In this document: one piece after another, positions 1 to 64,000 of the stretch | Layout: each line of letters opens with the position of its first letter | Position numbering within the stretch: the first letter of the stretch is position 1 | NCBI GenBank assembly: GCA_007375535.1 | Contig: VMEM01000002.1 | Location: 20,265 to 84,264, forward strand | Length of the DNA: 64,000 bases | From: Parcubacteria group bacterium LiPW_41 | GTDB lineage: Bacteria > Patescibacteriota > Minisyncoccia > UBA6257 > GWB1-50-10 | Reading direction: 5' to 3' | Program-made: the position numbers and the translations under genes | The notes under the pieces: model-generated | Seen by the model: the letters and a program-made list of their open reading frames with translations, nothing else | Database searches by the model: none | What the model was told of the DNA's origin: nothing

Positions 1-44
1 ATTTATTATGTAGAGAGTTTGTATATAAAAAATAATTTTTTCAT

Positions 45-788
45 ATGAATAATTCAATAACAAACAAGGGTCTAATTATAGGCTCAACAATACTAGGCGT
101 CGCGATTGTAGCTGCTGTTTCTGTGTGGGCTTATTCTTTTTTTGCGGTAAAGTCACTTTCAAATGTTATATCAGTAACCGGATCTGCAGACAAGGCAATA
201 GTTTCTGATATGGTGAAGTGGACGAGTAGTTTTTCGCGCAATGTTGGACTCAATGAGACGCGAGAAGGATACGCCATGATGAACAAGGATTTAAATTCAC
301 TTACTGAATATTTTAAAACCCAAGGAATTGGTGAAAAAGAGTTCACTGCGAAGCCAGTCATGATGAATCCAAGTTATGAATCAAGTGATAAATATGGAAG
401 TAAAATGGTTGGATATACATTGCAGCAATTTGTTGAAATACAATCCGGGAATGTCTCTGGAATTACAAAGCTCGCGCAAGATGCCCCGGTGAAACTTTCA
501 GAACTTGGAATACTTTTTTCGTCTCAGGGTCTTGAGTATTACTATAGTAAATTTGCAGACCTTAAGGTTGAAATGCTTGCTGAGGCAACAAAAAACGCAA
601 AGGCTCGAGCTGAAAAAATTGCAGAATCGACTGGTTCAAAAATTGGCTTTCTCCAATCAGCAAATATGGGAGTTTTTCAGGTGACGCCCGTTAATTCTGT
701 AGATGTCTCTGATTATGGGTATTTTGATACGTCGTCTATAGAAAAAAAGGTTACTTCGGTAGTAAGGGCTTCGTTTTCTCTAAAATAA
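45..788 (+). CDS. SIMPL/DUF541-like periplasmic protein, N-terminal membrane anchor
   Basis: 247 aa ORF with an N-terminal hydrophobic segment. The C-terminal region (KVEMLAEATKNAKARAEKIAE...GFLQSANMG) resembles SIMPL/BP26-family proteins. A rho-independent terminator follows. Confidence 0.5.
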   Translation: MNNSITNKGLIIGSTILGVAIVAAVSVWAYSFFAVKSLSNVISVTGSADKAIVSDMVKWTSSFSRNVGLNETREGYAMMNKDLNSLTEYFKTQGIGEKEFTAKPVMMNPSYESSDKYGSKMVGYTLQQFVEIQSGNVSGITKLAQDAPVKLSELGILFSSQGLEYYYSKFADLKVEMLAEATKNAKARAEKIAESTGSKIGFLQSANMGVFQVTPVNSVDVSDYGYFDTSSIEKKVTSVVRASFSLK

Positions 789-857
789 TACAAGATACGA
801 ACACCCACACCGTTTTCGGGTGTGGGTGTTTTTTCTCTTTCGCGATATAATAGATGT

Positions 858-1190
858 ATGAGAATTGAAATTAATGCAGTGCGCCTTGAGCTTACTGAGG
901 CATTAAAAGAATACGTAGAAAATAAAATCGGAGGGGTTGCGAGAATGGTTAAAAAATTTGAGGCTAATGGAGAACTTATTGCGTTTGTGGAAATATCAAA
1001 AACAACACGACACCACAAACAAGGAGATATATATTATGCAGAGATTACAATGAAACTTCCTCAAAAGACGATCAGACTCGAAAAGACACACGAAGATATG
1101 TATGGAGCAATTGATGAAATTAAAGACCTTTTTAAAGAAGAGATTTCAAAATTAAAGGAAATAAATATTAGCAAAACAAAAAACAAATAA
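858..1190 (+). CDS. hpf: ribosome hibernation promoting factor / ribosome-associated inhibitor (HPF/RaiA family)
   Basis: MRIEINAVRLELTEALKEYVENKIG... is a typical sigma-54 modulation/HPF N-terminus. The start was moved to the internal Met, which sits 6 nt after a TATAAT box. Confidence 0.75.
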   Translation: MRIEINAVRLELTEALKEYVENKIGGVARMVKKFEANGELIAFVEISKTTRHHKQGDIYYAEITMKLPQKTIRLEKTHEDMYGAIDEIKDLFKEEISKLKEINISKTKNK

Positions 1191-1196
1191 ATTTAT

Positions 1197-2807
1197 ATGA
1201 TAAGTCATCACGAACCAAATACTCATAAGACAGATTTACACACACAAAGACAGAGAAAAACAAAAAAGAAAGTACTTTTTTTTGGAATTGGAATATTTGC
1301 GCTTATTCTTGGTGTTTCTCTCGGTTTTGTTTTTAAGCCCGCTACACAACCTCCACAAGAAACATTTGTTGTTGCAAAGGGCTCAATTGCACAAGAGGTC
1401 ATTGTTACTGGAAGAGTAAAGGCATCAGAAGATGTAGATCTTGCGTTTGAGCGCGGAGGAAAAATAAGAAATGTAAATATAAAAATTGGAGATGTTGTAA
1501 GTCCTGGTCAAGCACTTGCATATTTAGACACAAGCGAACTTCAAGCACAACTTTTGGAAGCAGAAGCAAACGTTGAGGTTCAGAAAGCGCGTTTAAATGA
1601 ATTAAAGAAAGGAAATCGTCCGGAGGAAATTCAAATAAAAGAAAGTGAATTTAAAAAGGCAAACCAAGATTTGAAAAATCTTTATGGAAGTATTATTGAT
1701 GTAGTAAACGATTCATATATAAAAGCAGATGACGCTGTTAGGTCAAAAACTGATACGATCTTTACAAATGATGATTCAGAGAATCCGGAGCTTACATTTG
1801 CCACCAATGATGCTCAGGTACAAATTGATGCAACGACATTAAGAAGGGTTGTAGGAAACTCATTAGTTCAGTGGAAAAAAAGCATAGACGCAGTCAATTC
1901 TTCTGATGTTAGCGAACTTGATACCTTGTTGGTAAAAAGTGAAAAGTCTCTTTCTTTGGTTCGTGATTTTCTTTCTCGATCAATTGATGCGGTCAATGCT
2001 TCGATAAATATATCTCAGACTTCAATTGATTCATATAAAGCGAACTTAGGAACAGCTCGTTCGAGCGTAAATGTGGCAGCAGCAGCGGTCACGAATCAGG
2101 AACAGCTTATTTCCGCACAAAAAGTTGTTGTTGAGCGCATTAATAATGAGCTTACACTTGCATTGGCCGGGTCTACTCCAGAGTCTTTGGCTGCTCAAGA
2201 GGCACAGGTAAAGCAAGCGGAGGCAAGTATTGCTCTTATTAGGGCTCAGATTGCTAAAGCGACATTGATTTCTCCTATCAAGGGTGTTGTAACAAAACAA
2301 GATGCAAAAGCAGGAGAGATTGTTGCTCCAAACATTTCTCTTGTTTCTGTTATTTCAGATAAAAATTTAGAAATTGAGGCAAACATTCCTGAGGTTGATA
2401 TTGGAAGCGTTATTGTGGGGAATATAGTTCATATAACACTTGATGCATTTCCAAATGAAGAATTTTTAGGAAAAGTTGTTTATATTGATCCAGCAGAAAC
2501 AGTGAAAGATGGAGTTGTAAATTTTAAAGTCACCATTCTTTTTGATGAATCAAACGAAAGAGTGCGAAGTGGGTTTACTGCGAATTTGAATATAGAGACA
2601 AAGCGAAAAGAGAATGTGCTTGTTATACCGCAATTTGCTGTGGTAGAAAATGATTCTGGTGCATTTGTTAAAAAATGGGAGAATAAAAAAATTGTAGAGA
2701 CTTCGGTTGTGCTTGGTGTAAGAGATAATGATGGAAATGTTGAGGTTGTTTCTGGGCTTTCTGAGGGTGACGTGATTGTAAACGTTGGAATAAAGAATGC
2801 AAAATAA
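1197..2807 (+). CDS. HlyD-family periplasmic adaptor (MacA-like membrane fusion protein)
   Basis: N-terminal TM segment, a long coiled-coil middle and a beta-barrel C-terminus. It lies directly upstream of an ABC ATPase plus FtsX-like permease pair, the MacAB arrangement. Confidence 0.7.
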   Translation: MISHHEPNTHKTDLHTQRQRKTKKKVLFFGIGIFALILGVSLGFVFKPATQPPQETFVVAKGSIAQEVIVTGRVKASEDVDLAFERGGKIRNVNIKIGDVVSPGQALAYLDTSELQAQLLEAEANVEVQKARLNELKKGNRPEEIQIKESEFKKANQDLKNLYGSIIDVVNDSYIKADDAVRSKTDTIFTNDDSENPELTFATNDAQVQIDATTLRRVVGNSLVQWKKSIDAVNSSDVSELDTLLVKSEKSLSLVRDFLSRSIDAVNASINISQTSIDSYKANLGTARSSVNVAAAAVTNQEQLISAQKVVVERINNELTLALAGSTPESLAAQEAQVKQAEASIALIRAQIAKATLISPIKGVVTKQDAKAGEIVAPNISLVSVISDKNLEIEANIPEVDIGSVIVGNIVHITLDAFPNEEFLGKVVYIDPAETVKDGVVNFKVTILFDESNERVRSGFTANLNIETKRKENVLVIPQFAVVENDSGAFVKKWENKKIVETSVVLGVRDNDGNVEVVSGLSEGDVIVNVGIKNAK

Positions 2808-3525
2808 TCCCATAATTAAAGTTGAGAACCTCGAAAAACTATATTATGACGAAGGAGGTTCTACGCATGCTCTTCGTGGTGTATCTTTTGATATTCATCA
2901 AGGAGAATTTGTTGCTATTATGGGTCCTTCTGGATCTGGAAAATCTACATTGTTGCACATATTAAGTTTTCTGGATCGTCCAACAGGCGGATCATATGTG
3001 TTTAAAGGGAGAGACATGAACAATCTCTCTGATATTGATTTAGCACTCATTAGGAATAAAGAGATGGGGTTTATTTTTCAATCATTCAACTTACTTTCAA
3101 GACTTTCTGTGTTCGATAATGTCGCACTTCCTCTTATTTATGCCCACGACATAAGGGTTGAGAGGAGAAAAAAGCGTGTTGAGGATGCAATTGAGTCAGT
3201 TGGTATCTCAGAAAAAAGAGATATAGAGGCGGGAAAACTTTCAGGTGGTCAGAAGCAGAGAGTTGCGATTGCTCGTGCACTTGTGAACAACCCAAGTGTT
3301 ATTTTTGCAGACGAGCCGACTGGTAACCTTGATTCAAAGTCTGGAGCTCAAGTAATGGATATTTTGCAGAGGTTACACAAGGAAGGAAATACAATTATTT
3401 TAGTAACTCACGAGACATATACTGCTGAGTTTGCTGATCGATTAATTCATATAAAAGATGGATTGGTTGATTTTGATAGGCCAACAGTAAAACAAAGACG
3501 AACAAAAGAGGAATTTTTCAAATAA
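2797..3525 (+). CDS. ABC transporter ATP-binding protein (MacB/LolD family)
   Basis: Walker A GPSGSGKST, ABC signature LSGGQKQRVAIARAL and Walker B IIFADEPTGNLD. Confidence 0.85.
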   Translation: MQNNPIIKVENLEKLYYDEGGSTHALRGVSFDIHQGEFVAIMGPSGSGKSTLLHILSFLDRPTGGSYVFKGRDMNNLSDIDLALIRNKEMGFIFQSFNLLSRLSVFDNVALPLIYAHDIRVERRKKRVEDAIESVGISEKRDIEAGKLSGGQKQRVAIARALVNNPSVIFADEPTGNLDSKSGAQVMDILQRLHKEGNTIILVTHETYTAEFADRLIHIKDGLVDFDRPTVKQRRTKEEFFK

Positions 3526-3528
3526 AAT

Positions 3529-4773
3529 ATGAGATTATATGATTCAATAAAAACTGCCTCAAGTAATCTTACTCATTCAAAAATGAGGACATTCCTCACT
3601 ATGCTTGGAATTGTTATAGGAATATCTTCCGTTATTTTACTTATGTCCATTGGAGCTTCTGCAGAGAAATTAATTATTGGACAGGTACAAGGAGTTGGAT
3701 CTAATCTCGTTTTTGTTATTCCTGGAGCAACAAAAGGAACCCGATTCTCTGCGCCCGCATCTTCTCAAGGAATTATTATAAAAACGTTGATCAACTCTGA
3801 TGTTGATCTTTTGAAGAGGGATCCAGCGATTATAAATGTTGCACCGGAAGTTCGTGGGCAAGCAAAGGTGGTTTTTGGGAATAATGATACAAGTGCCACA
3901 TATATTGGAGTTACTGAGAATTTCTTTGAAACAAGAAATTTTGTTATTGAAAAAGGACAAGGATTTAGTGGTTCTGATGTTGATTCATTCAATAGAGTTG
4001 CGGTTCTTGGTCCTGAAATTGCTAAGATACTTTTTGGAGATTTTAATCCGATTGGAAGAAATTTTCGTCTTAATGATATTTCTTTTAGAGTTTCTGGAAT
4101 TCTTGAGAAAAAAGGAGTTGGAGCATTTGGAATTGATCAAGACAATATTATTCTTGTGCCGATATCCGTTGCTCAAAAACAAATGTTAGGTATTGATTAT
4201 TTTAATGCAATAACAGTTCAAGTGAATGATACGTATTCATCAGAATATACAAAATCACGGGTATTTTCGATAATGAGAAGTGCTCACAGAATTACTGATC
4301 CAAATAAAGATGATTTTACTGTTCGTACGCAAGAAGATATTCTTTCTCTCTTGGGAAGTATCACTTCAATTCTTACAATATTTTTGACATCAATTGCTTG
4401 TATATCCCTCGTTGTTGGGGGAATTGGTATTATGAACATAATGTTGGTTTCAGTTATAGAAAGGACGCGCGAGATAGGATTGCGAAAGGCGGTTGGGGCG
4501 ACAAATGGAGACATTCTTCAACAATTTTTATGGGAGGCGGTAATTTTAACATTTTTTGGTGGTTTTATTGGTATTCTCTTTGGATCACTTTTTGTAGGGG
4601 GAGCCTATCTTCTTCTTGTTAAGGTTATTAAAACTGATTGGGTATTTGCGCTTCCTGCGGAAGCTATCATATTGGCAGTCGTTGTCTCCACTTGTACTGG
4701 TGTTTTATTTGGATTGTATCCAGCACGTCAAGCAGCAAAGAAAAACCCAATTGATGCATTGCGATATGAATAA
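3529..4773 (+). CDS. ABC transporter permease, FtsX/MacB-like
   Basis: N-terminal TM, large periplasmic domain and a C-terminal FtsX-like 3-TM bundle. It is operonic with the preceding ATPase. Confidence 0.8.
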   Translation: MRLYDSIKTASSNLTHSKMRTFLTMLGIVIGISSVILLMSIGASAEKLIIGQVQGVGSNLVFVIPGATKGTRFSAPASSQGIIIKTLINSDVDLLKRDPAIINVAPEVRGQAKVVFGNNDTSATYIGVTENFFETRNFVIEKGQGFSGSDVDSFNRVAVLGPEIAKILFGDFNPIGRNFRLNDISFRVSGILEKKGVGAFGIDQDNIILVPISVAQKQMLGIDYFNAITVQVNDTYSSEYTKSRVFSIMRSAHRITDPNKDDFTVRTQEDILSLLGSITSILTIFLTSIACISLVVGGIGIMNIMLVSVIERTREIGLRKAVGATNGDILQQFLWEAVILTFFGGFIGILFGSLFVGGAYLLLVKVIKTDWVFALPAEAIILAVVVSTCTGVLFGLYPARQAAKKNPIDALRYE

Positions 4774-4781
4774 TTCTTTTT

Positions 4782-5444
4782 ATGCTTACGGAGAAAAATA
4801 GAAGAGAAAAAGAGTTACAAAAAAGAGCAATAAAAATAATTAAAGCACTTACTTGTATGTATCCACATGCGAAGGTTTTTCTTAATTATTCAAATCCATT
4901 TGAACTTCTTGTGGCGGTAATGCTTTCAGCACAATGCACCGACAAAAAAGTTAATGAGGTTACTGAAAAATTATTTAAAAAATATAAAACGATTGACGAT
5001 TACGTGAAGGCGGGGAGAGCAGAAAAAACGGTTCTAGTGTTTGAGAACGACATAAGACAAACTGGTTTTTTTCGAGTAAAAGCAAAGCATATTTTATTAG
5101 TTGCAAAAATTATTCAAGAAAAATATAAAGGAATGATTCCTGATAATATGGAAGAACTAACAGCTCTTCCTGGAGTTGGAAGAAAAACTGCAAATATTAT
5201 TTTAGAGTCAGCGTTTGGTATTGTGGTTGGAATTCCGGTTGATACGCACGTGTTTAGACTTGCTCATAGATTCGGTCTTTCAAAACAAAAAACACCCGAT
5301 GGCGTTGAGAAAGATTTGTGTAGAATAATACCAAAACGATATTGGGCTGGGCTTTCATATAAGCTCATTTCGTATGGACGAGAGTATTGTCCTGCGAGAG
5401 CGCACGATCATGCATTGTGTCCACTTTCTAAAATTGGGGTATAA
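4782..5444 (+). CDS. nth: endonuclease III (HhH-GPD DNA glycosylase/lyase)
   Basis: HhH motif LPGVGRKTANII and a C-terminal 4Fe-4S cluster loop C-x6-C-x2-C-x5-C (CPARAHDHALCPL). Confidence 0.8.
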   Translation: MLTEKNRREKELQKRAIKIIKALTCMYPHAKVFLNYSNPFELLVAVMLSAQCTDKKVNEVTEKLFKKYKTIDDYVKAGRAEKTVLVFENDIRQTGFFRVKAKHILLVAKIIQEKYKGMIPDNMEELTALPGVGRKTANIILESAFGIVVGIPVDTHVFRLAHRFGLSKQKTPDGVEKDLCRIIPKRYWAGLSYKLISYGREYCPARAHDHALCPLSKIGV

Positions 5445-5451
5445 TTGATAT

Positions 5452-6354
5452 ATGAAAAAGCCACACGTTGTTGTCCTTGGAATGGGAGAAATAGGGACAG
5501 TTTTGTTTTCCTTGGTAAAAAAGCGTGGATATTCTATTGAGGCGTGGGATAAGGTTCCACAAAAGGTTCCTCATCAGAAATCATTATTTGAAATCATTCC
5601 AAAAGCTGACATATTGTTTTTGTGTATTCCGTCTTGGAATTTACCAAATGTTGTAAAGTCTATTGGTCCGTTTATCCACAAACAAACGATTATTGTGGGG
5701 CTCGCAAAGGGTTTGCAAGCAACAAAAGAGACTCCATATACGTTTCTATCGAATTCGTTTCCTCACAATGAAGTGGTGATGCTTGGTGGCGCAATGCTTG
5801 CCGAAGAGGTTGCACTTGGAATGCCTGGTATTGCAGTTTTTGCAGGGAAAAAAGAAAGTGCACGCGTTTTAGTTAAAGATTGTTTTAAAAATACTAATGT
5901 TGTCTCTTTTGAGTCAAAGGATCCAGAGGTGAATTCTTTTTTGAGTATTTTAAAAAATGTTTATGCTTTAGGTCTTGGAATAGGAGATGGAATTGGGTGG
6001 GGTGGAAATGGGAGAGCTCTTCTTGCTCTTGAGGCATTAAAGGAAATGGAATTATTGTGTTCACTAAAAGGAATTAAGAAAGATCTTGTGTATGGGCAGT
6101 CTGGTTTTGTTGATCTTATTGCTACAGGATTTAGTGTGTATTCAAAAAATGTTGAAGTAGGAAAACTTATTGTTTCAACAAAAAAGACGCTACCAAATAG
6201 TGAGGGTCTTGTATCACTTGAGCCACTTAAGAAAATTATTGGGAGTTCTTCTTCGTTTCCTCTATTTAATGCCATTTATCAAGCGGCACTAAGGAAAGAA
6301 AAAGCAGGCGTGATTTTTTCTCGTTATATTAAAAAAATTCAACAGAAGGGGTAA
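5452..6354 (+). CDS. gpsA: NAD(P)H-dependent glycerol-3-phosphate dehydrogenase
   Basis: N-terminal Rossmann fold (VVVLGMGEIGT). Blocks AKGLQ, LGGAMLAEEVALGMPG, KNVYALGLGIGDGIGWGGNGRALL and GFVDLIATG align to conserved GpsA blocks. Confidence 0.7.
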   Translation: MKKPHVVVLGMGEIGTVLFSLVKKRGYSIEAWDKVPQKVPHQKSLFEIIPKADILFLCIPSWNLPNVVKSIGPFIHKQTIIVGLAKGLQATKETPYTFLSNSFPHNEVVMLGGAMLAEEVALGMPGIAVFAGKKESARVLVKDCFKNTNVVSFESKDPEVNSFLSILKNVYALGLGIGDGIGWGGNGRALLALEALKEMELLCSLKGIKKDLVYGQSGFVDLIATGFSVYSKNVEVGKLIVSTKKTLPNSEGLVSLEPLKKIIGSSSSFPLFNAIYQAALRKEKAGVIFSRYIKKIQQKG

Positions 6355-6360
6355 AAAATT

Positions 6361-7455
6361 ATGAGGATTGTATCTCATCTTGATATGGATGCTTTTTTTT
6401 CGGCGATCGAAGAAAGGGATAATTTACGTTTTAGAAATCGTCCCATTGTTGTTGGTTCTGATCCACAAGGTGGACGTGGGAGAGGTGTTGTTTCTACCGC
6501 AAATTATAAGGCAAGAGAATATGGAATTCGTTCAGCTCTTCCTATATCTCTTGCATGGGAATATTCTCAGCGAGCAGTGGCGCAAGGCAGAGAGGCGGTA
6601 TTATTTTTAGGCGTGGATATGGAAAAATATGAGCGAGTTTCTATAAACATTCGGAAGATTGTTGAATCTTTTGGATATGATTTTGAGCAGGCCTCGGTCG
6701 ATGAATTTTACATTGATTGCTCTCGTTGCGAAACATATAAAAATGCAGAGCGTTTATTGGGGAGAATAAAAAGTGAAATTTTAAAAAAAGAATCACTTTC
6801 CTGTTCTATTGGAATTGGTCCGAACAAGCTTATTGCAAAAATTGCATCTGACATAAAAAAACCAAATGGGCTTACTATAGTTCATAGAGAAGAGGTAAAT
6901 TCATTCCTTTTTTCAATGGCTGTTTCAAAAATTCCTGGTATTGGTCCAAAATCCGTTGAGGAGTTGTTAAAATTGGGAATAAAAACAGTTGGAGAATTAC
7001 AAAACATCTCTTGTGAAGATTTAGAGAAGAGGTTTGGAAAGTCTGGGGTGCAAATGTATAAGAAGTCACATGGAGTGGATGATGAGGCGGTGATAGAGTC
7101 TCAAGAAGTAAAATCAATTGGATCACAGGAAACTTTTTCTAAAGACACACGAGATGCAAAAGAAATTATTTCAATGGTAGAGAAACTTGTTTTTTCGACA
7201 TATGAGAGATTTATAGATTCATCTTTTGTTTCTTTTTCTCGTATCTCGGTTTCTGTTCGTTTTTCTGATTTTTCTACCATACAACGATCCAAAACTCTCT
7301 CAGGTCCAATGTCGAAAAGAGTTGATTTAGAATTTTTGGCACTTCAAATGTTTCTCTCCTTTCTTGATTCTAGAGAAAATAAAAAAAGAAAGGCAGTGCG
7401 CCTTATTGGAATTAGATTGGAAAAGCTCAACAGTCAGAGGAATTTATTTCTCTAA
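6361..7455 (+). CDS. dinB: DNA polymerase IV (Y-family)
   Basis: MRIVSHLDMDAFFSAIEERDNLRFRNRPIVVG is the canonical DinB/UmuC N-terminus, and a little-finger domain follows. Confidence 0.85.
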   Translation: MRIVSHLDMDAFFSAIEERDNLRFRNRPIVVGSDPQGGRGRGVVSTANYKAREYGIRSALPISLAWEYSQRAVAQGREAVLFLGVDMEKYERVSINIRKIVESFGYDFEQASVDEFYIDCSRCETYKNAERLLGRIKSEILKKESLSCSIGIGPNKLIAKIASDIKKPNGLTIVHREEVNSFLFSMAVSKIPGIGPKSVEELLKLGIKTVGELQNISCEDLEKRFGKSGVQMYKKSHGVDDEAVIESQEVKSIGSQETFSKDTRDAKEIISMVEKLVFSTYERFIDSSFVSFSRISVSVRFSDFSTIQRSKTLSGPMSKRVDLEFLALQMFLSFLDSRENKKRKAVRLIGIRLEKLNSQRNLFL

Positions 7456-8048
7456 ATTCTTCGATCTAGCGCGCTTTTTAGTGTTTCTTCGTCTGCGAAT
7501 TCTATTTCTCCTCCAGTAGGAATACCGCGTCCGATACGCGTTATATTTTTTGTTAGTTGTTTAAATTCTTCATTTATTACCGACGCAACAAAATCTCCAA
7601 ATGTTGTTGGATTAAGGGCAATTACTAATTCATCAATATTTCCTCCAAGTTCGGTTGAAATTCTTGTTTTTAATTTTGAGAGTCTGAGTTTGTGCTCTGT
7701 TTCCAAAATTCCGTGTTCAGGAAGAGATCCAAGAACGAGATAGTGACCATTCCAAGAGTGTGAGCGCTCAATTGAGAGAATGTCAGTTTCTTTCTCAACA
7801 ATAGCAATTTTTTTTGTATTTCTCTTCTTGTCTCCACAGATATCACAGAGCGTCTCGGTATCCATTTTAAGAAAAAAACATCGCTCGCAACGGTTTACGT
7901 TATTTAGTAGTGTTAGTGCGGCGATTAACTCTTCTCGTTTTGATTTTTCTTGGTTTACGATATAAAAGGCGAGACGAGTTGCAAAACGAGGTCCCAATGA
8001 GGGAAGTTTAGAAAATACATCAATAAATCGTTGAATAGGTGAGAGCAT
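7452..8048 (-). CDS. recR: recombination protein RecR
   Basis: HhH N-terminus, C4 zinc finger (CERC...CDIC) and a Toprim domain. It overlaps the dnaB stop. Confidence 0.85.
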   Translation of the reverse strand: MLSPIQRFIDVFSKLPSLGPRFATRLAFYIVNQEKSKREELIAALTLLNNVNRCERCFFLKMDTETLCDICGDKKRNTKKIAIVEKETDILSIERSHSWNGHYLVLGSLPEHGILETEHKLRLSKLKTRISTELGGNIDELVIALNPTTFGDFVASVINEEFKQLTKNITRIGRGIPTGGEIEFADEETLKSALDRRI

Positions 8049-9424
8049 TATTCGTGATATGAGTGTGTTTTGTCTAGGTTCTTAAAGCTTACCTTTTCTG
8101 GATCCCATCCCAGAGTTACTGAGCCAACTGGGCCATTACGGTGTTTTGCAATGATAACTTCAACGGTATTTTGGTCTTCGCTTGGTATGTCACTTCTTTC
8201 TCGTTCTTTTCTGTAAAGAAAGAGAACTACGTCAGCGTCTTGTTCCAAACTTCCTGATTCTCTGAGATCAGAGAGTCGGGGGATTTTAACATCTCTTTTG
8301 TCTACTTCTCGAGAGAGCTGTGAAAGCGCTAAAACTGGAACATTTAATTCGCGAGCGAGAGCTTTTATTGATCGTGAAATTTCAGTTACTTGTTGAACCA
8401 TATTGTCGGTGTTGGTTCGCGATCGAATAAGCTGTAGGTAGTCAATAACAATAAGATCAAGACCGTGTTCAAGTTGAAGACGACGCGCTGCGGAACGCAT
8501 TTCAAGCATTGTTGGAGATGGTGTATCTACTATGTGTATATTTATTTTTGAGAGTTCATCGAGGGCTTGTTGGACAAGTGCGAATTCTAAATCATCATTT
8601 AACCTTCCAGTACGAAGCCTCCATAGTGGGACTTGAGCTTGCCCAGCAATAATACGATCAACAATTTGATCGCGAGACATTTCGATTGAGAATATTCCTA
8701 CTGAGTGTCCACCGAGAGCAACCTGACGTGCTACGTCGAGAGCGAATGATGTTTTACCAACTGATGGACGCGCACCAAGTATTATCATGTCTGATGGCTG
8801 GAATCCAGAGAGAAGTTTATCAAGGTCTATAAAATGTGTTGGAACACCACGGACAGCGCTTTGCCCGCCACGATGAAGTTTTTCAAGGCGTTCGAATGCG
8901 CCAGGAAGTTCGTCTTTTATGTGTATAAATTTTTGAGGGCGTGATTTTTGTGAAATTCCAAAAATTCGCTGCTCTACTCCATCAAGTAATGATTCGAAAT
9001 CGGCACTATCAAATGCTTCTTCATTTATAACCGAAGAGGCGTCAATGATTTGGCGACGAATATGTTTTTCTTTTACTATTTGTGCGTAGTGAGCAATGTG
9101 AGCAGAAGAGGGGACGCGGGAGATAAGCTCGGTAAGATAATCCGTTCCTCCAATGTCCTTAAAAACTTTTTTGTTTTTTAATTTATTTGAAACAGTGAGA
9201 ATATCAATTGGTTCGCTGTTTTCAAACAACTCAACGATTGCTTCATAAATTTTTTGGTGTCCAGGATGATAGAAATCACTTGAATCAAGTTGATCTGCAA
9301 TTTTCAAAATAGCGTTTTTATCAATCATCAAAGATCCAAGTACTGAAACCTCCGCATCAAGATCTTGAGGTGGTATTTTTGCGATTGTTTGGCGTAGTGG
9401 TTTTATCGTCATAATTTGATACAC
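8048..9424 (-). CDS. dnaB: replicative DNA helicase
   Basis: DnaB N-terminal domain plus a RecA-like fold with Walker A GARPSVGKTSFAL and the H2/H3 motifs. Confidence 0.9.
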   Translation of the reverse strand: MYQIMTIKPLRQTIAKIPPQDLDAEVSVLGSLMIDKNAILKIADQLDSSDFYHPGHQKIYEAIVELFENSEPIDILTVSNKLKNKKVFKDIGGTDYLTELISRVPSSAHIAHYAQIVKEKHIRRQIIDASSVINEEAFDSADFESLLDGVEQRIFGISQKSRPQKFIHIKDELPGAFERLEKLHRGGQSAVRGVPTHFIDLDKLLSGFQPSDMIILGARPSVGKTSFALDVARQVALGGHSVGIFSIEMSRDQIVDRIIAGQAQVPLWRLRTGRLNDDLEFALVQQALDELSKINIHIVDTPSPTMLEMRSAARRLQLEHGLDLIVIDYLQLIRSRTNTDNMVQQVTEISRSIKALARELNVPVLALSQLSREVDKRDVKIPRLSDLRESGSLEQDADVVLFLYRKERERSDIPSEDQNTVEVIIAKHRNGPVGSVTLGWDPEKVSFKNLDKTHSYHE

Positions 9425-10902
9425 ACCTTTTTCCTCACAAACGGTCCAATCGGGGTGTCTTCTATACTGTATCCTAATGTATCTATTTGTTTTCTCAAGG
9501 TGTCGGCGGGGGTAAACTGTTTATTACTCCTGCATAACTCACGTTTCTCTACTATTTTTGTTATTGATGATGGAATTTTCTCTTCTTCTATCTCAATTCC
9601 TAGTATTTTTAGGCTTGTTTTGATTGTCTTTTTTGCGCGGCGAGCGGTTGCTGGGGAGAGTTTCCAGGTGATTGAACGAATAGAATTTGTGTACTTAAAC
9701 AATGCCGCAATGGCTTCCGGAGTGTTAAGGTCGTCGTTCATTGCTTCTTCAAATTCTTTTTTTAGTATATCTTCAATATTTTTAACAGATTTATCTGTCT
9801 CTTTATTTATTTTTATTTTTTTATTTTCTATAAAAGAAAGAGCGTCGAGGAGACTAGTAAAGGTGTCAATTGCGGTATACGCCTGAGTGATAAGTGAGTC
9901 ACTCCATTGAATTGGAGATCGATAGTGGTGTGAAGTGATTATAAAACGAAGTATATTTTTTGAATGAATATGAAGAAAGTCTTTAATTGTGAAAAAGTTT
10001 CCTAAACTTTTTGACATTTTTTCTCCATTTATTCGCAACGATCCTGTATGAAGCCAAATTTTAACAAACGGGATTTTTCCTGATGCTGATTCTTGTTGTG
10101 CAATTTCTGCTTCGTGATGTGGAAATTTCAAATCTCCACCTCCTCCGTGGATATCATACTGCGGTCCAAACCATCGTTCTGTTATTGCAGTGTCTTCGAT
10201 GTGCCATCCTGGACGGCCCCATCCCAATTTTGTATTCCATGCTGGTTCGCCATTTACGATGACGAATTTTTTCTTCTTGTCTTTTTCTTCTACTTTCACT
10301 TCCTTCCAAAGAGCAAAATCTCCTTTGTTTCTCTTTTCTATTTGTTCATCAATTCGTGTAACTGCATCTTCTGCTTGGGTTATAGTTCTTCGAGAAAGTT
10401 TTCCGTATTCTTTAAATGTTGTTATATCAAAATAGTATCCCTGACCACTAATGTAGTATGCATTTCCTTTTGTTATTAGCGTCTGTATTTGATTTTCTAT
10501 CTCCTTTATATGGTCGGTTGCTCGGGCGTATCGATTTACTGATATGCACCCAATCGCCTTCATATCATTTTTATAGAGTGATTCAAATTTCCATGCATAA
10601 CGAAGTGGATTCTCATCGTGCATTCTTGCGCGGTCAATAATTTTATCATCTACATCAGTGATGTTTTGCAAATAAACCATTTTCCATTTCTTTGAACGAA
10701 TGAACCGTGCAAAAACATCAAACGCAATATATGTTCGAGCGTGTCCAATATGTGAGTAATCAAACACGGTTGGTCCACAAACAAAAAAATGCAATGGATT
10801 TTTTTGCGAATATAGAACTTCTTCTTTTTGTCCCGAAAGTGAATTTAAAAGTCTCATTGCGTATATGAGAGCATTATATAGTGAGTAGGCAACAACGTAC
10901 AA
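9409..10902 (-). CDS. cysS: cysteine--tRNA ligase
   Basis: Class I HIGH motif (HIGHARTY) and KMSKS motif (KMSKSLGN). Confidence 0.9.
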   Translation of the reverse strand: MYVVAYSLYNALIYAMRLLNSLSGQKEEVLYSQKNPLHFFVCGPTVFDYSHIGHARTYIAFDVFARFIRSKKWKMVYLQNITDVDDKIIDRARMHDENPLRYAWKFESLYKNDMKAIGCISVNRYARATDHIKEIENQIQTLITKGNAYYISGQGYYFDITTFKEYGKLSRRTITQAEDAVTRIDEQIEKRNKGDFALWKEVKVEEKDKKKKFVIVNGEPAWNTKLGWGRPGWHIEDTAITERWFGPQYDIHGGGGDLKFPHHEAEIAQQESASGKIPFVKIWLHTGSLRINGEKMSKSLGNFFTIKDFLHIHSKNILRFIITSHHYRSPIQWSDSLITQAYTAIDTFTSLLDALSFIENKKIKINKETDKSVKNIEDILKKEFEEAMNDDLNTPEAIAALFKYTNSIRSITWKLSPATARRAKKTIKTSLKILGIEIEEEKIPSSITKIVEKRELCRSNKQFTPADTLRKQIDTLGYSIEDTPIGPFVRKKVCIKL

Positions 10903-10962
10903 CTTGAAAATACTTGAAAGTTGTCATCTTATAGGGTTTTTAGTTGTTGATATAGCGTGCTT

Positions 10963-11928
10963 TTATTTACTCCAATTCAATATTACATCGTCAATACGAG
11001 GGGTATCTGTTTGAATGAGATTGCTTCTCATGCGAACACGGTATCTGATATATCGCATATTTTTTACTTGTGCAGGATCAATACAAATTGGGGTGTTGTT
11101 TGGGGCATTCCCACCCGCATTTATTCCTCCTTTAAAGCTGGACTCACAAGATGCGCTATAATAGTCAGCACTCGTTCCTGATGGTCCGATAAAATTCCAT
11201 GGTCCAGATGAGCTGTTTGACACCGCAATCTGAAAATCTACATATGTTTGTTGTCCTGTGCTGTTAGCATTATTTGTTCCTTTCCATGTGATACTGTTGA
11301 GTGTTGCTCCTCCTACTGATTGGGTGTCAATTACTGCTGAATCAAGAAGCGCGATGGTTGAGGTTGAGCGCCAAGAAGTGTTCACTTTATATGAATTTGG
11401 TGAGCATGATGATCCAACATTTCCACAATTAAAACTGACCCATCCTCCAATATCACTCCATGCATATCCCTTAAAGTCACCATTGGTGTCTATTGTGACA
11501 CCCCAGTCACTCGTACACGTTACTCCATCAGTATTGTGACAACTTATACTTATCCACCCCAAAACGTCATTCCATGCATATCCTACGAGATCTCCTGTTG
11601 CGGTTGCCCCATTACATGCACCACTTGCATCTTTTGTTGATCCAATCCCATTACATATTCCGTACTGAGATATATTGCAAATATTTCCTGATGGTGTACT
11701 TCCGCAATCAAATGAAATTTCACCAATTGTAGAAGATGCATATCCTGTAATCTTTGATCCTTGAACCTCAACGGTATTATTGGAGTATAAATCCCACCAT
11801 CCTGAAATATCGTTCCATGCAAAATATTCTCCAGCAGTGGAGCTAATGTTTGTTGCTGCGTTCGTTATATACCCAAGAAAACTTCCAATAAAGAGTATAC
11901 AAACAAAAAAAACTGAAACACGGACCAT
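10963..11928 (-). CDS. secreted Gly/Trp-rich repeat protein (hypothetical)
   Basis: Signal peptide (MVRVSVFFVCILFIGSFLG). At least four copies of a ~35-40 aa repeat carry the core G[YF]AW[NS]D[IV]xGW[IVW]S[IF]xC and conserved Cys. Confidence 0.4.
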   Translation of the reverse strand: MVRVSVFFVCILFIGSFLGYITNAATNISSTAGEYFAWNDISGWWDLYSNNTVEVQGSKITGYASSTIGEISFDCGSTPSGNICNISQYGICNGIGSTKDASGACNGATATGDLVGYAWNDVLGWISISCHNTDGVTCTSDWGVTIDTNGDFKGYAWSDIGGWVSFNCGNVGSSCSPNSYKVNTSWRSTSTIALLDSAVIDTQSVGGATLNSITWKGTNNANSTGQQTYVDFQIAVSNSSSGPWNFIGPSGTSADYYSASCESSFKGGINAGGNAPNNTPICIDPAQVKNMRYIRYRVRMRSNLIQTDTPRIDDVILNWSK

Positions 11929-11989
11929 ATAGTTATTATATATTACCTTTTTAATTATTGCGTGGTGCGATACTATATATAGGATACTT

Positions 11990-13183
11990 ATGGTAATTGA
12001 GAAAAGTCATCATTTTCATTTTCGATTATTTGATACGCGTGAGCTTGGCGCTCTCTCGCTTATGCTTGCAATTGTGTATTTTGGCGAAGGGTTAGTTTCT
12101 ATTTTTATTCCTGTTTATTTTTGGAATCTTGGATTTCCAATTTGGAAGATATTGGGGTTTTATTTCCTTAACGCAATTTATTTTATTTTATTTACAATTG
12201 TTCTTTTGCCATTAATGAAAAGAATGAGTGACAAAATGATGATTGCAATAAGTGTTCCGTTTCTTATTGGTTATTTCTTGTTTTTAAATGGTATTGAACA
12301 ATTTAGTAGTTTTTTTTGGATCGCTCCTATTTTTCTTGCTATACATATGTTGTTTTTAAATGTCGGATATAATCTTGATTTTTCTTGTGCAACCCAAAAA
12401 GGGAGAGAGGGGCACGACGTAGGTATCCGATATTTGACTGGTTCTCTTTCCCAATTTCTTTCCCCTTTGTTTGGTGGTGTGCTTATTGCTTCGTTTGGTT
12501 TTCATACATCATTTATTGTTGCTGTGATTATCTTCTTTTTCTCAATTATTCCTCTCTTTTTTGTTCAAAAGAGAAAAATAGCAAATCATCTTAGTATTTT
12601 GGAATTGGTGCGCTCACTTTCAAGTGATAACAAAAATTTTAATATTTCTTCAATTGGATATGCATCTGAAATAATGATAGGGAGAGTTCTTTGGCCAATA
12701 TTTATTTTTTTGATGGTGCAGAGTACTGAGGAACTCGGAGGTATGGTTTCCATTGGATTATTGTTTGGTGCTCTCGTTACTTACTTATCTGGGTTCTTCT
12801 TTGATAAAGGAAAGGTGAAACTTCTTCTTATTGGATCTGCTGGATTGTATTCAATAATGTGGTTTGTTCGAATGTTTATACGGGGAGCGGGTGCAATTTT
12901 TGGAAGTCACATCGTTGGAAATGCAATTAATTCGGGGCTCATGGTTACTTGGGTGTCTGAATACTATGCACGCGCTCATGCTTCGGAGAATCCAAGTATG
13001 TTCATTTTGAGTAGAGAGATTTTATATCAAATAACAAGGGTCTTTTTCCTCCCGTTACTTATGGCTCTTTCTTTGTTTATTCCGTTAGAATTCTTCTTCC
13101 CAATCTGTTTTGCAATTGCTGGACTTTTTACAACATTCTTTGCATTTGCAACAAAAAAAGAGTCATTGCGAACAAGTAATTAA
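11990..13183 (+). CDS. polytopic membrane protein, probable MFS-type transporter
   Basis: About 10-12 predicted TM helices with a two-fold internal symmetry. There is no strong motif match, so this is a hypothetical transporter. Confidence 0.45.
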   Translation: MVIEKSHHFHFRLFDTRELGALSLMLAIVYFGEGLVSIFIPVYFWNLGFPIWKILGFYFLNAIYFILFTIVLLPLMKRMSDKMMIAISVPFLIGYFLFLNGIEQFSSFFWIAPIFLAIHMLFLNVGYNLDFSCATQKGREGHDVGIRYLTGSLSQFLSPLFGGVLIASFGFHTSFIVAVIIFFFSIIPLFFVQKRKIANHLSILELVRSLSSDNKNFNISSIGYASEIMIGRVLWPIFIFLMVQSTEELGGMVSIGLLFGALVTYLSGFFFDKGKVKLLLIGSAGLYSIMWFVRMFIRGAGAIFGSHIVGNAINSGLMVTWVSEYYARAHASENPSMFILSREILYQITRVFFLPLLMALSLFIPLEFFFPICFAIAGLFTTFFAFATKKESLRTSN

Positions 13184-13188
13184 TAATT

Positions 13189-14454
13189 ATGGAATTGATA
13201 CCAAAGACTGAACACATTTTTTCTGTTTCGGAATATATTGAGTTTCTTAATGAATATTTAAAACCAACAGAAAACATCATTCAGGGAGAAGTTGGAGAAA
13301 AGATTAGTAAATATCCGAATTTTACCTTTTTTAATCTTATTGATACAAAAGACAAAACCTCGATTCAGTGTTTTGTTGTTTCACATGTGTTGCGTTCTTT
13401 GGGGGGTGAGTTGTCTCCCGGTATGGAGATTCGAGTTGAGGGGAGAGCCTCCATATTTAAAAAAAACGGAGGGTTAAACATTCAGGTTTCTCGAATAATT
13501 CCTGTTGGAGAGGGGGCATTAAAACAGCAGTTTGAAATTCTTTTTAAAAAGCTTCGCACTGAGGGATACTTTGAAGTTGAAAGAAAGAAAAAGATTCCAA
13601 GATTTGTAAGTAATATTGGACTTATTACTTCAAAGGTGGGAAGAGGAGCAAAAAAAGACTTTGAAACGAATTTAGGTAAATTTGATTTTAAAATTGTTTT
13701 TTTCCCTTCGAAGGTTGAGGGTGCTTTTGCGGTAAAGGAGCTCGTTAATGGGATCGAGTTTTTAAATAGAGAATATCCCATGCTTCAAGTAATTGTTATT
13801 ACGCGTGGCGGTGGGAGTTGGGAGAGTTTGCAAGCATTTAATTCTGAGGAGCTTGTGAAAGCGATTGCGGCGTCGAGTATCCCTGTTATTTGTGCTGTTG
13901 GGCATGAGGATGATGTAACCCTTGCAGATTATGTTGCCGATATTCGTGTATCTACTCCAACACATGCTGCAAAATTGCTTTCAGACCCCTGGGCTCGTGC
14001 TGAGGAAAATATAATACACACACAAAACTTTTTGAATTCTCAAATGGGGAGAAGAATACAGATTATAGAAACTCTATTTTCGAGGTTTGAAAAAGATGTT
14101 CCAACAAAAATGAGAGAACAGATTCTTTTTTTGTTTAATTCATTTACTCGTCCTTTGATGTATGCGTCTGGAAAAATGCAAGGAATGCGAGAACAGATCG
14201 ATCACTTGTATTCGATACTTTCAATGAAAATAGGGGACTCTATTTCTCGTATAAATATTCGAATTAATTCATATGAGAAAACAATGGCGCTTACAAGTCC
14301 GGAACTAAAACTACGTCAGGGATATTCAATTACGCGTGATGGACTTGGAAATGTAATTAAAGATATTGGAAAGTTAAAAAAAGGAGATACAATTAATACA
14401 CAGTTTTCAAAAGGGTCGATTGATGCGTCGATAAAAGAAATAAAAAATGACTGA
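13189..14454 (+). CDS. xseA: exodeoxyribonuclease VII large subunit
   Basis: N-terminal OB fold, then the catalytic block VITRGGGSWESLQAFNSEELVKAIAASSIPVICAVGHEDDVTLADYVADIRVSTPTHAA. Confidence 0.85.
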   Translation: MELIPKTEHIFSVSEYIEFLNEYLKPTENIIQGEVGEKISKYPNFTFFNLIDTKDKTSIQCFVVSHVLRSLGGELSPGMEIRVEGRASIFKKNGGLNIQVSRIIPVGEGALKQQFEILFKKLRTEGYFEVERKKKIPRFVSNIGLITSKVGRGAKKDFETNLGKFDFKIVFFPSKVEGAFAVKELVNGIEFLNREYPMLQVIVITRGGGSWESLQAFNSEELVKAIAASSIPVICAVGHEDDVTLADYVADIRVSTPTHAAKLLSDPWARAEENIIHTQNFLNSQMGRRIQIIETLFSRFEKDVPTKMREQILFLFNSFTRPLMYASGKMQGMREQIDHLYSILSMKIGDSISRINIRINSYEKTMALTSPELKLRQGYSITRDGLGNVIKDIGKLKKGDTINTQFSKGSIDASIKEIKND

Positions 14455-14650
14455 AAAAAAATTTAGTTTTGGAGAAGCATATAAAGAGATTGAGGAGATT
14501 GGGGAATGGTTTCAAAAGGATACTATAGATCTTGATGAAGCAATAAAGAAGTATGAGCGTGGACTTATTCTTATTGCAAAGTGTAAGGAGCGTCTCAAAG
14601 AGACTGAAAACAAACTCAAGGAAATACAGACAAAATATAGCGAAGAGTAG
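14447..14650 (+). CDS. xseB: exodeoxyribonuclease VII small subunit
   Basis: A 67 aa helical protein that overlaps the xseA stop (ATGA). The FGEAYKEIEEI...LDEAIKKYERG pattern matches XseB. Confidence 0.75.
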   Translation: MTEKKFSFGEAYKEIEEIGEWFQKDTIDLDEAIKKYERGLILIAKCKERLKETENKLKEIQTKYSEE

Positions 14651-14676
14651 TGTTTTGTCTTGTTTTAAAAAATCGT

Positions 14677-14705
14677 TTGCTTGTTTTTATGCTTTGTTGT
14701 ATAAT
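14677..14705 (+). promoter_or_regulatory. sigma70-like promoter (TTGCTT, 17 nt spacer, TG-extended TATAAT) driving a long leader
   Basis: ttgctt gtttttatgctttgttg tataat; the TG-extended -10 sits at about 14700-14705. Confidence 0.55.
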
Positions 14706-15021
14706 GCAATTAAAGGTTGAGCCACTAAATCACATTTACCTTTATGCATTACATATGTAATGGCGAATGCGGAGAAATCCGTACCGAAGAGGGTGTCTGT
14801 GAAGAACAGGATTGCTCGCTCTATGGAGAGGAACTCATTCCTTGCAATTGCAAAGATGGGACTCATACTCTAGAAAGTGGCATCTAGGTTGTTCGCCTTT
14901 AAAAGAAGTAGGTTCTCAATTGTGTTTCATACGGTGCGTTGGTCAAGTAGGATTTGGGCGCGCATTACGAGGACCAAGCGAGTGGTCGCCCTACTTTATG
15001 TATTATGTACATAACGCACAA
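14706..15021 (+). ncRNA. candidate structured 5' leader / cis-regulatory RNA upstream of the RRM protein gene
   Basis: About 310 nt between the promoter and the ATG, markedly more GC-rich than the surrounding DNA. It contains several stable hairpins, including cattac-tat-gtaatg, cgga-GAAA-tccg, and a long interrupted stem gtagg/tgggcg...cgccc/tac enclosing acca-agcgag-tggt. No SD precedes the ATG. Confidence 0.4.
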
Positions 15022-15321
15022 ATGAGATTGTATATAGGAGGTTTGCCGTACGCAACAACTGATGCTGAACTTCGCGAAGCTTTCGAGAAGGCAGGAGCAG
15101 TTACCAGTGCAACGGTAATGCGCGATAAGTTCACAGGACGATCCCGAGGGTTCGGTTTTGTTGAAATGAGCGAAGAGGACGGACCTAAAGCGATTGAAAT
15201 GTGGAACGATAAGGACTTCGGTGGACGTACACTTCAAGTAAATGAAGCACGCCCAATGAGTGAACAGCGTCCTCCACGTCATGACTTTCAGCGCCGTGAC
15301 TTCCATCGTCGAGACTACTAA
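15022..15321 (+). CDS. RNA-binding protein with a single RRM domain and an R/D-rich tail
   Basis: RNP2 (LYIGGL) and RNP1 (RGFGFVEM). The N-terminal 70 codons of the six-frame ORF call are rejected as untranslated leader. Confidence 0.8.
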   Translation: MRLYIGGLPYATTDAELREAFEKAGAVTSATVMRDKFTGRSRGFGFVEMSEEDGPKAIEMWNDKDFGGRTLQVNEARPMSEQRPPRHDFQRRDFHRRDY

Positions 15322-15343
15322 TTAGTTATTAGTTACGATTATG

Positions 15344-15378
15344 GATCCCCATCTGTTTAACAGGTGGGGATTTTTATT
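15344..15378 (+). terminator. rho-independent terminator
   Basis: gatccccatctg-ttta-acaggtgggga followed by a T-run. Confidence 0.6.
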
Positions 15379-15400
15379 TTTTATTCTATAATTCAGGTAT

Positions 15401-16174
15401 ATGGGAGTATATTACAATCCAAAACGAACGAGGAATATATTTAATCCAGATTCAAAAGAACCATTTCAATTAAGTAGATCAAAAATTGATAATTTTTTAA
15501 AATGTCCGCGGTGTTTTTATATAGATCGGAGATGTGGTGTGGGACAACCGCCATCATTTCCATTTAATTTAAATAGTGCAGTAGATACATTATTAAAAAA
15601 AGAATTTGATACTCATCGAGCACGCAATAAAATTCATCCACTTATGGAGGCATACAAAATCGACGCTGTTCCATTTGATCATCCAAAAATGGATGAGTGG
15701 CGCGATGCGTTGCGACGAGGAATGAAATATTTTTATGAGCCAGCGAACCTGATTATTCAAGGGGCAGTCGATGATGTGTGGAAAAATAATAAAACAGGAG
15801 AATTAATAATTGTTGATTACAAAGCAACTGCAAAGGAAGGAGAGGTATCCTTAGACGCCGATTGGCAAATCGGGTACAAGCGACAAATGGAACTTTATCA
15901 GTGGTTGTTTCGGAAGAATAATTTTTCCGTACAGGATATCGGATATTTTGTATATTGTAATGGAAAGACAGATCGATTCGCATTTGATGGGAAATTAGAG
16001 TTTGATGTGTCTCTTTTACCATATGAAGGAAGGACAGAATGGGTTGAACCAACTCTCATGTCTATCCAAAAATGTCTTATGAGTGATTCACTTCCAGATT
16101 CTGCTGAGGATTGTGATTTTTGTCTATATCGAGATGCTGTGTCTAAAATTGAAGGGAATAATAAAAATGTGTAA
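15401..16174 (+). CDS. PD-(D/E)XK nuclease, Cas4/RecB-like, with Cys clusters
   Basis: Nuclease core IIVDYKATAKEG...QIGYKRQMELYQWLF (D...EXK-like motif). N-terminal Cys cluster CPRCFYIDRRC and C-terminal CDFC. No CRISPR array or other cas genes are present. Confidence 0.55.
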   Translation: MGVYYNPKRTRNIFNPDSKEPFQLSRSKIDNFLKCPRCFYIDRRCGVGQPPSFPFNLNSAVDTLLKKEFDTHRARNKIHPLMEAYKIDAVPFDHPKMDEWRDALRRGMKYFYEPANLIIQGAVDDVWKNNKTGELIIVDYKATAKEGEVSLDADWQIGYKRQMELYQWLFRKNNFSVQDIGYFVYCNGKTDRFAFDGKLEFDVSLLPYEGRTEWVEPTLMSIQKCLMSDSLPDSAEDCDFCLYRDAVSKIEGNNKNV

Positions 16175-16184
16175 TAATTAAATT

Positions 16185-16460
16185 ATGAACCAATTAGTAC
16201 AAGCAACAGAGCAATTTGATTCTTGGTTAAAAGCAAATCCAGTGCTTGCGGGTATTTTTCTTGTGTGGGTGATGACGTGGAAGGGTTTGGCGTTGTGGAA
16301 GGCAGCAAAGAAAAACCAAATTCCTTGGTTTGTTGCAATTCTAATTATAAATATTGGAGGAATTTTAGAAATTTTGTATTTCTTTATTTTTTCAGAAAAG
16401 AAATTTGGAAAGAAAAAAGAAATTTTTAACGAAGAGAATAAAAAAATTGATTCTCAATAA
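16185..16460 (+). CDS. small membrane protein (hypothetical)
   Basis: 91 aa with two predicted TM helices and a K/E-rich tail. Confidence 0.35.
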   Translation: MNQLVQATEQFDSWLKANPVLAGIFLVWVMTWKGLALWKAAKKNQIPWFVAILIINIGGILEILYFFIFSEKKFGKKKEIFNEENKKIDSQ

Positions 16461-16611
16461 GTTTTCCACAGTTTTTATTTTATTAAAGCGTGTATACTAA
16501 ATGTATATAACGATAATTTCAATTTCCGGAATTTGAGATTATCAGTCGCGCAACGCGCAACGCGCTCATAAATAAAAAGGTCGGCGCATTAAAACTTAAA
16601 AACTTAATAAT

Positions 16612-16701
16612 ATGGCAGCAAAGAAAAAAGTTGCAAAGAAAGTAGTAAAGAAGGCAGCACCAAAAAAGACAGTAAAGAAAGTTGCAAAGAAAAAGAAATA
16701 A
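16612..16701 (+). CDS. 29-aa lysine/alanine-rich basic peptide (hypothetical; histone-H1-like composition)
   Basis: MAAKKKVAKKVVKKAAPKKTVKKVAKKKK. A strong intrinsic terminator (16711-16738) follows immediately. The ORF is too short for the six-frame track. Confidence 0.35.
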   Translation: MAAKKKVAKKVVKKAAPKKTVKKVAKKKK

Positions 16702-16710
16702 CCTTCTTTA

Positions 16711-16738
16711 AAACCCCATCAATCTGATGGGGTTTTTT
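16711..16738 (+). terminator. rho-independent terminator
   Basis: aaaccccatc-aatct-gatggggttttttt. Confidence 0.7.
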
Positions 16739-16826
16739 GATAGAATTTTATGTTATTACAATGATTATAATCTTATATTGTGTCAATGTTGCGGTGGAAT
16801 AATTGTGTGTGGTACATTCAGCGTAT

Positions 16827-17330
16827 ATGAAGGAAGAAAATAATAAGAACGAATCAGGCAGTAAGAGGGTCGTGCTTACGGCAGTTGTATTTTTTCTTAT
16901 AGGATTTGGGGCAGCATGGATGTTTGCAAAACCAGCAGAAGCTCCAACAAGCGAGGTGAAAGATGAGGTAGTTGAAACAAAGATACCATCAATGGGTAGT
17001 AATGCTATCGAGGTAGACGATCAAAAGATAGGAATGACTGTATCACTCAAATCAGTAAAATTTGAAAGTGCTGGATGGGTAGCGATTCACGATGATAATG
17101 GTGGGACTCCAGGAAATATACTTGGTGCTGCATGGTTTCCAAGTGGAGAAAATTCTGGGGCGGTAGAATTGCTTCGAAGTACTGAGTCTGGAAAAACATA
17201 TTTTGCAATGCTCCACAATGATGATGGAGATAAGAAATTTGATCATAAAATCGATGTTCCACTTACTGATGCTTCTAGCACCATTATTATGGTGAAGTTT
17301 ATGGCGTCGGATACCCCAGCAGTTCAGTAA
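16827..17330 (+). CDS. membrane-anchored extracytoplasmic protein (hypothetical)
   Basis: Start moved to MKEENNK. One TM helix followed by a soluble domain with GW/Asp-rich motifs. Confidence 0.4.
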   Translation: MKEENNKNESGSKRVVLTAVVFFLIGFGAAWMFAKPAEAPTSEVKDEVVETKIPSMGSNAIEVDDQKIGMTVSLKSVKFESAGWVAIHDDNGGTPGNILGAAWFPSGENSGAVELLRSTESGKTYFAMLHNDDGDKKFDHKIDVPLTDASSTIIMVKFMASDTPAVQ

Positions 17331-17340
17331 TATCTTTTAC

Positions 17341-17366
17341 AAAACCGCCTCGAAGTGCGGTTTTGT
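17341..17366 (+). terminator. rho-independent terminator
   Basis: aaaaccgc-ctcgaagt-gcggtttt. It overlaps the six-frame ORF start at 17355, so the glycosylase start is placed at the Met at 17376. Confidence 0.55.
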
Positions 17367-17375
17367 AATATACGA

Positions 17376-18188
17376 ATGAATACAAAAAAATTCAAAAAAG
17401 AAATATGGGAATATTATGAGAGCCATGGACGAAAGCTTCCATGGAGAAGCATATATGATCCATACAAGATATTTGTTTCTGAAATTATGCTTCAACAGAC
17501 GCAGGTTGCTCGTGTATTAAAAAAATATCCCGAATTTATAAAAAAATTTCCTTCATTTCAGTCGCTTGCGAGCGCGAAACTTTCTGATGTGTTTTTGGTT
17601 TGGCAGGGGATGGGGTATAACCGCAGAGCAAAATTTATGAAGCATACTGCGGAAATAATTGTAAAAGATTTTGGTGGTATTGTGCCACGTGATCAAAGGA
17701 TACTTAAAACACTTCCAGGAATAGGGGCGGGAACCGCTGGATCGCTTCTCGCATTTATATATAATGAGCCGGTTTGTTTTGTCGAGACGAATATTCGCAG
17801 AGTCATGATTCATTTTTTCTTTAAAGAAGAGGCTGATATTGAGGAAAAAGATATATTAAAAAAAGTTCAAGAAACAATTGATACCTCAAACCCACGTGAG
17901 TGGTATTATGCGCTTATGGATTATGGTTCAATGTTGCCGAAACAAGGGAAAATAAATGTAAATAAAAAAAGTAAGATTTATAAAAAACAAACACCGTTTG
18001 TTGGATCAAGGCGACAATTACGAGGGCGTGTTATAAAATTTTTATTAGATAAAAAAAGTGGAAGTTCATCAGAAATTATGCGTGTGTATGGAGCCCAAAA
18101 AAATGAGATTGATGAAGTTCTTGTTTCACTCGCTAAGGAGGGGATCATTAAAAAGAAAGGAAGGTTCTATTCTATTCCTGAGGAATAG
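17376..18188 (+). CDS. HhH-GPD family DNA glycosylase, MutY/EndoIII-like
   Basis: IWEYYESHGRKLPWR...YKIFVSEIMLQQTQVARV matches the MutY N-terminus. I did not find the 4-Cys FeS loop, so this may be a cluster-less variant. There is a C-terminal winged-helix-like region. Confidence 0.6.
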   Translation: MNTKKFKKEIWEYYESHGRKLPWRSIYDPYKIFVSEIMLQQTQVARVLKKYPEFIKKFPSFQSLASAKLSDVFLVWQGMGYNRRAKFMKHTAEIIVKDFGGIVPRDQRILKTLPGIGAGTAGSLLAFIYNEPVCFVETNIRRVMIHFFFKEEADIEEKDILKKVQETIDTSNPREWYYALMDYGSMLPKQGKINVNKKSKIYKKQTPFVGSRRQLRGRVIKFLLDKKSGSSSEIMRVYGAQKNEIDEVLVSLAKEGIIKKKGRFYSIPEE

Positions 18189-18337
18189 CTATAACACACA
18201 AGAAATCCACAGGGGGTATTGCGGAGAATCTCCAATTTGCTATTATATTATAGAAATCAAGTTTTCCTTGTGAGGAGGACAAACTGGTTCCACAAAAGCT
18301 CTCGCATTCCTGCGGGGCTTTTTCTTTATAAGAAAGC

Positions 18338-18367
18338 TTGACTTTAATACCTACTTCCGTTTAGAAT
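18338..18367 (+). promoter_or_regulatory. sigma70-like promoter for the tRNA pair
   Basis: ttgact, spacer of 17-18 nt, then tagaat, about 20 nt upstream of tRNA-Lys. Confidence 0.45.
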
Positions 18368-18386
18368 CGTTAAGTTCTTAAACAAT

Positions 18387-18458
18387 GAGGAAATAGCTCA
18401 GTTGGGAGAGCAACGCACTTTTACTGCGTGGTCGGTGGTTCGATTCCTCCTTTCCTCA
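18387..18458 (+). tRNA. tRNA-Lys (anticodon TTT)
   Basis: Cloverleaf folded by hand. Acceptor gaggaaa/tttcctc, D-stem gctc/gagc, anticodon stem acgca/tgcgt with loop cTTTTac, T-loop ttcgatt and A73. There is one U-U mismatch in the T-stem and no encoded CCA. Confidence 0.75.
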
Positions 18459-18462
18459 CGAT

Positions 18463-18535
18463 GCGGGAGTAGCTCAGTTGGTAGAGTACTGCCCTCGAAA
18501 GGCAGTGGTCGAAGGTTCGAGTCCTTTCTCCCGCT
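18463..18535 (+). tRNA. tRNA with anticodon CGA (nominally Ser) but class-I architecture and U73
   Basis: Acceptor gcgggag/ctcccgc, D-stem gctc/gagt, anticodon stem ctgcc/ggcag with loop ctCGAaa, 5-nt variable loop, and T-arm gaagg-ttcgagt-ccttt. Confidence 0.65.
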
Positions 18536-18716
18536 CGATATGCGGGCGGTATACGTGGAAAAGAAATAGATACTCGGCTGGATCTATTTTGATTACTACG
18601 TTGCCCGCACCAAATTCATAGATGAGTTGACTCCTTTCTCATCTTTCTTTATGTCCGCTTCCTATGAGGCGGATTTTTTTGTTGCAACAAGCTATGAATC
18701 CATTTACAGTGTGTGT

Positions 18717-19187
18717 ATGCAATTAATTGGGATATTATTAGACATTAGAAGTTTGCATAACGTGGGTTCAATGTTTCGTACTGCAGATGGGGCGGGGGTG
18801 GAACAATTGTATTTATGTGGAATTACTCCGCAACCATTTGATAGATTTGGGAGATTACAAAAGGAATTTACAAAGACGGCACTTGGATCAGAGAAAAGTG
18901 TTGAATGGAAATATATTAAATCAGTCACGCGTGTTATTAAAAAACTAAAAAAAGACGGATATGTGGTGTGTGGAATCGAACAATCAGAGATTTCAATTCC
19001 TTATGATCAATTTAAAAAACAAGGATATAGAAAGATTGCGTTTATTGTTGGTAATGAGGTTTCTGGTATATCGCCACGCATTCTCAAGCAATGTGACAAG
19101 ATTTTGGAAATACCAATGAAGGGAGAAAAAGAATCGCTGAATGTTTCTGTGGCTTTCGGAATCATTGCTTATGAGTTGAAAAAGTAG
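18717..19187 (+). CDS. SpoU/TrmH-family RNA 2'-O-methyltransferase
   Basis: SPOUT motifs LHNVGSMFRTADGAG, VGNEVSGIS and LNVSVAFGI. The start is placed at the internal Met (MQLIG) and could extend to 18627. Confidence 0.7.
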   Translation: MQLIGILLDIRSLHNVGSMFRTADGAGVEQLYLCGITPQPFDRFGRLQKEFTKTALGSEKSVEWKYIKSVTRVIKKLKKDGYVVCGIEQSEISIPYDQFKKQGYRKIAFIVGNEVSGISPRILKQCDKILEIPMKGEKESLNVSVAFGIIAYELKK

Positions 19188-19201
19188 GGTATACTATAGA
19201 T

Positions 19202-19681
19202 ATGAGTGGCCTTATGAAGATTGGTTCTTTGTTGTTTGGAGTCGCTATTGGTGCGGGGATTTTTTCTTTTGTGGTACTCAATAAGACACAGACACTTGAG
19301 AACAAAAAAGAGGTTAGGGTGAATAATCAGATAATCATCGCTGAAGTAGTTAAAACTGATAAAGCACGAGAGCGTGGGCTTTCAGGAAGGGAGTCAATTG
19401 GAGTAAACGAAGGGATGTTATTTGAATATCTGGGGAATGAGCAGGTAACGTTTTGGATGAAGGATATGAAATTTCCGATAGATATTGTATGGATTCGTGA
19501 TGGAATAGTAATTGGTTTTGAACAGAATGTTGATCCACAGGTTGGAGTCTCAGAAGATATGCTTAATCGATATAATTCTCCGGAACCGATAACACAAGTA
19601 TTAGAACTTCAAGCGGGGAGAGCAAAAACTCTTCGACTTTTTGTTGGGGCGCACATTGTGACTAAACCACTGGTTCAATAA
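19202..19681 (+). CDS. DUF192 domain protein, membrane anchored
   Basis: GLSGRESIGVNEGMLFEY...FWMKDMKFPIDIVWI matches the DUF192 (COG1430) core. Confidence 0.6.
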   Translation: MSGLMKIGSLLFGVAIGAGIFSFVVLNKTQTLENKKEVRVNNQIIIAEVVKTDKARERGLSGRESIGVNEGMLFEYLGNEQVTFWMKDMKFPIDIVWIRDGIVIGFEQNVDPQVGVSEDMLNRYNSPEPITQVLELQAGRAKTLRLFVGAHIVTKPLVQ

Positions 19682-19688
19682 TAAATTT

Positions 19689-20885
19689 ATGAAGAAATAT
19701 TTTGGTGTTTCTCGAAATGTGTTTTTTTTGGGGATTGTCAGTATGCTGAATGATTTCTCGAGTGAAATGATTCAGGCAATCATGCCAATTTTTTTGACGG
19801 CGACGCTCGGTGCTCCTGTTTTTGTTGTTGGTCTTATTGAGGGAATAGCTGATGCACTTGCTAGTGTTTTAAAGATTGTATTTGGTTGGGTTTCGGATAA
19901 GTGGAAGATTAGAAAGAAATTTGCTGTTGCTGGATATATTTTATCTGTTTCAACTCGTCCGTTCCTTACTCTTGTCTCAAGTTTTTGGCACATCTTTTTT
20001 CTTCGTTCTATTGATAGGATCGGAAAGGGAATGAGAGACGCACCGCGTGACGCGTTAATTTCTGAATCAACTGATTTTGATATGGTTGGAAAATCATTTG
20101 GTTTCCATCGTATGATGGATACTTTTGGTGGTATGATGGGCCCGCTTCTTGTGTTTCTTCTCCTCCCTGTATTTTTTGGATCATATCAACTTATTTTTCT
20201 TGTTGCTTTTGGGATTGGTGCTCTTGCCGTTATAACATTTGTTTTTGTTGAAGAGCCGGTTCATAAAGAAGAAAAAATACCAGTCGTTGCTCCACGGATG
20301 AATTTTTCTTTTTTAAGAAGTAATAGGAGGTTTTCTTTATTCCTGTTTTCTATTTTTATTTTTGGTCTTGGTACGCTTCCAATAGCGCTTTTGTTGTTGC
20401 GTGCTCCAAGTATAGGAATTGATGTAAAATATGTTCCTATTTTTTATCTCATATATCATATTGCGTTTTTGACCGCAGCATTCCCTTTGGGGAAAATTGC
20501 TGATTCATTTGGAAGGCGACGAATTATTGTATTGGGATTTTTTGCGGCTCTTGTTTCGTATATTTCACTTATATTTGTTGAGACATTCTTTGGGTTGGTT
20601 ATTTCATTTATTCTCTTTGGTATTTATAGTGCTGCTACTGATGGAGTTGAGAGAGCGATTGCTGCACGATGGGTTGATGCACATTCTCTTGCAATGGGAC
20701 AGGGGTTGCTCAATGCTGCAGTTGGTATTTCTGCTCTTCTTGCTGGTGGAATTGGTGGATTGTTATGGACATACGTTAGTCCAGAAGCAACATTTGTGTA
20801 TGCCGCAACTCTGTCGCTTGTTGGGAGCTTGCTGTTTATCTTTCTTCTTAATGTACGTTTTAAGGATGCAAAAGAAGCGGTATAA
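19689..20885 (+). CDS. MFS transporter
   Basis: 12 predicted TM helices and MFS signatures (G-x3-D-R/K-x-G-R-R-like loops GWVSDKWKIRKK and GKIADSFGRRR). Confidence 0.6.
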   Translation: MKKYFGVSRNVFFLGIVSMLNDFSSEMIQAIMPIFLTATLGAPVFVVGLIEGIADALASVLKIVFGWVSDKWKIRKKFAVAGYILSVSTRPFLTLVSSFWHIFFLRSIDRIGKGMRDAPRDALISESTDFDMVGKSFGFHRMMDTFGGMMGPLLVFLLLPVFFGSYQLIFLVAFGIGALAVITFVFVEEPVHKEEKIPVVAPRMNFSFLRSNRRFSLFLFSIFIFGLGTLPIALLLLRAPSIGIDVKYVPIFYLIYHIAFLTAAFPLGKIADSFGRRRIIVLGFFAALVSYISLIFVETFFGLVISFILFGIYSAATDGVERAIAARWVDAHSLAMGQGLLNAAVGISALLAGGIGGLLWTYVSPEATFVYAATLSLVGSLLFIFLLNVRFKDAKEAV

Positions 20886-20893
20886 TAGAATCA

Positions 20894-21907
20894 ATGAAAA
20901 ATATTGCGATAAATGGATTTGGGAGAATAGGGCGCTTGTTCCTTCGTAGTGCTTTACAAGATTCATCAATGCAGGTTGTTGCTATTAATGATTTGGGAAA
21001 CATTGAGAATCTCGCATACCTTTTTAAATATGATTCGGTGTATGGGGCGTATAAAGGAGAAATTTCTGTTTCTGGAGATTCTCTTATTATTGATGGGCGC
21101 ACCATTCAGTTTTTACAGGAACGTGACGCATCGAAACTTCCCTGGGGTTCTATGAATGTTGACGTGGTGCTTGAGTGCACGGGAGTGTTTGAGTCTTTTG
21201 AACAAGCGAACGTTCACATAGCTTCTGGTGCAAAACATGTAATTATTTCCGCTCCAGCAAAAGATGCTGACGGCGTGCGTGATGGGAAAACAGTATTGAT
21301 GGGGATAAATGACGACGATATAGCAAAACATCCAATTACATCAAATGCATCATGTACTACTAATGCGTCGGCGCCAGTGATCCAAGTAATGAATGAGACG
21401 ATTGGAGTTGAGAAGGCGGTATTAAATACGGTGCACGCATACACCGCAACGCAAAATATTGTTGATGGCCCTACAAAAGGAAGTGACTATCGAAGAGGAA
21501 GAGCGGGAGCGTTTAATATTTCTCCTTCAACAACTGGTGCTGCACTTGCTGTTTCTCGTGTGGTTAAGGAGCTTGAGGGGAAGTTTGATGGGGTAGCGAT
21601 GAGAGTTCCGACAATTTCTGGTTCTGTGGCCGATATTACATTTATTTCGAAGCGACCTACAACAGTAGAGGAGGTTAACTCTCTGTTAACAGAGGCGTCA
21701 AAAATGGAACGATGGAGTGGGATTTTAGGGGTTACTAATGAGCAGTTAGTTTCATCTGATATCTTGGGAATGCCATTTGGTGCGATTGTCGATCTTGGAT
21801 TTACGAAAGTAGTTGGTGGGAATCTTGTGAAAGTTCTTTCATGGTATGACAATGAGGCAGGCTATGTTTCTACTCTTATAAAACACGTTAAGAAAGCTTT
21901 TAAATAA
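20894..21907 (+). CDS. gap: glyceraldehyde-3-phosphate dehydrogenase
   Basis: INGFGRIGR and the active-site region ASCTTNA. Confidence 0.9.
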   Translation: MKNIAINGFGRIGRLFLRSALQDSSMQVVAINDLGNIENLAYLFKYDSVYGAYKGEISVSGDSLIIDGRTIQFLQERDASKLPWGSMNVDVVLECTGVFESFEQANVHIASGAKHVIISAPAKDADGVRDGKTVLMGINDDDIAKHPITSNASCTTNASAPVIQVMNETIGVEKAVLNTVHAYTATQNIVDGPTKGSDYRRGRAGAFNISPSTTGAALAVSRVVKELEGKFDGVAMRVPTISGSVADITFISKRPTTVEEVNSLLTEASKMERWSGILGVTNEQLVSSDILGMPFGAIVDLGFTKVVGGNLVKVLSWYDNEAGYVSTLIKHVKKAFK

Positions 21908-21914
21908 GGATTTT

Positions 21915-22943
21915 ATGAAGAAGATAATCATAATTATATTTTTAATTTTGATTATCTTCTTTTTTTTGTTTTTTATATTTAAACAAAAGATTAATAACGC
22001 GCAGGAAAAAGAAATCGCTTCCATTATTCAAATGAATAATGCAATAACTCGATTGCAAAAAATAGAGGAAGAAGAAAAGAACAAAAAAGAAGAACTTTCT
22101 CTCTTGTTCGTTGGAGATGTAATGCTTTCTAGAGACATTGCTAAAAAAATACAAATAAATGGGGATCAAAAATTTCCCTTCCTTTCGGTTGCGGAAAAAT
22201 TGAGCGGAGCTGATATTGCTGTGGGCAACCTTGAAGGCCCAATTTCTTCACGAGGAAGAAATCAAGGAAGTAAGTATTCGTTTCGTGCAAATCCTGAAGT
22301 GATTGAAGGAATTCAATATGCTGGTTTTGATTTATTTTCGCTTGCAAACAATCATATCTTTGATTGGGGACGAGACGCACTAGAAGACACAATGTTGATT
22401 CTTTCGAGTTCAAGTATTAATTTTTCTGGAGTTGGAAAAAATTATGAAGATGCAAACAGGGTAACGGTTATAAAGAAGAAAGGATATTTAGTTGGATTTT
22501 TGTCTTTTACTAATTTATATCCGAAAACATTATTTGCAACAGATAAAAAATCAGGAATTAGTGAGTATGATGAAAAAAAGATTTTGGAACGAATTATTGC
22601 CATACGAAAAGAAGTTGATGTTGTGGTGGTGCTTCTTCATTGGGGAAATGAATATGAAACAAATTCAAACAATACACAGAAGAAATTTGCTCGAGAATTG
22701 ATTGATGTGGGGGCGGATATGGTTGTTGGACACCATCCACATGTCGCACAAGAAGTCGAGAAGTATAAGAATGGAATTATTGCATATAGTTTGGGGAATT
22801 TTGTATTTGACCAAGGATTTTCAAAAGAAACAATGAAGGGATTAGCACTTGATGTGAAGTGTATTGAAGCGCATACATGCTCCGCAAAACCAATTGAAGT
22901 TTTAATAAACAACGATTTCCAACCAACGTTTTCAGGGTTATAA
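21915..22943 (+). CDS. CapA/PGA_cap family metallophosphatase-like protein, membrane anchored
   Basis: N-terminal TM; LLFVGDVMLSRD, LANNHIFDWG and GHHPHV motifs. Confidence 0.7.
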   Translation: MKKIIIIIFLILIIFFFLFFIFKQKINNAQEKEIASIIQMNNAITRLQKIEEEEKNKKEELSLLFVGDVMLSRDIAKKIQINGDQKFPFLSVAEKLSGADIAVGNLEGPISSRGRNQGSKYSFRANPEVIEGIQYAGFDLFSLANNHIFDWGRDALEDTMLILSSSSINFSGVGKNYEDANRVTVIKKKGYLVGFLSFTNLYPKTLFATDKKSGISEYDEKKILERIIAIRKEVDVVVVLLHWGNEYETNSNNTQKKFARELIDVGADMVVGHHPHVAQEVEKYKNGIIAYSLGNFVFDQGFSKETMKGLALDVKCIEAHTCSAKPIEVLINNDFQPTFSGL

Positions 22944-22950
22944 TTACTTT

Positions 22951-23451
22951 ATGCTCATATATATTGGAGCCGATCATCGGGGATATGCTATAAAAGAATA
23001 TTTGAAGGTTTTTTTGAAAGAAGGTGGATACACTGTTTCTGATGTTGGCGACCTTCAATTAGATGAAAATGATGACTACACTGATTTTGCTTCTAAAGTT
23101 GCGGAGCGAGTGAGTGTCGATTATGACCGAAGTAAAGGAATTCTTGTTTGTGGTTCAGGTGCTGGAATGACTATTACCGCAAATAAGTATCCAAATGTTC
23201 GTGCGGGAGTCGCTCTTACTCCAGATCAGGCATATGATTTGCGGAACGATGATGATGTGAATATTTTAGGAATTGGCGCAAACTACACATCTCCCGAGCA
23301 GGCAAAAAAAATAGTTGTTACGTGGTTACAAACCCCATTTGCTCGAGAGGCACGGTTTCGTCGCCGCCTTGAAAAACTTTCTCAGATTGAAATGAAAATT
23401 AATCGTCCAGAATTTGGTGGAACCCCTTATGAACATAATTCCAACGATTAA
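22951..23451 (+). CDS. rpiB: ribose-5-phosphate isomerase B
   Basis: MLIYIGADHRGY...CGSGAGMTITANKYPNVRA. The start is 6 nt after TATAAT. Confidence 0.85.
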   Translation: MLIYIGADHRGYAIKEYLKVFLKEGGYTVSDVGDLQLDENDDYTDFASKVAERVSVDYDRSKGILVCGSGAGMTITANKYPNVRAGVALTPDQAYDLRNDDDVNILGIGANYTSPEQAKKIVVTWLQTPFAREARFRRRLEKLSQIEMKINRPEFGGTPYEHNSND

Positions 23452-24067
23452 CGTTAAAACAAAAGAAGAAGCAGAGTTGGCAATAGAAAAATTAAAACTC
23501 ATTGAACCAGCGTGGGTTCAGTTTGATATAAGTGACGGAAGATTTTCAGAAACCGTTTCATGGAACAATCCAAAAGAAGCGATGGAAATTATTTCTCTCA
23601 TTCTTCCCAATGTTTTAGTTGAGGCACATCTTATGGTACAAGATCAAAAAACGAATGCGTGCGCATGGATTGATGCGGGAGTGGGGAGAGTGATTGTTCA
23701 CTCAGAGGCACTTGATGGTGAAATGTTTGGTTTTATAAATGAATATGCAAAAAAACATAATGCGCATGTTATGGTAGCCCTCTCTCCTGACACAAATATA
23801 GAAGTAATAAATAAATTTAACGGGGTAAATGAGGTCCAGGTTTTGGCGGTCCATCCTGGTCCATCGGGACAGGAATTTATTCCAAGCATGGTGGAAAAGA
23901 TTAAGGAATTAAAGAAAATAAATCCACATTTTTATATTGAAGTTGATGGAGGGATGAATAAAGAGACAATTCAGTTAGTGAGAGATGTGGGAGTAGATGG
24001 TGTGGCGATGGGTGCATATCTATCTAAATCGGATGATATTGTCAGTTCGTTTAAAGAACTATTCTAA
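23429..24067 (+). CDS. rpe: ribulose-phosphate 3-epimerase
   Basis: TIM-barrel epimerase blocks VQFDISDGRF, HLMVQD, VLAVHPGPSGQEF and IEVDGGMN. It overlaps the rpiB end. Confidence 0.7.
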   Translation: MNIIPTINVKTKEEAELAIEKLKLIEPAWVQFDISDGRFSETVSWNNPKEAMEIISLILPNVLVEAHLMVQDQKTNACAWIDAGVGRVIVHSEALDGEMFGFINEYAKKHNAHVMVALSPDTNIEVINKFNGVNEVQVLAVHPGPSGQEFIPSMVEKIKELKKINPHFYIEVDGGMNKETIQLVRDVGVDGVAMGAYLSKSDDIVSSFKELF

Positions 24068-24076
24068 TAATATAAT

Positions 24077-24113
24077 TTGACTAATTCGCCTACCTATTGT
24101 ATACAATAGGTAG
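24077..24113 (+). promoter_or_regulatory. promoter overlapped by a perfect 24-bp palindrome (candidate operator)
   Basis: ttgact, 17 nt, tataca; palindrome ctacctattgta|tacaataggtag at about 24090-24113; an AAGGAG RBS precedes the ATG at 24142. It could alternatively act as a weak terminator for rpe. Confidence 0.4.
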
Positions 24114-24141
24114 TATTTTAATAACATAAAGGAGAATAGAA

Positions 24142-24846
24142 ATGAAAGATACAATAGCAGTTTCAGATGCTGCGTTAATCTTGGGTAGTGAGAGAGTTAT
24201 AAATGCTTCTCTAATAGGAAAAGCATTTGTACATTCAGAAAATGCACTTTATGAAAAGACTGGTTATACTCGCGAACAACTTGAATCTGCCGCTGACTCA
24301 AATAATAAAGGGTTGGCGAATTGGTTTCTTGTGTATCACTCGGGAAAATCACCAAAGGAAATTCTTAACGAACGATTTGAAAATCTTGAGTTTGGATTTG
24401 GAGAAACAGATCGGTTTTATAAAAATCATTGGTTCTCATATTCAAATGAAAGCTTCTGGACTGAAAAAAAAGAAAAAGCTGGATATTATCTTCTTAACTT
24501 CGGAGGCGAAGAAGATGAATCTCGAGAGTTGAGATTTGAATCTATGACGTTTTCAGAGCAAGAAGAGAAAATACGCTTTCTTTTTGAGAAGAGGCGTGCG
24601 CCCTTTAATATTGTTATGGAGGCAGTTTTTTCAATTTATGATTCTTTCGGAATTCTCTTGTTGAAACAGTGGAAGCATTTAAGTGATACAAGAATTCATG
24701 ATGGCCGTCTTTTATATTTGGGCGGTACTGCCTCAAAGAGTAATAAAAAAATGATGAATGTTTTTGGATTCCCAAAAGAACAAGAATCTGATCCAAAATA
24801 TTATTATGGTTTTGGTATGGTTCTTCTGATGAGAAAATGGGAATAA
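24142..24846 (+). CDS. hypothetical protein
   Basis: 234 aa with no recognisable motif. It has its own SD and terminator. Confidence 0.4.
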   Translation: MKDTIAVSDAALILGSERVINASLIGKAFVHSENALYEKTGYTREQLESAADSNNKGLANWFLVYHSGKSPKEILNERFENLEFGFGETDRFYKNHWFSYSNESFWTEKKEKAGYYLLNFGGEEDESRELRFESMTFSEQEEKIRFLFEKRRAPFNIVMEAVFSIYDSFGILLLKQWKHLSDTRIHDGRLLYLGGTASKSNKKMMNVFGFPKEQESDPKYYYGFGMVLLMRKWE

Positions 24847-24857
24847 AAAAATAATTT

Positions 24858-24886
24858 TTCCCCACACTATGTGGGGATTTTTTATT
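24858..24886 (+). terminator. rho-independent terminator
   Basis: tccccaca-ctat-gtgggga followed by TTTTTT. Confidence 0.65.
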
Positions 24887-24909
24887 TGGTACAGTTTATA
24901 CTTAGATAT

Positions 24910-25332
24910 ATGTGGATTTTATATGCATTTCTTTCCTCAATTTTTGCGGCGCTTGTCGCAATCTTTGGAAAGTTTGGTTTGAAGGATATTGATTCAACGC
25001 TTGCAACAACGATTCGATCAATAATTATGGCGGGATTTTTGGTAATAACGAGTTTGTCCCTAAAGAAATTTCAAGGATTTTCTTTGAGTTCATTAACGGG
25101 AAAAGAGTGGATATTTATTGTTCTTGCGGGAGTCGCCGGTGCACTTTCGTGGTTGTTTTATTTTGTGGCGCTGAAATATGGAATCGCCACGAAGGTGGTT
25201 GCCATTGATCGATTAAGTATAATTTTTGTGGTAATACTCGCGGCATTATTCCTTGGAGAGGCAATTGGATGGAAGGCAGTATTAGGTGCACTATTTATGA
25301 TAGCTGGTGCAATTCTTATAACACTTAAATAA
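24910..25332 (+). CDS. EamA/DMT-superfamily small membrane transporter
   Basis: Four to five TM helices with an EamA-like pattern. The start is placed after the terminator hairpin. Confidence 0.5.
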   Translation: MWILYAFLSSIFAALVAIFGKFGLKDIDSTLATTIRSIIMAGFLVITSLSLKKFQGFSLSSLTGKEWIFIVLAGVAGALSWLFYFVALKYGIATKVVAIDRLSIIFVVILAALFLGEAIGWKAVLGALFMIAGAILITLK

Positions 25333-25357
25333 AAAATCCCCCTTTGGGGGATTTTAA
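25333..25357. terminator. bidirectional rho-independent terminator
   Basis: aaaaaatccccc-ttt-gggggatttt, lying between convergent genes. Confidence 0.7.
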
Positions 25358-26373
25358 AATTCTGCTTTTTCCAACCAGCGGAGCGTTTTTTCATTTGTGA
25401 GCGTTTCCTCTATATAACTCTTGAAATCTTCTGGGTTTAGGTTGGGGTAATGCATCATTGCTTGTTTTATCTCTGCTTCTATTTGTTCCTCGTCAGGAGT
25501 TATTTTTTCTTCTTTCGCGATTTCCTGAATTATGAATTTTGTTTTTAGTTGCTCTTCGATTGATTCTCTTTTTGCTTTGATGAATTCTTCTTCGGTTTTC
25601 TTTATATTTTTGAAATAGTCCTCAAGAGACATTTTATGTTTCTCAAGATCTTTTGTGAGACGATTGAGTGATGCATAGATTTCGTCATCAACCATTGGAA
25701 GGGGAAGAGTAATTTCTGATTCAGAAATTAGTTTTTTAACGAGAGCCTCAAAGTTTTCTCGTGACGTATCGAGTTCTTTTTCTTTCTTTATATTTTCTTT
25801 GAGTTTGGTTCTGAAATCTTCAACCGACTCAAAGTTTCCAAGTGTTTTTACAAATTCCTCATTGAGTTCTGGGATTGTTCCTTTTTCATCTTTTCTAAGT
25901 TCTTGGAGCTCTTTTATGACTTGTTCCACATCTGACTCGGTTACCTCAACCGTTTTTTCTTTTGATTTTATTTCTTTTGCTATTTTTTTGTAGTTAGGAA
26001 GTTTTACTTTTGGTGCAACCGCTACAGTGATCTTAAACTCCAATGGATTTCCTAATGCAAGTTTAACAATGGTAACGCGTGGCGCACTCATTGGAACAAT
26101 TGAGTGCATGTGGAGTATGTGGGGGTAGGTTTCGCTCAACGCTTCTTCTGCTGCATCCTCTAATACATGGTTTTGATCTACCTGTTTTTCAATAATATCT
26201 TTTGGTGCGTGTCCTTTGCGGAATCCTGGAACATCCGCCTCTTTTGCAACTCCCTCAATTACTTTTTTTCGATGCTTTTCAATTGTTTCTGCATCTATTG
26301 TTCCCGAAATTTCAATGACTGCGTCTTTTGGCTCTGAAATAACAACCGAAAAATTATCATGATTGTGTGACAT
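25354..26373 (-). CDS. tig: trigger factor
   Basis: Ribosome-binding N-domain with GFRKGHAP and a C-terminal chaperone arm. The PPIase domain is apparently reduced. The start is placed at MSHNHD. Confidence 0.7.
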   Translation of the reverse strand: MSHNHDNFSVVISEPKDAVIEISGTIDAETIEKHRKKVIEGVAKEADVPGFRKGHAPKDIIEKQVDQNHVLEDAAEEALSETYPHILHMHSIVPMSAPRVTIVKLALGNPLEFKITVAVAPKVKLPNYKKIAKEIKSKEKTVEVTESDVEQVIKELQELRKDEKGTIPELNEEFVKTLGNFESVEDFRTKLKENIKKEKELDTSRENFEALVKKLISESEITLPLPMVDDEIYASLNRLTKDLEKHKMSLEDYFKNIKKTEEEFIKAKRESIEEQLKTKFIIQEIAKEEKITPDEEQIEAEIKQAMMHYPNLNPEDFKSYIEETLTNEKTLRWLEKAEF

Positions 26374-26485
26374 ATATTTAGACCTATTATATAGGTCAAA
26401 ACGCAAAATGCAAATCAAAATTATAAATGGCGAAAAGAAGAAAACTCTCAATTAAAAATCAATAATAAATTTCATAAGACGTAAG

Positions 26486-26667
26486 AATCCACTCTTTTAT
26501 ACATACACTGAAGTGCACTGTATAAATTATGAAGAGAAGGAGATATAAAAACATACTCTATAGCGCTGTCTGAGGTACTTTGTACCGAGTTCGCTATAGA
26601 GTATGTTTTTTCTACTTATCTGAATAAAATTTATAGCGCACGAAAGTTTTGTATAAAAGAGTGGATT
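26486..26667. repeat. nested perfect inverted repeats
   Basis: Outer 17-bp IR aatccactcttttatac (26486-26502) pairs with gtataaaagagtggatt (26651-26667). Inner 16-bp IR aacatactctatagcg (26550-26565) pairs with cgctatagagtatgtt (26592-26607), and a ggtac-ttt-gtacc core sits at the centre. Confidence 0.6.
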
Positions 26668-26736
26668 CTGGAGTGAACCTTATCCACAAGACAAAGTAAA
26701 AAAAGAGGAGTAAAATAATAAAGTTAGTTAAACAAA

Positions 26737-26825
26737 GGACGGCAGCACGCCGACTATCAAATCCCGGATGAGCACGGGTGTGCGAAAAGGGGAACACCTC
26801 CTCCAATTTCGCGCCTGTTCTTTTA
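26737..26825 (+). ncRNA. GC-rich island in the AT-rich spacer; candidate small RNA or leader
   Basis: ggacggcagcacgccgactatcaaatcccggatgagcacgggtgtgcgaaaaggggaacacctcctccaatttcgcgcc, with a gcgaaa...tttcgc stem. The function is unassigned. Confidence 0.25.
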
Positions 26826-26859
26826 AGAGGTATGCTTTCTTTTGTTGTGTCTAAAAATT

Positions 26860-27582
26860 ATGAAGCGGTTTTTGTCATTAAAACGGGCCCTTCACGTCAT
26901 ATCAGTAACCGCCCTTGCGGTTCTTTTTTTATTTTTTCTCAACAATCTATTGAGTGATAGGTCAATATTTCAAAATTTGTTTTCTACAAAGAAAGTTTTT
27001 GTTGGTACATTTGATGTTGGCGAAGATAACAAAGAAATCAGTAAAAGTAGCTCAAGAGCAAAAGAATATTCAGCATCGTTGAGTGCAAACGTTATCACAA
27101 AAAAGAAAGTGATAACAAAAACATCGGAAAAAATAGCGAGTGTGGTAAGTAGCACAAAGATTTCGGAATCACCAACAAGAATAAACCCAAAATTATATAT
27201 TCAGGAAATTCAAGCTGGTAATGAAGTGGGAGCGCTTAATGAATTTGTGAGGATTTGCAATTATGGGGATCCAGTATCATTAAAAGATTTCTCCTTAAAG
27301 AAAAAATCATCAACGGGCAGGGAAGAGGGATTAATAGCTGATCAATGGGGTAGTTTGAAGATCGAAAAAGAAAATTGTATTTATGTTGCAAACTCTAGTG
27401 CAATACTTTCTGTTTCTATAAGTGCTCAGTGGGCAAAGTCTCACGCACTCGCAGAGAAAAATAATACTTTATTGCTGTATTATAACAATACCTTAATTGA
27501 CGAAGTATTTTGGAATATTATTCCAAAAGGGAAAAGCATTATTCGGGAATCAGTAACATCTACGTGGCATGTTAAGAGTTAG
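26860..27582 (+). CDS. secreted lamin-tail-domain (LTD) protein
   Basis: Signal peptide followed by an LTD-like core: IQEIQAGNEVGALNEFVRICNYGDPVSLKDFSL. Confidence 0.5.
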   Translation: MKRFLSLKRALHVISVTALAVLFLFFLNNLLSDRSIFQNLFSTKKVFVGTFDVGEDNKEISKSSSRAKEYSASLSANVITKKKVITKTSEKIASVVSSTKISESPTRINPKLYIQEIQAGNEVGALNEFVRICNYGDPVSLKDFSLKKKSSTGREEGLIADQWGSLKIEKENCIYVANSSAILSVSISAQWAKSHALAEKNNTLLLYYNNTLIDEVFWNIIPKGKSIIRESVTSTWHVKS

Positions 27583-27639
27583 TATTGTGTTTATTTTCTT
27601 TTTTCTATAATCTAATTTTGTACTTTAAAAGGAGGATTT

Positions 27640-35697: not shown

Positions 35698-36299
35698 TGA
35701 AATACCCGATTACAAAGAGAATATTTGATATTATTGGTGCTTTGTGTGGAGTTATTTTTATTATTCCATTTCTCCCGTTTATTATATTGGCAATTTTCAT
35801 TGAGGATGGATTTCCGATAATAGTGAAACTTGATCGCATAAGTGAGGGTAAGATTATAAAAGTGTATAAATTTCGCTCGATGATTCGTGGTGCGCACGCC
35901 ATGAAATCTGAATTGATGCAAAAAAATGAACGAAATGATGGGCCACTTTTTAAAATGAAGAATGATCCCCGCCTAACAAAAGTAGGAAGATTTTTAAGGG
36001 CGTTGCGAGTAGACGAGTTTCCACAGTTTTTAAATGTTTTGAGGGGGGAGTTGGCACTTGTTGGTCCTCGTCCACACGAACCTGGGGAGATTGCCCAATA
36101 TCCAGATGAGTTTAAACATATTCAGTATGCACGTGCAGGTCTTACAGGACTGTCTCAGGTTTCGGGAGCTTCGTCACTTTCGTTTATGAAGGAACTAGAA
36201 CTTGATAGTTATTATATTAAACATTCTTCGTTGTGGTTTGATATAACAATTCTTTGGAAAACAGTGTGGGTTTTCTTCTCTGATCCTACAGGAGTATAA
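35697..36299 (+). CDS. bacterial sugar transferase (polyprenyl-phosphate hexose-1-phosphate transferase family)
   Basis: N-terminal TM; YKFRSM, DGPLFKMKNDPRLT and the C-terminal catalytic block DEFPQFLNVLRGELALVGPRP. Confidence 0.8.
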   Translation: MKYPITKRIFDIIGALCGVIFIIPFLPFIILAIFIEDGFPIIVKLDRISEGKIIKVYKFRSMIRGAHAMKSELMQKNERNDGPLFKMKNDPRLTKVGRFLRALRVDEFPQFLNVLRGELALVGPRPHEPGEIAQYPDEFKHIQYARAGLTGLSQVSGASSLSFMKELELDSYYIKHSSLWFDITILWKTVWVFFSDPTGV

Positions 36300-36322
36300 A
36301 AACCCCCCGAAGGGGGTTTTTG
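36299..36322. terminator. bidirectional rho-independent terminator
   Basis: aaaacccccc-gaag-ggggtttttg. Confidence 0.75.
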
Positions 36323-36352
36323 AATTTCGAATGATGAATTTCGAAGTTTAAT

Positions 36353-36643
36353 TTATTCTTCTTTCTTTTTCTTTACCACTTTTGTTGGTGTTGCTTTTGG
36401 TTTCTTCACACGTGGTTTCTTTTCTTTCTTTACTACCGTTTTTGCTTTTGTAGTACGTGAGCGGAAACGTTCTACGCGTCCTGCGGTGTCTACCAACTGC
36501 TGTTTGCCAGTGTAGTAAGGATGACATTTTGCACAAATATCAACTACTAATTCTTTTCGGGTTGAACCAACAACAAACTCATTGCCACATGCGCAACGAA
36601 CTTTTGCATCGGGATAATATGTTGGATGGATATCCTTTTTCAT
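36353..36643 (-). CDS. rpmE: 50S ribosomal protein L31 with a K-rich C-terminal extension
   Basis: [10 protein letters not shown]...CACGNEF...[12 protein letters not shown] (Zn-ribbon type A), plus a ~35-aa tail [32 protein letters not shown]. Confidence 0.85.
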
Positions 36644-36702
36644 AACTTCCTAATAATACAAATAAATACAAGAAAAGCAAGTATTGTTCTATAATTAATA
36701 AT

Positions 36703-36879
36703 ATGTGTAATAAAAAAGAGGGAATGTGCGGGGGTGCCTATGGACTTGCAGTTGTTGGGGCGGCAGTCTATTACATCCAACAATCTGATACGTTTTGGAT
36801 GGGAGTTCTTGGTGTTTTGAAGGCAATTGTGTGGCCTGCCATGATCATGTATAAGACCATGGGGTTGCTTGCAATGTAG
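36703..36879 (+). CDS. small membrane protein, 58 aa (hypothetical)
   Basis: MCNKKEGMCGGAYGLAVVGAAVYYIQ...AIVWPAMIMYKTMGLLAM, with two hydrophobic helices. It falls below the six-frame size cutoff. A terminator follows. Confidence 0.35.
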   Translation: MCNKKEGMCGGAYGLAVVGAAVYYIQQSDTFWMGVLGVLKAIVWPAMIMYKTMGLLAM

Positions 36880-36892
36880 ATTACATTTAATT

Positions 36893-36924
36893 AAAAAAAG
36901 ACCGCATTCTTGCGGTCTTTATTA
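36893..36924. terminator. bidirectional rho-independent terminator
   Basis: aaaaaagaccgca-ttct-tgcggtcttt. Confidence 0.75.
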
Positions 36925-36926
36925 TA

Positions 36927-37229
36927 TTACTGAATAACAATCAATATATTTTTTCCATCATGGGTACCCCAATGTACTCCAGAGATTTCTTCTATTGTCT
37001 TGCTTCTCATCAGCTCTTCTAAAATAGTAAGAACCTTATTATTTTCTGGAAAATTTTTCTTAACATTTCCTACACCTATTGCTGGGTCTCCCTCTTTGTA
37101 AAGACTAAGTTGGTTTTTTAATTCTCCAAGAATTGGTGATACATTATTGAATTCTCCGTTAAGCGGAACAGCACAAGAAATGATTGTTTTTCCATCGAAT
37201 TCTGATACGTGAATTGATAATTTTTCCAT
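36927..37229 (-). CDS. hypothetical protein
   Basis: 100 aa, soluble, with no recognisable motif. Confidence 0.4.
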   Translation of the reverse strand: MEKLSIHVSEFDGKTIISCAVPLNGEFNNVSPILGELKNQLSLYKEGDPAIGVGNVKKNFPENNKVLTILEELMRSKTIEEISGVHWGTHDGKNILIVIQ

Positions 37230-37331
37230 TCTTTTTCTCCCGATTTTTATGATATAAAAAAACTGATTTTATACTACTCCTATGTCTAAATTGGTCAAAT
37301 TATTGCTGTGCTTATAGCTATTAGGGGACTC

Positions 37332-37359
37332 TTGACTTCTTTTTTGATTTCCCTATAAT
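37332..37359 (+). promoter_or_regulatory. candidate rRNA promoter (TTGACT, 16 nt, TATAAT)
   Basis: Consensus hexamers about 300 nt upstream of the 16S 5' end. Confidence 0.5.
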
Positions 37360-37659
37360 GTGGAAGCTGCATAAAGGTGCGGTTTTTATATGCCTTTTGT
37401 GGCGTTCCTTACAAGATAAATATCCACTTGTAAATAAGTGCGAAATAAATAAATTCGAAAATTCAATAAATAAATTGAATGGAAACAAACAAGTACATTT
37501 TTTGGATCAAACATTTTAAATCTGGGATTTAAAATAAATTAAGAAAATTTGAGTATTTTCTTGGTTGTCCCTATTAGAGCAAAGATGAGAGAAGCAATAC
37601 GTGCATGAAGGCAGAAATGCATCTGCAGTCATGCACGAAGACCTTTCTTCACACTTACT

Positions 37660-39150
<1,491 letters not shown>

Positions 39151-39391
39151 ACACTTAAGTCGTAAAAAACTTTAATTTTTTAAAATGATGTGTATAACAG
39201 TTCGCTGTACGCGATCAATCGAGTAATCGAGGAAATCAACGCAGAAGGAATGATGCATACTATCGAGAGGTGTTAGCCGATAAACCTCAAATATGTCTCG
39301 GCTACGAATATGGTAAATGTCTAATTGGTTTATTATGTTCGGTGGGACGACCAAGAAAGTACTTGAAATGAATTTATTTTTATCTTTAATA

Positions 39392-39428
39392 AAAAACCCC
39401 GCCAGTCTATGGACTAGCGGGGTTTTTG
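39392..39428 (+). terminator. rho-independent terminator downstream of the 16S gene
   Basis: aaaaaaccccgccagtc-tat-ggactagcggggtttttg. Confidence 0.7.
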
Positions 39429-39471
39429 TTTATAGAAATTATCTTTATATAGTGCTATACTATGAACAAAT

Positions 39472-39861
39472 ATGGCTGGAAAAACGATACTTATTGTAGA
39501 AGACGAATCTTTGCTTGGAAATTTATTGAAACAGAGGTTGGAACATGAAGGATTTACTGTAATTTGGTGTAAAGATGGAGAAGAGGCGGTTAATGTACTC
39601 CGATCAAAAAAACCTGATCTTATTTTGCTTGATCTTATTTTGCCAAAAATCTCTGGATTTGAATTATTGGAGACAATGCAAGCAGATCCTCAACTTGAGC
39701 GCGCTCCTGTTATTATTACCTCAAATCTTGGACAAGACAGCGATGTTGCTCGTGGGCAATCACTTGGTGCGATTGAATATTTTGTAAAAGCAAAAGTTTC
39801 AATTGAAGAATTAGTTGATCACGTAAAAACAATGGTCGCAAATTTGCCAGTAAATTCATAA
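39472..39861 (+). CDS. single-domain response regulator (CheY/PilH-like receiver)
   Basis: ILIVEDE...DLILLDLILP...K with the conserved D-D-D-K positions and no output domain. It lies adjacent to the pilus genes. Confidence 0.75.
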   Translation: MAGKTILIVEDESLLGNLLKQRLEHEGFTVIWCKDGEEAVNVLRSKKPDLILLDLILPKISGFELLETMQADPQLERAPVIITSNLGQDSDVARGQSLGAIEYFVKAKVSIEELVDHVKTMVANLPVNS

Positions 39862-39879
39862 ATTTGTTATTATAGTCAG

Positions 39880-40473
39880 ATGAAACGTGGTTTCACTCTT
39901 ATTGAACTCCTAGTAGTAATAGCTATATTAGCAATTCTCGCTACTGTTATCGTTGTTATCATCAACCCTGGTGAACTATTAAAGCAAGCACGAGACACTA
40001 CTCGTATTTCTGATCTTGCAGCAATAAACAGTGCAATAGCATTGTATCTATCGGATGTAACTACCCCATATTTGAAAAATGGTGCTGCCTGTACTGCAGG
40101 AACACACTATGGAACTGTTGTGCCTTCTCCAGCTACATCAACTCCATTTGCTGTTGCAGGAAGTGTTGCTGCTGCGACCGGTGTAACAACTTCAGTTTCT
40201 GGAGCTGGTTGGGTAAGTGTTAACTTCACTTCGATCTCATCAGGTTCTCCTCTTGCTCGTCTTCCAATGGATCCACAAAATACTCAGACTTATTACTATG
40301 CCTATGGATGTGGAACTGGAACATTAAATGGCGATCTTAGTTACGAAGTGAATGCAAAAATGGAGAGTACGAAGTATGGAAGTTCATCAAGTACTGCAAA
40401 CGTTGTCTCAAATGTAAAAGATGGTGGAGACAATGCAACGTGGTACGAAATTGGAAACAATCTAACTCAGTAG
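39880..40473 (+). CDS. type IV pilin (prepilin N-terminal methylation/cleavage motif), paralog A
   Basis: MKRGFTLIELLVVIAILAILA is a class III signal (G|FTLIEL, Glu5). The C-terminus has a Cys pair. Confidence 0.8.
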   Translation: MKRGFTLIELLVVIAILAILATVIVVIINPGELLKQARDTTRISDLAAINSAIALYLSDVTTPYLKNGAACTAGTHYGTVVPSPATSTPFAVAGSVAAATGVTTSVSGAGWVSVNFTSISSGSPLARLPMDPQNTQTYYYAYGCGTGTLNGDLSYEVNAKMESTKYGSSSSTANVVSNVKDGGDNATWYEIGNNLTQ

Positions 40474-40524
40474 ATTTGTATAAAAAGGTCTGTCTGATAT
40501 AATAAACAAAAGTTTAAATAAACT

Positions 40525-41109
40525 ATGAAAAAAGGTTTTACCCTCATTGAATTGCTTGTTGTTATTGCGATCCTTGCAATTCTCGCTACTGTTATCGTCG
40601 TTATCATCAACCCTGGTGAATTGTTAAAGCAAGCACGAGACACTACTCGTATCTCTGATCTTGCAGCAATAAACAGTGCAATTGCATTGTATCTATCAGA
40701 TGTAACTACCCCATATTTGAAAAATGGTGCTGCCTGTACTGCAGGAACGCACTATGGAACAGTGGCAGTTTCTACATCGACTCCATTTGCTGTTGCGGGA
40801 AACGTTCTTGCTGCGACCGGTGTAACAACTTCAGTTTCTGGAGCTGGTTGGGTAAGTGTTAACTTCACCTCGATCTCATCAGGTTCTCCTCTTGCTCGTC
40901 TTCCAATGGATCCACAAAATACCACCACATATTACTATGCCTATGGATGTGGAACTGGAACATTAAATGGCGATCTTAGTTATGAAGTGAATGCAAAGAT
41001 GGAGAGTACAAAGTATAGCGCGGGTGGAGGAGGAGATGTTGTCTCAAATGTAAAAGATGGTGGAGACAATGCAACGTGGTACGAAATTGGAAACAATCTA
41101 ACTCAGTAA
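40525..41109 (+). CDS. type IV pilin, paralog B (about 93% identical to A)
   Basis: Same leader and about 80 identical N-terminal residues. It differs in two short patches (PSPATSTP/SSSSTAN versus AVSTST/AGGGGD). Confidence 0.8.
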   Translation: MKKGFTLIELLVVIAILAILATVIVVIINPGELLKQARDTTRISDLAAINSAIALYLSDVTTPYLKNGAACTAGTHYGTVAVSTSTPFAVAGNVLAATGVTTSVSGAGWVSVNFTSISSGSPLARLPMDPQNTTTYYYAYGCGTGTLNGDLSYEVNAKMESTKYSAGGGGDVVSNVKDGGDNATWYEIGNNLTQ

Positions 41110-41111
41110 AA

Positions 41112-41138
41112 AAGAAAAACTCCTTCGGGAGTTTTTTA
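41112..41138 (+). terminator. rho-independent terminator
   Basis: aaactcc-ttcg-ggagtttttt. Confidence 0.7.
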
Positions 41139-41189
41139 ATACATGATTCAAATTATAAAAGTAAGAAAAATGTATGGTAGAATTATAAA

Positions 41190-41285
41190 GAAGTGCAAAG
41201 TGCAAACTTCAAAGTGCAAAAGTTAAACTAAAAGCGTTTTAACTTCATTTTTGAGATTTGCGTTTTGAGATTTGAATTTGTTACA
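41190..41285 (+). promoter_or_regulatory. direct-repeat cluster upstream of pilB (candidate regulator binding sites)
   Basis: Three copies of agtgcaaa (aagtgcaaagtgcaaacttcaaagtgcaaaag), two copies of ttttgagatttg, and the hairpin agttaaa...tttaact. Confidence 0.35.
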
Positions 41286-41287
41286 TA

Positions 41288-43006
41288 ATGATTAATCTAC
41301 CAGGAGAAAAATTAAGAGAATTATTGCTCCGTGCAGGAATTGTGAATACTGAGACATTCTCAGTTATTCAGGAAGAGGCAACGCGAAAACGGCAGAATTT
41401 GAGTGATCTTCTTATTTCTCAAGGGATTATAAATAAAGAATACCTTTTAATCCTCATCGCTCAATTTCTTGGGGTTGAGCGTATCAATCTTGGAGTAACC
41501 AAAATTGATGAAACGGTGCTTAATTTATTACCAGAAGATGTTGCTCGTAGGAGAAAGGTGATTGTATTTGGAAAGGAGCCAGATGGAAGATTTAAGGTTG
41601 CGATGGATGATCCAAGTGATTTGGAAACTATTGATTTTCTTTCATTAAAATTAGCAGGAAAGATAAAGCCATATCTTGCGACGGAAGAAGATTTAAATAG
41701 AGGATTCACTGCGTATGGGAAGAAAATCACGCAGGATTTTAAAAAAATAATTGAAGAAAGCGTTCGCGAATCCCTAAAGTCAAAAGCACGTGGAGATATT
41801 GCCACCCAAGGTGCTGAAGACCTTCCTATTGTTGCGGTAGTGGACAATCTTTTGTCATATGCAGTTTCGTCTCGTGCATCTGATGCTCATTTTGAAATTC
41901 TTGATGATTCAATTCTTGTTCGATTTCGTATTGATGGAATTTTACATGAAATTATTAGAATGCCAAAGGAAATTCATCCCGCGGTTATTGCTCGATTGAA
42001 AATTCTTTCGAGTTTGCGCGTTGATGAACATCGTGCACCACAAGATGGACGATTCAGATATAAAATTGGTGGCACCTCTGTTGATATTCGTGTTTCCATT
42101 CTCCCGACATTTTATGGCGAAAAAGTTGTTATGCGTATTTTGAGTGGAGCACAAAAACCAGTTTCACTTGCTGACCTTGGAGTATTTGAATCCGATATTC
42201 ATATCATTGAAGAAGCAATAAAAAAGACATATGGAATGGTGCTTGCGTGTGGGCCAACTGGATCAGGAAAAACAACAACATTGTATTCAATTTTGAATAT
42301 GTTGAATAAACCTGAGGTAAATATTATTACCGTTGAAGATCCAATTGAATATGACATGAGATATGTGAATCAGGTGCAGGTGAATAACGCCGCAGGAATC
42401 ACGTTTGCATCAGGGCTTCGTTCAATACTTCGTCAAGATCCAAATATTGTTATGGTGGGAGAAATTCGTGATGGTGAAACGGCAAACATTGCGGTTCAAG
42501 CTGCACTTACTGGGCACTTGGTATTGTCGTCTTTGCACACCAACGATGCACCAACAACTATTCCACGTTTTATTGATATGGGTGTTCCTCCGTTTCTTAT
42601 TTCTGCGGTGTTGAATACCGTCGTTGCACAACGTCTTGTGCGAAAAATTCACCTGAATTGTATTGAGTCATACGAACCAGATGAGGTGACACTTACTGCA
42701 ATACAACGCGAACTTCTTCTTTTGGGAGTTGATCCAAAAAGTATAAAGCTTCCAAAAACATTTTACCGTGGGAAAGGATGCAGTGGATGTAATTTTGTGG
42801 GAACTATCGGACGTATAGGAATTTATGAGGTATTAAATATTACTGAATCCATACGCAAACTTATTATGGATGGATCATTCAGTATGGATATGTTAAAAAT
42901 GCAAGCACAAAAAGAGGGGATGATAACAATGTTTGAAGACGGACTTCGAAAAGTAGAACGAGGAACAACAACGATTGAGGAGGTTATGCGCGTTATACGG
43001 GAATAA
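41288..43006 (+). CDS. pilB: type IV pilus assembly ATPase PilB (GspE family)
   Basis: N-terminal GSPII domains, Walker A GPTGSGKTTT, Asp box, His box, and a tetracysteine motif (CSGC...). Confidence 0.9.
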   Translation: MINLPGEKLRELLLRAGIVNTETFSVIQEEATRKRQNLSDLLISQGIINKEYLLILIAQFLGVERINLGVTKIDETVLNLLPEDVARRRKVIVFGKEPDGRFKVAMDDPSDLETIDFLSLKLAGKIKPYLATEEDLNRGFTAYGKKITQDFKKIIEESVRESLKSKARGDIATQGAEDLPIVAVVDNLLSYAVSSRASDAHFEILDDSILVRFRIDGILHEIIRMPKEIHPAVIARLKILSSLRVDEHRAPQDGRFRYKIGGTSVDIRVSILPTFYGEKVVMRILSGAQKPVSLADLGVFESDIHIIEEAIKKTYGMVLACGPTGSGKTTTLYSILNMLNKPEVNIITVEDPIEYDMRYVNQVQVNNAAGITFASGLRSILRQDPNIVMVGEIRDGETANIAVQAALTGHLVLSSLHTNDAPTTIPRFIDMGVPPFLISAVLNTVVAQRLVRKIHLNCIESYEPDEVTLTAIQRELLLLGVDPKSIKLPKTFYRGKGCSGCNFVGTIGRIGIYEVLNITESIRKLIMDGSFSMDMLKMQAQKEGMITMFEDGLRKVERGTTTIEEVMRVIRE

Positions 43007-43041
43007 GATCACAACAAATTTTTAGTGTAAAATAAAAAAGG

Positions 43042-44247
43042 ATGAAATTTCATTACATTGCATCACAACAAGATGGCCGGGTAATTGAGGGGGACGTGGA
43101 CGCGGTAAGCGTGCAGGCGGTACTTACGTATCTTTCAACAAATAATTTAAAGCCAGTAAGCGTTAAGATTATTGAAGAGCGAAAAAAAGAAATTGAGATT
43201 TTTAAAGCGCGAGTTACTATAACTGATCAGATATTTCTTACAAAATATCTTGCGTTGATGTTAAAAATCGGTACTGGTCTTTTGGAGGCAGTAAATATTC
43301 TTATCGCTGATTTTACGAAACAGGCAATCAGAGATATTTTATATGAGATTCGTTCTTCGCTTGAACAAGGACAACCATTTTATACAACGTTTGCCCGTCA
43401 CCCAAAGGTGTTTTCAAATGTATATACCAATCTTGTAAAAGCAGGGGAAGCGTCGGGAAATTTAGAAAAAATATTTCAGGACCTCACTATTGTTCTTACT
43501 AAAGAAAAAGAATTGCGCGACCAGATGAAGAGTGCTCTTGTGTATCCTGTGCTTCTTCTCATTGGTGCGGTGCTTATTCTTATGTTTTTGGTTATGTTTG
43601 CACTTCCAAAAATTGCAAAAGTGTTTATGGATTCAGGATTTGAGCCACCTGCATTTTCAAAAGCAGTATTTGCCGTTGGATTCTTTTTTGGAAAATTTGG
43701 TTTTTATTTTATTGGACTTGCGATTGTCGCCGGAATTGTTGGAGTTGTGTTCTATAGGAGTTCTATTTTCTTTCAAAGATTTATCAAAAATCTTTTTGCT
43801 GGACTCCCATTAATCAAGAATGTGGTGCACAAAATGGCGCTACAGCGATTTGCATCGACCCTTGCTTCTCTTATCAAAGCGGGCATGCCACTTACTGAAG
43901 CGTTGAAGATTACATCAGATGCAGTAGCAAACCAGGCGGTGGGAGATGCGTTAATTCGTATTGCAGATCAAGGACTTGCAAAAGGACTTACCATTGGTGA
44001 AGCGTTTCGTCGCGAACCAGTGTTTCCACAGACAATTTCAAATCTTGTAGCAATTTCTGAACGTGCAGGACACTTGGACGAAGTGTTGGAAACACTCGGA
44101 GAGTTCTATGCAAAAGAAATTGATTCTTCAATTAAGGAGCTTGTTTCATTCCTTGAACCAGCATTGTTGTTGTTTATTGGTGTGATCATTGGTGTCATTG
44201 CACTTGCAATTATTGTTCCAATTTATCAACTTACAACACAATTTTAA
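43042..44247 (+). CDS. pilC: type IV pilus platform protein PilC (GspF family)
   Basis: Two GspF repeats and three TM helices. Confidence 0.85.
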   Translation: MKFHYIASQQDGRVIEGDVDAVSVQAVLTYLSTNNLKPVSVKIIEERKKEIEIFKARVTITDQIFLTKYLALMLKIGTGLLEAVNILIADFTKQAIRDILYEIRSSLEQGQPFYTTFARHPKVFSNVYTNLVKAGEASGNLEKIFQDLTIVLTKEKELRDQMKSALVYPVLLLIGAVLILMFLVMFALPKIAKVFMDSGFEPPAFSKAVFAVGFFFGKFGFYFIGLAIVAGIVGVVFYRSSIFFQRFIKNLFAGLPLIKNVVHKMALQRFASTLASLIKAGMPLTEALKITSDAVANQAVGDALIRIADQGLAKGLTIGEAFRREPVFPQTISNLVAISERAGHLDEVLETLGEFYAKEIDSSIKELVSFLEPALLLFIGVIIGVIALAIIVPIYQLTTQF

Positions 44248-44296
44248 AAATTTTATAATTTTTAATTTCCAATTTTTAAACAAATCCAAAATTCTA

Positions 44297-45451
44297 ATGT
44301 TTAAAACATTACTTACAAAATTCAAAAATTACAAAATTCAAAAATTACCAGAACGTTTCGCACGTTCTGGTTTTACCATGATTGAGCTCATGGTGGTTAT
44401 TGCGATTGTGGTTTCTCTTTCTGTTACTTCTTTTATCGCGTTTTCAAACGTTTCAAGTTCTAAAGCGGTAAAAAATGGACTTGATGAAATGGAAGCATTA
44501 ATTACGGCGGCACGAAGAAAATCAATATCACAAGAAAATGGTGCTCGTTGGGGTGTACGAACGGAGAATACAACAACATCGAAACGCATGGTGTTGTTTA
44601 GTGGTGTGTCATATGCATCAGGAACTCCGTCGAACTATTATTCGTTAAAAAGAAATGTAGTGTTCACTAATCCTGTTGCTTCAACCACCTATGATGTTTT
44701 GTTTGATCCAATTACGGGGTTTCTTTCCGAAAAGAAAGTAATAACTGTTGCAACATTAAAAAGAGATGGAATTGTTGGTGATTTAGTATTAAACACTATT
44801 GGGGCAGTAACCAAACGATATGATTATGGGGTGGTGGGATATTGGCATTTTGATGAGGGAACAGGAACGATTGCCTATGATGCATCAGGAAGGGGAAATA
44901 ATGGGACACTTACTAATGGTCCTACGTGGCAGGTAAGTACAAATTGTAAAGCTGGGATGTGTTTGAATTTTGATGGAACTGATGATTATATTTCAACCTC
45001 TTCTATTCCAAATTTGACTAGTGAATTTAGTTTCTCTGTTTGGGCAAAAACTCCCATTTTACAAGATTCAACTTACGATACGATAATCTCAAAGTTTTCT
45101 TCGTCCCCATATAATGGTTGGTTTTTGAGGCATAGTCCAAATACTAATGCAATTTATTTTTCTTTTTATAATGCTGGATCTTCATATTCAGTTTCTACTT
45201 CTGCACTTACCGCAAACACCTGGATTCATTATGTGGGTACCTTTGATGGGTCAAATATGAAACTCTATACTAATGGTCTTTTGTCTGGTACTCAGGTTGG
45301 GTCTGTTGGATCTGCAACAACAAATTTTGCTATTGGTGGTAATTACGGGGGACCATCAGAAACCTGGAATGGTTCTATAGACGAGGTTCGTGTTTATAAT
45401 CGTGCATTGTCTGCAAGTGAGATTTTAGCGATGTATAATGACCTTAAGTAA
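44297..45451 (+). CDS. minor pilin-like protein: long leader, prepilin motif and a C-terminal LamG/ConA-like jelly-roll
   Basis: The 25-aa K/I-rich leader ends ...RSG|FTMIELMVVIAIV. The C-terminus carries WHFDEGTGTIAYDASGRGNNGTL...LNFDGTDDYIS...IDEVRVYNRALSASEI, a LamG-like pattern. Confidence 0.7.
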   Translation: MFKTLLTKFKNYKIQKLPERFARSGFTMIELMVVIAIVVSLSVTSFIAFSNVSSSKAVKNGLDEMEALITAARRKSISQENGARWGVRTENTTTSKRMVLFSGVSYASGTPSNYYSLKRNVVFTNPVASTTYDVLFDPITGFLSEKKVITVATLKRDGIVGDLVLNTIGAVTKRYDYGVVGYWHFDEGTGTIAYDASGRGNNGTLTNGPTWQVSTNCKAGMCLNFDGTDDYISTSSIPNLTSEFSFSVWAKTPILQDSTYDTIISKFSSSPYNGWFLRHSPNTNAIYFSFYNAGSSYSVSTSALTANTWIHYVGTFDGSNMKLYTNGLLSGTQVGSVGSATTNFAIGGNYGGPSETWNGSIDEVRVYNRALSASEILAMYNDLK

Positions 45452-45560
45452 ATTTCAATTTACAAATTTCAAATTTCAATTTAATTTTCCAATGACCCAA
45501 TTTCAAAATTTATTCATTTATGCATTCATTTAAAATTTTAAATTTAAAACTTAAAATTCT
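45452..45560 (+). repeat. ~105 bp AT-rich repeat element, copy 1 (overlaps the start of the gene at 45520)
   Basis: atttcaatttacaaatttcaaatttcaatttaatt..ccaatgacccaattt..aaaattt..aaatttaaaacttaaaatt; shared by copies 2 and 3. Confidence 0.6.
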
Positions 45561-46833
45561 TCTGCAAAGCAGAAGTGGTCAATCTTTGGCGGAAGTAATG
45601 ATTGGTCTTGCGATTGGTGCAATCTTGATTGGTGCTGCCTCGTTTGCAATTACCACTACACTGAAAACAAATCTAACTACTCAGCGTTCACAGTTTGCAG
45701 CAAATGCTGCGCAAGAAACAATTGAGCGTGTTCGTGCGTTCGCATCTTCTGATTGGCAAAATATTTATGGACTTACAAAAGGGTCATCAACGCAATATTA
45801 TTTTGTTGCGACAGGAACACAGTTTTTTGTAAATCAAGGAAAGGAGGGAGTTGTAGAGAATGATATTCGTAGTGGCTTGGTTGGTCAGTGGGGATTTGAC
45901 GAGGCCACAGGAACGGTTGCGTATGATATGACGGGGAATAGGAATAATACAAATTTTTCTGGTAGCATTGTTCGTGCTACAACAACATGTAAAATTGGTA
46001 ATTGTGTTGGGCTTGATGGAGCTAGTGATTCTTATATAAGTAGTAGTAATAATATGTCACCGACCTCAAGTCAGACATATTCCATATGGATTAAACCTAA
46101 TGTTTTGAGTGGTTTGGTTGGTATCTTTACGACACATAACTATGTCTTAACATCAAATATTGGGATAAATTTAACGAATGATAGATTATCCATATCTATT
46201 GGATATACAGATGGGACAAGAGAATTCAGCACAAAATTAAGTAATTTTTTGTTATCGACAAATAGTTGGACTCACGTTGTTCTTATATATAACGCTACAG
46301 ATAATTCTGTTAGTTTTTATGTAAACGGTACGTATGATAGTAGGTGGGCGTTAGCAAAGACTGTCAAATTTACCTCAGAGAAAGTACTTTTTGGTCAGTG
46401 GTCATATGTATATTTAGGCAACTACAGATTTAATGGATCTATTGATGACGCTCGTATTTATAATCGTGCACTTTCTGCTGATGAGGTGAAACAGCTTTAT
46501 AACAGTGCAACATATACTCGTTATTTTTATGTTGAAAATGGATGCAGGACAAATGATGCGTCGAGTACATATTCCGGGGTTAGTCCTTGTGGTGGTGGAT
46601 CTGTTGATGATCCATCAAGTCAGAAAATAAGTTCTGTTGTTCAATGGGGAACAGGAGGAACTGGACAGATTATACTTGCAGATATTTTGACACGATGGAA
46701 AAATGCGATCTTTCAACAAAGTGATTGGTCGGGAGGAGTTTCAGAAAATGTATTAATCAATTCAGGAACGACATTTGCGTCTTCATCAAACGTAAACTCT
46801 GGAGGAGGAAGCCTAAGAATCAACGGACTCTAG
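45520..46833 (+). CDS. minor pilin-like protein 2: long leader, prepilin-like motif and LamG-like domain
   Basis: ...QSRSG|QSLAEVMIGLAIGAILIGA (Glu at +5); then WGFDEATGTVAYDMTGNRNN...GLDGASDSYIS...IDDARIYNRALSADEV. Confidence 0.6.
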   Translation: MHSFKILNLKLKILLQSRSGQSLAEVMIGLAIGAILIGAASFAITTTLKTNLTTQRSQFAANAAQETIERVRAFASSDWQNIYGLTKGSSTQYYFVATGTQFFVNQGKEGVVENDIRSGLVGQWGFDEATGTVAYDMTGNRNNTNFSGSIVRATTTCKIGNCVGLDGASDSYISSSNNMSPTSSQTYSIWIKPNVLSGLVGIFTTHNYVLTSNIGINLTNDRLSISIGYTDGTREFSTKLSNFLLSTNSWTHVVLIYNATDNSVSFYVNGTYDSRWALAKTVKFTSEKVLFGQWSYVYLGNYRFNGSIDDARIYNRALSADEVKQLYNSATYTRYFYVENGCRTNDASSTYSGVSPCGGGSVDDPSSQKISSVVQWGTGGTGQIILADILTRWKNAIFQQSDWSGGVSENVLINSGTTFASSSNVNSGGGSLRINGL

Positions 46834-46962
46834 ACAATTTTAATTTACAAATTTTAAATTTCAATTTAATGCTTCAATGACTCAATTTTAAAATTTATTC
46901 ACTTAGAAATTCAATTAAAATTTGAAATTTAAAACTTAGAATTTATCAGGTATAATGAATCT
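46834..46962 (+). repeat. ~105 bp AT-rich repeat element, copy 2, ending in GGTATAAT 6 nt before the ATG
   Basis: See copy 1. The terminal ggtataat-gaatct-ATG indicates a promoter for a leaderless transcript. Confidence 0.6.
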
Positions 46963-47367
46963 ATGGAAACTCGGAATTACAGTGAAGCACTAAATGAGGG
47001 GTACAAACGACTTCATGCACAAATTGAGGTAGAACGTGCGAAACCTGAGAATGCGGAAATTCAGGAACGAGATATCGTTAAAAAATCAGTAGTTGGGGTT
47101 GTTCAATCAATAAAATCAACACAACCAGCAGAAGAAAAGAAAGAGGAGAAGCCGGTTGAACTTCATGTTATTCCGGAATATGCCGAAAGAGAACCAGAGA
47201 TATTAAGAAAAGAAATTGAAGTACTTGTTGAATCTGCGGCAAACAGCGGTCTTGAACAAGCGGTCCGGGAATCATTAAAGCATTCGTCATTTGTACAAGA
47301 TGCATTTCATGATGCATTGGTTGACAAGCTGATTCCAGAAATGAAGAAGAGAGGAATTCTGAAATAA
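46963..47367 (+). CDS. hypothetical acidic helical protein
   Basis: 134 aa with no recognisable motif, lying between two repeat copies in the pilus locus. Confidence 0.4.
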   Translation: METRNYSEALNEGYKRLHAQIEVERAKPENAEIQERDIVKKSVVGVVQSIKSTQPAEEKKEEKPVELHVIPEYAEREPEILRKEIEVLVESAANSGLEQAVRESLKHSSFVQDAFHDALVDKLIPEMKKRGILK

Positions 47368-47469
47368 TTTCAATTTACAAATTTTAAATTTCAATTTAAT
47401 TCTCCAATGACCAAATTTAAAATTTTTACATTCAATTAAAATTTGAAATTTAGAACTTAAAATTTATCC
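47368..47469 (+). repeat. ~105 bp AT-rich repeat element, copy 3
   Basis: Near-identical to copy 2 through ...ttcaattaaaatttgaaatttagaacttaaaatttatcc-ATG. Confidence 0.6.
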
Positions 47470-49842
47470 ATGGCTTCCTTCATTATTTTTATCTCAATTC
47501 TAGTTGCTGCCATTATTGGTGTTGGGTTGTTTTTTCTTTGGAAAAACAAAATTAAGAAAGCACTTGTTGAGCAGCTTTCGATGAAGTTGTTTTTGATAAA
47601 GCTTCCAAGAGAATCAAAAGAGGGAAGAGAGTTGAAAAAAGAAATAAGCATTTCTGAACAGCTTATTGCTGCGCTTGCCTCATTTAAAAAACCGTTTGCG
47701 TTTGAAGTTGCAGTTCCGCACGTGGGAGAAGAAATTCATTTTTATATTTCAGTTCCACAAGTTGCAGGAGAAGCAGTTGCGAGACAAATTCAAGCACTTT
47801 GGAAAGATGCAGATGTGATTCCGGTAGATGACTACAATATTTTTAATCCCGCGGGTGCGGTTTCAGCATTTTCACTCTCACAACGTGATTATTACGTTGT
47901 TCCGCTTCGCACGTATCAAGAATTTGAATCAGATACATTTCTCTCTGTTCTAGGTGGTCTTGCACAGATAAATGAAGTTGGAGAGGGGTGTGCAATTCAA
48001 TACATTGTTCGTCCCGCAGATAGATCAGCAAAGAAAAATATTCAGAAAGCAATTGAAGAGTTGCGAAAAGGAAGAAAAGCAAAGGATGTAATTTATACAA
48101 AAAATAATGGAGACCTTTCATTTAAAGAAATTGGAGAGATAGCGGTAAAAGGAAGTGAAGCAATTGATAAAAAAGACGAAAAGAGTGTTGATGAGCATGC
48201 GGTAAAAATGCTTGAAGGGAAAATATCAAAACCATTATTTTTGGTAAATGTGCGAGTTGTTGCGTCTGCCCCAAGTGAACCACAAGCAAGAGCAATTACT
48301 GATGGAGTTGCTGCTGGGTTTGCACAATTTACGTCCCCAGAACGAAATGAGATAACGGTTCGATATTATAAAAAACCTGAAGCGCTCGCTCATAAATTTA
48401 TTTTCAGAGAACATTCGAAGGATGAGGCTATGGTAATGAATTCCGAAGAACTCGCAAGTATTTTTCATTTACCAACTGCATTTACTGAGGTTTCACGGGT
48501 GAGCTATTTGAAATCGCGTGAAGCCCCACCTCCATCGGAAACTCCACGAGAAGGTCTTGTTATTGGTGAGAGTAGATTTCACGGAATGAAACGTGAGATT
48601 CGTTTGACTCGCGAAGATAGACGCAGGCATTTATATCTAATTGGACAAACCGGAACAGGAAAATCTGTATTTTTAAACAATGCTTCAGGACAGGATATTT
48701 TAAATGGAGATGGTGTTTGTCTTATTGATCCAAATGGAGATCTTTTTGAAGATGTATTAAATCGAGTTCCTGAATCACGTGCTAAGGATGTGATTGTCTT
48801 TGATCCATCGGACATGGACAGGCCACTTTCAGTGAACATGCTTGAGTATGATGCACGTTTTCCTGAACAAAAAACATTCATCATAAATGAACTGATGATG
48901 ATTTTTGATACGTTATATGATTTGAAAGCAACGGGTGGCCCTATGTTTGAACAGTATGCAAGGAATGCATTGTTGTTATTGATGGATGATCCAAGTGCTG
49001 GGTATACCATTTTGGAAATTCCTCGAGTGCTCTCCGACTCAAATTTCCGTGAAATGTTACTTTCAAAATGTACTAATCTTATTGCAAAAGATTTTTGGGA
49101 GAAGGAAGCAGAGCAGGCGGGAGGTGAGGCTTCGCTTCAAAATATGGTTCCTTACATCACTTCGAAATTTAGCACATTTATTGCAAATGATTACGTCCGC
49201 CCTATTATTGCTCAATCAAAGAGTTCTCTAGATTTTAGAAAAATTATGGATGAGGGAAAGATTTTACTCGTGAATCTTTCGAAAGGAAGAATTGGAGAGT
49301 TGAATGCGAGTTTGCTCGGAATGATCATTGTTGGGAAACTTACCATGGCGGCGTTTTCTCGTGCTGATATGGCGGATCGAGATGCACGTAGAGATTTCTA
49401 TTTATATATTGATGAGTTTCAGAATTTCACAACTCCTTCAATCTCAACTATTCTTTCTGAGGCAAGAAAATATCGATTGTGTCTTACTGTTGCACACCAA
49501 TTTATTGCGCAATTAAAGGATCCGATTCGTGATGCGATTTTTGAAAACGTTGGTTCAATGATCTCGTTCCGTATTGGTCCGAACGATGCAGAATTTCTCG
49601 AAAAACAATTTGCTCCAACGTTTAATAAAAATGATTTAATTAATGTTGATAACTTAAATGCGTATGCGAAGATAATCATCAATAATAAGATCTATCCTCC
49701 TTTTTCTTTGTTTGTTCCATTTCCTCCAAAAGGAATTGCGACGCGTGGAGCACAAATAAGAGAATATTCACGATTGATGTATGGAAGACCAAAAGCCGAC
49801 GTTGATGCAGAAATTTACTCTCGATTACGAGAATCTCGTTAA
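47470..49842 (+). CDS. membrane-anchored P-loop ATPase of the FtsK/HerA/TrwB(VirD4)-like superfamily
   Basis: N-terminal TM; Walker A YLIGQTGTGKSVFL about 30 aa before IDPNGD; Walker B LYIDEFQNF; then AHQ. About 790 aa in total. Confidence 0.55.
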   Translation: MASFIIFISILVAAIIGVGLFFLWKNKIKKALVEQLSMKLFLIKLPRESKEGRELKKEISISEQLIAALASFKKPFAFEVAVPHVGEEIHFYISVPQVAGEAVARQIQALWKDADVIPVDDYNIFNPAGAVSAFSLSQRDYYVVPLRTYQEFESDTFLSVLGGLAQINEVGEGCAIQYIVRPADRSAKKNIQKAIEELRKGRKAKDVIYTKNNGDLSFKEIGEIAVKGSEAIDKKDEKSVDEHAVKMLEGKISKPLFLVNVRVVASAPSEPQARAITDGVAAGFAQFTSPERNEITVRYYKKPEALAHKFIFREHSKDEAMVMNSEELASIFHLPTAFTEVSRVSYLKSREAPPPSETPREGLVIGESRFHGMKREIRLTREDRRRHLYLIGQTGTGKSVFLNNASGQDILNGDGVCLIDPNGDLFEDVLNRVPESRAKDVIVFDPSDMDRPLSVNMLEYDARFPEQKTFIINELMMIFDTLYDLKATGGPMFEQYARNALLLLMDDPSAGYTILEIPRVLSDSNFREMLLSKCTNLIAKDFWEKEAEQAGGEASLQNMVPYITSKFSTFIANDYVRPIIAQSKSSLDFRKIMDEGKILLVNLSKGRIGELNASLLGMIIVGKLTMAAFSRADMADRDARRDFYLYIDEFQNFTTPSISTILSEARKYRLCLTVAHQFIAQLKDPIRDAIFENVGSMISFRIGPNDAEFLEKQFAPTFNKNDLINVDNLNAYAKIIINNKIYPPFSLFVPFPPKGIATRGAQIREYSRLMYGRPKADVDAEIYSRLRESR

Positions 49843-49844
49843 TA

Positions 49845-50507
49845 ATGAAACCATTTCTTTCTATAGTTATTCCAGTTCAAGATGAGGGTGAGAGACTTTT
49901 GGATTTTTTACTTTCCCTTGATTATATGTTGTCGCTCTCTGAATTTTCGTATGAGTGTGTTTGTGTGTGTGCTCAAAAAAATGAAAATTCAAAGAAGGTG
50001 TGTGAAAAATTTTCTAAATTGGTGAAATATATGCGTGTGTGTGAGATAAAAGGAAATGGTGGATGGAGAGAGTTGTTTGGGGAGGGGATGAATTCTTCGA
50101 AGGGGAGTATTCGAATGTTTCTTGATCCTGGAGTGATTTCTGTGTTTAAAGATAGGGATAAAATATTAGAGCGACTCCGAGAGGGATACGAGTGTGTTAT
50201 TGCGGTTGATGAAGGAAAAGAAGAGGGGGAGTATGTGAGTCCAAATTCGATTCCAAGAATGATTGTATTCCGGGAAGAAATGCTTTCGCTTCTTGAAACA
50301 AAACACAATATTTCACATAATAGGCGTTCGCTATTTGTAGAAATTATTGGATTTTTATTAAAGAATAAAATTAAGGTATATGCGTTTCCGCTTTCGGCGA
50401 AGGAAGGAACAAAAGTAAAAGAAACAGTGATTGATAAGCTAATCAACAAAACAAAGTTGATGAAAGTAAAAAGAGAGCATAAGAAATTAAGAAAGAAAAT
50501 TGATTAA
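49845..50507 (+). CDS. glycosyltransferase family 2-like protein (divergent)
   Basis: The N-terminus LSIVIPVQDEGERL matches the GT2 SIVIPxYNE start; the rest is divergent. Confidence 0.4.
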   Translation: MKPFLSIVIPVQDEGERLLDFLLSLDYMLSLSEFSYECVCVCAQKNENSKKVCEKFSKLVKYMRVCEIKGNGGWRELFGEGMNSSKGSIRMFLDPGVISVFKDRDKILERLREGYECVIAVDEGKEEGEYVSPNSIPRMIVFREEMLSLLETKHNISHNRRSLFVEIIGFLLKNKIKVYAFPLSAKEGTKVKETVIDKLINKTKLMKVKREHKKLRKKID

Positions 50508-50510
50508 TAT

Positions 50511-51260
50511 ATGAAACATTTAGTTATTGCAAATTGGAAGATGAACCCAATGTCTTTAAAAGAGGCTATAAGTTTAGCCAAAGAGGAAGACAAAAAAGAT
50601 GTAGTGATTATTCCTCCAACGCCATATATTCCCGCATTACAAACCGTAGTAAAGAAGGGATCGCTTGGGGTTCAGGACGTTGATCCGATTAATGCAGTAA
50701 ATGGTCCGTATACAAGTGCATTATCCCCAGCATTTTTAAAAAAGTTTGGTGTGAGATATACAATTATCGGACATTCAGAGGCAAGGGCAAATCTTGGAGA
50801 GAGTGATGCAATAATTGCGCACAAAATAAAAAGTGCGCTTGATGCTGGGATTATTCCTATTCTTTGTGTTGGCGAAACAAAGGAAGTTCGAGATATGGGA
50901 TATACAAAAGCTCGCGAATTTGTTTTGGATCAACTTGAACGAGGTCTAGATTTAATAAAGGGTGGAGTAGGAAAAATTATCATTGCATATGAACCAGTGT
51001 GGGCGATAAGCACCAACAATGAAGGAGTTGCAGATGATTCAGAGGGAGCTGGTGAGATGATACAAAATATAAAGGCACATCTTTCCTCTTCAATGAAATT
51101 ATGGGCGCAGTATAAAATAATTGGTGTCTATGGCGGATCAGTTGGTGTAAACAATGTTGGAGTATTTTTGAAAGAGCGCTCGATTGATGGATTCCTCGTT
51201 GGAAGCGCAAGCTTGAGATCAAAAGAATTTTTGAGAATTGTAGAAATTGTAAACGGATAA
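50511..51260 (+). CDS. tpiA: triosephosphate isomerase
   Basis: IANWKMN, IIGHSE, AYEPVWAI and GGSV motifs. Confidence 0.9.
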   Translation: MKHLVIANWKMNPMSLKEAISLAKEEDKKDVVIIPPTPYIPALQTVVKKGSLGVQDVDPINAVNGPYTSALSPAFLKKFGVRYTIIGHSEARANLGESDAIIAHKIKSALDAGIIPILCVGETKEVRDMGYTKAREFVLDQLERGLDLIKGGVGKIIIAYEPVWAISTNNEGVADDSEGAGEMIQNIKAHLSSSMKLWAQYKIIGVYGGSVGVNNVGVFLKERSIDGFLVGSASLRSKEFLRIVEIVNG

Positions 51261-51280
51261 AATTATATTAGTTTGAAATC

Positions 51281-52036
51281 ATGAATAGAAGTTTAAAACA
51301 ATTATTATATTCACTTATCTATTTAGTTTTTCTTGTTTTTATTGGAATTGTTGTGTGGGGATTTTTTTCAAAACAGCCACCAACATGTACAGATGGAAAA
51401 AGGAATCAAAATGAAACGGGAATTGATTGTGGTGGAACTTGTGTATCGTGTGACCTAAAAGACATTCAACCAGTTGAGTTTCTTGGATATTCCGTAATGC
51501 CACTTAAGTCTGGTCGTGTTTCTCTATTGGTTCATGTTAAAAATCCAAATGAGACACACCACGCATCTCCGTTTTCATATACCATTCGCCTTTTTGATGA
51601 AAATGATATTGAGAGGGAAGTTTTTTATGGAGATGCATCGCTTGTTGCGGGAAGTGATGGATATATTTTGGAAAATAAAACGACCTATTCTGATCCAAAA
51701 AGAGTTGAATTTGAGATGGGTGACGCTAACTGGAAGCTCAAGGAATCATTTTTAGCACCAGAATTAGTTATTCAAGAGACTTCAACTACTGTCGATAAAA
51801 ATGTAGTTCGCGTGAAGGGAACAATTGAAAATAAAAGTTCTTTTGGGGTAGAAAATATACACATTATTGCAATACTAGGGGGAGAATATAATGAGGATGT
51901 TTTTGCGAGCGAAATGATTTTGACTCGTATGGCAGCTTTTCGAAAAGAACAATTTAGCGTTGCATTTCCAAGTGATCCCGAGATTGCCCAGCGCTTGAAA
52001 ACAAACGCAACACGCGTCATAGTACAAGCAGAATGA
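51281..52036 (+). CDS. membrane-anchored extracytoplasmic protein (hypothetical)
   Basis: One TM helix and a Cys-rich patch (CTDGKRNQNETGIDCGGTCVSC). Confidence 0.4.
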   Translation: MNRSLKQLLYSLIYLVFLVFIGIVVWGFFSKQPPTCTDGKRNQNETGIDCGGTCVSCDLKDIQPVEFLGYSVMPLKSGRVSLLVHVKNPNETHHASPFSYTIRLFDENDIEREVFYGDASLVAGSDGYILENKTTYSDPKRVEFEMGDANWKLKESFLAPELVIQETSTTVDKNVVRVKGTIENKSSFGVENIHIIAILGGEYNEDVFASEMILTRMAAFRKEQFSVAFPSDPEIAQRLKTNATRVIVQAE

Positions 52037-53109
52037 TGCACAGGATTAGGAATCTTGATTTTACTCTTTTAGGGGCCCTTTTTTTCCTCGCGTTGTTTAG
52101 TTTGCTTTCTTTGGCGAGTTCTGGAATGGAATTCTTTTGGAAGCAGTTATTATGGTATGGAATTGGATTTGGATTAATTATTTTTGGGAGTTCGTTTGAT
52201 TGGAGATGGTTGGGTACACAAATTTGGTTTAGAGCGGTGCTGTATTGGGGAAGTGTTGGACTTGTTTTTGTCTCAAATTTTTTATCAGGCACAGTTAGGG
52301 GAACAAAGGGATGGATTTCAATTGGAGGATTTCAGTTTGAGCCTGCAGAATTGGTAAAACTTTCTGTTATTTTGGTTCTTTCAAGTTATTTTGCTCGAAA
52401 ACATATTCATGCGTGGCAGACGAGGACGTTGTTTGTCTCTTTGTTGTTTGTCCTTATTCCTACGGTGCCAATTATTTTACATCCTGATTTTGGGTCTGCA
52501 GCAATGGTGATGGTCTTGTGGCTTGGTTTTATCCTTCTCTCTGGAATTCATATAAAACGATTTCTTATTGGTGTTGGATGTTTTCTTATTTCGTTTACAC
52601 TCTTATGGAGTTTTGTTTTGAAGCCATATCAAAAAGAACGTATTACTGGTTTCTTTTCTCCAAGTGGAGATCCTTTGGGGGTAAACTATAATGTAATTCA
52701 ATCGAAAGTTTCCATTGGTTCTGGCGGCTTGTTTGGAAAGGGTTTTGGGATGGGGACGCAGGTACAATTCAAATTTCTTCCAGAAGCACAAACAGATTTT
52801 ATATTTGCAGCAATTGTTGAAGAGTGGGGATTGTTTGGGGGTTGCAGCGTGTTAATTGCTTTTTTCTTTGTTGTCTATCGTGTTATAATGATTGGGCTCC
52901 GAGCGAAAGATAATTATTTTAGATTTATTTGTCTTGGCGCGGGGGTTTATTTCGTCGCTCATTTCACAGTGAATGTTGGTTCTGCTCTAGGACTTCTTCC
53001 TGTTGCAGGTATAACATTTCCATTTGTGAGCTATGGTGGGTCAAACCTATTGACTTCCTCAGTGCTATTGAGCATAATACAACATATCAAACTTGAATCC
53101 TCAACGTGA
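52033..53109 (+). CDS. SEDS-family peptidoglycan polymerase RodA/FtsW
   Basis: Ten TM helices and the conserved loop SGDPLGVNYNVIQSKVSIGSGGLFGKGFG...QFKFLPEAQTDFIFA. Confidence 0.85.
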   Translation: MMHRIRNLDFTLLGALFFLALFSLLSLASSGMEFFWKQLLWYGIGFGLIIFGSSFDWRWLGTQIWFRAVLYWGSVGLVFVSNFLSGTVRGTKGWISIGGFQFEPAELVKLSVILVLSSYFARKHIHAWQTRTLFVSLLFVLIPTVPIILHPDFGSAAMVMVLWLGFILLSGIHIKRFLIGVGCFLISFTLLWSFVLKPYQKERITGFFSPSGDPLGVNYNVIQSKVSIGSGGLFGKGFGMGTQVQFKFLPEAQTDFIFAAIVEEWGLFGGCSVLIAFFFVVYRVIMIGLRAKDNYFRFICLGAGVYFVAHFTVNVGSALGLLPVAGITFPFVSYGGSNLLTSSVLLSIIQHIKLESST

Positions 53110-54139
53110 ACAACGAGGTAATTTGAGCGTGCGCCTCCTGGTCGTACTAGGAGCTCTTTTGGCGTTTATTTTTGTTGTTGCATATTTTGTCTATTCACTT
53201 CAGCCAAGTGATACTGAAAACAATCAGGAAGATAATACAATTTCTACCTCAACGGCCGTTCAATTCAAAATTGAAAAAGGTGAGGGAATTCGAGAGATTG
53301 CGAGTCGTTTGTCTAGTGAAAAATTAATTCGTTCAATAACCGTGTTTAAGTTTTACACGGTTATTTCTGGTACTGCTCATCGATTTTTGCCAGGGTCATA
53401 CACAATTTCAAATGCAATGAGCATTCCAGAGATTGTCAAAGAATTTACCGATGGAGGAAAAAATGAAACAACGGTGGTAATTCCTGAAGGTACAACCATA
53501 CGAGACGTTGAAGAGATATTGGCTGGGGCTGGGGTGTTGCAAAAAGGAGTTTCACTTCCCAAGGATCCGAAATTGTTTGAAAAAGAATTTCCGTTCCTTG
53601 AAAAGCGAACATCACTCGAAGGGTTTGTCTTTCCTGATACTTATAGAGTTCCACTCGACGCGCCACCAGAAGTTATAGTAAGGAAGTTTCTTGAGACCTT
53701 TGAACGAAAAGCATGGCCAATTTTGAAAGAACAAGATGATTGGTACAACCGACTGGTTCTTTCCTCAATTCTTGAGCGAGAAGTAATTACATTCGAAGAT
53801 AGACAGATCGTTGCAGGAATTTTCTTGAAAAGAATATCAATAAGGATGCCAATACAAGCGGATGCAACGATTAGTTATGAAAAGTGTGATGGGAAGTATA
53901 AGGGGTGTGAGGTGATTAGAATGGCACGATCAGACACAGCAATCCCGTCTCCGTATAACACCTACCAACGTCTCGGACTTCCACCAACGCCAATTGCAAA
54001 TCCAGGACAATCAGCAATTCGCGCAGCAATAGAGCCACAAAAAACCCCATACCTCTATTACCTTTCGGCTAAAACTGGTGAGACATTATTCTCGAGGACA
54101 CTCGATGAACACAATATAAAGAGGGCGAAATATCTATAA
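53093..54139 (+). CDS. mltG: endolytic murein transglycosylase MltG (YceG family)
   Basis: N-terminal TM, a LysM-like region, and the catalytic block GLPPTPIANPGQSAIRAAIEP. Confidence 0.8.
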   Translation: MNPQREQRGNLSVRLLVVLGALLAFIFVVAYFVYSLQPSDTENNQEDNTISTSTAVQFKIEKGEGIREIASRLSSEKLIRSITVFKFYTVISGTAHRFLPGSYTISNAMSIPEIVKEFTDGGKNETTVVIPEGTTIRDVEEILAGAGVLQKGVSLPKDPKLFEKEFPFLEKRTSLEGFVFPDTYRVPLDAPPEVIVRKFLETFERKAWPILKEQDDWYNRLVLSSILEREVITFEDRQIVAGIFLKRISIRMPIQADATISYEKCDGKYKGCEVIRMARSDTAIPSPYNTYQRLGLPPTPIANPGQSAIRAAIEPQKTPYLYYLSAKTGETLFSRTLDEHNIKRAKYL

Positions 54140-54185
54140 AACGATTTTTAAGAAAAATCACAAAGAAACAAAAAAATACCAACCG

Positions 54186-57100
54186 ATGAAAACAAAAATA
54201 TTTTCTTCATACAATGGGCCGAAATTTGGAGCGATGAATCTTATTGAGATTCAACGTAATTCATTTAAATGGTTTGTCGAAAAGGGTCTCCGAGAACTTT
54301 TTGATGAAATATCTCCAATTAAAGATCACACAGGAAAGGAACTTGAATTGAGTTTCTTGAACTACAAATTTGATGCTCCAAAATATACTGAAGAGCAAAC
54401 AAAAGAAAAAGATCTTACATTTGAAGCTGCGCTTCGTGTAAATCTTAAGTTGATTAATAGAACAACAAAAGATTCGATTGAACAAGAAGTATATCTTGGT
54501 GATTTTCCGATTATGACTACCCGTGGAACGTTCATAATAAATGGCGTTGAGCGTGTGGTTATTTCACAGTTAGTTCGAAGTCCTGGTGCATATTTTACTG
54601 CAAACGTGTTTCGTGGGAAGAAAATGTTTGGTGCAAAAGTTATTCCAAATCGTGGAGCATGGCTTGAATTTGAAACAGAACCAGATGGATTTATCGGTGT
54701 TCGTATTGATAGAAAGAGAAAGGCGCCAGTAACACAATTGTTGCGTGCGTTTGGATACTCTTCAAGCGAAGAAATGCTCAAAGCATTTGCAGATGTTGAT
54801 ACAGGAGACATAAAGCATATTCAAGCAACTCTCAAGAAGGATGATGCGGAGGATGCGGATAAATCATTTTTGGGACTTCACAATCGATTGCGACCAGGAG
54901 ATCTTACTACTGTTGATAATGCAAGATCATTGATCGAAGGAATGTTTTTCCGTTTTGATCGATATGATTTAAGCCCAGTAGGAAGGTATAAATTTAATCA
55001 ACGTCTTTCTATTGAAAATAAAGAAGAGGGTGTTCTTGATAAAGAAGATCTTACTATTTTGTTAAAAGAAATTATTCGAATGAATAATACGCCTTCTGCA
55101 GAGCCTGACGATATTGATCATTTGGGAAATCGAAGAGTGCGTGCGGTTGGTGAGTTGGTTCAATCACGTCTTCGTGTTGGATTTGCTCGTCTTCGACGTG
55201 GCGTACAAGACAGAATGTCTACACTTGAGCGCCGAACACTTCAACCAGTACAGTTGGTAAATTATAAATTGTTAACTGCAGTAGTTCGTGATTTTTTCTC
55301 TTCTTCTCAGCTTTCACAATTCATGGATCAGGTAAATCCACTTGCAGAGCTTGAACACAAGCGCAGAATGTCTGCAATGGGTCCTGGAGGGCTCACTCGT
55401 GAGCGTGCAGGATTCGAAGTTCGTGATGTGCACTCGTCTTACTATGGACGTATTTGTCCAGTTCAGACCCCTGAAGGAGCAAACATTGGATTGGTGAGTT
55501 ATATGGCAAACCATGCTCGTTTGAATGAGTTTGGTTTCTTAGAAGCGCCATATTATAAAGTGAAGAATGGAGTAGTAACTTCGACGATTGTGTGGATTGA
55601 TGCAATTGAAGAAGAAAAATATAATATTGCACAAGCTGATGTTGGTATTGATGAAAAAGGATTTATTATTCCTGATGTTTTTCCTGCTCGCATAAAAGGA
55701 AAGCCAGGAGAGTGCAGACGTGATGAGGTTGATTTTATGGATGTATCCGCAAATCAATTTACGAGCGTTTCGGCATCTCTTATTCCTTTCTTGGAACATG
55801 ATGATGCAAACCGTGCACTCATGGGATCAAACATGCAGAGACAAGGAGTTGCGTCAATTCATCCAGAAATTCCATTTGTAGGAACTGGACAAGAAGATCG
55901 TGCGGCACATGATTCAGAACAGGTTATTCTTGCAGAGGAAGATGGTGTGGTAACTGACTCTGATTCGTCAGGAGTTTCAATAAAAGGAAATTCAGGAACC
56001 CGAAGATATTCTATTCTTAAATTTAGGAGATCAAACCAGTCAACATGTATTTCACAGCGCCCTATTGTATTTGTTGGTGATAAAGTAAAAAAAGGAGATG
56101 TGATTGCTGATGGTCCAGCAACAAAAGATGGAGTGTTAAGTTTAGGACAAAATCTTATTGTCGCCTTTATCCCTTGGAGAGGGTGGAACTTTGAAGATGC
56201 TGTAGTACTTTCAGAGCGTGTTGCTCAGAAAGATCGATTTACTTCAATACACATTGAAACATTTATTTGTTCTGTTCGTGATACAAAAATTGGTCCTGAA
56301 ATAACAACTCCAGACATTCCAAACGTTTCAGAAGAAAAACTTCGCAATCTTGATGAAGAGGGTATTGTTCGTATTGGTGCAGAGGTTCGACCAGGAGATA
56401 TTCTCGTTGGAAAAATTTCACCAAAAGGTGAGTCAGAGCTTTCTTCAGAAGAGAGACTTCTTCGTGCGATTTTTGGAGAAAAAGCGCGTGACGTAAAAGA
56501 TACTTCCCTTACGCTTCCACACGGAAAGACAGGAAGAATCATCGGTATAAAAATATTTTCTCGTGAAAAGGGAGATAAACTTGAGCCAGGAATTATTAAA
56601 AAGGTTCAGGTTGAGGTTGCACAGCTTCGTAAAATTCGAGCAGGTGACAAGCTTGCAGGACGTCACGGAAACAAAGGTGTTATCTCAACGATTCGACCAG
56701 TGGAAGATATGCCATACCTTGCAGATGGAACTCCAGTTGATGTGGTATTGAACCCACTTGGTGTTGCATCACGTATGAACCTTGGACAAATTCTTGAAAC
56801 ACATTTGGGACTCGCTGCTTCAAAACTTGGATATCGTGCAGTTGTTCCAAACTTTGTAGGAGGAAATGAAAAGGAAATTGCAGAGGAATTAGTTCGTGCA
56901 GGATTCTCTGAGACGGGAAAAACAACATTGTACGATGGACTTACTGGACAAGCATTTCGAGATCCAATAATGGTCGGATGTATTTATATGATGAAACTTA
57001 ACCATTTGGTTGAGGATAAGATTCACATGCGTTCAACTGGTCCATACTCCTTGATCACACAGCAGCCACTTGGAGGAAAGGCTCAACTCGGAGGACAGCG

Positions 57101-64000: not shown

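Follow-up and report, generated by a model that had tools for sequence, protein, structure and literature searches.

The window analysed here is a 64,000-nucleotide stretch of a contig of Parcubacteria group bacterium LiPW_41. Its GC content is 37%, code 11 reads it cleanly, and its open reading frames match Pfam families when compared with that database. The initial annotation had listed ten −10-like hexamers lying 6 to 8 nt before an ATG, and rechecking of the coordinates showed that all ten are present. On the plus strand, gpsA, recognized by its Pfam domains, has TATAAT at 5440 to 5445, a spacer of 6 nt to the ATG at 5452 and a G at −14; the TAA stop codon of the preceding nth-like gene (5442 to 5444) falls within the hexamer. 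The rpiB hexamer (gggtTATAAT, 22939 to 22944, plus strand) sits 6 nt before the ATG at 22951, where the intergenic gap is 7 nt, and that of gap (cggTATAAT, 20881 to 20886, plus strand) sits 7 nt before the ATG at 20894, where the gap to pgk is 8 nt. Spacers of 6 nt were also found on the plus strand at a DUF192 gene (gggTATACT, hexamer 19190 to 19195, ATG 19202, upstream gap 14 nt), at a pilin-like gene (tTGtTATTAT, hexamer 39868 to 39873, ATG 39880, 18-nt gap) and at the gene starting at 46963 (aggTATAAT, hexamer 46951 to 46956, with a 129-nt intergenic region upstream). For the pilin-like gene, a promoter scan picked out TTGCCA as a −35 element with 18-nt spacing to the −10. Two minus-strand genes have the same arrangement: the divergent first gene with its ATG at 28192 (tgcTACAAT, hexamer 28204 to 28199, spacer 6 nt), and the first gene of a divergent pair with its ATG at 11928 (TATAAT, 11940 to 11935, spacer 6 nt), the latter being a further case absent from the original list.

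At five plus-strand genes an intrinsic terminator ends 14 to 32 nt 5′ of the start codon, and therefore no space is left for a leader. These are hpf (terminator 799 to 831 followed by a T tract, TATAAT 846 to 851, spacer 6 nt, ATG 858), a PD-(D/E)XK nuclease gene (terminator 15343 to 15373, TATAAT 15387 to 15392, spacer 8 nt, ATG 15401), parB (terminator 31765 to 31784, TACAAT 31807 to 31812, spacer 8 nt, ATG 31821), and two lesser sites, a weaker candidate at ATG 24910 (terminator 24859 to 24877, TATACT 24897 to 24902, spacer 7 nt) and a weak one with two mismatches at ATG 35032 (terminator 34977 to 35000, TATTCT 35020 to 35025, spacer 6 nt). Six of the 12 strong cases instead lie in same-strand gaps of 7 to 18 nt that carry no terminator, so these junction cistrons must also be contained in read-through transcripts. 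The upstream TAA stop codon lies inside the hexamer in three cases (5452, 20894 and 22951).

The start codon was ATG in every case in the window. Those of gap, rpiB, hpf and the pilin-like gene are further supported because their Pfam matches begin at residue 2 or 3 of the protein (profile positions 1 to 4), the S30AE domain of hpf being matched from residue 3. Among the motif-bearing genes of the window, a Shine-Dalgarno (SD)-like 4-mer was found only at 36643, a weak case.

We determined how far this placement exceeds expectation in 71 ORF-derived starts from the window and in 119 loci of related Paceibacteria with the same h45 sequence (hereafter, the relatives). When all 6-mers were scored at all offsets, TATAAT at −12 ranked first both in the window (5 observed versus 0.15 expected; P = 6e-7) and in the relatives (23 versus 1.1; P = 2e-22), so that the positional k-mer scan suggested in the initial annotation does find it enriched over the AT-rich background; second in the relatives was TATACT, again at −12 (P = 3.5e-14). 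Counting hexamers with at most one mismatch to TATAAT, with A2 and T6 held fixed, we found that 11 of the 71 window genes have one starting at −12, compared with about 1 to 2 at each other offset. Shuffling each gene's own −30 to −1 region gave 1.1 ± 1.0 such genes, with a maximum of 6 in 2,000 shuffles, and local-composition shuffles of the relatives gave 7.3 ± 2.7 against 54 observed. The peak is one offset wide in both sets.

The same preference was apparent without any gene calling. An ATG follows 8 of the 74 TATAAT copies in the window at a spacer of 6 nt and 3 of the 74 at 7 nt, with 0 to 3 at other spacers; for the 666 copies in the relatives, the numbers are 40 at 6 nt and 33 at 7 nt over a background of about 10. 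An ATG exactly 6 nt past TATAAT is thus some 4 to 8 times commoner than at other spacings. At this spacer in the relatives, GTG rose at most 2-fold (10 versus about 5), and TTG was not enriched. Two other hexamers, AAAATA and ATAAAA at −8, were also enriched upstream of starts. By these counts, the predicted leaderless-type share would be about 17 to 25% of the genes in the window and about 14 to 20% of those in the relatives. This share is what the word widespread, used of the pattern in the initial annotation, amounts to. SD-like sequences occur on only about 5 to 10% of genes, and for about 45% there is no such motif, no SD and no tight coupling to the gene before; leaderless initiation is therefore not the whole answer.

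The hexamer has the anatomy of a promoter element. Perfect hexamers were enriched 22-fold, those with a mismatch at position 5 7.4-fold and those with one at position 3 5.4-fold, and a mismatch at position 6, 1 or 2 left 0.8-fold, 1.8-fold and 2.7-fold, respectively. The pattern is that of a TAnnnT core in which A2 and T6 are the positions most sensitive to change, as for the −10 element recognized by sigma-70. An extended −10 signature lies 5′ of the hexamer, with T at −17 (0.56), T at −15 (0.54) and G at −14 (0.57). The G at −14 was found in 9 of 14 window cases (P = 2.5e-4) and in every gap class, including junctions of at most 30 nt (0.52; P = 1e-4). The −35 region shows only a weak TT at −35/−34, and the best match to TTGACA 16 to 18 nt upstream scored just slightly above control hexamers; these promoters therefore seem to depend on the extended −10. 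Scanning for two-hexamer promoters gave no overall excess (54, 53 and 55 sites versus 58.8, 58.1 and 56.3 in shuffles) and is useful for individual sites only, with no genome-wide support to be drawn from it. Intrinsic terminators were enriched over expectation (27 versus 13.1 and 34 versus 14.1).

Among the individual sites, the 16S rRNA gene promoter (TTGACT, 16 nt, TATAAT; 37332 to 37359, plus strand) carries the same box, which identifies TATAAT as a −10 box in this organism, and a promoter of similar layout precedes tRNA-Lys/tRNA-Ser (TTGACT, 18 nt, TAGAAT; 18338 to 18367, plus strand). Judged from its sequence properties, the hexamer behaves as a sigma-70 −10 element and not as a ribosome-binding site.

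The initial annotation had set apart the few genes with a strong GGAGG as a separate class, and their upstream regions bear this out: they are leadered, with −10 boxes of their own 21 to 65 nt upstream. All three examples are on the plus strand. The gene with a TTG start at 31137 has TTGACT (from 31070), 17 nt, then TGaTATAAT (hexamer 31093 to 31098) and a 38-nt interval containing GGAGG. For the ATG at 27640, TATAAT (27606 to 27611) is followed by 28 nt containing AGGAGG, and for the ATG at 24142, TATAAT (24071 to 24076) is followed by a 65-nt leader with a hairpin (24090 to 24113) and AAGGAG.

The 3′ tail of the 16S rRNA reads GGAUUAAUUACACU in place of GGAUCACCUCCUUU (39143 to 39156, plus strand; GATTAATTACACTT in place of GATCACCTCCTTT) and so has no anti-SD. 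CCTCC is likewise absent from the tail in 118 of the 119 relatives; that of Minisyncoccus archaeiphilus reads GATCATTTATTT. The proposed link between the recurrent hexamer, SD-poor gene starts and a noncanonical 16S tail is borne out. A search for a hidden anti-SD, CACCTCCTT, found no exact copy downstream of the 16S gene or elsewhere in the window, and the number of one-mismatch matches in the window (18 versus 11 expected) was not convincingly higher. That a functional-looking GGAGG class persists although the 16S rRNA is without CCUCC is a paradox that the initial annotation did not remark on. A conserved 180-nt trailer lies 3′ of the 16S gene; it matches no Rfam family and shows no significant fold.

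We looked at individual genes in one relative (L061), which is 70% identical and was compared at gap, rpiB and the DUF192 gene. Both the box and the spacer length are conserved at gap. At rpiB, the relative has tTGtTATAAT 6 nt before a GTG, so the box has moved together with the start codon, and an insertion of about 29 nt sets it apart from the upstream stop codon with the 6-nt spacer kept. The box of the DUF192 gene is conserved as TATAAT with a 9-nt spacer. This comparison shows that the upstream stop codon does not account for the motif. For a homology-anchored set of starts, we used 72 gap orthologues, of which 35 carry a strong −10 no more than 60 nt away. Its spacer was 6 nt in 14 of them, 7 nt in 2 and 8 nt in 3 (19/72 at 6 to 8 nt), the rest being scattered from 10 to 47 nt, and an SD-like 4-mer was found in none of the 72. 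The 6-nt spacer peak is thus common to the window, the relatives and the homology-anchored gap orthologues.

Taken together, these results make it very probable that the recurrent hexamer is a sigma-70-type −10 element placed so as to yield leaderless or near-leaderless mRNAs. The TATAAT-like hexamer at −12 to −7 would be the −10 element, mostly of the extended kind with G at −14. The canonical distance from a −10 box to the transcription start site (TSS) is about 7 nt, and on that basis RNA polymerase is predicted to start at the A of the ATG or 0 to 3 nt before it. Such mRNAs would have no leader or almost none, and the initial annotation's claim that these messages begin at or next to the AUG is accordingly supported by the box anatomy and the spacer, with the TSS position itself being the predicted part. 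A ribosome would then bind the 5′-terminal AUG directly, without the SD pairing that the 16S rRNA of this organism would be unable to supply anyway. The genes predicted to be expressed in this way include the housekeeping genes gap, rpiB, gpsA, hpf and parB. We infer leaderless translation from the enrichment, the promoter-like anatomy, the conservation in relatives and the absence of an anti-SD.

The boxes could also be real promoters at genes that are nonetheless translated mainly in another way. At junctions, especially those of 7 to 18 nt, the downstream gene could be read chiefly from read-through polycistronic mRNAs by termination-reinitiation, with the internal promoters merely adding transcripts. 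The half of the strong cases that lie in terminator-free short gaps, three boxes having the stop codon inside them, fit this, and many of the other genes meet their neighbours in overlaps or very short gaps of the sort expected with translational coupling. Moreover, the motif is similarly frequent at short-gap and first genes in the relatives, being no more frequent at the latter, in a comparison that is biased by start-calling noise, crude ORF-based starts being noisier where upstream regions are long. However, selection would have no cause to maintain a fixed 6-nt spacer and the need for ATG unless a 5′ end at the AUG mattered, the rpiB box of the relative keeps its 6-nt spacer at about 29 nt from the upstream stop codon, and read-through is not available to the genes that directly follow a terminator. 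We therefore consider this account unlikely.

Still less likely is a noncanonical ribosome-binding site that pairs with the altered 16S tail (mRNA 5′-GGGUAUAAU-3′ against rRNA 3′-UUCACAUUA-5′). A spacing of 6 to 8 nt is the usual one for an SD, the motif is found at operon-internal junctions, and the AU-rich tail could pair at 8 of 9 positions. Complementarity of the −20 to −4 region to the organism's own tail is marginally higher than to permuted tails (3.82 versus 3.72 ± 0.04, with 1 of 200 permutations reaching the observed value), but the share of genes with at least 6 nt of complementarity to their own tail is not above that in the permutations. The predicted duplex has an A·C mismatch at the best-conserved position, A2, and TGTAAT, which would pair better, shows no enrichment (one case). 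Genome groups with different tails have the motif at the same frequency (0.16 to 0.30). T−17, T−15 and G−14 accompany the hexamer, as befits a promoter, and the same box stands at rRNA and tRNA genes as well as 20 to 65 nt before the starts of leadered genes and of orthologues; no more than about 20% of genes, besides, have it. The mismatches tolerated, the comparison of tail groups and the permuted tails led us to reject such a substitute SD pairing.

Chance occurrence of the hexamer in AT-rich intergenic DNA, made more frequent by TAA stop codons 7 to 8 nt before the next ATG, is barely credible as an explanation: most TATAAT copies in this low-GC window do lie away from gene starts, many short gaps of 5 to 8 nt end in TAA, and the one-mismatch AATAAT at 4782, 16185 and 19689 is largely stop codon driven, but the artifact is refuted by the local shuffles, by the one-offset-wide peak of the all-offset k-mer scan and by orthologues that keep the motif whatever the position of the stop codon, and half of the cases are distant from any upstream stop codon and G−14 co-occurs with the hexamer.

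With leaderless expression from a −10 element as the preferred reading, a wider proposal can be made, tentatively and with doubt prevailing. In Paceibacteria that lack an anti-SD, the choice of translation start may have been handed over largely to transcription; extended −10 elements at junctions, some of them lying over the stop codon of the gene before, would give many genes of closely packed same-strand arrays a 5′-AUG mRNA of their own, compensating for the lost SD:anti-SD pairing, and the GGAGG class, present across the clade, would be decoded in some way that needs no CCUCC tail. As to how ribosomes find start codons in the large subgroup of Parcubacteria/Paceibacteria whose anti-SD has been lost (PMC9297842), the leaderless signature offers a concrete and testable part of an answer. 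A sizeable minority of genes with this signature, in the window, the 119 loci and the 72 gap orthologues, includes core glycolytic and housekeeping genes. There is also a consequence for annotation, in that gene finders that assume an SD will miscall starts in such genomes.

Extended −10 promoters (TRTGn-TATAAT) are best known from Bacillus and other Firmicutes. The sites described here resemble them in T−17, T−15, G−14 and a weak or dispensable −35; they differ in that T−15 is often G in the window (GGTATAAT), G−14 being conserved, and in that the promoter here would set the TSS on the start codon.

In the literature, bacterial leaderless genes are recognized by a Pribnow box lying 6 to 8 nt before the start codon (GeneMarkS-2 group C, PMC6028130; Zheng et al. 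2011, PMC3160421), and they make up about 25 to 50% of transcripts in group C (PMC6028130; PMC3160421). The likeness to group C (Actinobacteria such as Mycobacterium tuberculosis and Deinococcus-Thermus such as Deinococcus deserti; compare the “TA-like signal” described by Zheng et al. 2011) extends to the box at 6 to 8 nt, the lack of an SD and the published average spacer of 6 nt (MetaGeneMark-2 preprint), which equals the spacer mode found here. In group C, however, the remaining genes use an SD and the 16S rRNA retains its anti-SD, whereas here CCUCC is missing. The group C signal is also confined to the first genes of operons, whereas 7- to 18-nt same-strand junctions hold half of the strong cases in the window; nor would a classical group C genome be expected to have the motif as often at short-gap genes as at first genes, as was seen in the relatives. 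Further differences are that the genome here is low in GC and reduced and that the box often overlaps the upstream stop codon. Low-GC group C genomes using code 4 (Mycoplasma) have 30 to 60% of genes predicted to be leaderless, with a promoter motif and a short spacer, and the preprint reporting this builds models of both RBS and promoter motifs for Mycoplasma genomes (10.1101/2022.07.25.500264). A reduced, AT-rich genome is shared with these organisms; the phylum and the genetic code (11 here) are different. Non-SD Bacteroidota (group B) are alike in SD-independent starts and A/T-rich upstream regions, to which AAAATA/ATAAAA at −8 correspond here. The group B motif precedes all genes, first and internal, and so cannot be a promoter (PMC6028130), whereas the motif described here has the anatomy of a promoter and is found on about 20% of genes.

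A literature search found no report that pairs leaderless genes with Parcubacteria, the few Patescibacteria/CPR matches being irrelevant, and no TSS mapping for Parcubacteria; the sole CPR TSS set cited in the literature found is that of Nanosynbacter lyticus. The mechanism is already familiar from Actinobacteria, Deinococcus and Mycoplasma, and what is new is its probable extension to the anti-SD-less Paceibacteria lineage, for which we found no earlier report. Closest to our case, an anti-SD motif was detected in only 48% of Parcubacteria by Tsurumaki et al. (2022, RNA 28:1041, PMC9297842), who leave the mode of translation start open and in whose paper the word “leaderless” does not occur. 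The organism studied here belongs to the same lineage and has the same loss of CCUCC, and the signal formed by a −10 element at the ATG would supply a partial answer to the question raised by those anti-SD-less Parcubacteria.

The initial annotation cited ten genes with a TATAAT-like hexamer (the box) shortly before the start codon, and all ten sites are in the sequence as described; an eleventh TATAAT, with a 6-nt spacer, precedes the minus-strand ATG at 11928. We called 71 nonoverlapping window ORFs by a start rule blind to the motif (first ATG, or longest ORF). Hexamers with at most one mismatch to TATAAT began at −12, counted from the A of the ATG, in 11 of them (10 by the longest-ORF rule), against 0 to 2 at almost every other offset between −40 and +12. 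Shuffling each gene's own −30 to −1 region (2,000 shuffles) gave 1.1 ± 1.0 expected at −12, with a maximum of 6. When every 6-mer was scanned at every offset in the window, TATAAT at −12 came out on top (5 versus 0.15 expected; P = 6e-7), and a count independent of gene calls placed an ATG exactly 6 nt after TATAAT in 8 of 74 cases, with 0 to 3 at other spacings.

Scanning for the 16S helix-45 sequence and keeping one genome per species yielded 119 related loci, all of them from Patescibacteria and mostly labeled Paceibacteria or Parcubacteria. The closest relative, L061 (JAGVBB010000007.1), shares 96% identity with the window in 16S and about 70% in protein-coding DNA. Among the 571 to 644 ORF starts from these loci, the two leading 6-mers were TATAAT at −12 (23 versus 1.1 expected; P = 2e-22) and TATACT at −12 (P = 3.5e-14). 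ATG followed TATAAT at a spacer of 6 nt in 40 of 666 cases and of 7 nt in 33, with about 10 elsewhere; at the same spacers GTG rose 2-fold at most and TTG did not rise. The start codons of the motif genes are sound: Pfam matches start at residues 2 to 3 (profile positions 1 to 4) in the gap, rpiB, hpf, and pilin proteins, and for hpf and gpsA, genes called independently on a second assembly have the same ATGs.

We then compared orthologues. Among 72 distinct gap orthologues, their ATG anchored by the conserved INGFGRIGR N terminus, 35 had a strong box within 60 nt upstream, with spacers of 6 nt in 14, 7 nt in 2, and 8 nt in 3 and the others scattered over 10 to 47 nt. The context tgg/tgc/tgtTATAAT was uniform throughout, and none of the 72 had an SD-like 4-mer. 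L061 gap keeps the box and a 7-nt spacer. In L061 rpiB, an insertion of about 29 nt parts the upstream stop from the start, and tTGtTATAAT nevertheless keeps a spacer of exactly 6 nt to the GTG start; what the motif tracks is thus the start that comes after it and not the stop of the preceding gene.

The box might instead be a ribosome-binding signal, a reading that we took seriously. The 3′ end of the window 16S rRNA (gene at 37662 to 39155) reads ...GGAUUAAUUACACU, where the usual bacterial sequence is GGAUCACCUCCUUU, and CCTCC is absent after helix 45 in 118 of the 119 relatives. The altered tail could form pairs with 8 of the 9 bases of GGGUAUAAU, and a spacing of 6 to 8 nt is also usual for an SD. 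Seven lines of evidence, however, point to a promoter; two of them are the gap orthologues and the L061 comparison given above. Mismatches are tolerated as in a −10 box: at −13/−12, perfect hexamers are enriched 22-fold and variants at positions 5 and 3 by 7.4-fold and 5.4-fold, with no enrichment for position 6. TGTAAT, which would pair with the tail better than TATAAT, is not enriched. Upstream of the hexamer lies an extended −10 signature (T−17, 0.56; T−15, 0.54; G−14, 0.57), accompanied by a weak TT at −35/−34; it persists in gaps of up to 30 nt, and G−14 is present in 9 of 14 window cases (P = 2.5e-4). The box is also shared by genes that are not translated and by leadered ones: it lies with TTGACT at −35 in the 16S promoter (37332 to 37359), in the tRNA-pair promoter (18338 to 18367; the window has three tRNA genes), and upstream of the TTG-start gene 31137, and it lies 21 to 65 nt upstream of the start in the leadered genes 27640, 24142, and 40525. 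Strong intrinsic terminators end 14 to 32 nt before the starts of hpf, 15401, parB, 24910, and 35032, with the box between terminator and start codon, so transcription of these genes must start very near the ATG. Box frequency is alike (0.16 to 0.30) across genome groups with differing 16S tails; in the same vein, the −20 to −4 region is barely more complementary to a genome's own tail than to permuted tails, and pairing of at least 6 bases is no more frequent with the own tail than with permuted ones.

A −10 hexamer at −12 to −7 from the A of the ATG is in its canonical position if transcription starts at that A. We consider the promoter and leaderless reading of the box likely, and from it we infer both the TSS and the mode of translation: genes with a 6-nt spacer would give leaderless mRNAs and those with 7 to 10 nt near-leaderless ones, translated from the 5′-terminal AUG. 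A Pribnow box 6 to 8 nt from the start, with a mean spacer of 6, is diagnostic of bacterial leaderless genes (PMC6028130; MetaGeneMark-2 preprint; PMC3160421). As the initial annotation proposed, such starts are compatible with the noncanonical 16S tail, a ribosome without an anti-SD being suited to them. At some other promoters the distance to the ATG is intermediate (10, 12, 15, and 21 nt) and an SD is absent (39456 to 39474; 26373 to 26391, minus; 10857 to 10878, minus; 40498 to 40527); these short leaders suggest a continuum from leaderless to leadered SD-independent initiation.

No 23S gene follows the window 16S; the region (37662 to 39425) closes with a trailer and a strong terminator (39398 to 39425), succeeded by a response-regulator-like ORF at 39472. 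In L061 the same 16S adjoins the rpiB/gap cluster, so the rRNA gene neighborhood has been rearranged between close relatives. A noncoding stretch of about 180 nt (39190 to 39370), which separates the 16S 3′ end from the terminator, matches L061 at about 95% identity, against about 70% for neighboring protein-coding DNA, and the sequences are unrelated beyond 39370. It had no Rfam match, no significant fold (z = −1.07), and no copy among the other 199 loci; it may represent an undescribed small RNA or a conserved trailer of the pre-rRNA.

Leaderless starts had been called widespread. With a position weight matrix trained on the relatives only (cutoff, 99th percentile of all ATGs), 14 of the 71 window ORFs scored above the cutoff, two of them probably false, and another 4 to 6 were borderline; in all, the type covers roughly 17 to 25% of window genes. 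In the relatives, the excess of one-mismatch hexamers over background at spacers of 6 to 9 nt corresponds to about 14% of genes. The remaining window genes comprise tightly coupled ones (overlapping or with gaps of up to 10 nt), a small SD-like class, and a large remainder whose leaders are AT-rich and show no recognizable signal (window GC, 37%).

The SD-like class had been singled out as separate, and it proved real and clade-wide, with leadered promoters in the window. Across the 118 genomes without CCUCC, GGAGG/AGGAG at the usual −13 to −9 is significantly enriched (about 5 to 8% of genes), with GGAG peaking at −11 (12 versus 2.4 per offset) and GGAGG at −10 (6 versus 0.6). The window sites (27628 to 27633, 24129 to 24134, 63275 to 63279, 29114 to 29118, and 31125 to 31129) include both TTG starts and belong mostly to Pfam-less orphan proteins. 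The orphan gene 24142 has a 65-nt leader (24077 to 24141) with a perfect 10-bp hairpin (24090 to 24113) and then a T-rich tract; this arrangement, partly conserved in L061, looks like an attenuator.

Some observations fit less well. The −35 elements of motif genes are weak, and a generic promoter scan found no excess of promoters. Of the 12 strong window cases, six occupy same-strand gaps of 7 to 18 nt with no terminator, the upstream TAA falling inside the box in three, so these cistrons are also on read-through transcripts; reinitiation may supply part of the protein alongside leaderless mRNAs.

That a subgroup of Parcubacteria has lost the anti-SD is published, in a study silent on how translation starts (Tsurumaki et al. 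2022, PMC9297842), and our literature search found no paper that ties Parcubacteria, Patescibacteria, or CPR to leaderless initiation. The leaderless reading offers a testable partial answer to the question of how Parcubacteria without an anti-SD begin translation. In the relatives, AAAATA and ATAAAA at −8 and AAAA and AATA at −6 are also enriched, independently of the −10 box; these A-rich words at −8 to −5 recall the A-rich non-SD context of Bacteroidota. The window pattern has the sequence features of bacterial leaderless genes, but it departs from such systems in that they keep SD pairing for their other genes and limit the signal to first genes. In the relatives, first genes carry the box no more often than short-gap genes do, which sets these genomes apart from classical group C, the GeneMarkS-2 class of bacterial genomes with leaderless genes and a promoter box near the start.

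Follow-up and report, generated by a model that had tools for sequence, protein, structure and literature searches.

Organization of the locus

The interval from 14677 to 15021 of the window, by which we mean the whole 64-kb stretch of DNA analyzed, is made up of three parts, a predicted sigma70-like promoter, a gene of 47 codons and a structured RNA of 93 nt, and leads into the gene of an RRM-domain RNA-binding protein. It is a composite region and not a single non-coding leader of 310 nt. The features are collected in Table 1.

Table 1. Features of the promoter, small gene, leader RNA and RRM gene (positions in the window).
Feature	Position	Strand	Details or basis
Predicted sigma70-like promoter	14677-14705	+	-35 TTGCTT 14677-14682, 17-nt spacer, -10 TATAAT 14700-14705
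Gene of the 47-aa Cys/His-rich mini-protein (MHYICNGECGEIRTEEGVCEEQDCSLYGEELIPCNCKDGTHTLESGI)	14744-14887	+	stop TAG 14885-14887
Whole structured element in the RRM mRNA leader (P1 5' to P1 3' strand)	14905-14997	+	covariance model
P1 5' strand GAAGUAGG	14905-14912	+	pairs with 14990-14997
J1/2 (UU) and pyrimidine-rich P2 5' strand, UUCUCAAUUGUGU	14913-14925	+	CUC and UUG pair with 14975-14982
Second, internal AAGUAGG copy	14945-14951	+	kept in L002; could replace the 5' copy in pairing with the P1 3' strand
P2 3' strand CAAGCGAG	14975-14982	+	P2-only duplex test, MFE folds
J2/1 UGGUCGC, containing GGUCG 14984-14988	14983-14989	+	unpaired in the P1/P2 fold
P1 3' strand CCUACUUU	14990-14997	+	same basis as P1 5' strand
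Translation initiation region GCACAA-A-UGAGA	15016-15027	+	AUG 15022-15024, no SD
RRM-domain RNA-binding protein gene, 99 aa	15022-15321	+	Pfam RRM_1, E = 2.5e-19
Intrinsic terminator after the RRM gene	15343-15373		terminator scan

The promoter reported in the original prediction (TTGCTT, 17 nt, TG-TATAAT) is present as described and has a perfect -10 hexamer, but its TG adjoins that hexamer directly (TGTATAAT), which is not the canonical TGnTATAAT, and its -35 hexamer shares just 3 of the 6 bases of TTGACA, the reason why a consensus scan did not list it. When compared with a relative locus, L002, 26 of its 29 positions (90%) are identical, against 42-61% for the flanking spacers, and in locus L128 the promoter is conserved too while the flanks have diverged; this difference supports a function. 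Since the 5' half of the leader as proposed is a coding gene, the promoter would most directly serve that small gene. The terminator scan found nothing within 14650-15022, its only site lying downstream of the RRM gene, and no internal promoter was detected by scanning between the small ORF and the RNA motif, where inspection by eye gave weak TTTAAA-like matches only. As neither a terminator nor a recognizable promoter follows the small gene, transcription most likely runs on into the leader and the RRM gene, and in this lineage the two genes are probably co-transcribed.

The GC content of 14706-15021 is indeed raised (43.7% against 37.6% for the whole window), although to call it far more GC-rich was an overstatement, as it falls within the top 8% of 316-nt windows; the increase is due to the coding sequence (45%) together with the 93-nt RNA element (50.5%, close to the 52% of the 16S rRNA). 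The multiple stable hairpins attributed to the region lie within chance: the 314-nt leader has an MFE of -88.6 kcal/mol (z = -1.33), 9 of 100 shuffled sequences being equally stable, and folds of the whole leader on both strands were no better than shuffles, so that the description of 310 highly structured nucleotides was dropped. A GNRA-capped stem, CGGA-GAAA-UCCG, does exist at about 14769-14780 but is located inside the small ORF. Both this conserved 47-codon ORF (14744-14887) and the limitation of the RNA structure to 14905-14997 had been overlooked.

An Rfam scan, as the original prediction had suggested, was run with release 15 (4227 models) and gave no relevant match: the window at the gathering threshold returned only the 16S rRNA and three tRNAs, the segment 14600-15100 at E<=10 only three eukaryotic matches at chance level, and 17 CPR loci at the gathering threshold only tRNAs. 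No match overlapped the motif in seven loci searched at E<=1, nor was there a relevant match in 20 non-CPR RRM loci.

The sequence confirms that the RRM ATG at 15022 is not preceded by an SD. We also considered a RRM protein extended at its N-terminus, corresponding to a 169-aa ORF starting from TTG at 14812 and to a database entry (P0175) of 154 aa, and rejected it because homologues begin with M-x-KLYVGG and upstream indels in L002 break the frame; these two longer versions illustrate how gene callers stretch the RRM ORF over the leader.

A conserved small Cys/His-rich gene

Comparison with homologues identifies 14744-14887 as a real protein-coding gene. Homologues of the mini-protein were found in 137 representative clusters at E<=1e-3, the frame is intact in relatives, and the differences from L002 are distributed over codon positions 1, 2 and 3 as 4, 5 and 17 (16 synonymous and 6 non-synonymous codons). 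Moreover, homologues are annotated as genes in L128, L129 and L118-L123. The homologue family, the codon-position pattern and the genes called elsewhere all speak against the claim of a non-coding leader of ~310 nt, whose 5' half is occupied by this gene.

An alignment of 26 mini-protein sequences showed residues H2, C5, C19, C24, C34 and C36 to be invariant; when 59 sequences were aligned, C5, G7, C19 and C24 remained invariant and H2, C9, C34, C36, D38 and H41 were conserved in at least 90%. The AlphaFold2 model has a mean pLDDT of 82.6, and the protein is probably metal-binding. Searches against Pfam, NCBIfam and PDB sequences, and with Foldseek against the PDB, gave no functional family assignment, and the 58 database homologues are all unnamed or labeled "hypothetical", those with a named source coming from CPR taxa. 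A functional tie between the mini-protein and RRM genes was considered and discarded, since in three other genomes its homologues stand in unrelated contexts; for the same reason the adjacency of the two genes appears to be lineage-specific. A conserved Cys-rich family of 47 aa such as this one is easily confused with non-coding RNA in AT-rich genomes.

A leader RNA element upstream of RRM genes in CPR bacteria

The RNA structure proper ends 24 nt ahead of the RRM start codon and displays the order P1, UU, pyrimidine-rich P2 strand, variable core, purine-rich P2 strand, GGUCG and P1 3' strand. The comparison of upstream regions from relatives that had been proposed for the region showed that a structured element is conserved and that its helices covary. 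The notion of a candidate autoregulatory leader thus holds as regards a conserved structured element tied to RRM genes, but this measures ~93 nt instead of ~310 nt. In L128, L129 and L001 its sequence hardly varies, and with L002 it shares 73% identity. Taken by itself, the 93-nt motif of the window has a weak thermodynamic z-score (-1.4).

The leader family occurs in Candidatus Paceibacterota and other CPR bacteria. Its architecture was recognized ahead of the RRM gene in some 30 CPR-like loci of low GC content, drawn from genomes and metagenomes. A covariance model, R1, was built on 23 seed sequences picked by eye, with motif boundaries curated by hand after an automatic P1 finder had been rejected as too noisy. 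The element of the window scores 45.5 bits and is the only match above noise in the 64 kb. Within a search space of 409 kb, in which other genomes were covered by small flanks only, R1 matches were on the + strand only and directly upstream of RRM genes, with noise starting at 17.6 bits and all matches of at least 20 bits being RRM-linked. Seven further loci were fetched independently of the seeds: four of them (L124, L125, L127 and L130) score 22-28 bits, L131 and L132 reach 18 bits, a noise-level score, but have the expected site and all features visible, and L126 is weak (10.5 bits). The model gave no matches in 18 loci (L100-L117), for the most part non-CPR RRM loci of high GC content.

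Several measures point to conserved base pairing. In the alignments 79-80% of the cells are paired, compared to 42-48% when the 3' partners were slid, and the covariation score was reached by 0 of 500 shuffles. The 5' and 3' ends of one locus pair better with each other than across loci (-11.85 vs -8.45 kcal/mol, 0/20000), a result that is also obtained for P1 alone (cognate -4.48 vs non-cognate -2.94 kcal/mol, 0/20000 permutations) and for P2 alone (-6.50 vs -3.87 kcal/mol, 0/20000 permutations). P1 is 88% paired in 23-25 sequences, with compensatory UA/AU/CG exchanges at its outer pair and AU/GC exchanges at its inner pair. In P2 all five modeled pairs show changes on both sides, while only 68% are paired in the alignments, a low value that is explained by register shifts between sequences. 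Interior segments also pair better with the P1 3' strand of their own locus (-7.60 vs -6.76 kcal/mol), but 298/20000 permutations do as well, so that the internal P1-like copy is no more than suggested as an alternative partner of that strand.

The pentamer GGUCG within J2/1 is nearly invariant: among 25 RRM-linked matches its successive positions are G in 22, G in 25, U in 25, C in 23 and G in 22 (88-100%). In single-sequence MFE folds of 10 loci it is located in a 3'-side bulge or in a junction, and we consider it a candidate protein-recognition site.

At the other loci P1 is preceded by a TATAAT-type -10 element whose end lies 6-13 nt before it, so that in other CPR genomes the leaders of this family would form the extreme 5' end of the RRM-protein mRNA. 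The motif of the window, unlike those, lies 200 nt from its promoter and not at the transcript 5' end. The motif spans 40-149 nt across loci, the P1 strands being about 30 to 135 nt apart. A Saccharibacteria-type variant is missed by model R1 and was tied to the family by a shared UUUCUCAA, GGUCG and a compensated P1 (recognized by eye), together with MFE folds. Saccharibacteria strains that have this variant can be grown on hosts.

Neither Rfam 15 nor the literature searched contained a cis-regulatory RNA motif for CPR RRM genes, and no description of a CPR RRM leader was found in that literature, whose coverage leaves subscription journals aside. On this comparative evidence the leader belongs to a previously uncatalogued cis-regulatory RNA family, its regulatory role being a prediction, and the element probably controls translation of the RRM gene.

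Predicted pairing of the leader with the start-codon region

The translation initiation region is complementary to 14914-14925, within the pyrimidine-rich strand of P2; the two could form 11 bp, interrupted by a single A-A mismatch. In the MFE fold of the full segment 14905-15040 this alternative helix replaces P2 and sequesters the start, the last two bases of the AUG being paired with a probability >0.98 in the partition function; the full fold has -37.3 kcal/mol vs -32.9 kcal/mol for the two halves folded apart (ddG -4.4 kcal/mol). RNAalifold likewise predicts a UUGUGU/RCACAA pairing.

Across 34 loci the duplex between leader and start region is more stable in the cognate combination than in permuted ones (-12.76 vs -10.32 kcal/mol, 0/20000), and cognate sequences are expected to form 5.8 leader-to-start-region pairs, chimeras 3.1 (Mann-Whitney p = 0.008). 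The pairing is not universal, as about half of these loci have at least 5 expected pairs. For the window alone, a comparison with random 25-mers of the window was not significant (363/3000), and relative to L002 the helix shows one consistent change (U-G to U-A) and one disruptive change (AGA to CGA). The pairing is very clear in L061 and in the Saccharibacteria-type variant, where a conserved GCCGUAUUGAGGAAG is complementary to UUUCUCAAU-AUG-GC with -20 to -27 kcal/mol and a 5' copy competes for it.

Comparison with known systems

A counterpart by gene context is the Chlorobi-RRM motif (RF01697), described by Weinberg et al. 2010 (PMC2864571) as a conserved structured RNA candidate upstream of RRM-domain genes in one phylum, which its discoverers take to be probably cis-regulatory and not a riboswitch. 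Like the CPR leader it is a candidate structured RNA upstream of RRM-domain genes of a single phylum; it differs in being from Chlorobi and in having no sequence or structure match, RF01697 giving no hit in the window at E<=10, in 17 CPR loci at the gathering threshold or in seven loci at E<=1.

A precedent for RRM feedback through a long leader comes from Bacteroides thetaiotaomicron, whose rbpA, rbpB and rbpC encode single-RRM proteins and have 5' UTRs of 122-155 nt (PMC13370968, 2026 preprint). Reporter fusions indicated feedback repression by the RRM proteins, partly via the 5' UTR and partly post-transcriptional; the genes are cold-induced, and the authors raised the idea of a thermosensor (PMC13370968). 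The Bacteroides study defines no RNA motif or structure, whereas structure and covariation are defined for the CPR leader, which is known from sequence alone. Homology between the two was looked for and none was found.

The 5' UTR of E. coli cspA is a cold-shock thermosensor with autoregulation in which alternative folds alter the accessibility of the start codon. The CPR leader resembles it in being a long leader, with predicted alternative folds, of an mRNA that encodes a small stress protein binding nucleic acids; the protein folds (CSD vs RRM) are different, the invariant unpaired pentamer has no counterpart in cspA, and the Rfam cspA model matched neither the window at the gathering threshold nor 14600-15100 at E<=10. 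The eukaryotic protein U1A binds a polyadenylation-inhibition element in the 3' UTR of its own pre-mRNA and blocks polyadenylation; its site is a short conserved single-stranded sequence of the AUUGCAC type, placed in an asymmetric internal loop that has a helix on either side. GGUCG is presented in a like geometry, a resemblance of architecture only, as the loop sequence differs. Lastly, the autoregulatory leaders of bacterial ribosomal and RNA-binding proteins are alike in being gene-specific structured 5' leaders with conserved unpaired nucleotides and covarying helices, and compete with ribosome access, as proposed here for the CPR leader; none of the leader families in Rfam matches the CPR element.

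Proposed mechanism and alternative explanations

Taken together, the comparative data suggest a two-state translational switch. The sigma70-type promoter would drive the mini-gene, and transcription would then enter the 93-nt leader and the RRM gene. In the motif fold, P1 and P2 would keep GGUCG single-stranded within a junction or internal loop, leaving the start codon free; alternatively, the pyrimidine-rich 5' strand of P2 would pair with 15016-15027 and hide the SD-less AUG. The direction of this switch is inferred, and so is the effector, the RRM protein itself being the most likely factor to set the balance, by negative feedback, possibly through binding to single-stranded GGUCG or to U-rich elements. 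We hold the composite reading as a whole (promoter, mini-gene, leader and a two-state switch set by the RRM protein) with moderate confidence. Binding of GGUCG by the RRM protein is a conjecture. Autoregulation is favored only indirectly, by the association with RRM genes alone in the sequences searched, by the pentamer that is invariant though unpaired, and by the Bacteroides precedent. That the GGUCG internal loop would be the cognate recognition element of CPR single-RRM proteins, in a feedback circuit flipping between start-open and start-sequestered states and possibly responding to cold or stress, is offered tentatively, as a proposal more open to doubt than the reading just given.

The alternative that deserves most attention is a temperature sensor independent of any protein, as in cspA mRNA, controlling a cold-induced RRM protein: the motif fold would form co-transcriptionally, with the start open, and last in the cold, and warmth would allow the sequestering fold. 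The two mutually exclusive folds, of which the sequestering one is 4.4 kcal/mol more stable in the window, are in its favor, as are the cold induction of Bacteroides RRM proteins, whose long 5' UTRs led the authors to ask if they are thermosensors (PMC13370968), and the suggested role of the cyanobacterial rbpA1 5' UTR in low-temperature transcript accumulation (Ehira et al. 2005, as cited in PMC4152365). Such a sensor would have no need of an invariant unpaired pentamer, yet GGUCG stays constant while the helices vary freely, which points to a sequence-specific partner. We regard it as unlikely by itself; it is compatible with protein feedback, and cspA has both. Smaller still is the probability we give to an element acting on mRNA stability or processing, in which a 5'-terminal P1 would shield the RRM mRNA from 5'-end-dependent RNases, or would mark a cut site freeing the RRM mRNA from a bicistronic transcript. 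Nearly everywhere else P1 starts right behind the -10 element, where the mRNA would begin, and in the window, where the motif follows a gene and has no visible promoter of its own, a cut at P1 would restore the usual 5' end. A generic protective stem is not expected solely at RRM genes, though, and neither GGUCG, the covarying P2 nor the complementarity to the own start would be needed.

The two remaining explanations seem to us highly improbable, and about equally so. One takes 14706-15021 to be non-coding throughout, a single structured leader, riboswitch or small RNA, as the raised GC throughout and the many hairpins that can be drawn would allow. Against this, selection acts at the protein level on 14744-14887, which has a large family of homologues, the stability of the fold does not exceed that of shuffled sequence, and the spacer between ORF and motif is the least conserved part (42% identity to L002). 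A riboswitch, moreover, is at odds with the association with RRM genes only and no metabolic genes, with a core of 5 unpaired nucleotides and short U runs, and with the lack of a match to any riboswitch or sRNA family in Rfam; an independent small RNA is disfavored by the absence of a terminator between the element and the RRM gene. The other explanation sees the inverted repeats as a DNA operator for a transcription factor at the RRM promoter, beside which the motif begins in most loci. The variable distance between the P1 strands and the 200 nt that separate motif and promoter in the window argue against it; furthermore, G-U pairs are tolerated and model scores are strand-specific (L042, 47.9 bits on the + strand vs 13.2 on the - strand), which indicates RNA rather than DNA.

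Implications

Hardly any CPR bacteria (Patescibacteria) have been cultivated, and little is understood of the RNAs that bacterial RRM proteins bind or of how these proteins are regulated. The leader offers defined helices, an invariant pentamer and a predicted switch, and the hypothesis of RRM feedback through it lends itself to in vitro work on synthetic RNA and recombinant protein that requires no culture of the organisms. If this hypothesis is true, GGUCG and its surrounding structure would be the first RNA target of a bacterial RRM protein to be defined in sequence, the covariance model could also serve to seek a trans regulon in CPR genomes, and organisms with minimal genomes would run a self-contained feedback circuit made of an RRM protein and its leader.

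The interval upstream of the RRM gene

The window has a GC content of 37.6% and derives from a CPR bacterium, the nearest matches of its RRM protein being in Candidatus Paceibacterota MAGs (96% and 90% identity). The original prediction described 14677-15021 as a strong promoter followed by one GC-rich, structured leader of ~310 nt. Comparison with relatives did not uphold this single unit, as they divide the interval into parts of very different behaviour: its 5' half is a hidden small gene, and the reading as a regulatory leader is partly supported, over no more than the final ~117 nt. Folding of the 314-nt RNA does not stand out from that of shuffled sequence (z = -1.33, weak), its 43.7% GC lies within the top 8% of windows of the same size without being extreme, and the GNRA-capped hairpin taken for leader structure falls within the small gene. 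No relevant Rfam match was obtained at the gathering threshold or at E<=10. The predicted absence of an SD was confirmed for the spacer and start region of the RRM gene, and the leader architecture does recur, with covariation, upstream of CPR-type RRM genes; the earlier observation was confirmed in part.

Features of the RRM gene locus (positions in the window)
Feature	Position	Remarks
xseA	13189-14454	upstream
xseB	14447-14650	upstream
Promoter, -35 TTGCTT	14677-14682	read from sequence; 17-nt spacer
Promoter, -10 TATAAT	14700-14705	read from sequence
Mini-protein gene	14744-14887	ORF
Structured RNA element	14905-14997	
RRM_1 protein gene	15022-15321	99 aa; Pfam E = 2.5e-19
Terminator	15343-15373	downstream of RRM gene
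PD-(D/E)XK nuclease gene	ATG 15401	downstream of RRM gene and terminator

The promoter sequence is present, but it is not a canonical extended -10, since TG abuts TATAAT directly; its -35 agrees with the consensus at 3 of 6 positions only, which explains why it was missing from the scan list. It shares 90% identity with L002, a related RRM locus, the adjacent spacers being 42-61% identical. The leaderless layout noted for neighbouring genes agrees with the nuclease gene, where a TATAAT (15388-15393) lies 7 nt ahead of the ATG. An ORF of 169 aa from TTG 14812 (14812-15321, + strand), in frame with the RRM gene, was rejected as an over-extended gene call across the leader RNA, as was the same over-extension in the public 154-aa protein entry P0175, because homologues begin with the Met encoded at 15022 and, in L002, indels upstream of it break the frame. 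The window also holds a complete bacterial 16S rRNA gene and three tRNA genes (37662-39155, 18387-18535, 29713-29796), and an Rfam scan gave no 23S or 5S match anywhere in its 64 kb; rRNA genes are commonly unlinked in CPR genomes.

A Cys/His-rich mini-protein gene

The small gene encodes MHYICNGECGEIRTEEGVCEEQDCSLYGEELIPCNCKDGTHTLESGI. Exhaustive searching of 1.84 billion representative proteins with HMMER returned 137 clusters at E<=1e-3, nearly all of 46-90 aa and matching in the N-terminal ~45 residues, with the family consensus MxHYICxGECGGVSxxPGxCxxxxCSxxGxxLxxCxCxDGxH. Across 26 sequences no variation occurs at H2, C5, C19, C24, C34 and C36; across 59 this holds for C5, G7, C19 and C24, and H2, C9, C34, C36, D38 and H41 reach at least 90% conservation. 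In a second database the 58 homologues all carry the label "hypothetical" or no name, and those with a named source are from Roizmanbacteria, Parcubacteria or "Patescibacteria group". Over 41 codons compared with L002, differences number 4, 5 and 17 at the three codon positions (16 synonymous and 6 non-synonymous codons). At the related loci L128 and L129 the small gene is annotated and the order xseA, xseB, small gene, RRM gene is kept; in three other genomes the homologue lies in unrelated neighbourhoods, thus its adjacency to the RRM gene is lineage-specific. No match was found in Pfam, NCBIfam or PDB; the AlphaFold2 model is confident (pLDDT 82.6), and Foldseek found no analogue of it in the PDB. 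From the invariant Cys and His we infer a metal-binding protein.

On one Parcubacteria contig (L120/L121, 1-157 and 2501-2665) a mini-protein homologue is found ~2.3 kb downstream of a gene for a cold-shock-domain protein, probably by coincidence; in the window, as a parallel, the mini-protein gene is followed by the RRM gene, which likewise codes for a small RNA-binding protein of stress type.

A conserved RNA element ahead of CPR RRM genes

The structured element begins 17 nt past the stop codon of the small gene. The preceding segment (14867-14904, the variable C-terminal tail of the ORF plus spacer) is the least conserved, with 42% identity; the element itself is nearly unchanged in L128, L129 and L001 and shares 73% identity with L002. 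When the leader was compared with 37 RRM loci by BLAST, the ends of the element recurred in distant genomes, GUAGGUUUCUCAA and GAGUGGUCGCCCUAC being present in L004 and in the Saccharibacteria MAG locus L016.

Regions upstream of CPR-type RRM genes were inspected in genome and metagenome collections, metagenome loci without taxonomy being attributed to CPR by low GC and similarity to named MAGs. These regions share an architecture in which the strands of two helices flank a variable core of ~5-110 nt. On the 5' side, the first P1 strand (such as GUAAG, GUAGG, AUGUA or CGCAAG) is followed by 1-3 U and by the first P2 strand, rich in pyrimidines (UUCUC or UUUCC); on the 3' side come, in order, the purine-rich second P2 strand, GGUCG with one additional nucleotide, and the matching second P1 strand (such as CUUAC, CCUAC, UACAU or CUUGCG). 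An A/U-rich spacer of ~15-38 nt (59-104 nt at a few loci), mostly without SD, leads to the ATG. At nearly all other loci a TATAAT-like -10 element ends 6-13 nt ahead of P1, and the element is there the predicted mRNA 5' end; in the window and in loci closely related to it, this position is taken by the small gene.

R1, a covariance model built from 23 seed sequences, had matches exclusively on the + strand immediately ahead of RRM genes within the 409 kb searched (mostly gene flanks), with noise from 17.6 bits and a single match of 45.5 bits in the window. Because a model necessarily fits its own seeds, seven more CPR RRM loci were obtained through protein look-ups: four score 22-28 bits, two score 18 bits, within the noise range, at exactly the expected place and with every feature visible, and one has a divergent version. 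Neither the 18 loci L100-L117, which are for the most part high-GC RRM loci from outside CPR, nor three small-protein loci gave a match to R1.

Structural support

In a MAFFT alignment of the 23 seeds, which were picked by eye, P1 shows 88% pairing and exchanges of the types UA/AU/CG and AU/GC, and the whole structure shows 79% pairing versus 42-48% with the 3' partners slid; none of 500 shuffles scored as high in covariation, and model-fitted alignments agree with these results. Since alignment register blurs P2, each sequence's own 5' and 3' segments were compared with those of other sequences. Cognate pairings were more stable for the whole ends (-11.85 versus -8.45 kcal/mol), for P2 alone (-6.50 versus -3.87) and for P1 alone (-4.48 versus -2.94), with 0/20000 permutations as low in each case. 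Single-sequence MFE folds of ten loci recovered P1 and P2 with GGUCG unpaired on the 3' side; its positions are conserved in 22, 25, 25, 23 and 22 of 25 sequences, respectively. A GCGA-GUGG-UCGC mini-hairpin is possible in the four closest leader variants, and an internal AAGUAGG copy (14945-14951) gives a weaker hint of a third pairing, with the P1 3' strand (298/20000).

A variant and a different leader

A Saccharibacteria/Nomurabacteria-type variant (L007-L010, L012), missed by R1, has UUUCUCAA and GGUCG in common with the other loci, as well as a P1 with compensating changes (GUCU/AGAC) and an additional hairpin; inspection and MFE folds suggest that it is related to the family. From promoter to ATG one register occurs three times in these loci: as the 5' UUUUUUCUCAAGGAGG, which includes AAGGAGG, a perfect SD-like sequence located at the mRNA 5' end, as a central copy, and as one directly ahead of the AUG.

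A different conserved leader lies ~150 nt upstream of high-GC, beta-proteobacteria-like RRM genes (L075, L086, L088, L089, L095, L099, L101, L103, L112, L113, L116), in the order GGUCAGUUUCGC, GGGRCUCCAUCGC, AGGAGUCCC and ATG, with possible pairing of GGGACUCC with the SD-containing GGAGUCCC. It matched no Rfam family at the gathering threshold and may be a second uncatalogued RRM-gene leader.

Pairing with the start region and a possible switch

Folded as one RNA, 14905-15040 has an MFE of -37.3 kcal/mol, versus -32.9 for the motif and downstream part folded separately. UCUCA-A-UUGUGU (14914-14925, P2 5' strand) then pairs with GCACAA-A-UGAGA (15016-15027), covering the AUG, whose U and G have pairing probabilities >0.98. 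In this fold the conserved GGUC pairs locally with GACC (GACCA/UGGUC hairpin, 14972-14987; 14969-14988 region), which would hide GGUCG, the putative recognition pentamer, in this state. For the window alone the complementarity to the start region is unremarkable: it exceeds that of shuffled start regions (energies as low in 32/2000), though not that of random 25-mers of the window (363/3000). Across 34 loci, leaders pair better with their own start region than with others' (-12.76 versus -10.32 kcal/mol, 0/20000), with 5.8 expected leader-to-start pairs versus 3.1 in chimeras (p = 0.008); the pairing is present at about half of the loci. Locus L061 has 21 contiguous complementary base pairs. 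Of the changes in the start-region helix that separate the window from L002, one supports the pairing and one disrupts it. In the variant, the conserved central GCCGUAUUGAGGAAG (P2 3' strand) can pair with either flank: its complement on the start-codon side is UUUCUCAAU-AUG-GC (-20 to -27 kcal/mol), and the 5' copy UUUUUUCUCAAGG competes with the start region for it.

Given this complementarity across loci, P2 and the start-sequestering helix are mutually exclusive in many members, as would be expected of a translational switch. The RRM protein is the candidate effector, in a feedback on its own mRNA, as suggested by the invariant unpaired GGUCG, the U-rich single strands and the association with RRM genes, exclusive in the sequence searched. 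The main rival to this feedback is a temperature switch like that of cspA, and the two could coexist. The cspA leader is among the closest described things to the element, together with the Bacteroides rbp 5' UTRs, leaders of ribosomal and other RNA-binding proteins, and the Chlorobi-RRM motif (RF01697). The last has the same gene association and gave no model match, and the element belongs to none of the Rfam families tested.

U1A recognizes its target on its own mRNA in an internal loop, a presentation that the one predicted for GGUCG resembles. Feedback of the kind proposed has been shown genetically for the Bacteroides rbp 5' UTRs, with no structure defined (PMC13370968). The element fits a known functional kind, that of cis-regulatory mRNA leaders of genes for RNA-binding proteins.

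Follow-up and report, generated by a model that had tools for sequence, protein, structure and literature searches.

A type IV pilus cluster and, beside it, a probably separate partner-ATPase module of the VirB4/VirD4 superfamily in a Parcubacteria genome

The ten genes between positions 39472 and 50507 of the 64-kb stretch of Parcubacteria bacterium LiPW_41 DNA that we analyzed (the window) all lie on the + strand (Table 1), and Pfam and NCBIfam scans of the open reading frames found every gene at the place assigned to it in a preliminary description of this DNA. The receiver gene, which has an equivalent position in five relatives (L081, L083, L085, L088 and L089), is followed by two major pilin genes whose products are 94% identical, bearing out the earlier claim of tandem near-identical pilins, and share the leader MK[RK]G/FTLIE (a slash marks the cleavage site). 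Relatives carry one, two or three tandem copies of the major pilin gene. A promoter-like site, with a -10 hexamer that ends 6 nt 5' of the ATG, precedes pilin A. PilB scores 544 bits against the TIGR02538 PilB model, which is under the equivalog cut-off. The domain content upholds the identification of a type IV pilus core locus, and the first eight kilobases are an ordinary type IVa-like pilus cluster of Patescibacteria. PilD, PilT and PilM/N/O/Q were not found in the window by Pfam scans, by phmmer with PilB against the six-frame translation or by reading of the remaining translations, in agreement with the earlier account; since the Patescibacteria scatter their pilus genes over several loci (PMC11623550), a "minimal" assembly core cannot be inferred from one 64-kb window.

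Table 1. Features of the pilus cluster and the adjoining ATPase genes (window coordinates).
Feature	Coordinates	Strand	Basis
CheY-like receiver, stand-alone, 129 aa, first gene of the pilus cluster	39472..39861	+	Pfam Response_reg, E 4.8e-23
Major pilin paralogue A, 197 aa	39880..40473	+	N_methyl / IV_pilin_GFxxxE; class III signal MKRG/FTLIE
Major pilin paralogue B, 194 aa	40525..41109	+	N_methyl
Terminator-like hairpin AAAAACTCCTTCGGGAGTTTTT, directly 3' of pilin B	41115..41136	+	Palindrome scan
PilB-type pilus extension ATPase, 572 aa	41288..43006	+	T2SSE, E 9e-123; N-terminal MshEN, E 6e-14
PilC platform protein, 401 aa	43042..44247	+	T2SSF, two copies, E 3e-48; NCBIfam GspF/PilC models match
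Modular minor pilin 1 (LamG1), 384 aa	44297..45451	+	N_methyl + Laminin_G_3, E 4.9e-30
Repeat copy 1, ~100-nt, AT-rich, heptamer units, internal inverted arms	45451..45558		Repeat family D3
Modular minor pilin 2 (LamG2), 437 aa	45520..46833	+	N_methyl + Laminin_G_3, E 2.4e-23
Repeat copy 2, upstream of the 134-aa gene	46836..46943		Repeat family D3, aligned
ATPase partner, 134 aa, uncharacterised family	46963..47367	+	Neighbour/fusion pattern
Repeat copy 3, between the 134-aa gene and the ATPase gene	47366..47473		Repeat family D3, aligned
Orphan VirB4/VirD4-superfamily ATPase, 790 aa	47470..49842	+	Pfam, PF26449, PDB sequence searches, AlphaFold + Foldseek
Diverged GT2-like ORF, 220 aa	49845..50507	+	Glycos_transf_2, E 9.5e-4, below Pfam cut-off

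The N_methyl and Laminin_G_3 matches in both minor pilins agree with their earlier description as modular LamG/ConA-type pilins. The frame of LamG1 is open from 44189, with the ATG at 44297 as the likely start, and encodes a 25-aa leader that is conserved with L081, the motif G/FTMIE, a pilin moiety and a LamG/ConA-like module at the C-terminus. LamG2 has the motif G/QSLAEV; its LamG module spans residues 169-324, and its C-terminal extension measures 110 aa. The LamG2 family comprises 463 clusters, every one of them Patescibacteria by name. The long leaders proposed for these pilins (20-25 aa) recur in relatives, in which leaders measure 13-35 aa, but for LamG2 the start codon is uncertain because the annotated leader overlaps the first repeat copy. 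As judged from their domain matches, the LamG/ConA-type modules plausibly act as adhesins.

A pilus of this type is already known from Streptococcus sanguinis, where both modular pilins with lectin domains and major pilins in tandem have been established (PMC9934059), and from Saccharibacteria, with lectin-like tip pilins described in TM7x (PMC11623550). The S. sanguinis pilus (PMC9934059, PMC8179133, PMC10628169) is likewise monoderm-type and not limited to one major pilin (it has PilE1 and PilE2). Its modular minor pilins are named PilB and PilC, and a large minor pilin consists there of a class III signal and a short pilin moiety joined to a grafted glycan-binding ConA-like lectin module. 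In contrast, our locus has two LamG-module pilins with leaders of 20-25 aa and lacks a vWA pilin and a small PilA-like minor pilin; PilD, PilT and PilM are absent from the window, and the sequence relationship is detectable only at the domain level. The T4P-1/T4P-2 systems of Nanosynbacter lyticus TM7x (PilX1/PilX2; PMC11623550) also belong to a member of the Patescibacteria, have their genes in several loci and include a minor pilin whose C-terminal domain, a lectin-like jelly roll, is implicated in host glycan binding. TM7x is, however, one of the Saccharibacteria rather than the Parcubacteria, and whereas the PilX1 domain is reported to be absent from NCBI CD-Search (PMC11623550), the LamG module in the window is recognized by Pfam, in pilins that carry canonical G/F and G/Q cleavage motifs.

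The 790-aa ATPase falls within the TrwB/VirD4 (T4CP) branch of the FtsK/HerA superfamily. The proposed resemblance to T4SS coupling proteins was confirmed by Pfam, with three T4CP families above cut-off (T4SS-DNA_transf, 29.4 bits versus 20.1; TraG-D_C; TrwB_AAD_bind), and TrwB was the top match among PDB sequences. The hydrophobic N-terminal helix expected of a membrane anchor and the motifs GQTGTGKS, IDPNGD and DEFQNF were all found; among 17 homologues, all of GQTGTGK, the D-P-G-D of IDPNGD, and the D, E and both F residues of DEFQNF are invariant, and the Q and N are nearly so. The single TM helix precedes a VirB4-like domain of ~300 aa (DUF8128, residues ~37-345, from the precomputed PF26449 assignment) and a TrwB-like nucleotide-binding domain, with a helical region (residues ~465-595) between the Walker motifs. 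Foldseek placed TrwK/VirB4 on top for the full-length model (E 3e-13), with TrwB alignments of 439-468 columns (TM 0.48-0.58 on target length) and HerA and DndH structures as weaker matches. When the N-terminal domain was modelled alone, all significant matches (E <= 0.001) were to TrwK/VirB4 (E 1e-7, TM 0.34-0.51), and this domain is predicted to fold like the VirB4 N-terminal domain.

The protein shares features with two known kinds of ATPase. As in the TrwB/VirD4 T4CPs (R388 TrwB, PDB 1e9r/1e9s; DotL, 6sz9), an N-terminal membrane anchor is combined with a Walker A and B nucleotide-binding domain that matches TraG-D_C and TrwB_AAD_bind and has a helical region between its motifs, and the modelled fold resembles TrwB at the TM scores given above. 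It differs from them in the VirB4-like domain between anchor and ATPase, in its single TM helix (none in fused homologues), in the absence of a secretion system or relaxase nearby and in the presence of a dedicated 134-aa partner. The two-domain layout, N-terminal domain plus ATPase, is that of TrwK/VirB4 (R388; PDB 7o42, 7o43, 8rtd), as are all the significant fold matches of the modelled N-terminal domain, but the protein scores very low against VirB4 sequence models (TIGR00929, 18 bits versus a 643-bit cut-off) and VirB3, VirB6 and VirB8 are absent as neighbors.

The real and constant companion of the ATPase is no pilus gene but the product of the 134-aa "hypothetical" gene. In a survey of 80 GTDB species-representative loci, in which pilus genes were sought within 10 kb, this partner adjoins the ATPase gene upstream in 30 loci and is fused to the ATPase N-terminus, in place of the membrane anchor, in 39; an N-terminal TM helix is present in 39 of 41 unfused proteins versus 0 of 38 fused ones. 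The fused clade has the context L15-SecY-Adk-Map-ATPase-Ndk. The partner has the C-terminal motif PF[VI]xDAFHDAL[VT]DKLxPELKKRG and no match in Pfam or the PDB, and in six genomes a TATAAT box lies 6-8 nt 5' of its ATG.

PilB/PilC, by comparison, lie within 10 kb of the ATPase at only one of the 80 loci (L045). The gene order comparison that the preliminary description had called for did find the order pilins-PilB-PilC-LamG1-LamG2-partner-ATPase in six relatives (L081, L083, L085, L086, L088 and L089), all within the clade with at least ~55% ATPase identity (contexts examined: L081, L083, L085-L090). In this clade the flanking 16S, L31, tpiA, ftsW, mltG and rpoBC genes are likewise syntenic for the most part. 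Both the upstream L31/16S and the downstream tpiA-ftsW-mltG-rpoBC are retained in L081, L083, L085 and L088, and the downstream genes are not retained in L086 and L089. That the housekeeping flanks are mostly kept along with the pilus-ATPase order suggests that the synteny was inherited and does not reflect functional coupling. Some linkage nevertheless survives rearrangement, as all contexts examined in this clade, including L086 and L089 with their other downstream genes and L087 and L090, in which PilB/PilC are not within 10 kb, have a LamG2-type pilin no more than 2 kb upstream of the pair.

These data bear on the earlier proposal of a single pilus-coupled translocation apparatus, in which a LamG-tipped pilus would contact host or DNA and a T4CP-like ATPase anchored in the membrane would, in concert with it, pump DNA or protein across. 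The order conserved in six relatives, the LamG pilin that L087 and L090 keep next to the pair and the repeat element common to the spacers speak for it. In addition, when the top 120 homologues of LamG2 and of the ATPase were compared, 23 of the LamG2 set had a longest contig equal in length to that of a member of the ATPase set, which suggests a common contig. Nonetheless, the absence of nearby PilB/PilC in 79 of 80 species-level relatives and the restriction of the order to one clade with syntenic flanks (on both sides in four of the six order-preserving relatives) leave the case for a pilus-coupled translocator weak. About half of the ATPase family is fused to the partner and lacks an anchor, the pair has its own promoter-like box, and Pfam scans and reading of the translations revealed neither VirB6, ComEC nor any other channel component in the window. 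We consequently did not retain this proposal and regard it as unlikely.

The ATPase might instead be left over from a conjugative or integrative element, or be a defense ATPase of the HerA type, and lie beside the pilus locus by chance. That would fit its sequence matches to conjugative coupling proteins and the HerA and DndH structures among the weaker Foldseek matches. This reading was already disfavored, and we consider it very improbable, given a family of more than 7,468 homologue clusters with high conservation (53-66% identity over many genera) and stable housekeeping contexts, the uniform GC content over the region, and the absence from the window, by Pfam scans and reading of translations, of a relaxase, integrase or nuclease partner.

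Glycosylation genes are frequent neighbors of the pair. In many genomes a PMT_2 (GT-C) gene lies upstream on the opposite strand, and GtrA-GT2-GalT genes lie downstream. The GT2-like label given to the last ORF of our interval holds in part: the ORF is homologous to clear GT2 genes of relatives, but its weak match falls below the Pfam cut-off. It has FLDPG at the expected position of the DxD motif and appears to be what is left of the GtrA-GT2-GalT set found 3' of the ATPase in relatives. The pair could belong with these polyprenol-sugar glycosylation genes, and might, for example, energize or organize the glycosylation of a surface component, perhaps the pilins themselves, or its export. PMT_2 and/or GtrA adjoin the pair in L086-L090 and at no fewer than 15 of the ~40 GTDB loci with an unfused ATPase, the ATPase-GtrA gap is 7-14 nt or a 4-nt overlap, and in L090 the whole block is flanked by LamG pilins. 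Such neighbors occur at 0 of 38 fused loci, however; the lineage of the window, while keeping the pair, has lost PMT_2, GtrA and GalT, and long co-directional strings of unrelated genes, such as tpiA-ftsW-mltG-rpoB here, are common in Patescibacteria. We also know of no glycosylation pathway that uses a VirB4/VirD4-type ATPase, and hold this alternative to be quite unlikely.

The repeat copies in the window lie 5' of LamG2, the partner gene and the ATPase gene, and those in an 88% identical relative lie 5' of pilC and the ATPase gene. The 21-mer core has 5 matches versus 0.07 expected by chance. Copy 3 is absent from 55-66% identical relatives, in which the partner-ATPase gap is ~3-9 nt or an overlap. 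Heptamer repeats are concentrated in the pilus-ATPase locus. A repeat common to the pilus genes and the pair could reflect shared regulation.

We favor, as the probable explanation, that the interval holds two separate things, a pilus cluster and a partner-ATPase module, that stand side by side through lineage-specific conserved gene order. In the pilus cluster, prepilins would be cut by a prepilin peptidase encoded elsewhere, PilB and PilC would polymerize one or both of the major pilins, and the two modular minor pilins may sit at the pilus tip, where their lectin modules would bind host-surface glycans; the receiver may couple assembly to some kinase. The module consists of the 134-aa helical protein and the VirB4/VirD4-superfamily P-loop ATPase, is spread over Parcubacteria/Paceibacteria with its own promoter-like TATAAT box, and is one soluble fused polypeptide in a large clade. 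By analogy with TrwB and VirB4, the ATPase would most likely be a hexameric ring that works on a macromolecular substrate at the inner membrane face, moving or remodelling it at the expense of ATP, with the small partner as a putative adaptor or regulator.

The survey by Quinonero-Coronel et al. 2025 (PMC12102498) lists 5,713 VirD4-type homologues in 2,918 of 3,035 Patescibacteria genomes, only 148 of them near virB4, and our ATPase is very probably one of these: it too is chromosomal and away from virB4, and almost every genome of the phylum has such a homologue. The sections of the survey that we consulted make no mention of a VirB4-like N-terminal domain, of an adjacent or fused partner or of the neighborhood patterns described here. 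According to the same survey, T4CP homologues occur in more genomes than VirB4 (2,417), and a Saccharibacteria T4CP homologue is non-essential while the secretion system is essential, both of which count against a T4SS link. If the two-part explanation is correct, our best guess, though a doubtful one, is that this Patescibacteria "orphan T4CP homologue" serves a chromosomal MPF-FATA-like T4SS encoded elsewhere instead of belonging specifically to the pilus machinery.

On the best-supported reading, the locus holds two neighbouring modules: an adhesive pilus with lectin tips and, independent of it, a pair made up of a 790-aa ATPase and the 134-aa protein (hereafter the partner) encoded just before it. 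All ten genes, from the receiver gene to the GT2-like ORF (39472-50507), were found on the + strand where the preliminary description placed them, and its family assignments proved by and large correct when compared with Pfam and NCBIfam. The first gene encodes a receiver-only response regulator and is followed by genes for two N_methyl pilins in tandem, PilB (T2SSE, E 9e-123, plus MshEN), PilC (two copies of T2SSF, E 3e-48) and two further pilins with Laminin_G_3 modules (LamG1 and LamG2, both above the Pfam cut-off with N_methyl); the GT2-like ORF gave a weak match only. A class III signal (G-1, hydrophobic +1, E+5), as read from the sequence, is present in the four genes with an N_methyl/TIGR02532 match. 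The presence of LamG1 was upheld but its start was not, the ATG at 44297 being the most likely start and the TTG at 44189, which overlaps pilC, being disfavoured. As described, PilD, PilT and PilM/N/O/Q are missing from the 64-kb window, and no second T2SSE ATPase was found there. The MshEN N-terminal domain of PilB scored 52 bits; MshEN binds c-di-GMP in some PilB/MshE proteins, and none of the window genes was noted as encoding a cyclic-di-GMP enzyme. The remaining window genes have housekeeping functions (tpiA, ftsW/rodA, mltG, rpoB, rpoC, parAB, relA, dnaB and others). Immediately upstream of the pilus locus stands a lone, complete 16S rRNA gene, with no 23S within the window; in relatives, a gap of 1.9-2.2 kb without called genes separates L31 from the receiver gene at the 16S position.

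The preliminary description had joined the pilus and the ATPase in a single pilus-coupled translocation apparatus. Among the eight loci of closer relatives examined (L081, L083 and L085-L090, ATPase identity 55-88%), the pilus-ATPase order is indeed kept in six. Four of these (L081, L083, L085 and L088) show the full receiver-pilin(s)-PilB-PilC-LamG1-LamG2-partner-ATPase order and also keep L31 upstream, then the uncalled gap, and tpiA-ftsW-mltG-rpoBC downstream; L086 and L089 have a different downstream region. In L087 and L090, LamG pilin(s) alone stand beside the pair and PilB/PilC are not within 10 kb. Across 80 loci of GTDB species representatives carrying the ATPase, PilB/PilC occur within 10 kb of it only in L045, in a different arrangement, and L001 and L002 alone have a LamG gene or pilin next to it. 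Within one clade, pilus and ATPase are genuine neighbours of long standing, but this does not hold for the ATPase family as such, and conserved synteny largely accounts for it; a single apparatus is therefore improbable. What is left beyond synteny is the linkage of LamG genes to the pair: the LamG2 family is small (463 clusters), all eight relatives examined have LamG2 upstream of the pair at a distance of at most 2 kb, and for 23 of the best 120 LamG2 matches the longest contig is equal in size to that of one of the best 120 ATPase matches.

On the pilus side, identity between the two major pilins is 94%, and relatives carry 1, 2 or 3 tandem copies. The tandem genes differ by many synonymous changes within the first ~55 coding nt, are nearly identical beyond and reach 100% identity over the last 71 nt; the amino-acid differences cluster in two patches, apart from a few isolated residues, a picture suggestive of gene conversion accompanied by local diversification. 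Downstream (3') of pilin B is a GC-stem hairpin followed by a T-run. In both LamG1 and LamG2 a class III signal and pilin moiety precede a LamG/ConA-like module, a layout like that of S. sanguinis PilC, a 'modular pilin' with a glycan-binding ConA-like lectin (PMC9934059); their long leaders (13-35 aa, variable in sequence) recur in all relatives examined. Lectin-like tip pilins have also been reported in Saccharibacteria TM7x (PMC11623550). Since modular lectin pilins have already been described, the pilus part is not new in kind, and its predicted role is most likely glycan-directed attachment to host cells; the cluster is a further case of lectin-tipped pili as the likely host-attachment device of episymbiotic Patescibacteria. 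Assignment of the LamG pilins to the NCBIfam 'TafC family fimbrial protein' was rejected, the scores being far below cut-off and reflecting only LamG-domain similarity shared with these subunits of haloarchaeal Tat-fimbriae.

The ATPase had been likened to both TrwB/VirD4 and HerA/FtsK, and only the first likeness held. T4SS-DNA_transf (PF02534, 29.4 bits, cut-off 20.1), TraG-D_C (PF12696, 27.6, cut-off 22) and TrwB_AAD_bind (PF10412, 22.3, cut-off 20.5) all matched above their cut-offs, and the best PDB sequence matches, with the single sequence and with a 17-sequence profile, were TrwB and DotL. No FtsK_SpoIIIE or HerA family matched, DUF87 gave weak or faint matches only, in some relatives, and HerA structures ranked below TrwB and VirB4 in Foldseek. 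The NCBIfam TraD and VirD4-like models matched below cut-off, and no NCBIfam equivalog cut-off was reached. These Pfam, PDB and NCBIfam comparisons group the C-terminal half of the protein with type IV coupling proteins. In 17 homologues every residue of GQTGTGK is invariant, and so are four residues each of DEFQNF (Walker B region: D, E and both F) and IDPNGD (D-P-G-D). The AlphaFold model (mean pLDDT 76) has a single TM helix at the N-terminus, then an alpha/beta domain (~37-345), then an ATPase domain, with a helical region (~465-595) between the Walker motifs. With the full-length model, Foldseek ranked TrwK/VirB4 highest (E 3e-13), and matches to TrwB spanned 439-468 alignment columns (TM 0.48-0.58 on TrwB length). 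When the N-terminal domain, annotated as Pfam DUF8128 in precomputed annotation, was modelled alone (pLDDT 82, pTM 0.82), all significant matches (E <= 0.001) were TrwK/VirB4 (14 chains, E 1e-7 to 6e-5), with modest TM-scores of 0.34-0.51. Sequence comparison gave no membership in VirB4 (TIGR00929 18.3 bits against a cut-off of 643; no Pfam VirB4 family match), and a literature search for DUF8128 returned no paper mentioning it. From fold and sequence matches together, the ATPase thus joins a VirB4-like N-terminal domain to a VirD4-like motor.

Type IV coupling proteins have an N-terminal TM domain and are tied to a secretion system or relaxase. Here, no type IV secretion component (VirB4, VirB6, VirB8) or relaxase is present in the 64-kb window, and none is a recurrent neighbour in the 80 loci. 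A mobile or defence element was rejected because of the housekeeping context and strong conservation. One relative, L063, also has, ~4 kb upstream of its main ATPase gene, a partial paralogue sharing 36% identity.

With an HMM of the partner, a homologue was detected as the gene immediately before the ATPase in 30 of the 80 species-representative loci; in 39 others the match fell within the ATPase polypeptide, on its N-terminal ~130 residues (E 1e-12 to 1e-4), indicating that the two genes are fused in 39/80 loci. A TM helix is present in 39/41 unfused ATPases, in the single-helix form seen here, versus 0/38 fused proteins. The fused clade has L15-SecY-Adk-Map upstream and Ndk downstream. The partner, which has no Pfam or PDB match even in a family profile search, carries the conserved C-terminal motif PF[VI]xDAFHDAL[VT]DKLxPELKKRG. 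In 55-66% identical relatives the two genes are about 3-9 nt apart or overlap. A TATAAT box stands 6-8 nt before the partner ATG in six genomes, a position that suggests a separate transcript of the pair with little or no leader.

The commonest neighbours of unfused ATPases are PMT_2 (GT-C), upstream on the opposite strand, and GtrA-GT2-GalT downstream, found in at least 15 of ~40 unfused GTDB loci and in L086-L090, as against 0/38 fused loci. ATPase and GtrA are nearly contiguous in those unfused loci, or overlap by 4 nt. The GT2-like ORF of the window does not reach the Pfam threshold, and FLDPG takes the place of the expected DxD motif; the ORF appears to be a degenerate remnant of this gene set, probably an inactive form of the GT2 gene seen in relatives. 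It is conceivable, if quite unlikely, that in the Jorgensenbacteria-like clade to which LiPW_41 belongs, LamG-tipped pilins, PMT_2/GtrA/GT2/GalT, partner and hybrid ATPase form one surface system. If so, a macromolecule (DNA, protein or glycoconjugate) would be transferred by the ATPase working together with a pilus guided by its lectins, and the whole would be a type IV pilus/type IV secretion hybrid not described before.

The spacers of the locus are rich in repeats. Eight of the nine period-7 tandem arrays (at least 3.7 copies) of the 64-kb window lie in its intergenic/5' regions, and L085 (63% identical) has heptamer arrays at equivalent places with different sequence, including ACTACTC x4.6 within the LamG2 leader; the periodicity is conserved, the sequence is not. 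In Haemophilus, adhesin expression is controlled by 7-bp repeats lying upstream of the genes, and by analogy phase-variable control is possible at this locus. In addition, three intergenic spacers in a row each contain a copy of a ~100-nt AT-rich element that has internal inverted arms and is otherwise absent from the window. In L081 (88% identical) it is found in the pilB-pilC spacer and in the spacer separating partner gene and ATPase, the second of which lacks it in relatives of 55-66% identity. The element resembles an intergenic repeat that spreads locally, or else a shared regulatory site. Folded as RNA, it gave weak AU hairpins no better than shuffled controls (z = +0.15, -1.9, +0.9), which does not support a role as a structured RNA.

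Positions of the features discussed, by sequence
Feature	Sequence	Coordinates or loci
16S rRNA gene	window	37662-39155
Tandem major pilin genes	window	39880-41109
pilB	window	41288-43006
LamG1 gene	window	44297-45451
LamG2 gene	window	45520-46833
Partner gene	window	46963-47367
ATPase gene	window	47470-49842
GT2-like ORF	window	49845-50507
Heptamer arrays	window	41191-41279, 44249-44279, 45450-45558, 46836-46945, 47413-47466
Heptamer arrays	L085	5649-5663, 6869-6942, 8180-8211
~100-nt AT-rich element	window	45451-45558, 46836-46943, 47366-47473
~100-nt element, degenerate copy	window	44236-44267
~100-nt AT-rich element	L081	5537-5565, 9903-9983
Partial ATPase paralogue	L063	4468-5781
PMT_2/GtrA-GT2-GalT flank	GTDB loci	L002-L006, L008, L009, L015, L017, L019, L029, L039, L059, L072, L078

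The survey by Quinonero-Coronel et al. (PMC12102498) covers 3,035 Patescibacteria genomes: 2,918 carry VirD4-type homologues, 5,713 proteins in all, of which only 148 lie near virB4, and VirB4 itself is present in 2,417 genomes. It describes 'orphan' coupling-protein homologues of unknown role in almost every Patescibacteria genome, reports that the Southlakia VirD4-type homologue is not essential and the secretion system is, and holds exaptation to other functions possible. Very probably the ATPase described here belongs to these orphans, and this part of the locus is more useful than the pilus. One lesson is a warning that in the compact, strongly syntenic genomes of Patescibacteria adjacency is a poor guide to function. 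For the orphan family itself, the analysis offers three handles: a defined architecture, with a VirB4-like N-terminal domain and TrwB-like motor; an obligate small partner, revealed through gene fusion; and two states, membrane-anchored and soluble. With these handles, the function of the ATPase becomes testable.

Follow-up and report, generated by a model that had tools for sequence, protein, structure and literature searches.

Bacteria of the candidate phyla radiation (CPR), or Patescibacteria, have tiny, densely packed genomes, and the pili of these episymbionts are believed to function in contact with the host and in the uptake of DNA. To our knowledge almost nothing is known about CPR promoters, translation signals and mobile DNA, and in the CPR literature on leaderless starts and anti-Shine-Dalgarno (anti-SD) features, MITEs and pilus intergenic repeats we found nothing directly relevant. 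A type IV pilus locus from the Paceibacterota, which belong to the CPR, raises the question how such a genome came to hold three AT-rich imperfect palindromes of about 105 nt at three consecutive gene junctions, and what these sequences do there. An earlier note on this DNA had offered two answers: a repeated promoter/operator cassette, or a small MITE-like element co-opted for co-regulation of the pilus accessory genes. All coordinates given here refer to the plus strand of the window, i.e. the whole stretch of 64 kb that was analysed.

The presence of near-identical repeats at three consecutive gene starts was confirmed by profile searches (nhmmer E-values from 1e-23 to 1e-27; 0 matches in shuffled sequences). 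The three copies of this family, designated A, lie at 45452–45558 (copy 1; E 1.7e-26, match 45450–45563), 46836–46947 (copy 2; E 7.8e-27) and 47368–47469 (copy 3; E 2.9e-23, match 47366–47472), and are 102–112 nt long, about 85% A+T and 87–91% identical in pairwise comparisons. The three locations agree with those given in the earlier note, except that copy 2 had been extended to 46962, while the repeat proper stops near 46947. A 29-nt core, AATTTACAAATTTYAAATTTCAATTTAAT, occurs three times in the window against 0 expected from 100 shuffles, and neither core-motif nor nhmmer profile searches detected a fourth copy within the 64 kb. The short direct and inverted repeats that had been noticed inside the elements are real. 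Each copy is built from a left array of 6–7-nt units, a centre containing CCAATGAC and an inverted right array. The arms hold about four 7-nt direct repeats each, with 61–83% matches (TRF, period 7), and the inverted symmetry ranges from 75 to 84% (75% complementarity for 57-nt arms, 77–81% for 26–27-nt arms). Left edges are situated at, or 2–5 nt past, the upstream stop codon (TAA 45449–45451, TAG 46831–46833 and TAA 47365–47367 for copies 1, 2 and 3, respectively), and right edges reach or enter the start of the next gene. The sense strand has only 1–3 G per approximately 105 nt, a property common to A and to family B described below. A conserved ORF is absent from the element; a short ATG-initiated ORF in the centre was considered as a candidate and rejected, its length being different in all three copies.

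The gene starts of this genome form the setting in which the repeats have to be viewed. The 16S rRNA tail reads GGAUUAAUUACACU and contains no anti-SD sequence. A TAnnnT box ending 4–9 nt before the ATG is present for 23 of the 62 genes, most commonly at a distance of 6 nt, and an SD-like motif for 7 of them; coupling to the previous gene, a -10 box or an SD-type signal accounts for 49 of the 62 starts. Hexamers complementary to the odd 16S tail, which could act as an alternative AT-rich 'SD', are weakly enriched near starts, an enrichment that is confounded by composition. For family A itself, the longest complementarity to 16S rRNA (8–9 nt) is no better than that of shuffled sequences.

Each of the copies relates to its downstream gene in a different manner. 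Copy 3 (CCAATGAC at 47404–47411) occupies the entire gap between a gene for a 134-aa protein and a gene for a VirD4/TraG-like ATPase, and carries TAAAAT (47458–47463) 6 nt upstream of the ATG at 47470, which is the commonest distance between a -10-like box and the start codon in this genome. The arrangement TAAAAT-N6-ATG is retained in four lineages, but the base at position -2 of the box is C rather than the G or T seen in 22 of 22 local promoters, which sets it apart from the local extended -10 pattern. Identity of copy 3 to the copies in the relatives L002 and L011 is 94–97%, with the differences between lineages concentrated in the centre and the arms invariant. In L014 it is split by a 40-nt GC palindrome and has also suffered a 26-nt deletion. 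The inserted sequence belongs to a separate GC-rich, REP-like palindrome that exists in these genomes.

Copy 2 is non-coding, with TTCAATGAC at 46873–46881, the right array at 46905–46947 and TAGAAT at 46937–46942. It is followed, outside the repeat, by GGTATAAT-N6-ATG (46949–46965), a leaderless-type promoter-like box with the start of the 134-aa gene. The TATAAT in this box (46951–46956) also has the commonest spacing of 6 nt to the ATG, and it is invariant in the loci of six relatives, whatever cassette sits upstream. Two copies had been said to terminate in TATAAT 6 nt before the ATG; only copy 2 is followed by this hexamer, not as part of the repeat, and copy 3 has TAAAAT instead. Copy 2 is about 98% identical to the same-slot copy of L016, and an unrelated cassette is found at this slot in L014, despite 95% flank identity to L016.

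Copy 1 (left heptad array 45452–45487, CCAATGAC at 45489–45496 in the centre, right array 45528–45558) lacks a -10-like box about 6 nt before the ATG. The ATG of the LamG-pilin B gene (45520) falls inside its centre and the right array is translated into the prepilin leader MHSFKILNLKLKILLQSRSG, which bears out the earlier proposal that the repeat runs into the coding region. A stop-free frame through the right arm exists in copy 1 only and results from copy-1-specific substitutions; in copies 2 and 3 every equivalent frame is interrupted by stops. Directly 3' of copy 1, within the sequence encoding the leader and immediately ahead of the G(-1) codon, there is a GC-rich hairpin, CTTCTGCaaaGCAGAAG (45559–45575), at which the conserved island common to the window and L002 stops. 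In LamG-pilin genes a hairpin is located at this same position in every cassette family, with a different sequence in each. Copy 1 is 98.5% identical to its orthologue in L002, as compared to 66% for the flanking pilin genes.

Family A is one of five unrelated sequence families (A–E) that have one bipartite inverted design in common. The sequence before the gene at 44297, which had been taken for a more degenerate copy, turned out to be a family of its own, B, since it gives no nhmmer match to the A profile at E<10 and has copies in relatives. The B cassette (44248–44370) comprises a left array (44255–44280), the ATG of LamG-pilin A at 44297, a right array of 8/16-nt units (44313–44349) that is translated as the leader of this pilin, and a hairpin (44348–44370). 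Matches to the B profile were obtained in the window, L011 (two slots), L002 and L005, and identities to L011 at the same slot are 96% and 91%. A bipartite heptad cassette of family E (41191–41279) resides in the 5' UTR of pilB, between a conserved promoter-like box TGGTAGAAT (41175–41183) and the ATG at 41288; a second E copy, in reversed orientation, was found at a non-pilus junction of the same population (L023). Families C, D and E are not G-poor. Heptad arrays of this design are confined to the five pilus-locus junctions in the 64-kb window, and likewise to pilus junctions in the 16-kb orthologous loci. The idea of a promoter cassette survives in part: copy 3 does have TAAAAT at the spacing of a leaderless start, though its -2 base is atypical, the TATAAT of the 134-aa gene is independent of the repeat, and the pilB cassette lies downstream of its promoter.

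The genome-collection and metagenome scans used an exact 24-mer core as the query, which leads to under-counting of diverged copies such as copy 3 of L011, where the core contains TTTATA. The pattern hits L003, L007 and L008 were rejected as family members, being from unrelated organisms with only a short heptad run in common, and a phage, plasmid or viral origin was discarded as there were no matches in phage, plasmid and viral collections. Family A is restricted to one clade and is not specific for pilus genes. In the metagenome-assembled genome JBAZZD01, five exact-core copies are present on four contigs, two of them at the pilus locus and three elsewhere; the latter are half or partial copies, two of the three reversed. 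On the 746-kb contig Ga0074198_1000007, a full copy separates a DsbD-like gene from a conserved gene for a 176-aa protein. Neighbours of A in the relatives include this pair, of which the DsbD-like gene encodes a membrane protein, a SWIB-domain gene and a GT2/GtrA gene. Between the conserved flanks of the DsbD-like/176-aa junction, L009 has 99 nt of A (full), L005 has 57 nt (half), and L024 and L025 have 9–10 nt, a short form that could be a deletion remnant. Across lineages, a non-pilus junction holds a full A, a half A, a reversed E or about 26 nt; two lineages have a compact form of the next junction, and three others each have a different cassette there.

The pilus locus itself shows the same turnover. 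Slot 0, before LamG-pilin A, is occupied by B in the window and L011 and by C in L002 and L014, a pattern which contradicts the protein tree ((window,L014),(L002,L011)). At slot 1 (LamG-pilin B), A occurs in the window and L002 only. Slot 2 (the 134-aa gene) holds A in the window and L016, B in L002 and L011, and D in L014 and L018, and slot 3 (the ATPase gene) holds A in four lineages and E in L018, the latter cassette having no -10-like box at the equivalent place. Pilus gene order is fixed in all relatives and outgroups examined, and in the outgroups L020 and L022 the junctions measure 4–22 nt, from which it follows that the cassettes were added later to a pilB-pilC-pilin-pilin-hyp-ATPase operon that was originally compact. 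Families A–E are interchangeable cassette families that have colonised gene junctions in a small Paceibacterota clade, in a manner like that of MITE/REP-like elements elsewhere.

Cassettes that share a slot are 94–99% identical between lineages versus 65–83% for the flanking genes, and so surpass rpoB (85% at the nucleotide level) as well as all flanking genes; fourfold sites have reached saturation (40–60% identity between relatives). Such values would not be expected for selfish DNA unless it was recently exchanged; either strong purifying selection or recent exchange is needed to explain them. The high identity reaches about 25–30 nt beyond the cassettes into unique flanks. Orthologous copies of different lineages have the same number of array units, as have the contigs L006, L012 and L015 from the same population, and the only changes in length among copies are deletions of 26–42 nt.

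We consider that there is about an even chance that the A family is a MITE/REP-like junction repeat, partly co-opted in a genome in which many starts are of the leaderless type and no anti-SD sequence is available. The MITE-like character that had been suggested is supported both by the anatomy (an imperfect palindrome) and by the distribution (full and half copies, both orientations, unrelated loci, variable presence). What co-option would provide are parts of promoters, a start codon and the leader of a prepilin; this function, as well as the mobility of the repeat, is what we infer from the comparisons described above. Since gene starts appear to be usually either tightly coupled to the previous stop codon or preceded, at about 6 nt from the ATG, by a -10-like box, and the 16S rRNA has no anti-SD tail, an insertion of 100 nt would break translational coupling, and copies probably persist only where the needs of the downstream gene are supplied or left intact. 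Copy 3 may do so by providing TAAAAT at the leaderless distance, copy 2 by serving as an AT-rich -35 and upstream region for the independent TATAAT-N6-ATG promoter, and copy 1 by having evolved an ATG and a stop-free right arm that presumably functions now as a long prepilin leader. The copies could have spread by transposition, or by recombination through which lineages exchange cassettes. Family A has no linked transposase, no consistent direct repeat indicative of a target-site duplication is present at seven independent junctions, the ends themselves being AATTT repeats, and no clean empty site is definable, the 'empty' slots being other cassettes or possible deletion remnants. A point against a co-opted junction repeat is the clustering of the arrays at pilus junctions in the window and the 16-kb loci, which is not predicted by random colonisation.

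This clustering is accommodated by the proposal that the repeats are cis-regulatory operators, in which inverted arrays of 4–5 heptads form cooperative platforms for an oligomerising DNA-binding protein that acts on the pilus genes and a few others. We regard this as possible but unlikely. Both in the window and in each orthologous locus, arrays of at least about four heptads occur at pilus junctions only. This confinement, the identity of shared-slot cassettes above that of rpoB and all flanking genes, the invariant arms of copy 3 and the single design of five unrelated families all fit this proposal. Every cassette family would then have a binding protein of its own, unless it is the design as such that counts. 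However, Pfam scans of the locus proteins revealed no candidate DNA-binding protein, and the adjacent receiver-domain regulator that had been put forward as a binder (39472–39861) consists of a receiver domain only, without a DNA-binding domain. Furthermore, both orientations and half copies exist beside unrelated genes, close relatives swap slot families without any gene change, outgroups and some lineages do without cassettes, and the position relative to promoters is inconsistent, being upstream of the -10 box at slot 2 and in the 5' UTR at pilB. Co-regulation of the pilus accessory genes is not supported: the family is also present beside unrelated genes, A is freely exchanged for unrelated cassettes at pilus slots, and a disrupted copy 3 is tolerated in L014.

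It seems improbable that the repeat acts in the polycistronic pilus mRNA, either as an unstructured, G-poor and AU-rich landing pad for SD-independent internal initiation or as a long AU hairpin for processing or stability. The G-poor sense strands of A and B are consistent with an RNA-level role, but C, D and E lack this bias and reversed copies exist; the distance of about 100 nt between stop and start codons in a genome without an anti-SD tail, the location of E in the pilB 5' UTR and the GC hairpins following the arrays in both pilin leaders also point in this direction. Copy 3 types fold with z-scores of about -2, yet for 12 cassettes the values range from +0.6 to -2.1 and most are not significantly better than those of dinucleotide shuffles. 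None of 20 predicted pairs is compensatory (RNAalifold, 8 full copies), four are broken in copy 1, and no Rfam match was obtained at the gathering threshold or at E<=1.

A broader and equally doubtful reading is that A–E are not selfish DNA but a modular system of cis-regulatory platforms. The platforms would serve oligomerising DNA-binding proteins, with purifying selection as strong as that on rRNA, and whole modules would be swapped between lineages with borders precisely at the stop codon and at the -10 box or ATG; natural transformation supported by the pilus itself might be the route. Pilin-associated versions would in addition carry the start codon, leader peptide and family-specific GC hairpin, which would turn them into portable expression and signal-peptide units for surface-pilin genes in CPR bacteria.

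A phase-variation switch, in which slipped-strand changes in the number of 7-nt units toggle the pilin genes, is very improbable. In Haemophilus hmw, repeats of seven bases upstream of adhesin genes are known to act as such a switch, and here units occur both inside the pilin leader ORFs and upstream of starts and, being 7–8 nt long, are not multiples of three. However, the units are imperfect, there are only 4–5 per arm, their number is invariant in orthologues and same-population contigs, and length is altered only by the 26–42-nt deletions. That the repeats are integron attC/VCR-like recombination sites, as their size, palindromic character and location between consecutive co-oriented genes as in Vibrio VCR arrays might suggest, or chance low-complexity sequence in view of 85% A+T, is effectively refuted, since the GTTRRRY and RYYYAAC cores are absent from all three copies (copy 3 has no GTT at all), the fixed gene order in relatives and outgroups means that these are not gene cassettes, and the profile E-values, the 0 shuffle matches and the 94–99% cross-genome identity exclude chance.

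The locus shows that a tiny and densely packed genome can hold several junction-colonising repeat families, that these have split a pilus operon which was compact in ancestors, and that a start codon and a prepilin leader can be recruited from repeat sequence. The all-or-none replacement of cassettes in conflict with the species tree, together with their high identity against saturated synonymous sites, indicates either that AT-rich non-coding DNA is under unusually strong constraint or that short tracts are frequently exchanged, in the latter case between lineages that are 80–85% identical at the nucleotide level in conserved flanking genes. Either would be informative on gene flow and regulation in uncultivated episymbionts.

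Comparison with known systems helps to place family A. It has the small size and terminal inverted repeats of a MITE, and multiple dispersed copies in JBAZZD01, while the copies in the window are clustered. With Vibrio cholerae repeats it has in common the imperfect palindrome (about 60–140 nt) between consecutive co-oriented genes; unlike attC sites, it lacks the core motifs, is not associated with mobile gene cassettes, and no integrase was found. The near-perfect units of variable number that typify phase-variable simple sequence repeats are absent, and Rfam searches, covariation and folding do not indicate a structured cis-regulatory RNA or sRNA. The heptad arrays bound by the omega repressor of pSM19035 are similar in that contiguous 7-bp units, direct and inverted, form three arrays upstream of three genes. 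In A the heptad architecture is present, but not the motif WATCACW, which needs a ribbon-helix-helix protein of which Pfam scans found no example among the locus proteins, and its copies are dispersed over the chromosome at variable positions with respect to promoters.

REP/BIME and ERIC/IRU sequences of enterobacteria are likewise imperfect palindromes that are intergenic, often within operons, and vary in presence between relatives. REPs are short, GC-rich hairpins tied to RAYT transposases, whereas A, at approximately 85% A+T, has no significant fold (MFE z-scores of +0.6 to -2.1) and thus no stable GC-rich hairpin. The Correia elements, MITEs of Neisseria with 26-bp terminal inverted repeats, a TA target duplication, an IHF site and hundreds of copies, resemble A in size class (about 100–150 nt), inverted repeats, intergenic dispersal and occurrence in either orientation; they can donate promoter elements to neighbours and are often co-transcribed. 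The arms of A are tandem AT-rich heptads, only a handful of copies is known, no target-site duplication is definable, and there is no sequence relationship. The Rickettsia palindromic elements, finally, are also small palindromes in a reduced genome that can be translated in frame, as are copy 1 and the B cassette, which encode prepilin leaders. Rickettsia elements insert inside genes and add internal peptides, whereas the elements described here occupy junctions, where only the right arm with a newly acquired ATG is translated.

The three junctions that follow LamG-pilin A in the type IV pilus locus are filled by three related AT-rich elements (copies 1 to 3 of the A family), which are 87–91% identical in pairwise comparison. 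The repeat is real and chance is ruled out: a profile of the A family matches the 64 kb only at 45450-45563, 46836-46947 and 47366-47472 (E 1e-23 to 1e-27), and the 29-nt core occurs three times in the window versus zero times in shuffled sequences. In each element, four to five 6-7-nt units (AAATTTC, AATTTAC) form a left array, the centre includes CCAATGAC, and the right array repeats the left one imperfectly, in inverted orientation. The direct and inverted repeats reported in the earlier note are thus confirmed. All 12 A copies have the 57-nt left half in common. Copy 1 indeed extends into coding sequence, as had been proposed; since its centre contains the LamG-pilin B ATG and its right arm, alone among the three copies, has a stop-free frame, its arms pair worst. 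The degenerate copy suspected before 44297 had to be abandoned, as the A profile gives no match there and the stretch belongs to family B, which has copies in relatives.

The locus comprises, after the 16S rRNA gene (37662-39155), genes for a receiver-only protein (39472-39861), two short-leader pilins (starts 39880 and 40525), PilB (41288-43006), PilC (43042-44247), LamG-pilins A (44297-45451) and B (45520-46833), a hypothetical protein of 134 aa (46963-47367) and a VirD4/TraG-like ATPase (47470-49842), with tightly packed housekeeping genes downstream. The ATPase is membrane-anchored, with DUF8128 and TraG-D_C domains, and the 134-aa protein is acidic and gave no Pfam hits. Synteny of both genes with those of the pilus holds in every relative and outgroup, and the two look like core components of the locus, not leftovers from a conjugative element. 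A conserved C-terminal motif is common to the two LamG pilins (73% nucleotide identity over 71 nt, 45368-45438 versus 46432-46502). In one lineage only (loci L018, 5019-5408, and L019, 5085-5477), a PF05635 gene, encoding a four-helix-bundle protein of the 23S-rRNA-intervening-sequence type, has been inserted between pilC and the gene for LamG-pilin A.

When one genome per species was scanned for the exact core, the A family was detected only in the Candidatus Paceibacterota MAG JBAZZD01; a metagenome scan for the exact core added a contig of 746 kb and a single short one. The orthologous pilus loci of four more lineages and two outgroups were reached through homologues of the 134-aa protein, and a Logan contig of run SRR8863432 was 100% identical to the window. 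The protein-identity tree has the form ((window, L014/L016), (L002, L011)), L018, L020, the last being an outgroup. In relatives, A copies also adjoin non-pilus genes: at the junction of a DsbD-like membrane-protein gene with a 176-aa gene that is widely conserved (full in L009, left half in L005), reversed upstream of a SWIB-domain gene (L004), and as a reversed half copy upstream of a gene for a GT2/GtrA glycosyltransferase (L001). Family B likewise has copies outside the pilus locus, and family E occurs upstream of pilB in the window and, reversed, at the DsbD-like/176-aa junction in the window's own population. The A family is clade-restricted and one of several interchangeable families of small palindromic repeats at gene junctions; pilus-specific co-regulation, which had been suggested for it, is not supported.

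Two outgroups have the same pilus gene order with junctions of only 4-22 nt, and the cassettes are later additions to a once-compact pilus operon. Within the clade, each junction holds either a near-identical cassette or a wholly unrelated one of like design. The junction before LamG-pilin A carries B in the window and L011 and C in L002 and L014, a pattern at odds with the species tree; that before LamG-pilin B carries A in the window and L002 and other types in L011 and L014; that before the 134-aa gene carries A in the window and L016, B in L002 and L011, and D in L014 and L018; and that before the ATPase gene carries A in four lineages and E in L018. The cassettes before the 134-aa gene differ between L016 and L014 despite 95% identical flanks, the difference being bounded exactly by the stop codon and the -10 box. 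The DsbD-like/176-aa junction varies among full A, half A, reversed E and about 26 nt, and the next junction measures 5 nt in two lineages and is filled by a different cassette in each of three others. Pilin B is unalignable in its central part between L016 (130-598) and L014 despite 95% identity elsewhere, which indicates that the pilin locus is mosaic and fast-diverging.

Copy 3 of L014 has a 26-nt deletion and an inserted 40-nt GC-rich palindrome. This REP-like palindrome, CCTGCCTACCGGCAGGCAGG, sits inside copy 3 in L014 and L016, recurs in relatives (L014 7788-7827 and about 7273-7290; L010 about 1405-1425) and has no occurrence in the window. Junctions in relatives are also filled by a further repeat, the intergenic motif GGAATGAC or GGGATGAC in GC-richer surroundings (L001 6090-6160; L009 5340-5490; L010 1520-1700); the AATGAC core of this motif is also the centre of the A element. 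A 24-nt intergenic heptad run, AAATTTACAAATTTCAAATTTCAATTT, on two GC-rich contigs (L003 5116-5148, titled Akkermansiaceae, and L008 2414-2446) was considered as an A-family member and rejected, being probably an independent short array.

The 16S rRNA 3' tail (39140-39155) reads GGAUUAAUUACACU and lacks the canonical CCUCC anti-Shine-Dalgarno. A TAnnnT (TATAAT-like) box ending 4-9 nt, mostly 6 nt, before the ATG precedes 23 of the 62 inferred genes, which implies that leaderless transcripts may be widespread in this genome; an SD-like motif was found upstream of seven. Such boxes (e.g. 852-857, 5440-5445, 20881-20886, 22939-22944, 46951-46956) frequently have GG before them, and most genes without one start within 12 nt of the preceding stop codon. 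Starts coupled in this way, starts with a -10 box and SD-type starts together make up 49 of the 62. In local promoters the second base ahead of the -10 box is G or T, and a TTG occurs about 17 nt upstream. The earlier note had two copies ending in TATAAT 6 nt before an ATG. TATAAT-N6-ATG does occur at 46963, invariant in six of six orthologous loci in which the upstream ~110 nt belong to three unrelated families, but the box lies outside copy 2; it is a putative canonical leaderless-type promoter, whose -35 region (TTTAAA, 17-nt spacer) falls within the right arm of that copy. Copy 3 instead has TAAAAT, at the commonest distance of 6 nt and kept in four lineages, with an atypical -2 base. Upstream of pilB, an extended -10-like box, TGGTAGAAT (41175-41183), is conserved in four lineages, and the ~100-nt E heptad cassette between it and the ATG in the window thus lies in the pilB 5' UTR. 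Where a cassette lies with respect to promoters thus varies.

At the RNA level, the cassettes gave no Rfam match at gathering score or E<=1 and folded not significantly better than shuffles; the A repeat showed no covariation, and its complementarity to 16S rRNA was at chance level only. Within the clade, the leader-coding region of each LamG-pilin gene contains a GC-rich hairpin with a stem of 7-9 bp, immediately ahead of the G(-1) cleavage codon (44348-44370 and 45559-45575 in the window; relatives examined L011, L002 and L014). The hairpin differs in sequence and encoded peptide by cassette family, it resembles an intrinsic terminator on the minus strand, and it is absent from the pilin leader of outgroup L020.

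Between lineages the A copies are unexpectedly conserved. Identity to the window is 98.5% for copy 1 (L002), about 98% for copy 2 (L016) and 94% and 97% for copy 3 (L002 and L011), as compared to 80-83% for PilB, PilC and the ATPase, about 65% for the LamG pilins, 85% for the 5' part of rpoB and 40-60%, which is saturation, at fourfold-degenerate sites. The conserved islands also take in about 25-30 nt of unique sequence at the 3' ends of upstream genes, synonymous sites included; that of copy 1 stops sharply at the end of the GC hairpin, and the few differences in copy 3 are grouped in the centre, with invariant arms. Such conservation requires that purifying selection has been strong or else that lineages have recently exchanged short tracts, and the pattern of conservation and exchange is intriguing.

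Of the two possibilities raised in the earlier note, a promoter/operator cassette or a MITE-like element, the latter is supported in form. For the A family neither a TSD nor a clean empty site nor a transposase turned up, so that its mobility is putative. We infer why the cassettes persist: in a genome without SD pairing, a 100-nt insert between coupled genes would be tolerated only where the downstream gene retains or acquires initiation signals of its own. Each of the three copies may represent one such solution: copy 3 through a -10-like box at leaderless distance, copy 2 by providing an independent promoter with its upstream half, and copy 1 through an ATG that has been recruited and an arm that is translated. 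Selfish spread leaves the extreme conservation of the arrays unexplained, as well as their clustering at pilus junctions, and these two features keep alive the readings of the arrays as dedicated cis-regulatory operators, which we regard as rather unlikely, and as modular cassettes, which seems quite improbable. As a MITE-like repeat, the A family is a new find within a poorly studied phylum, of an element type that is itself already known: in anatomy and distribution it matches MITE, REP, Correia-type or RPE-like elements.
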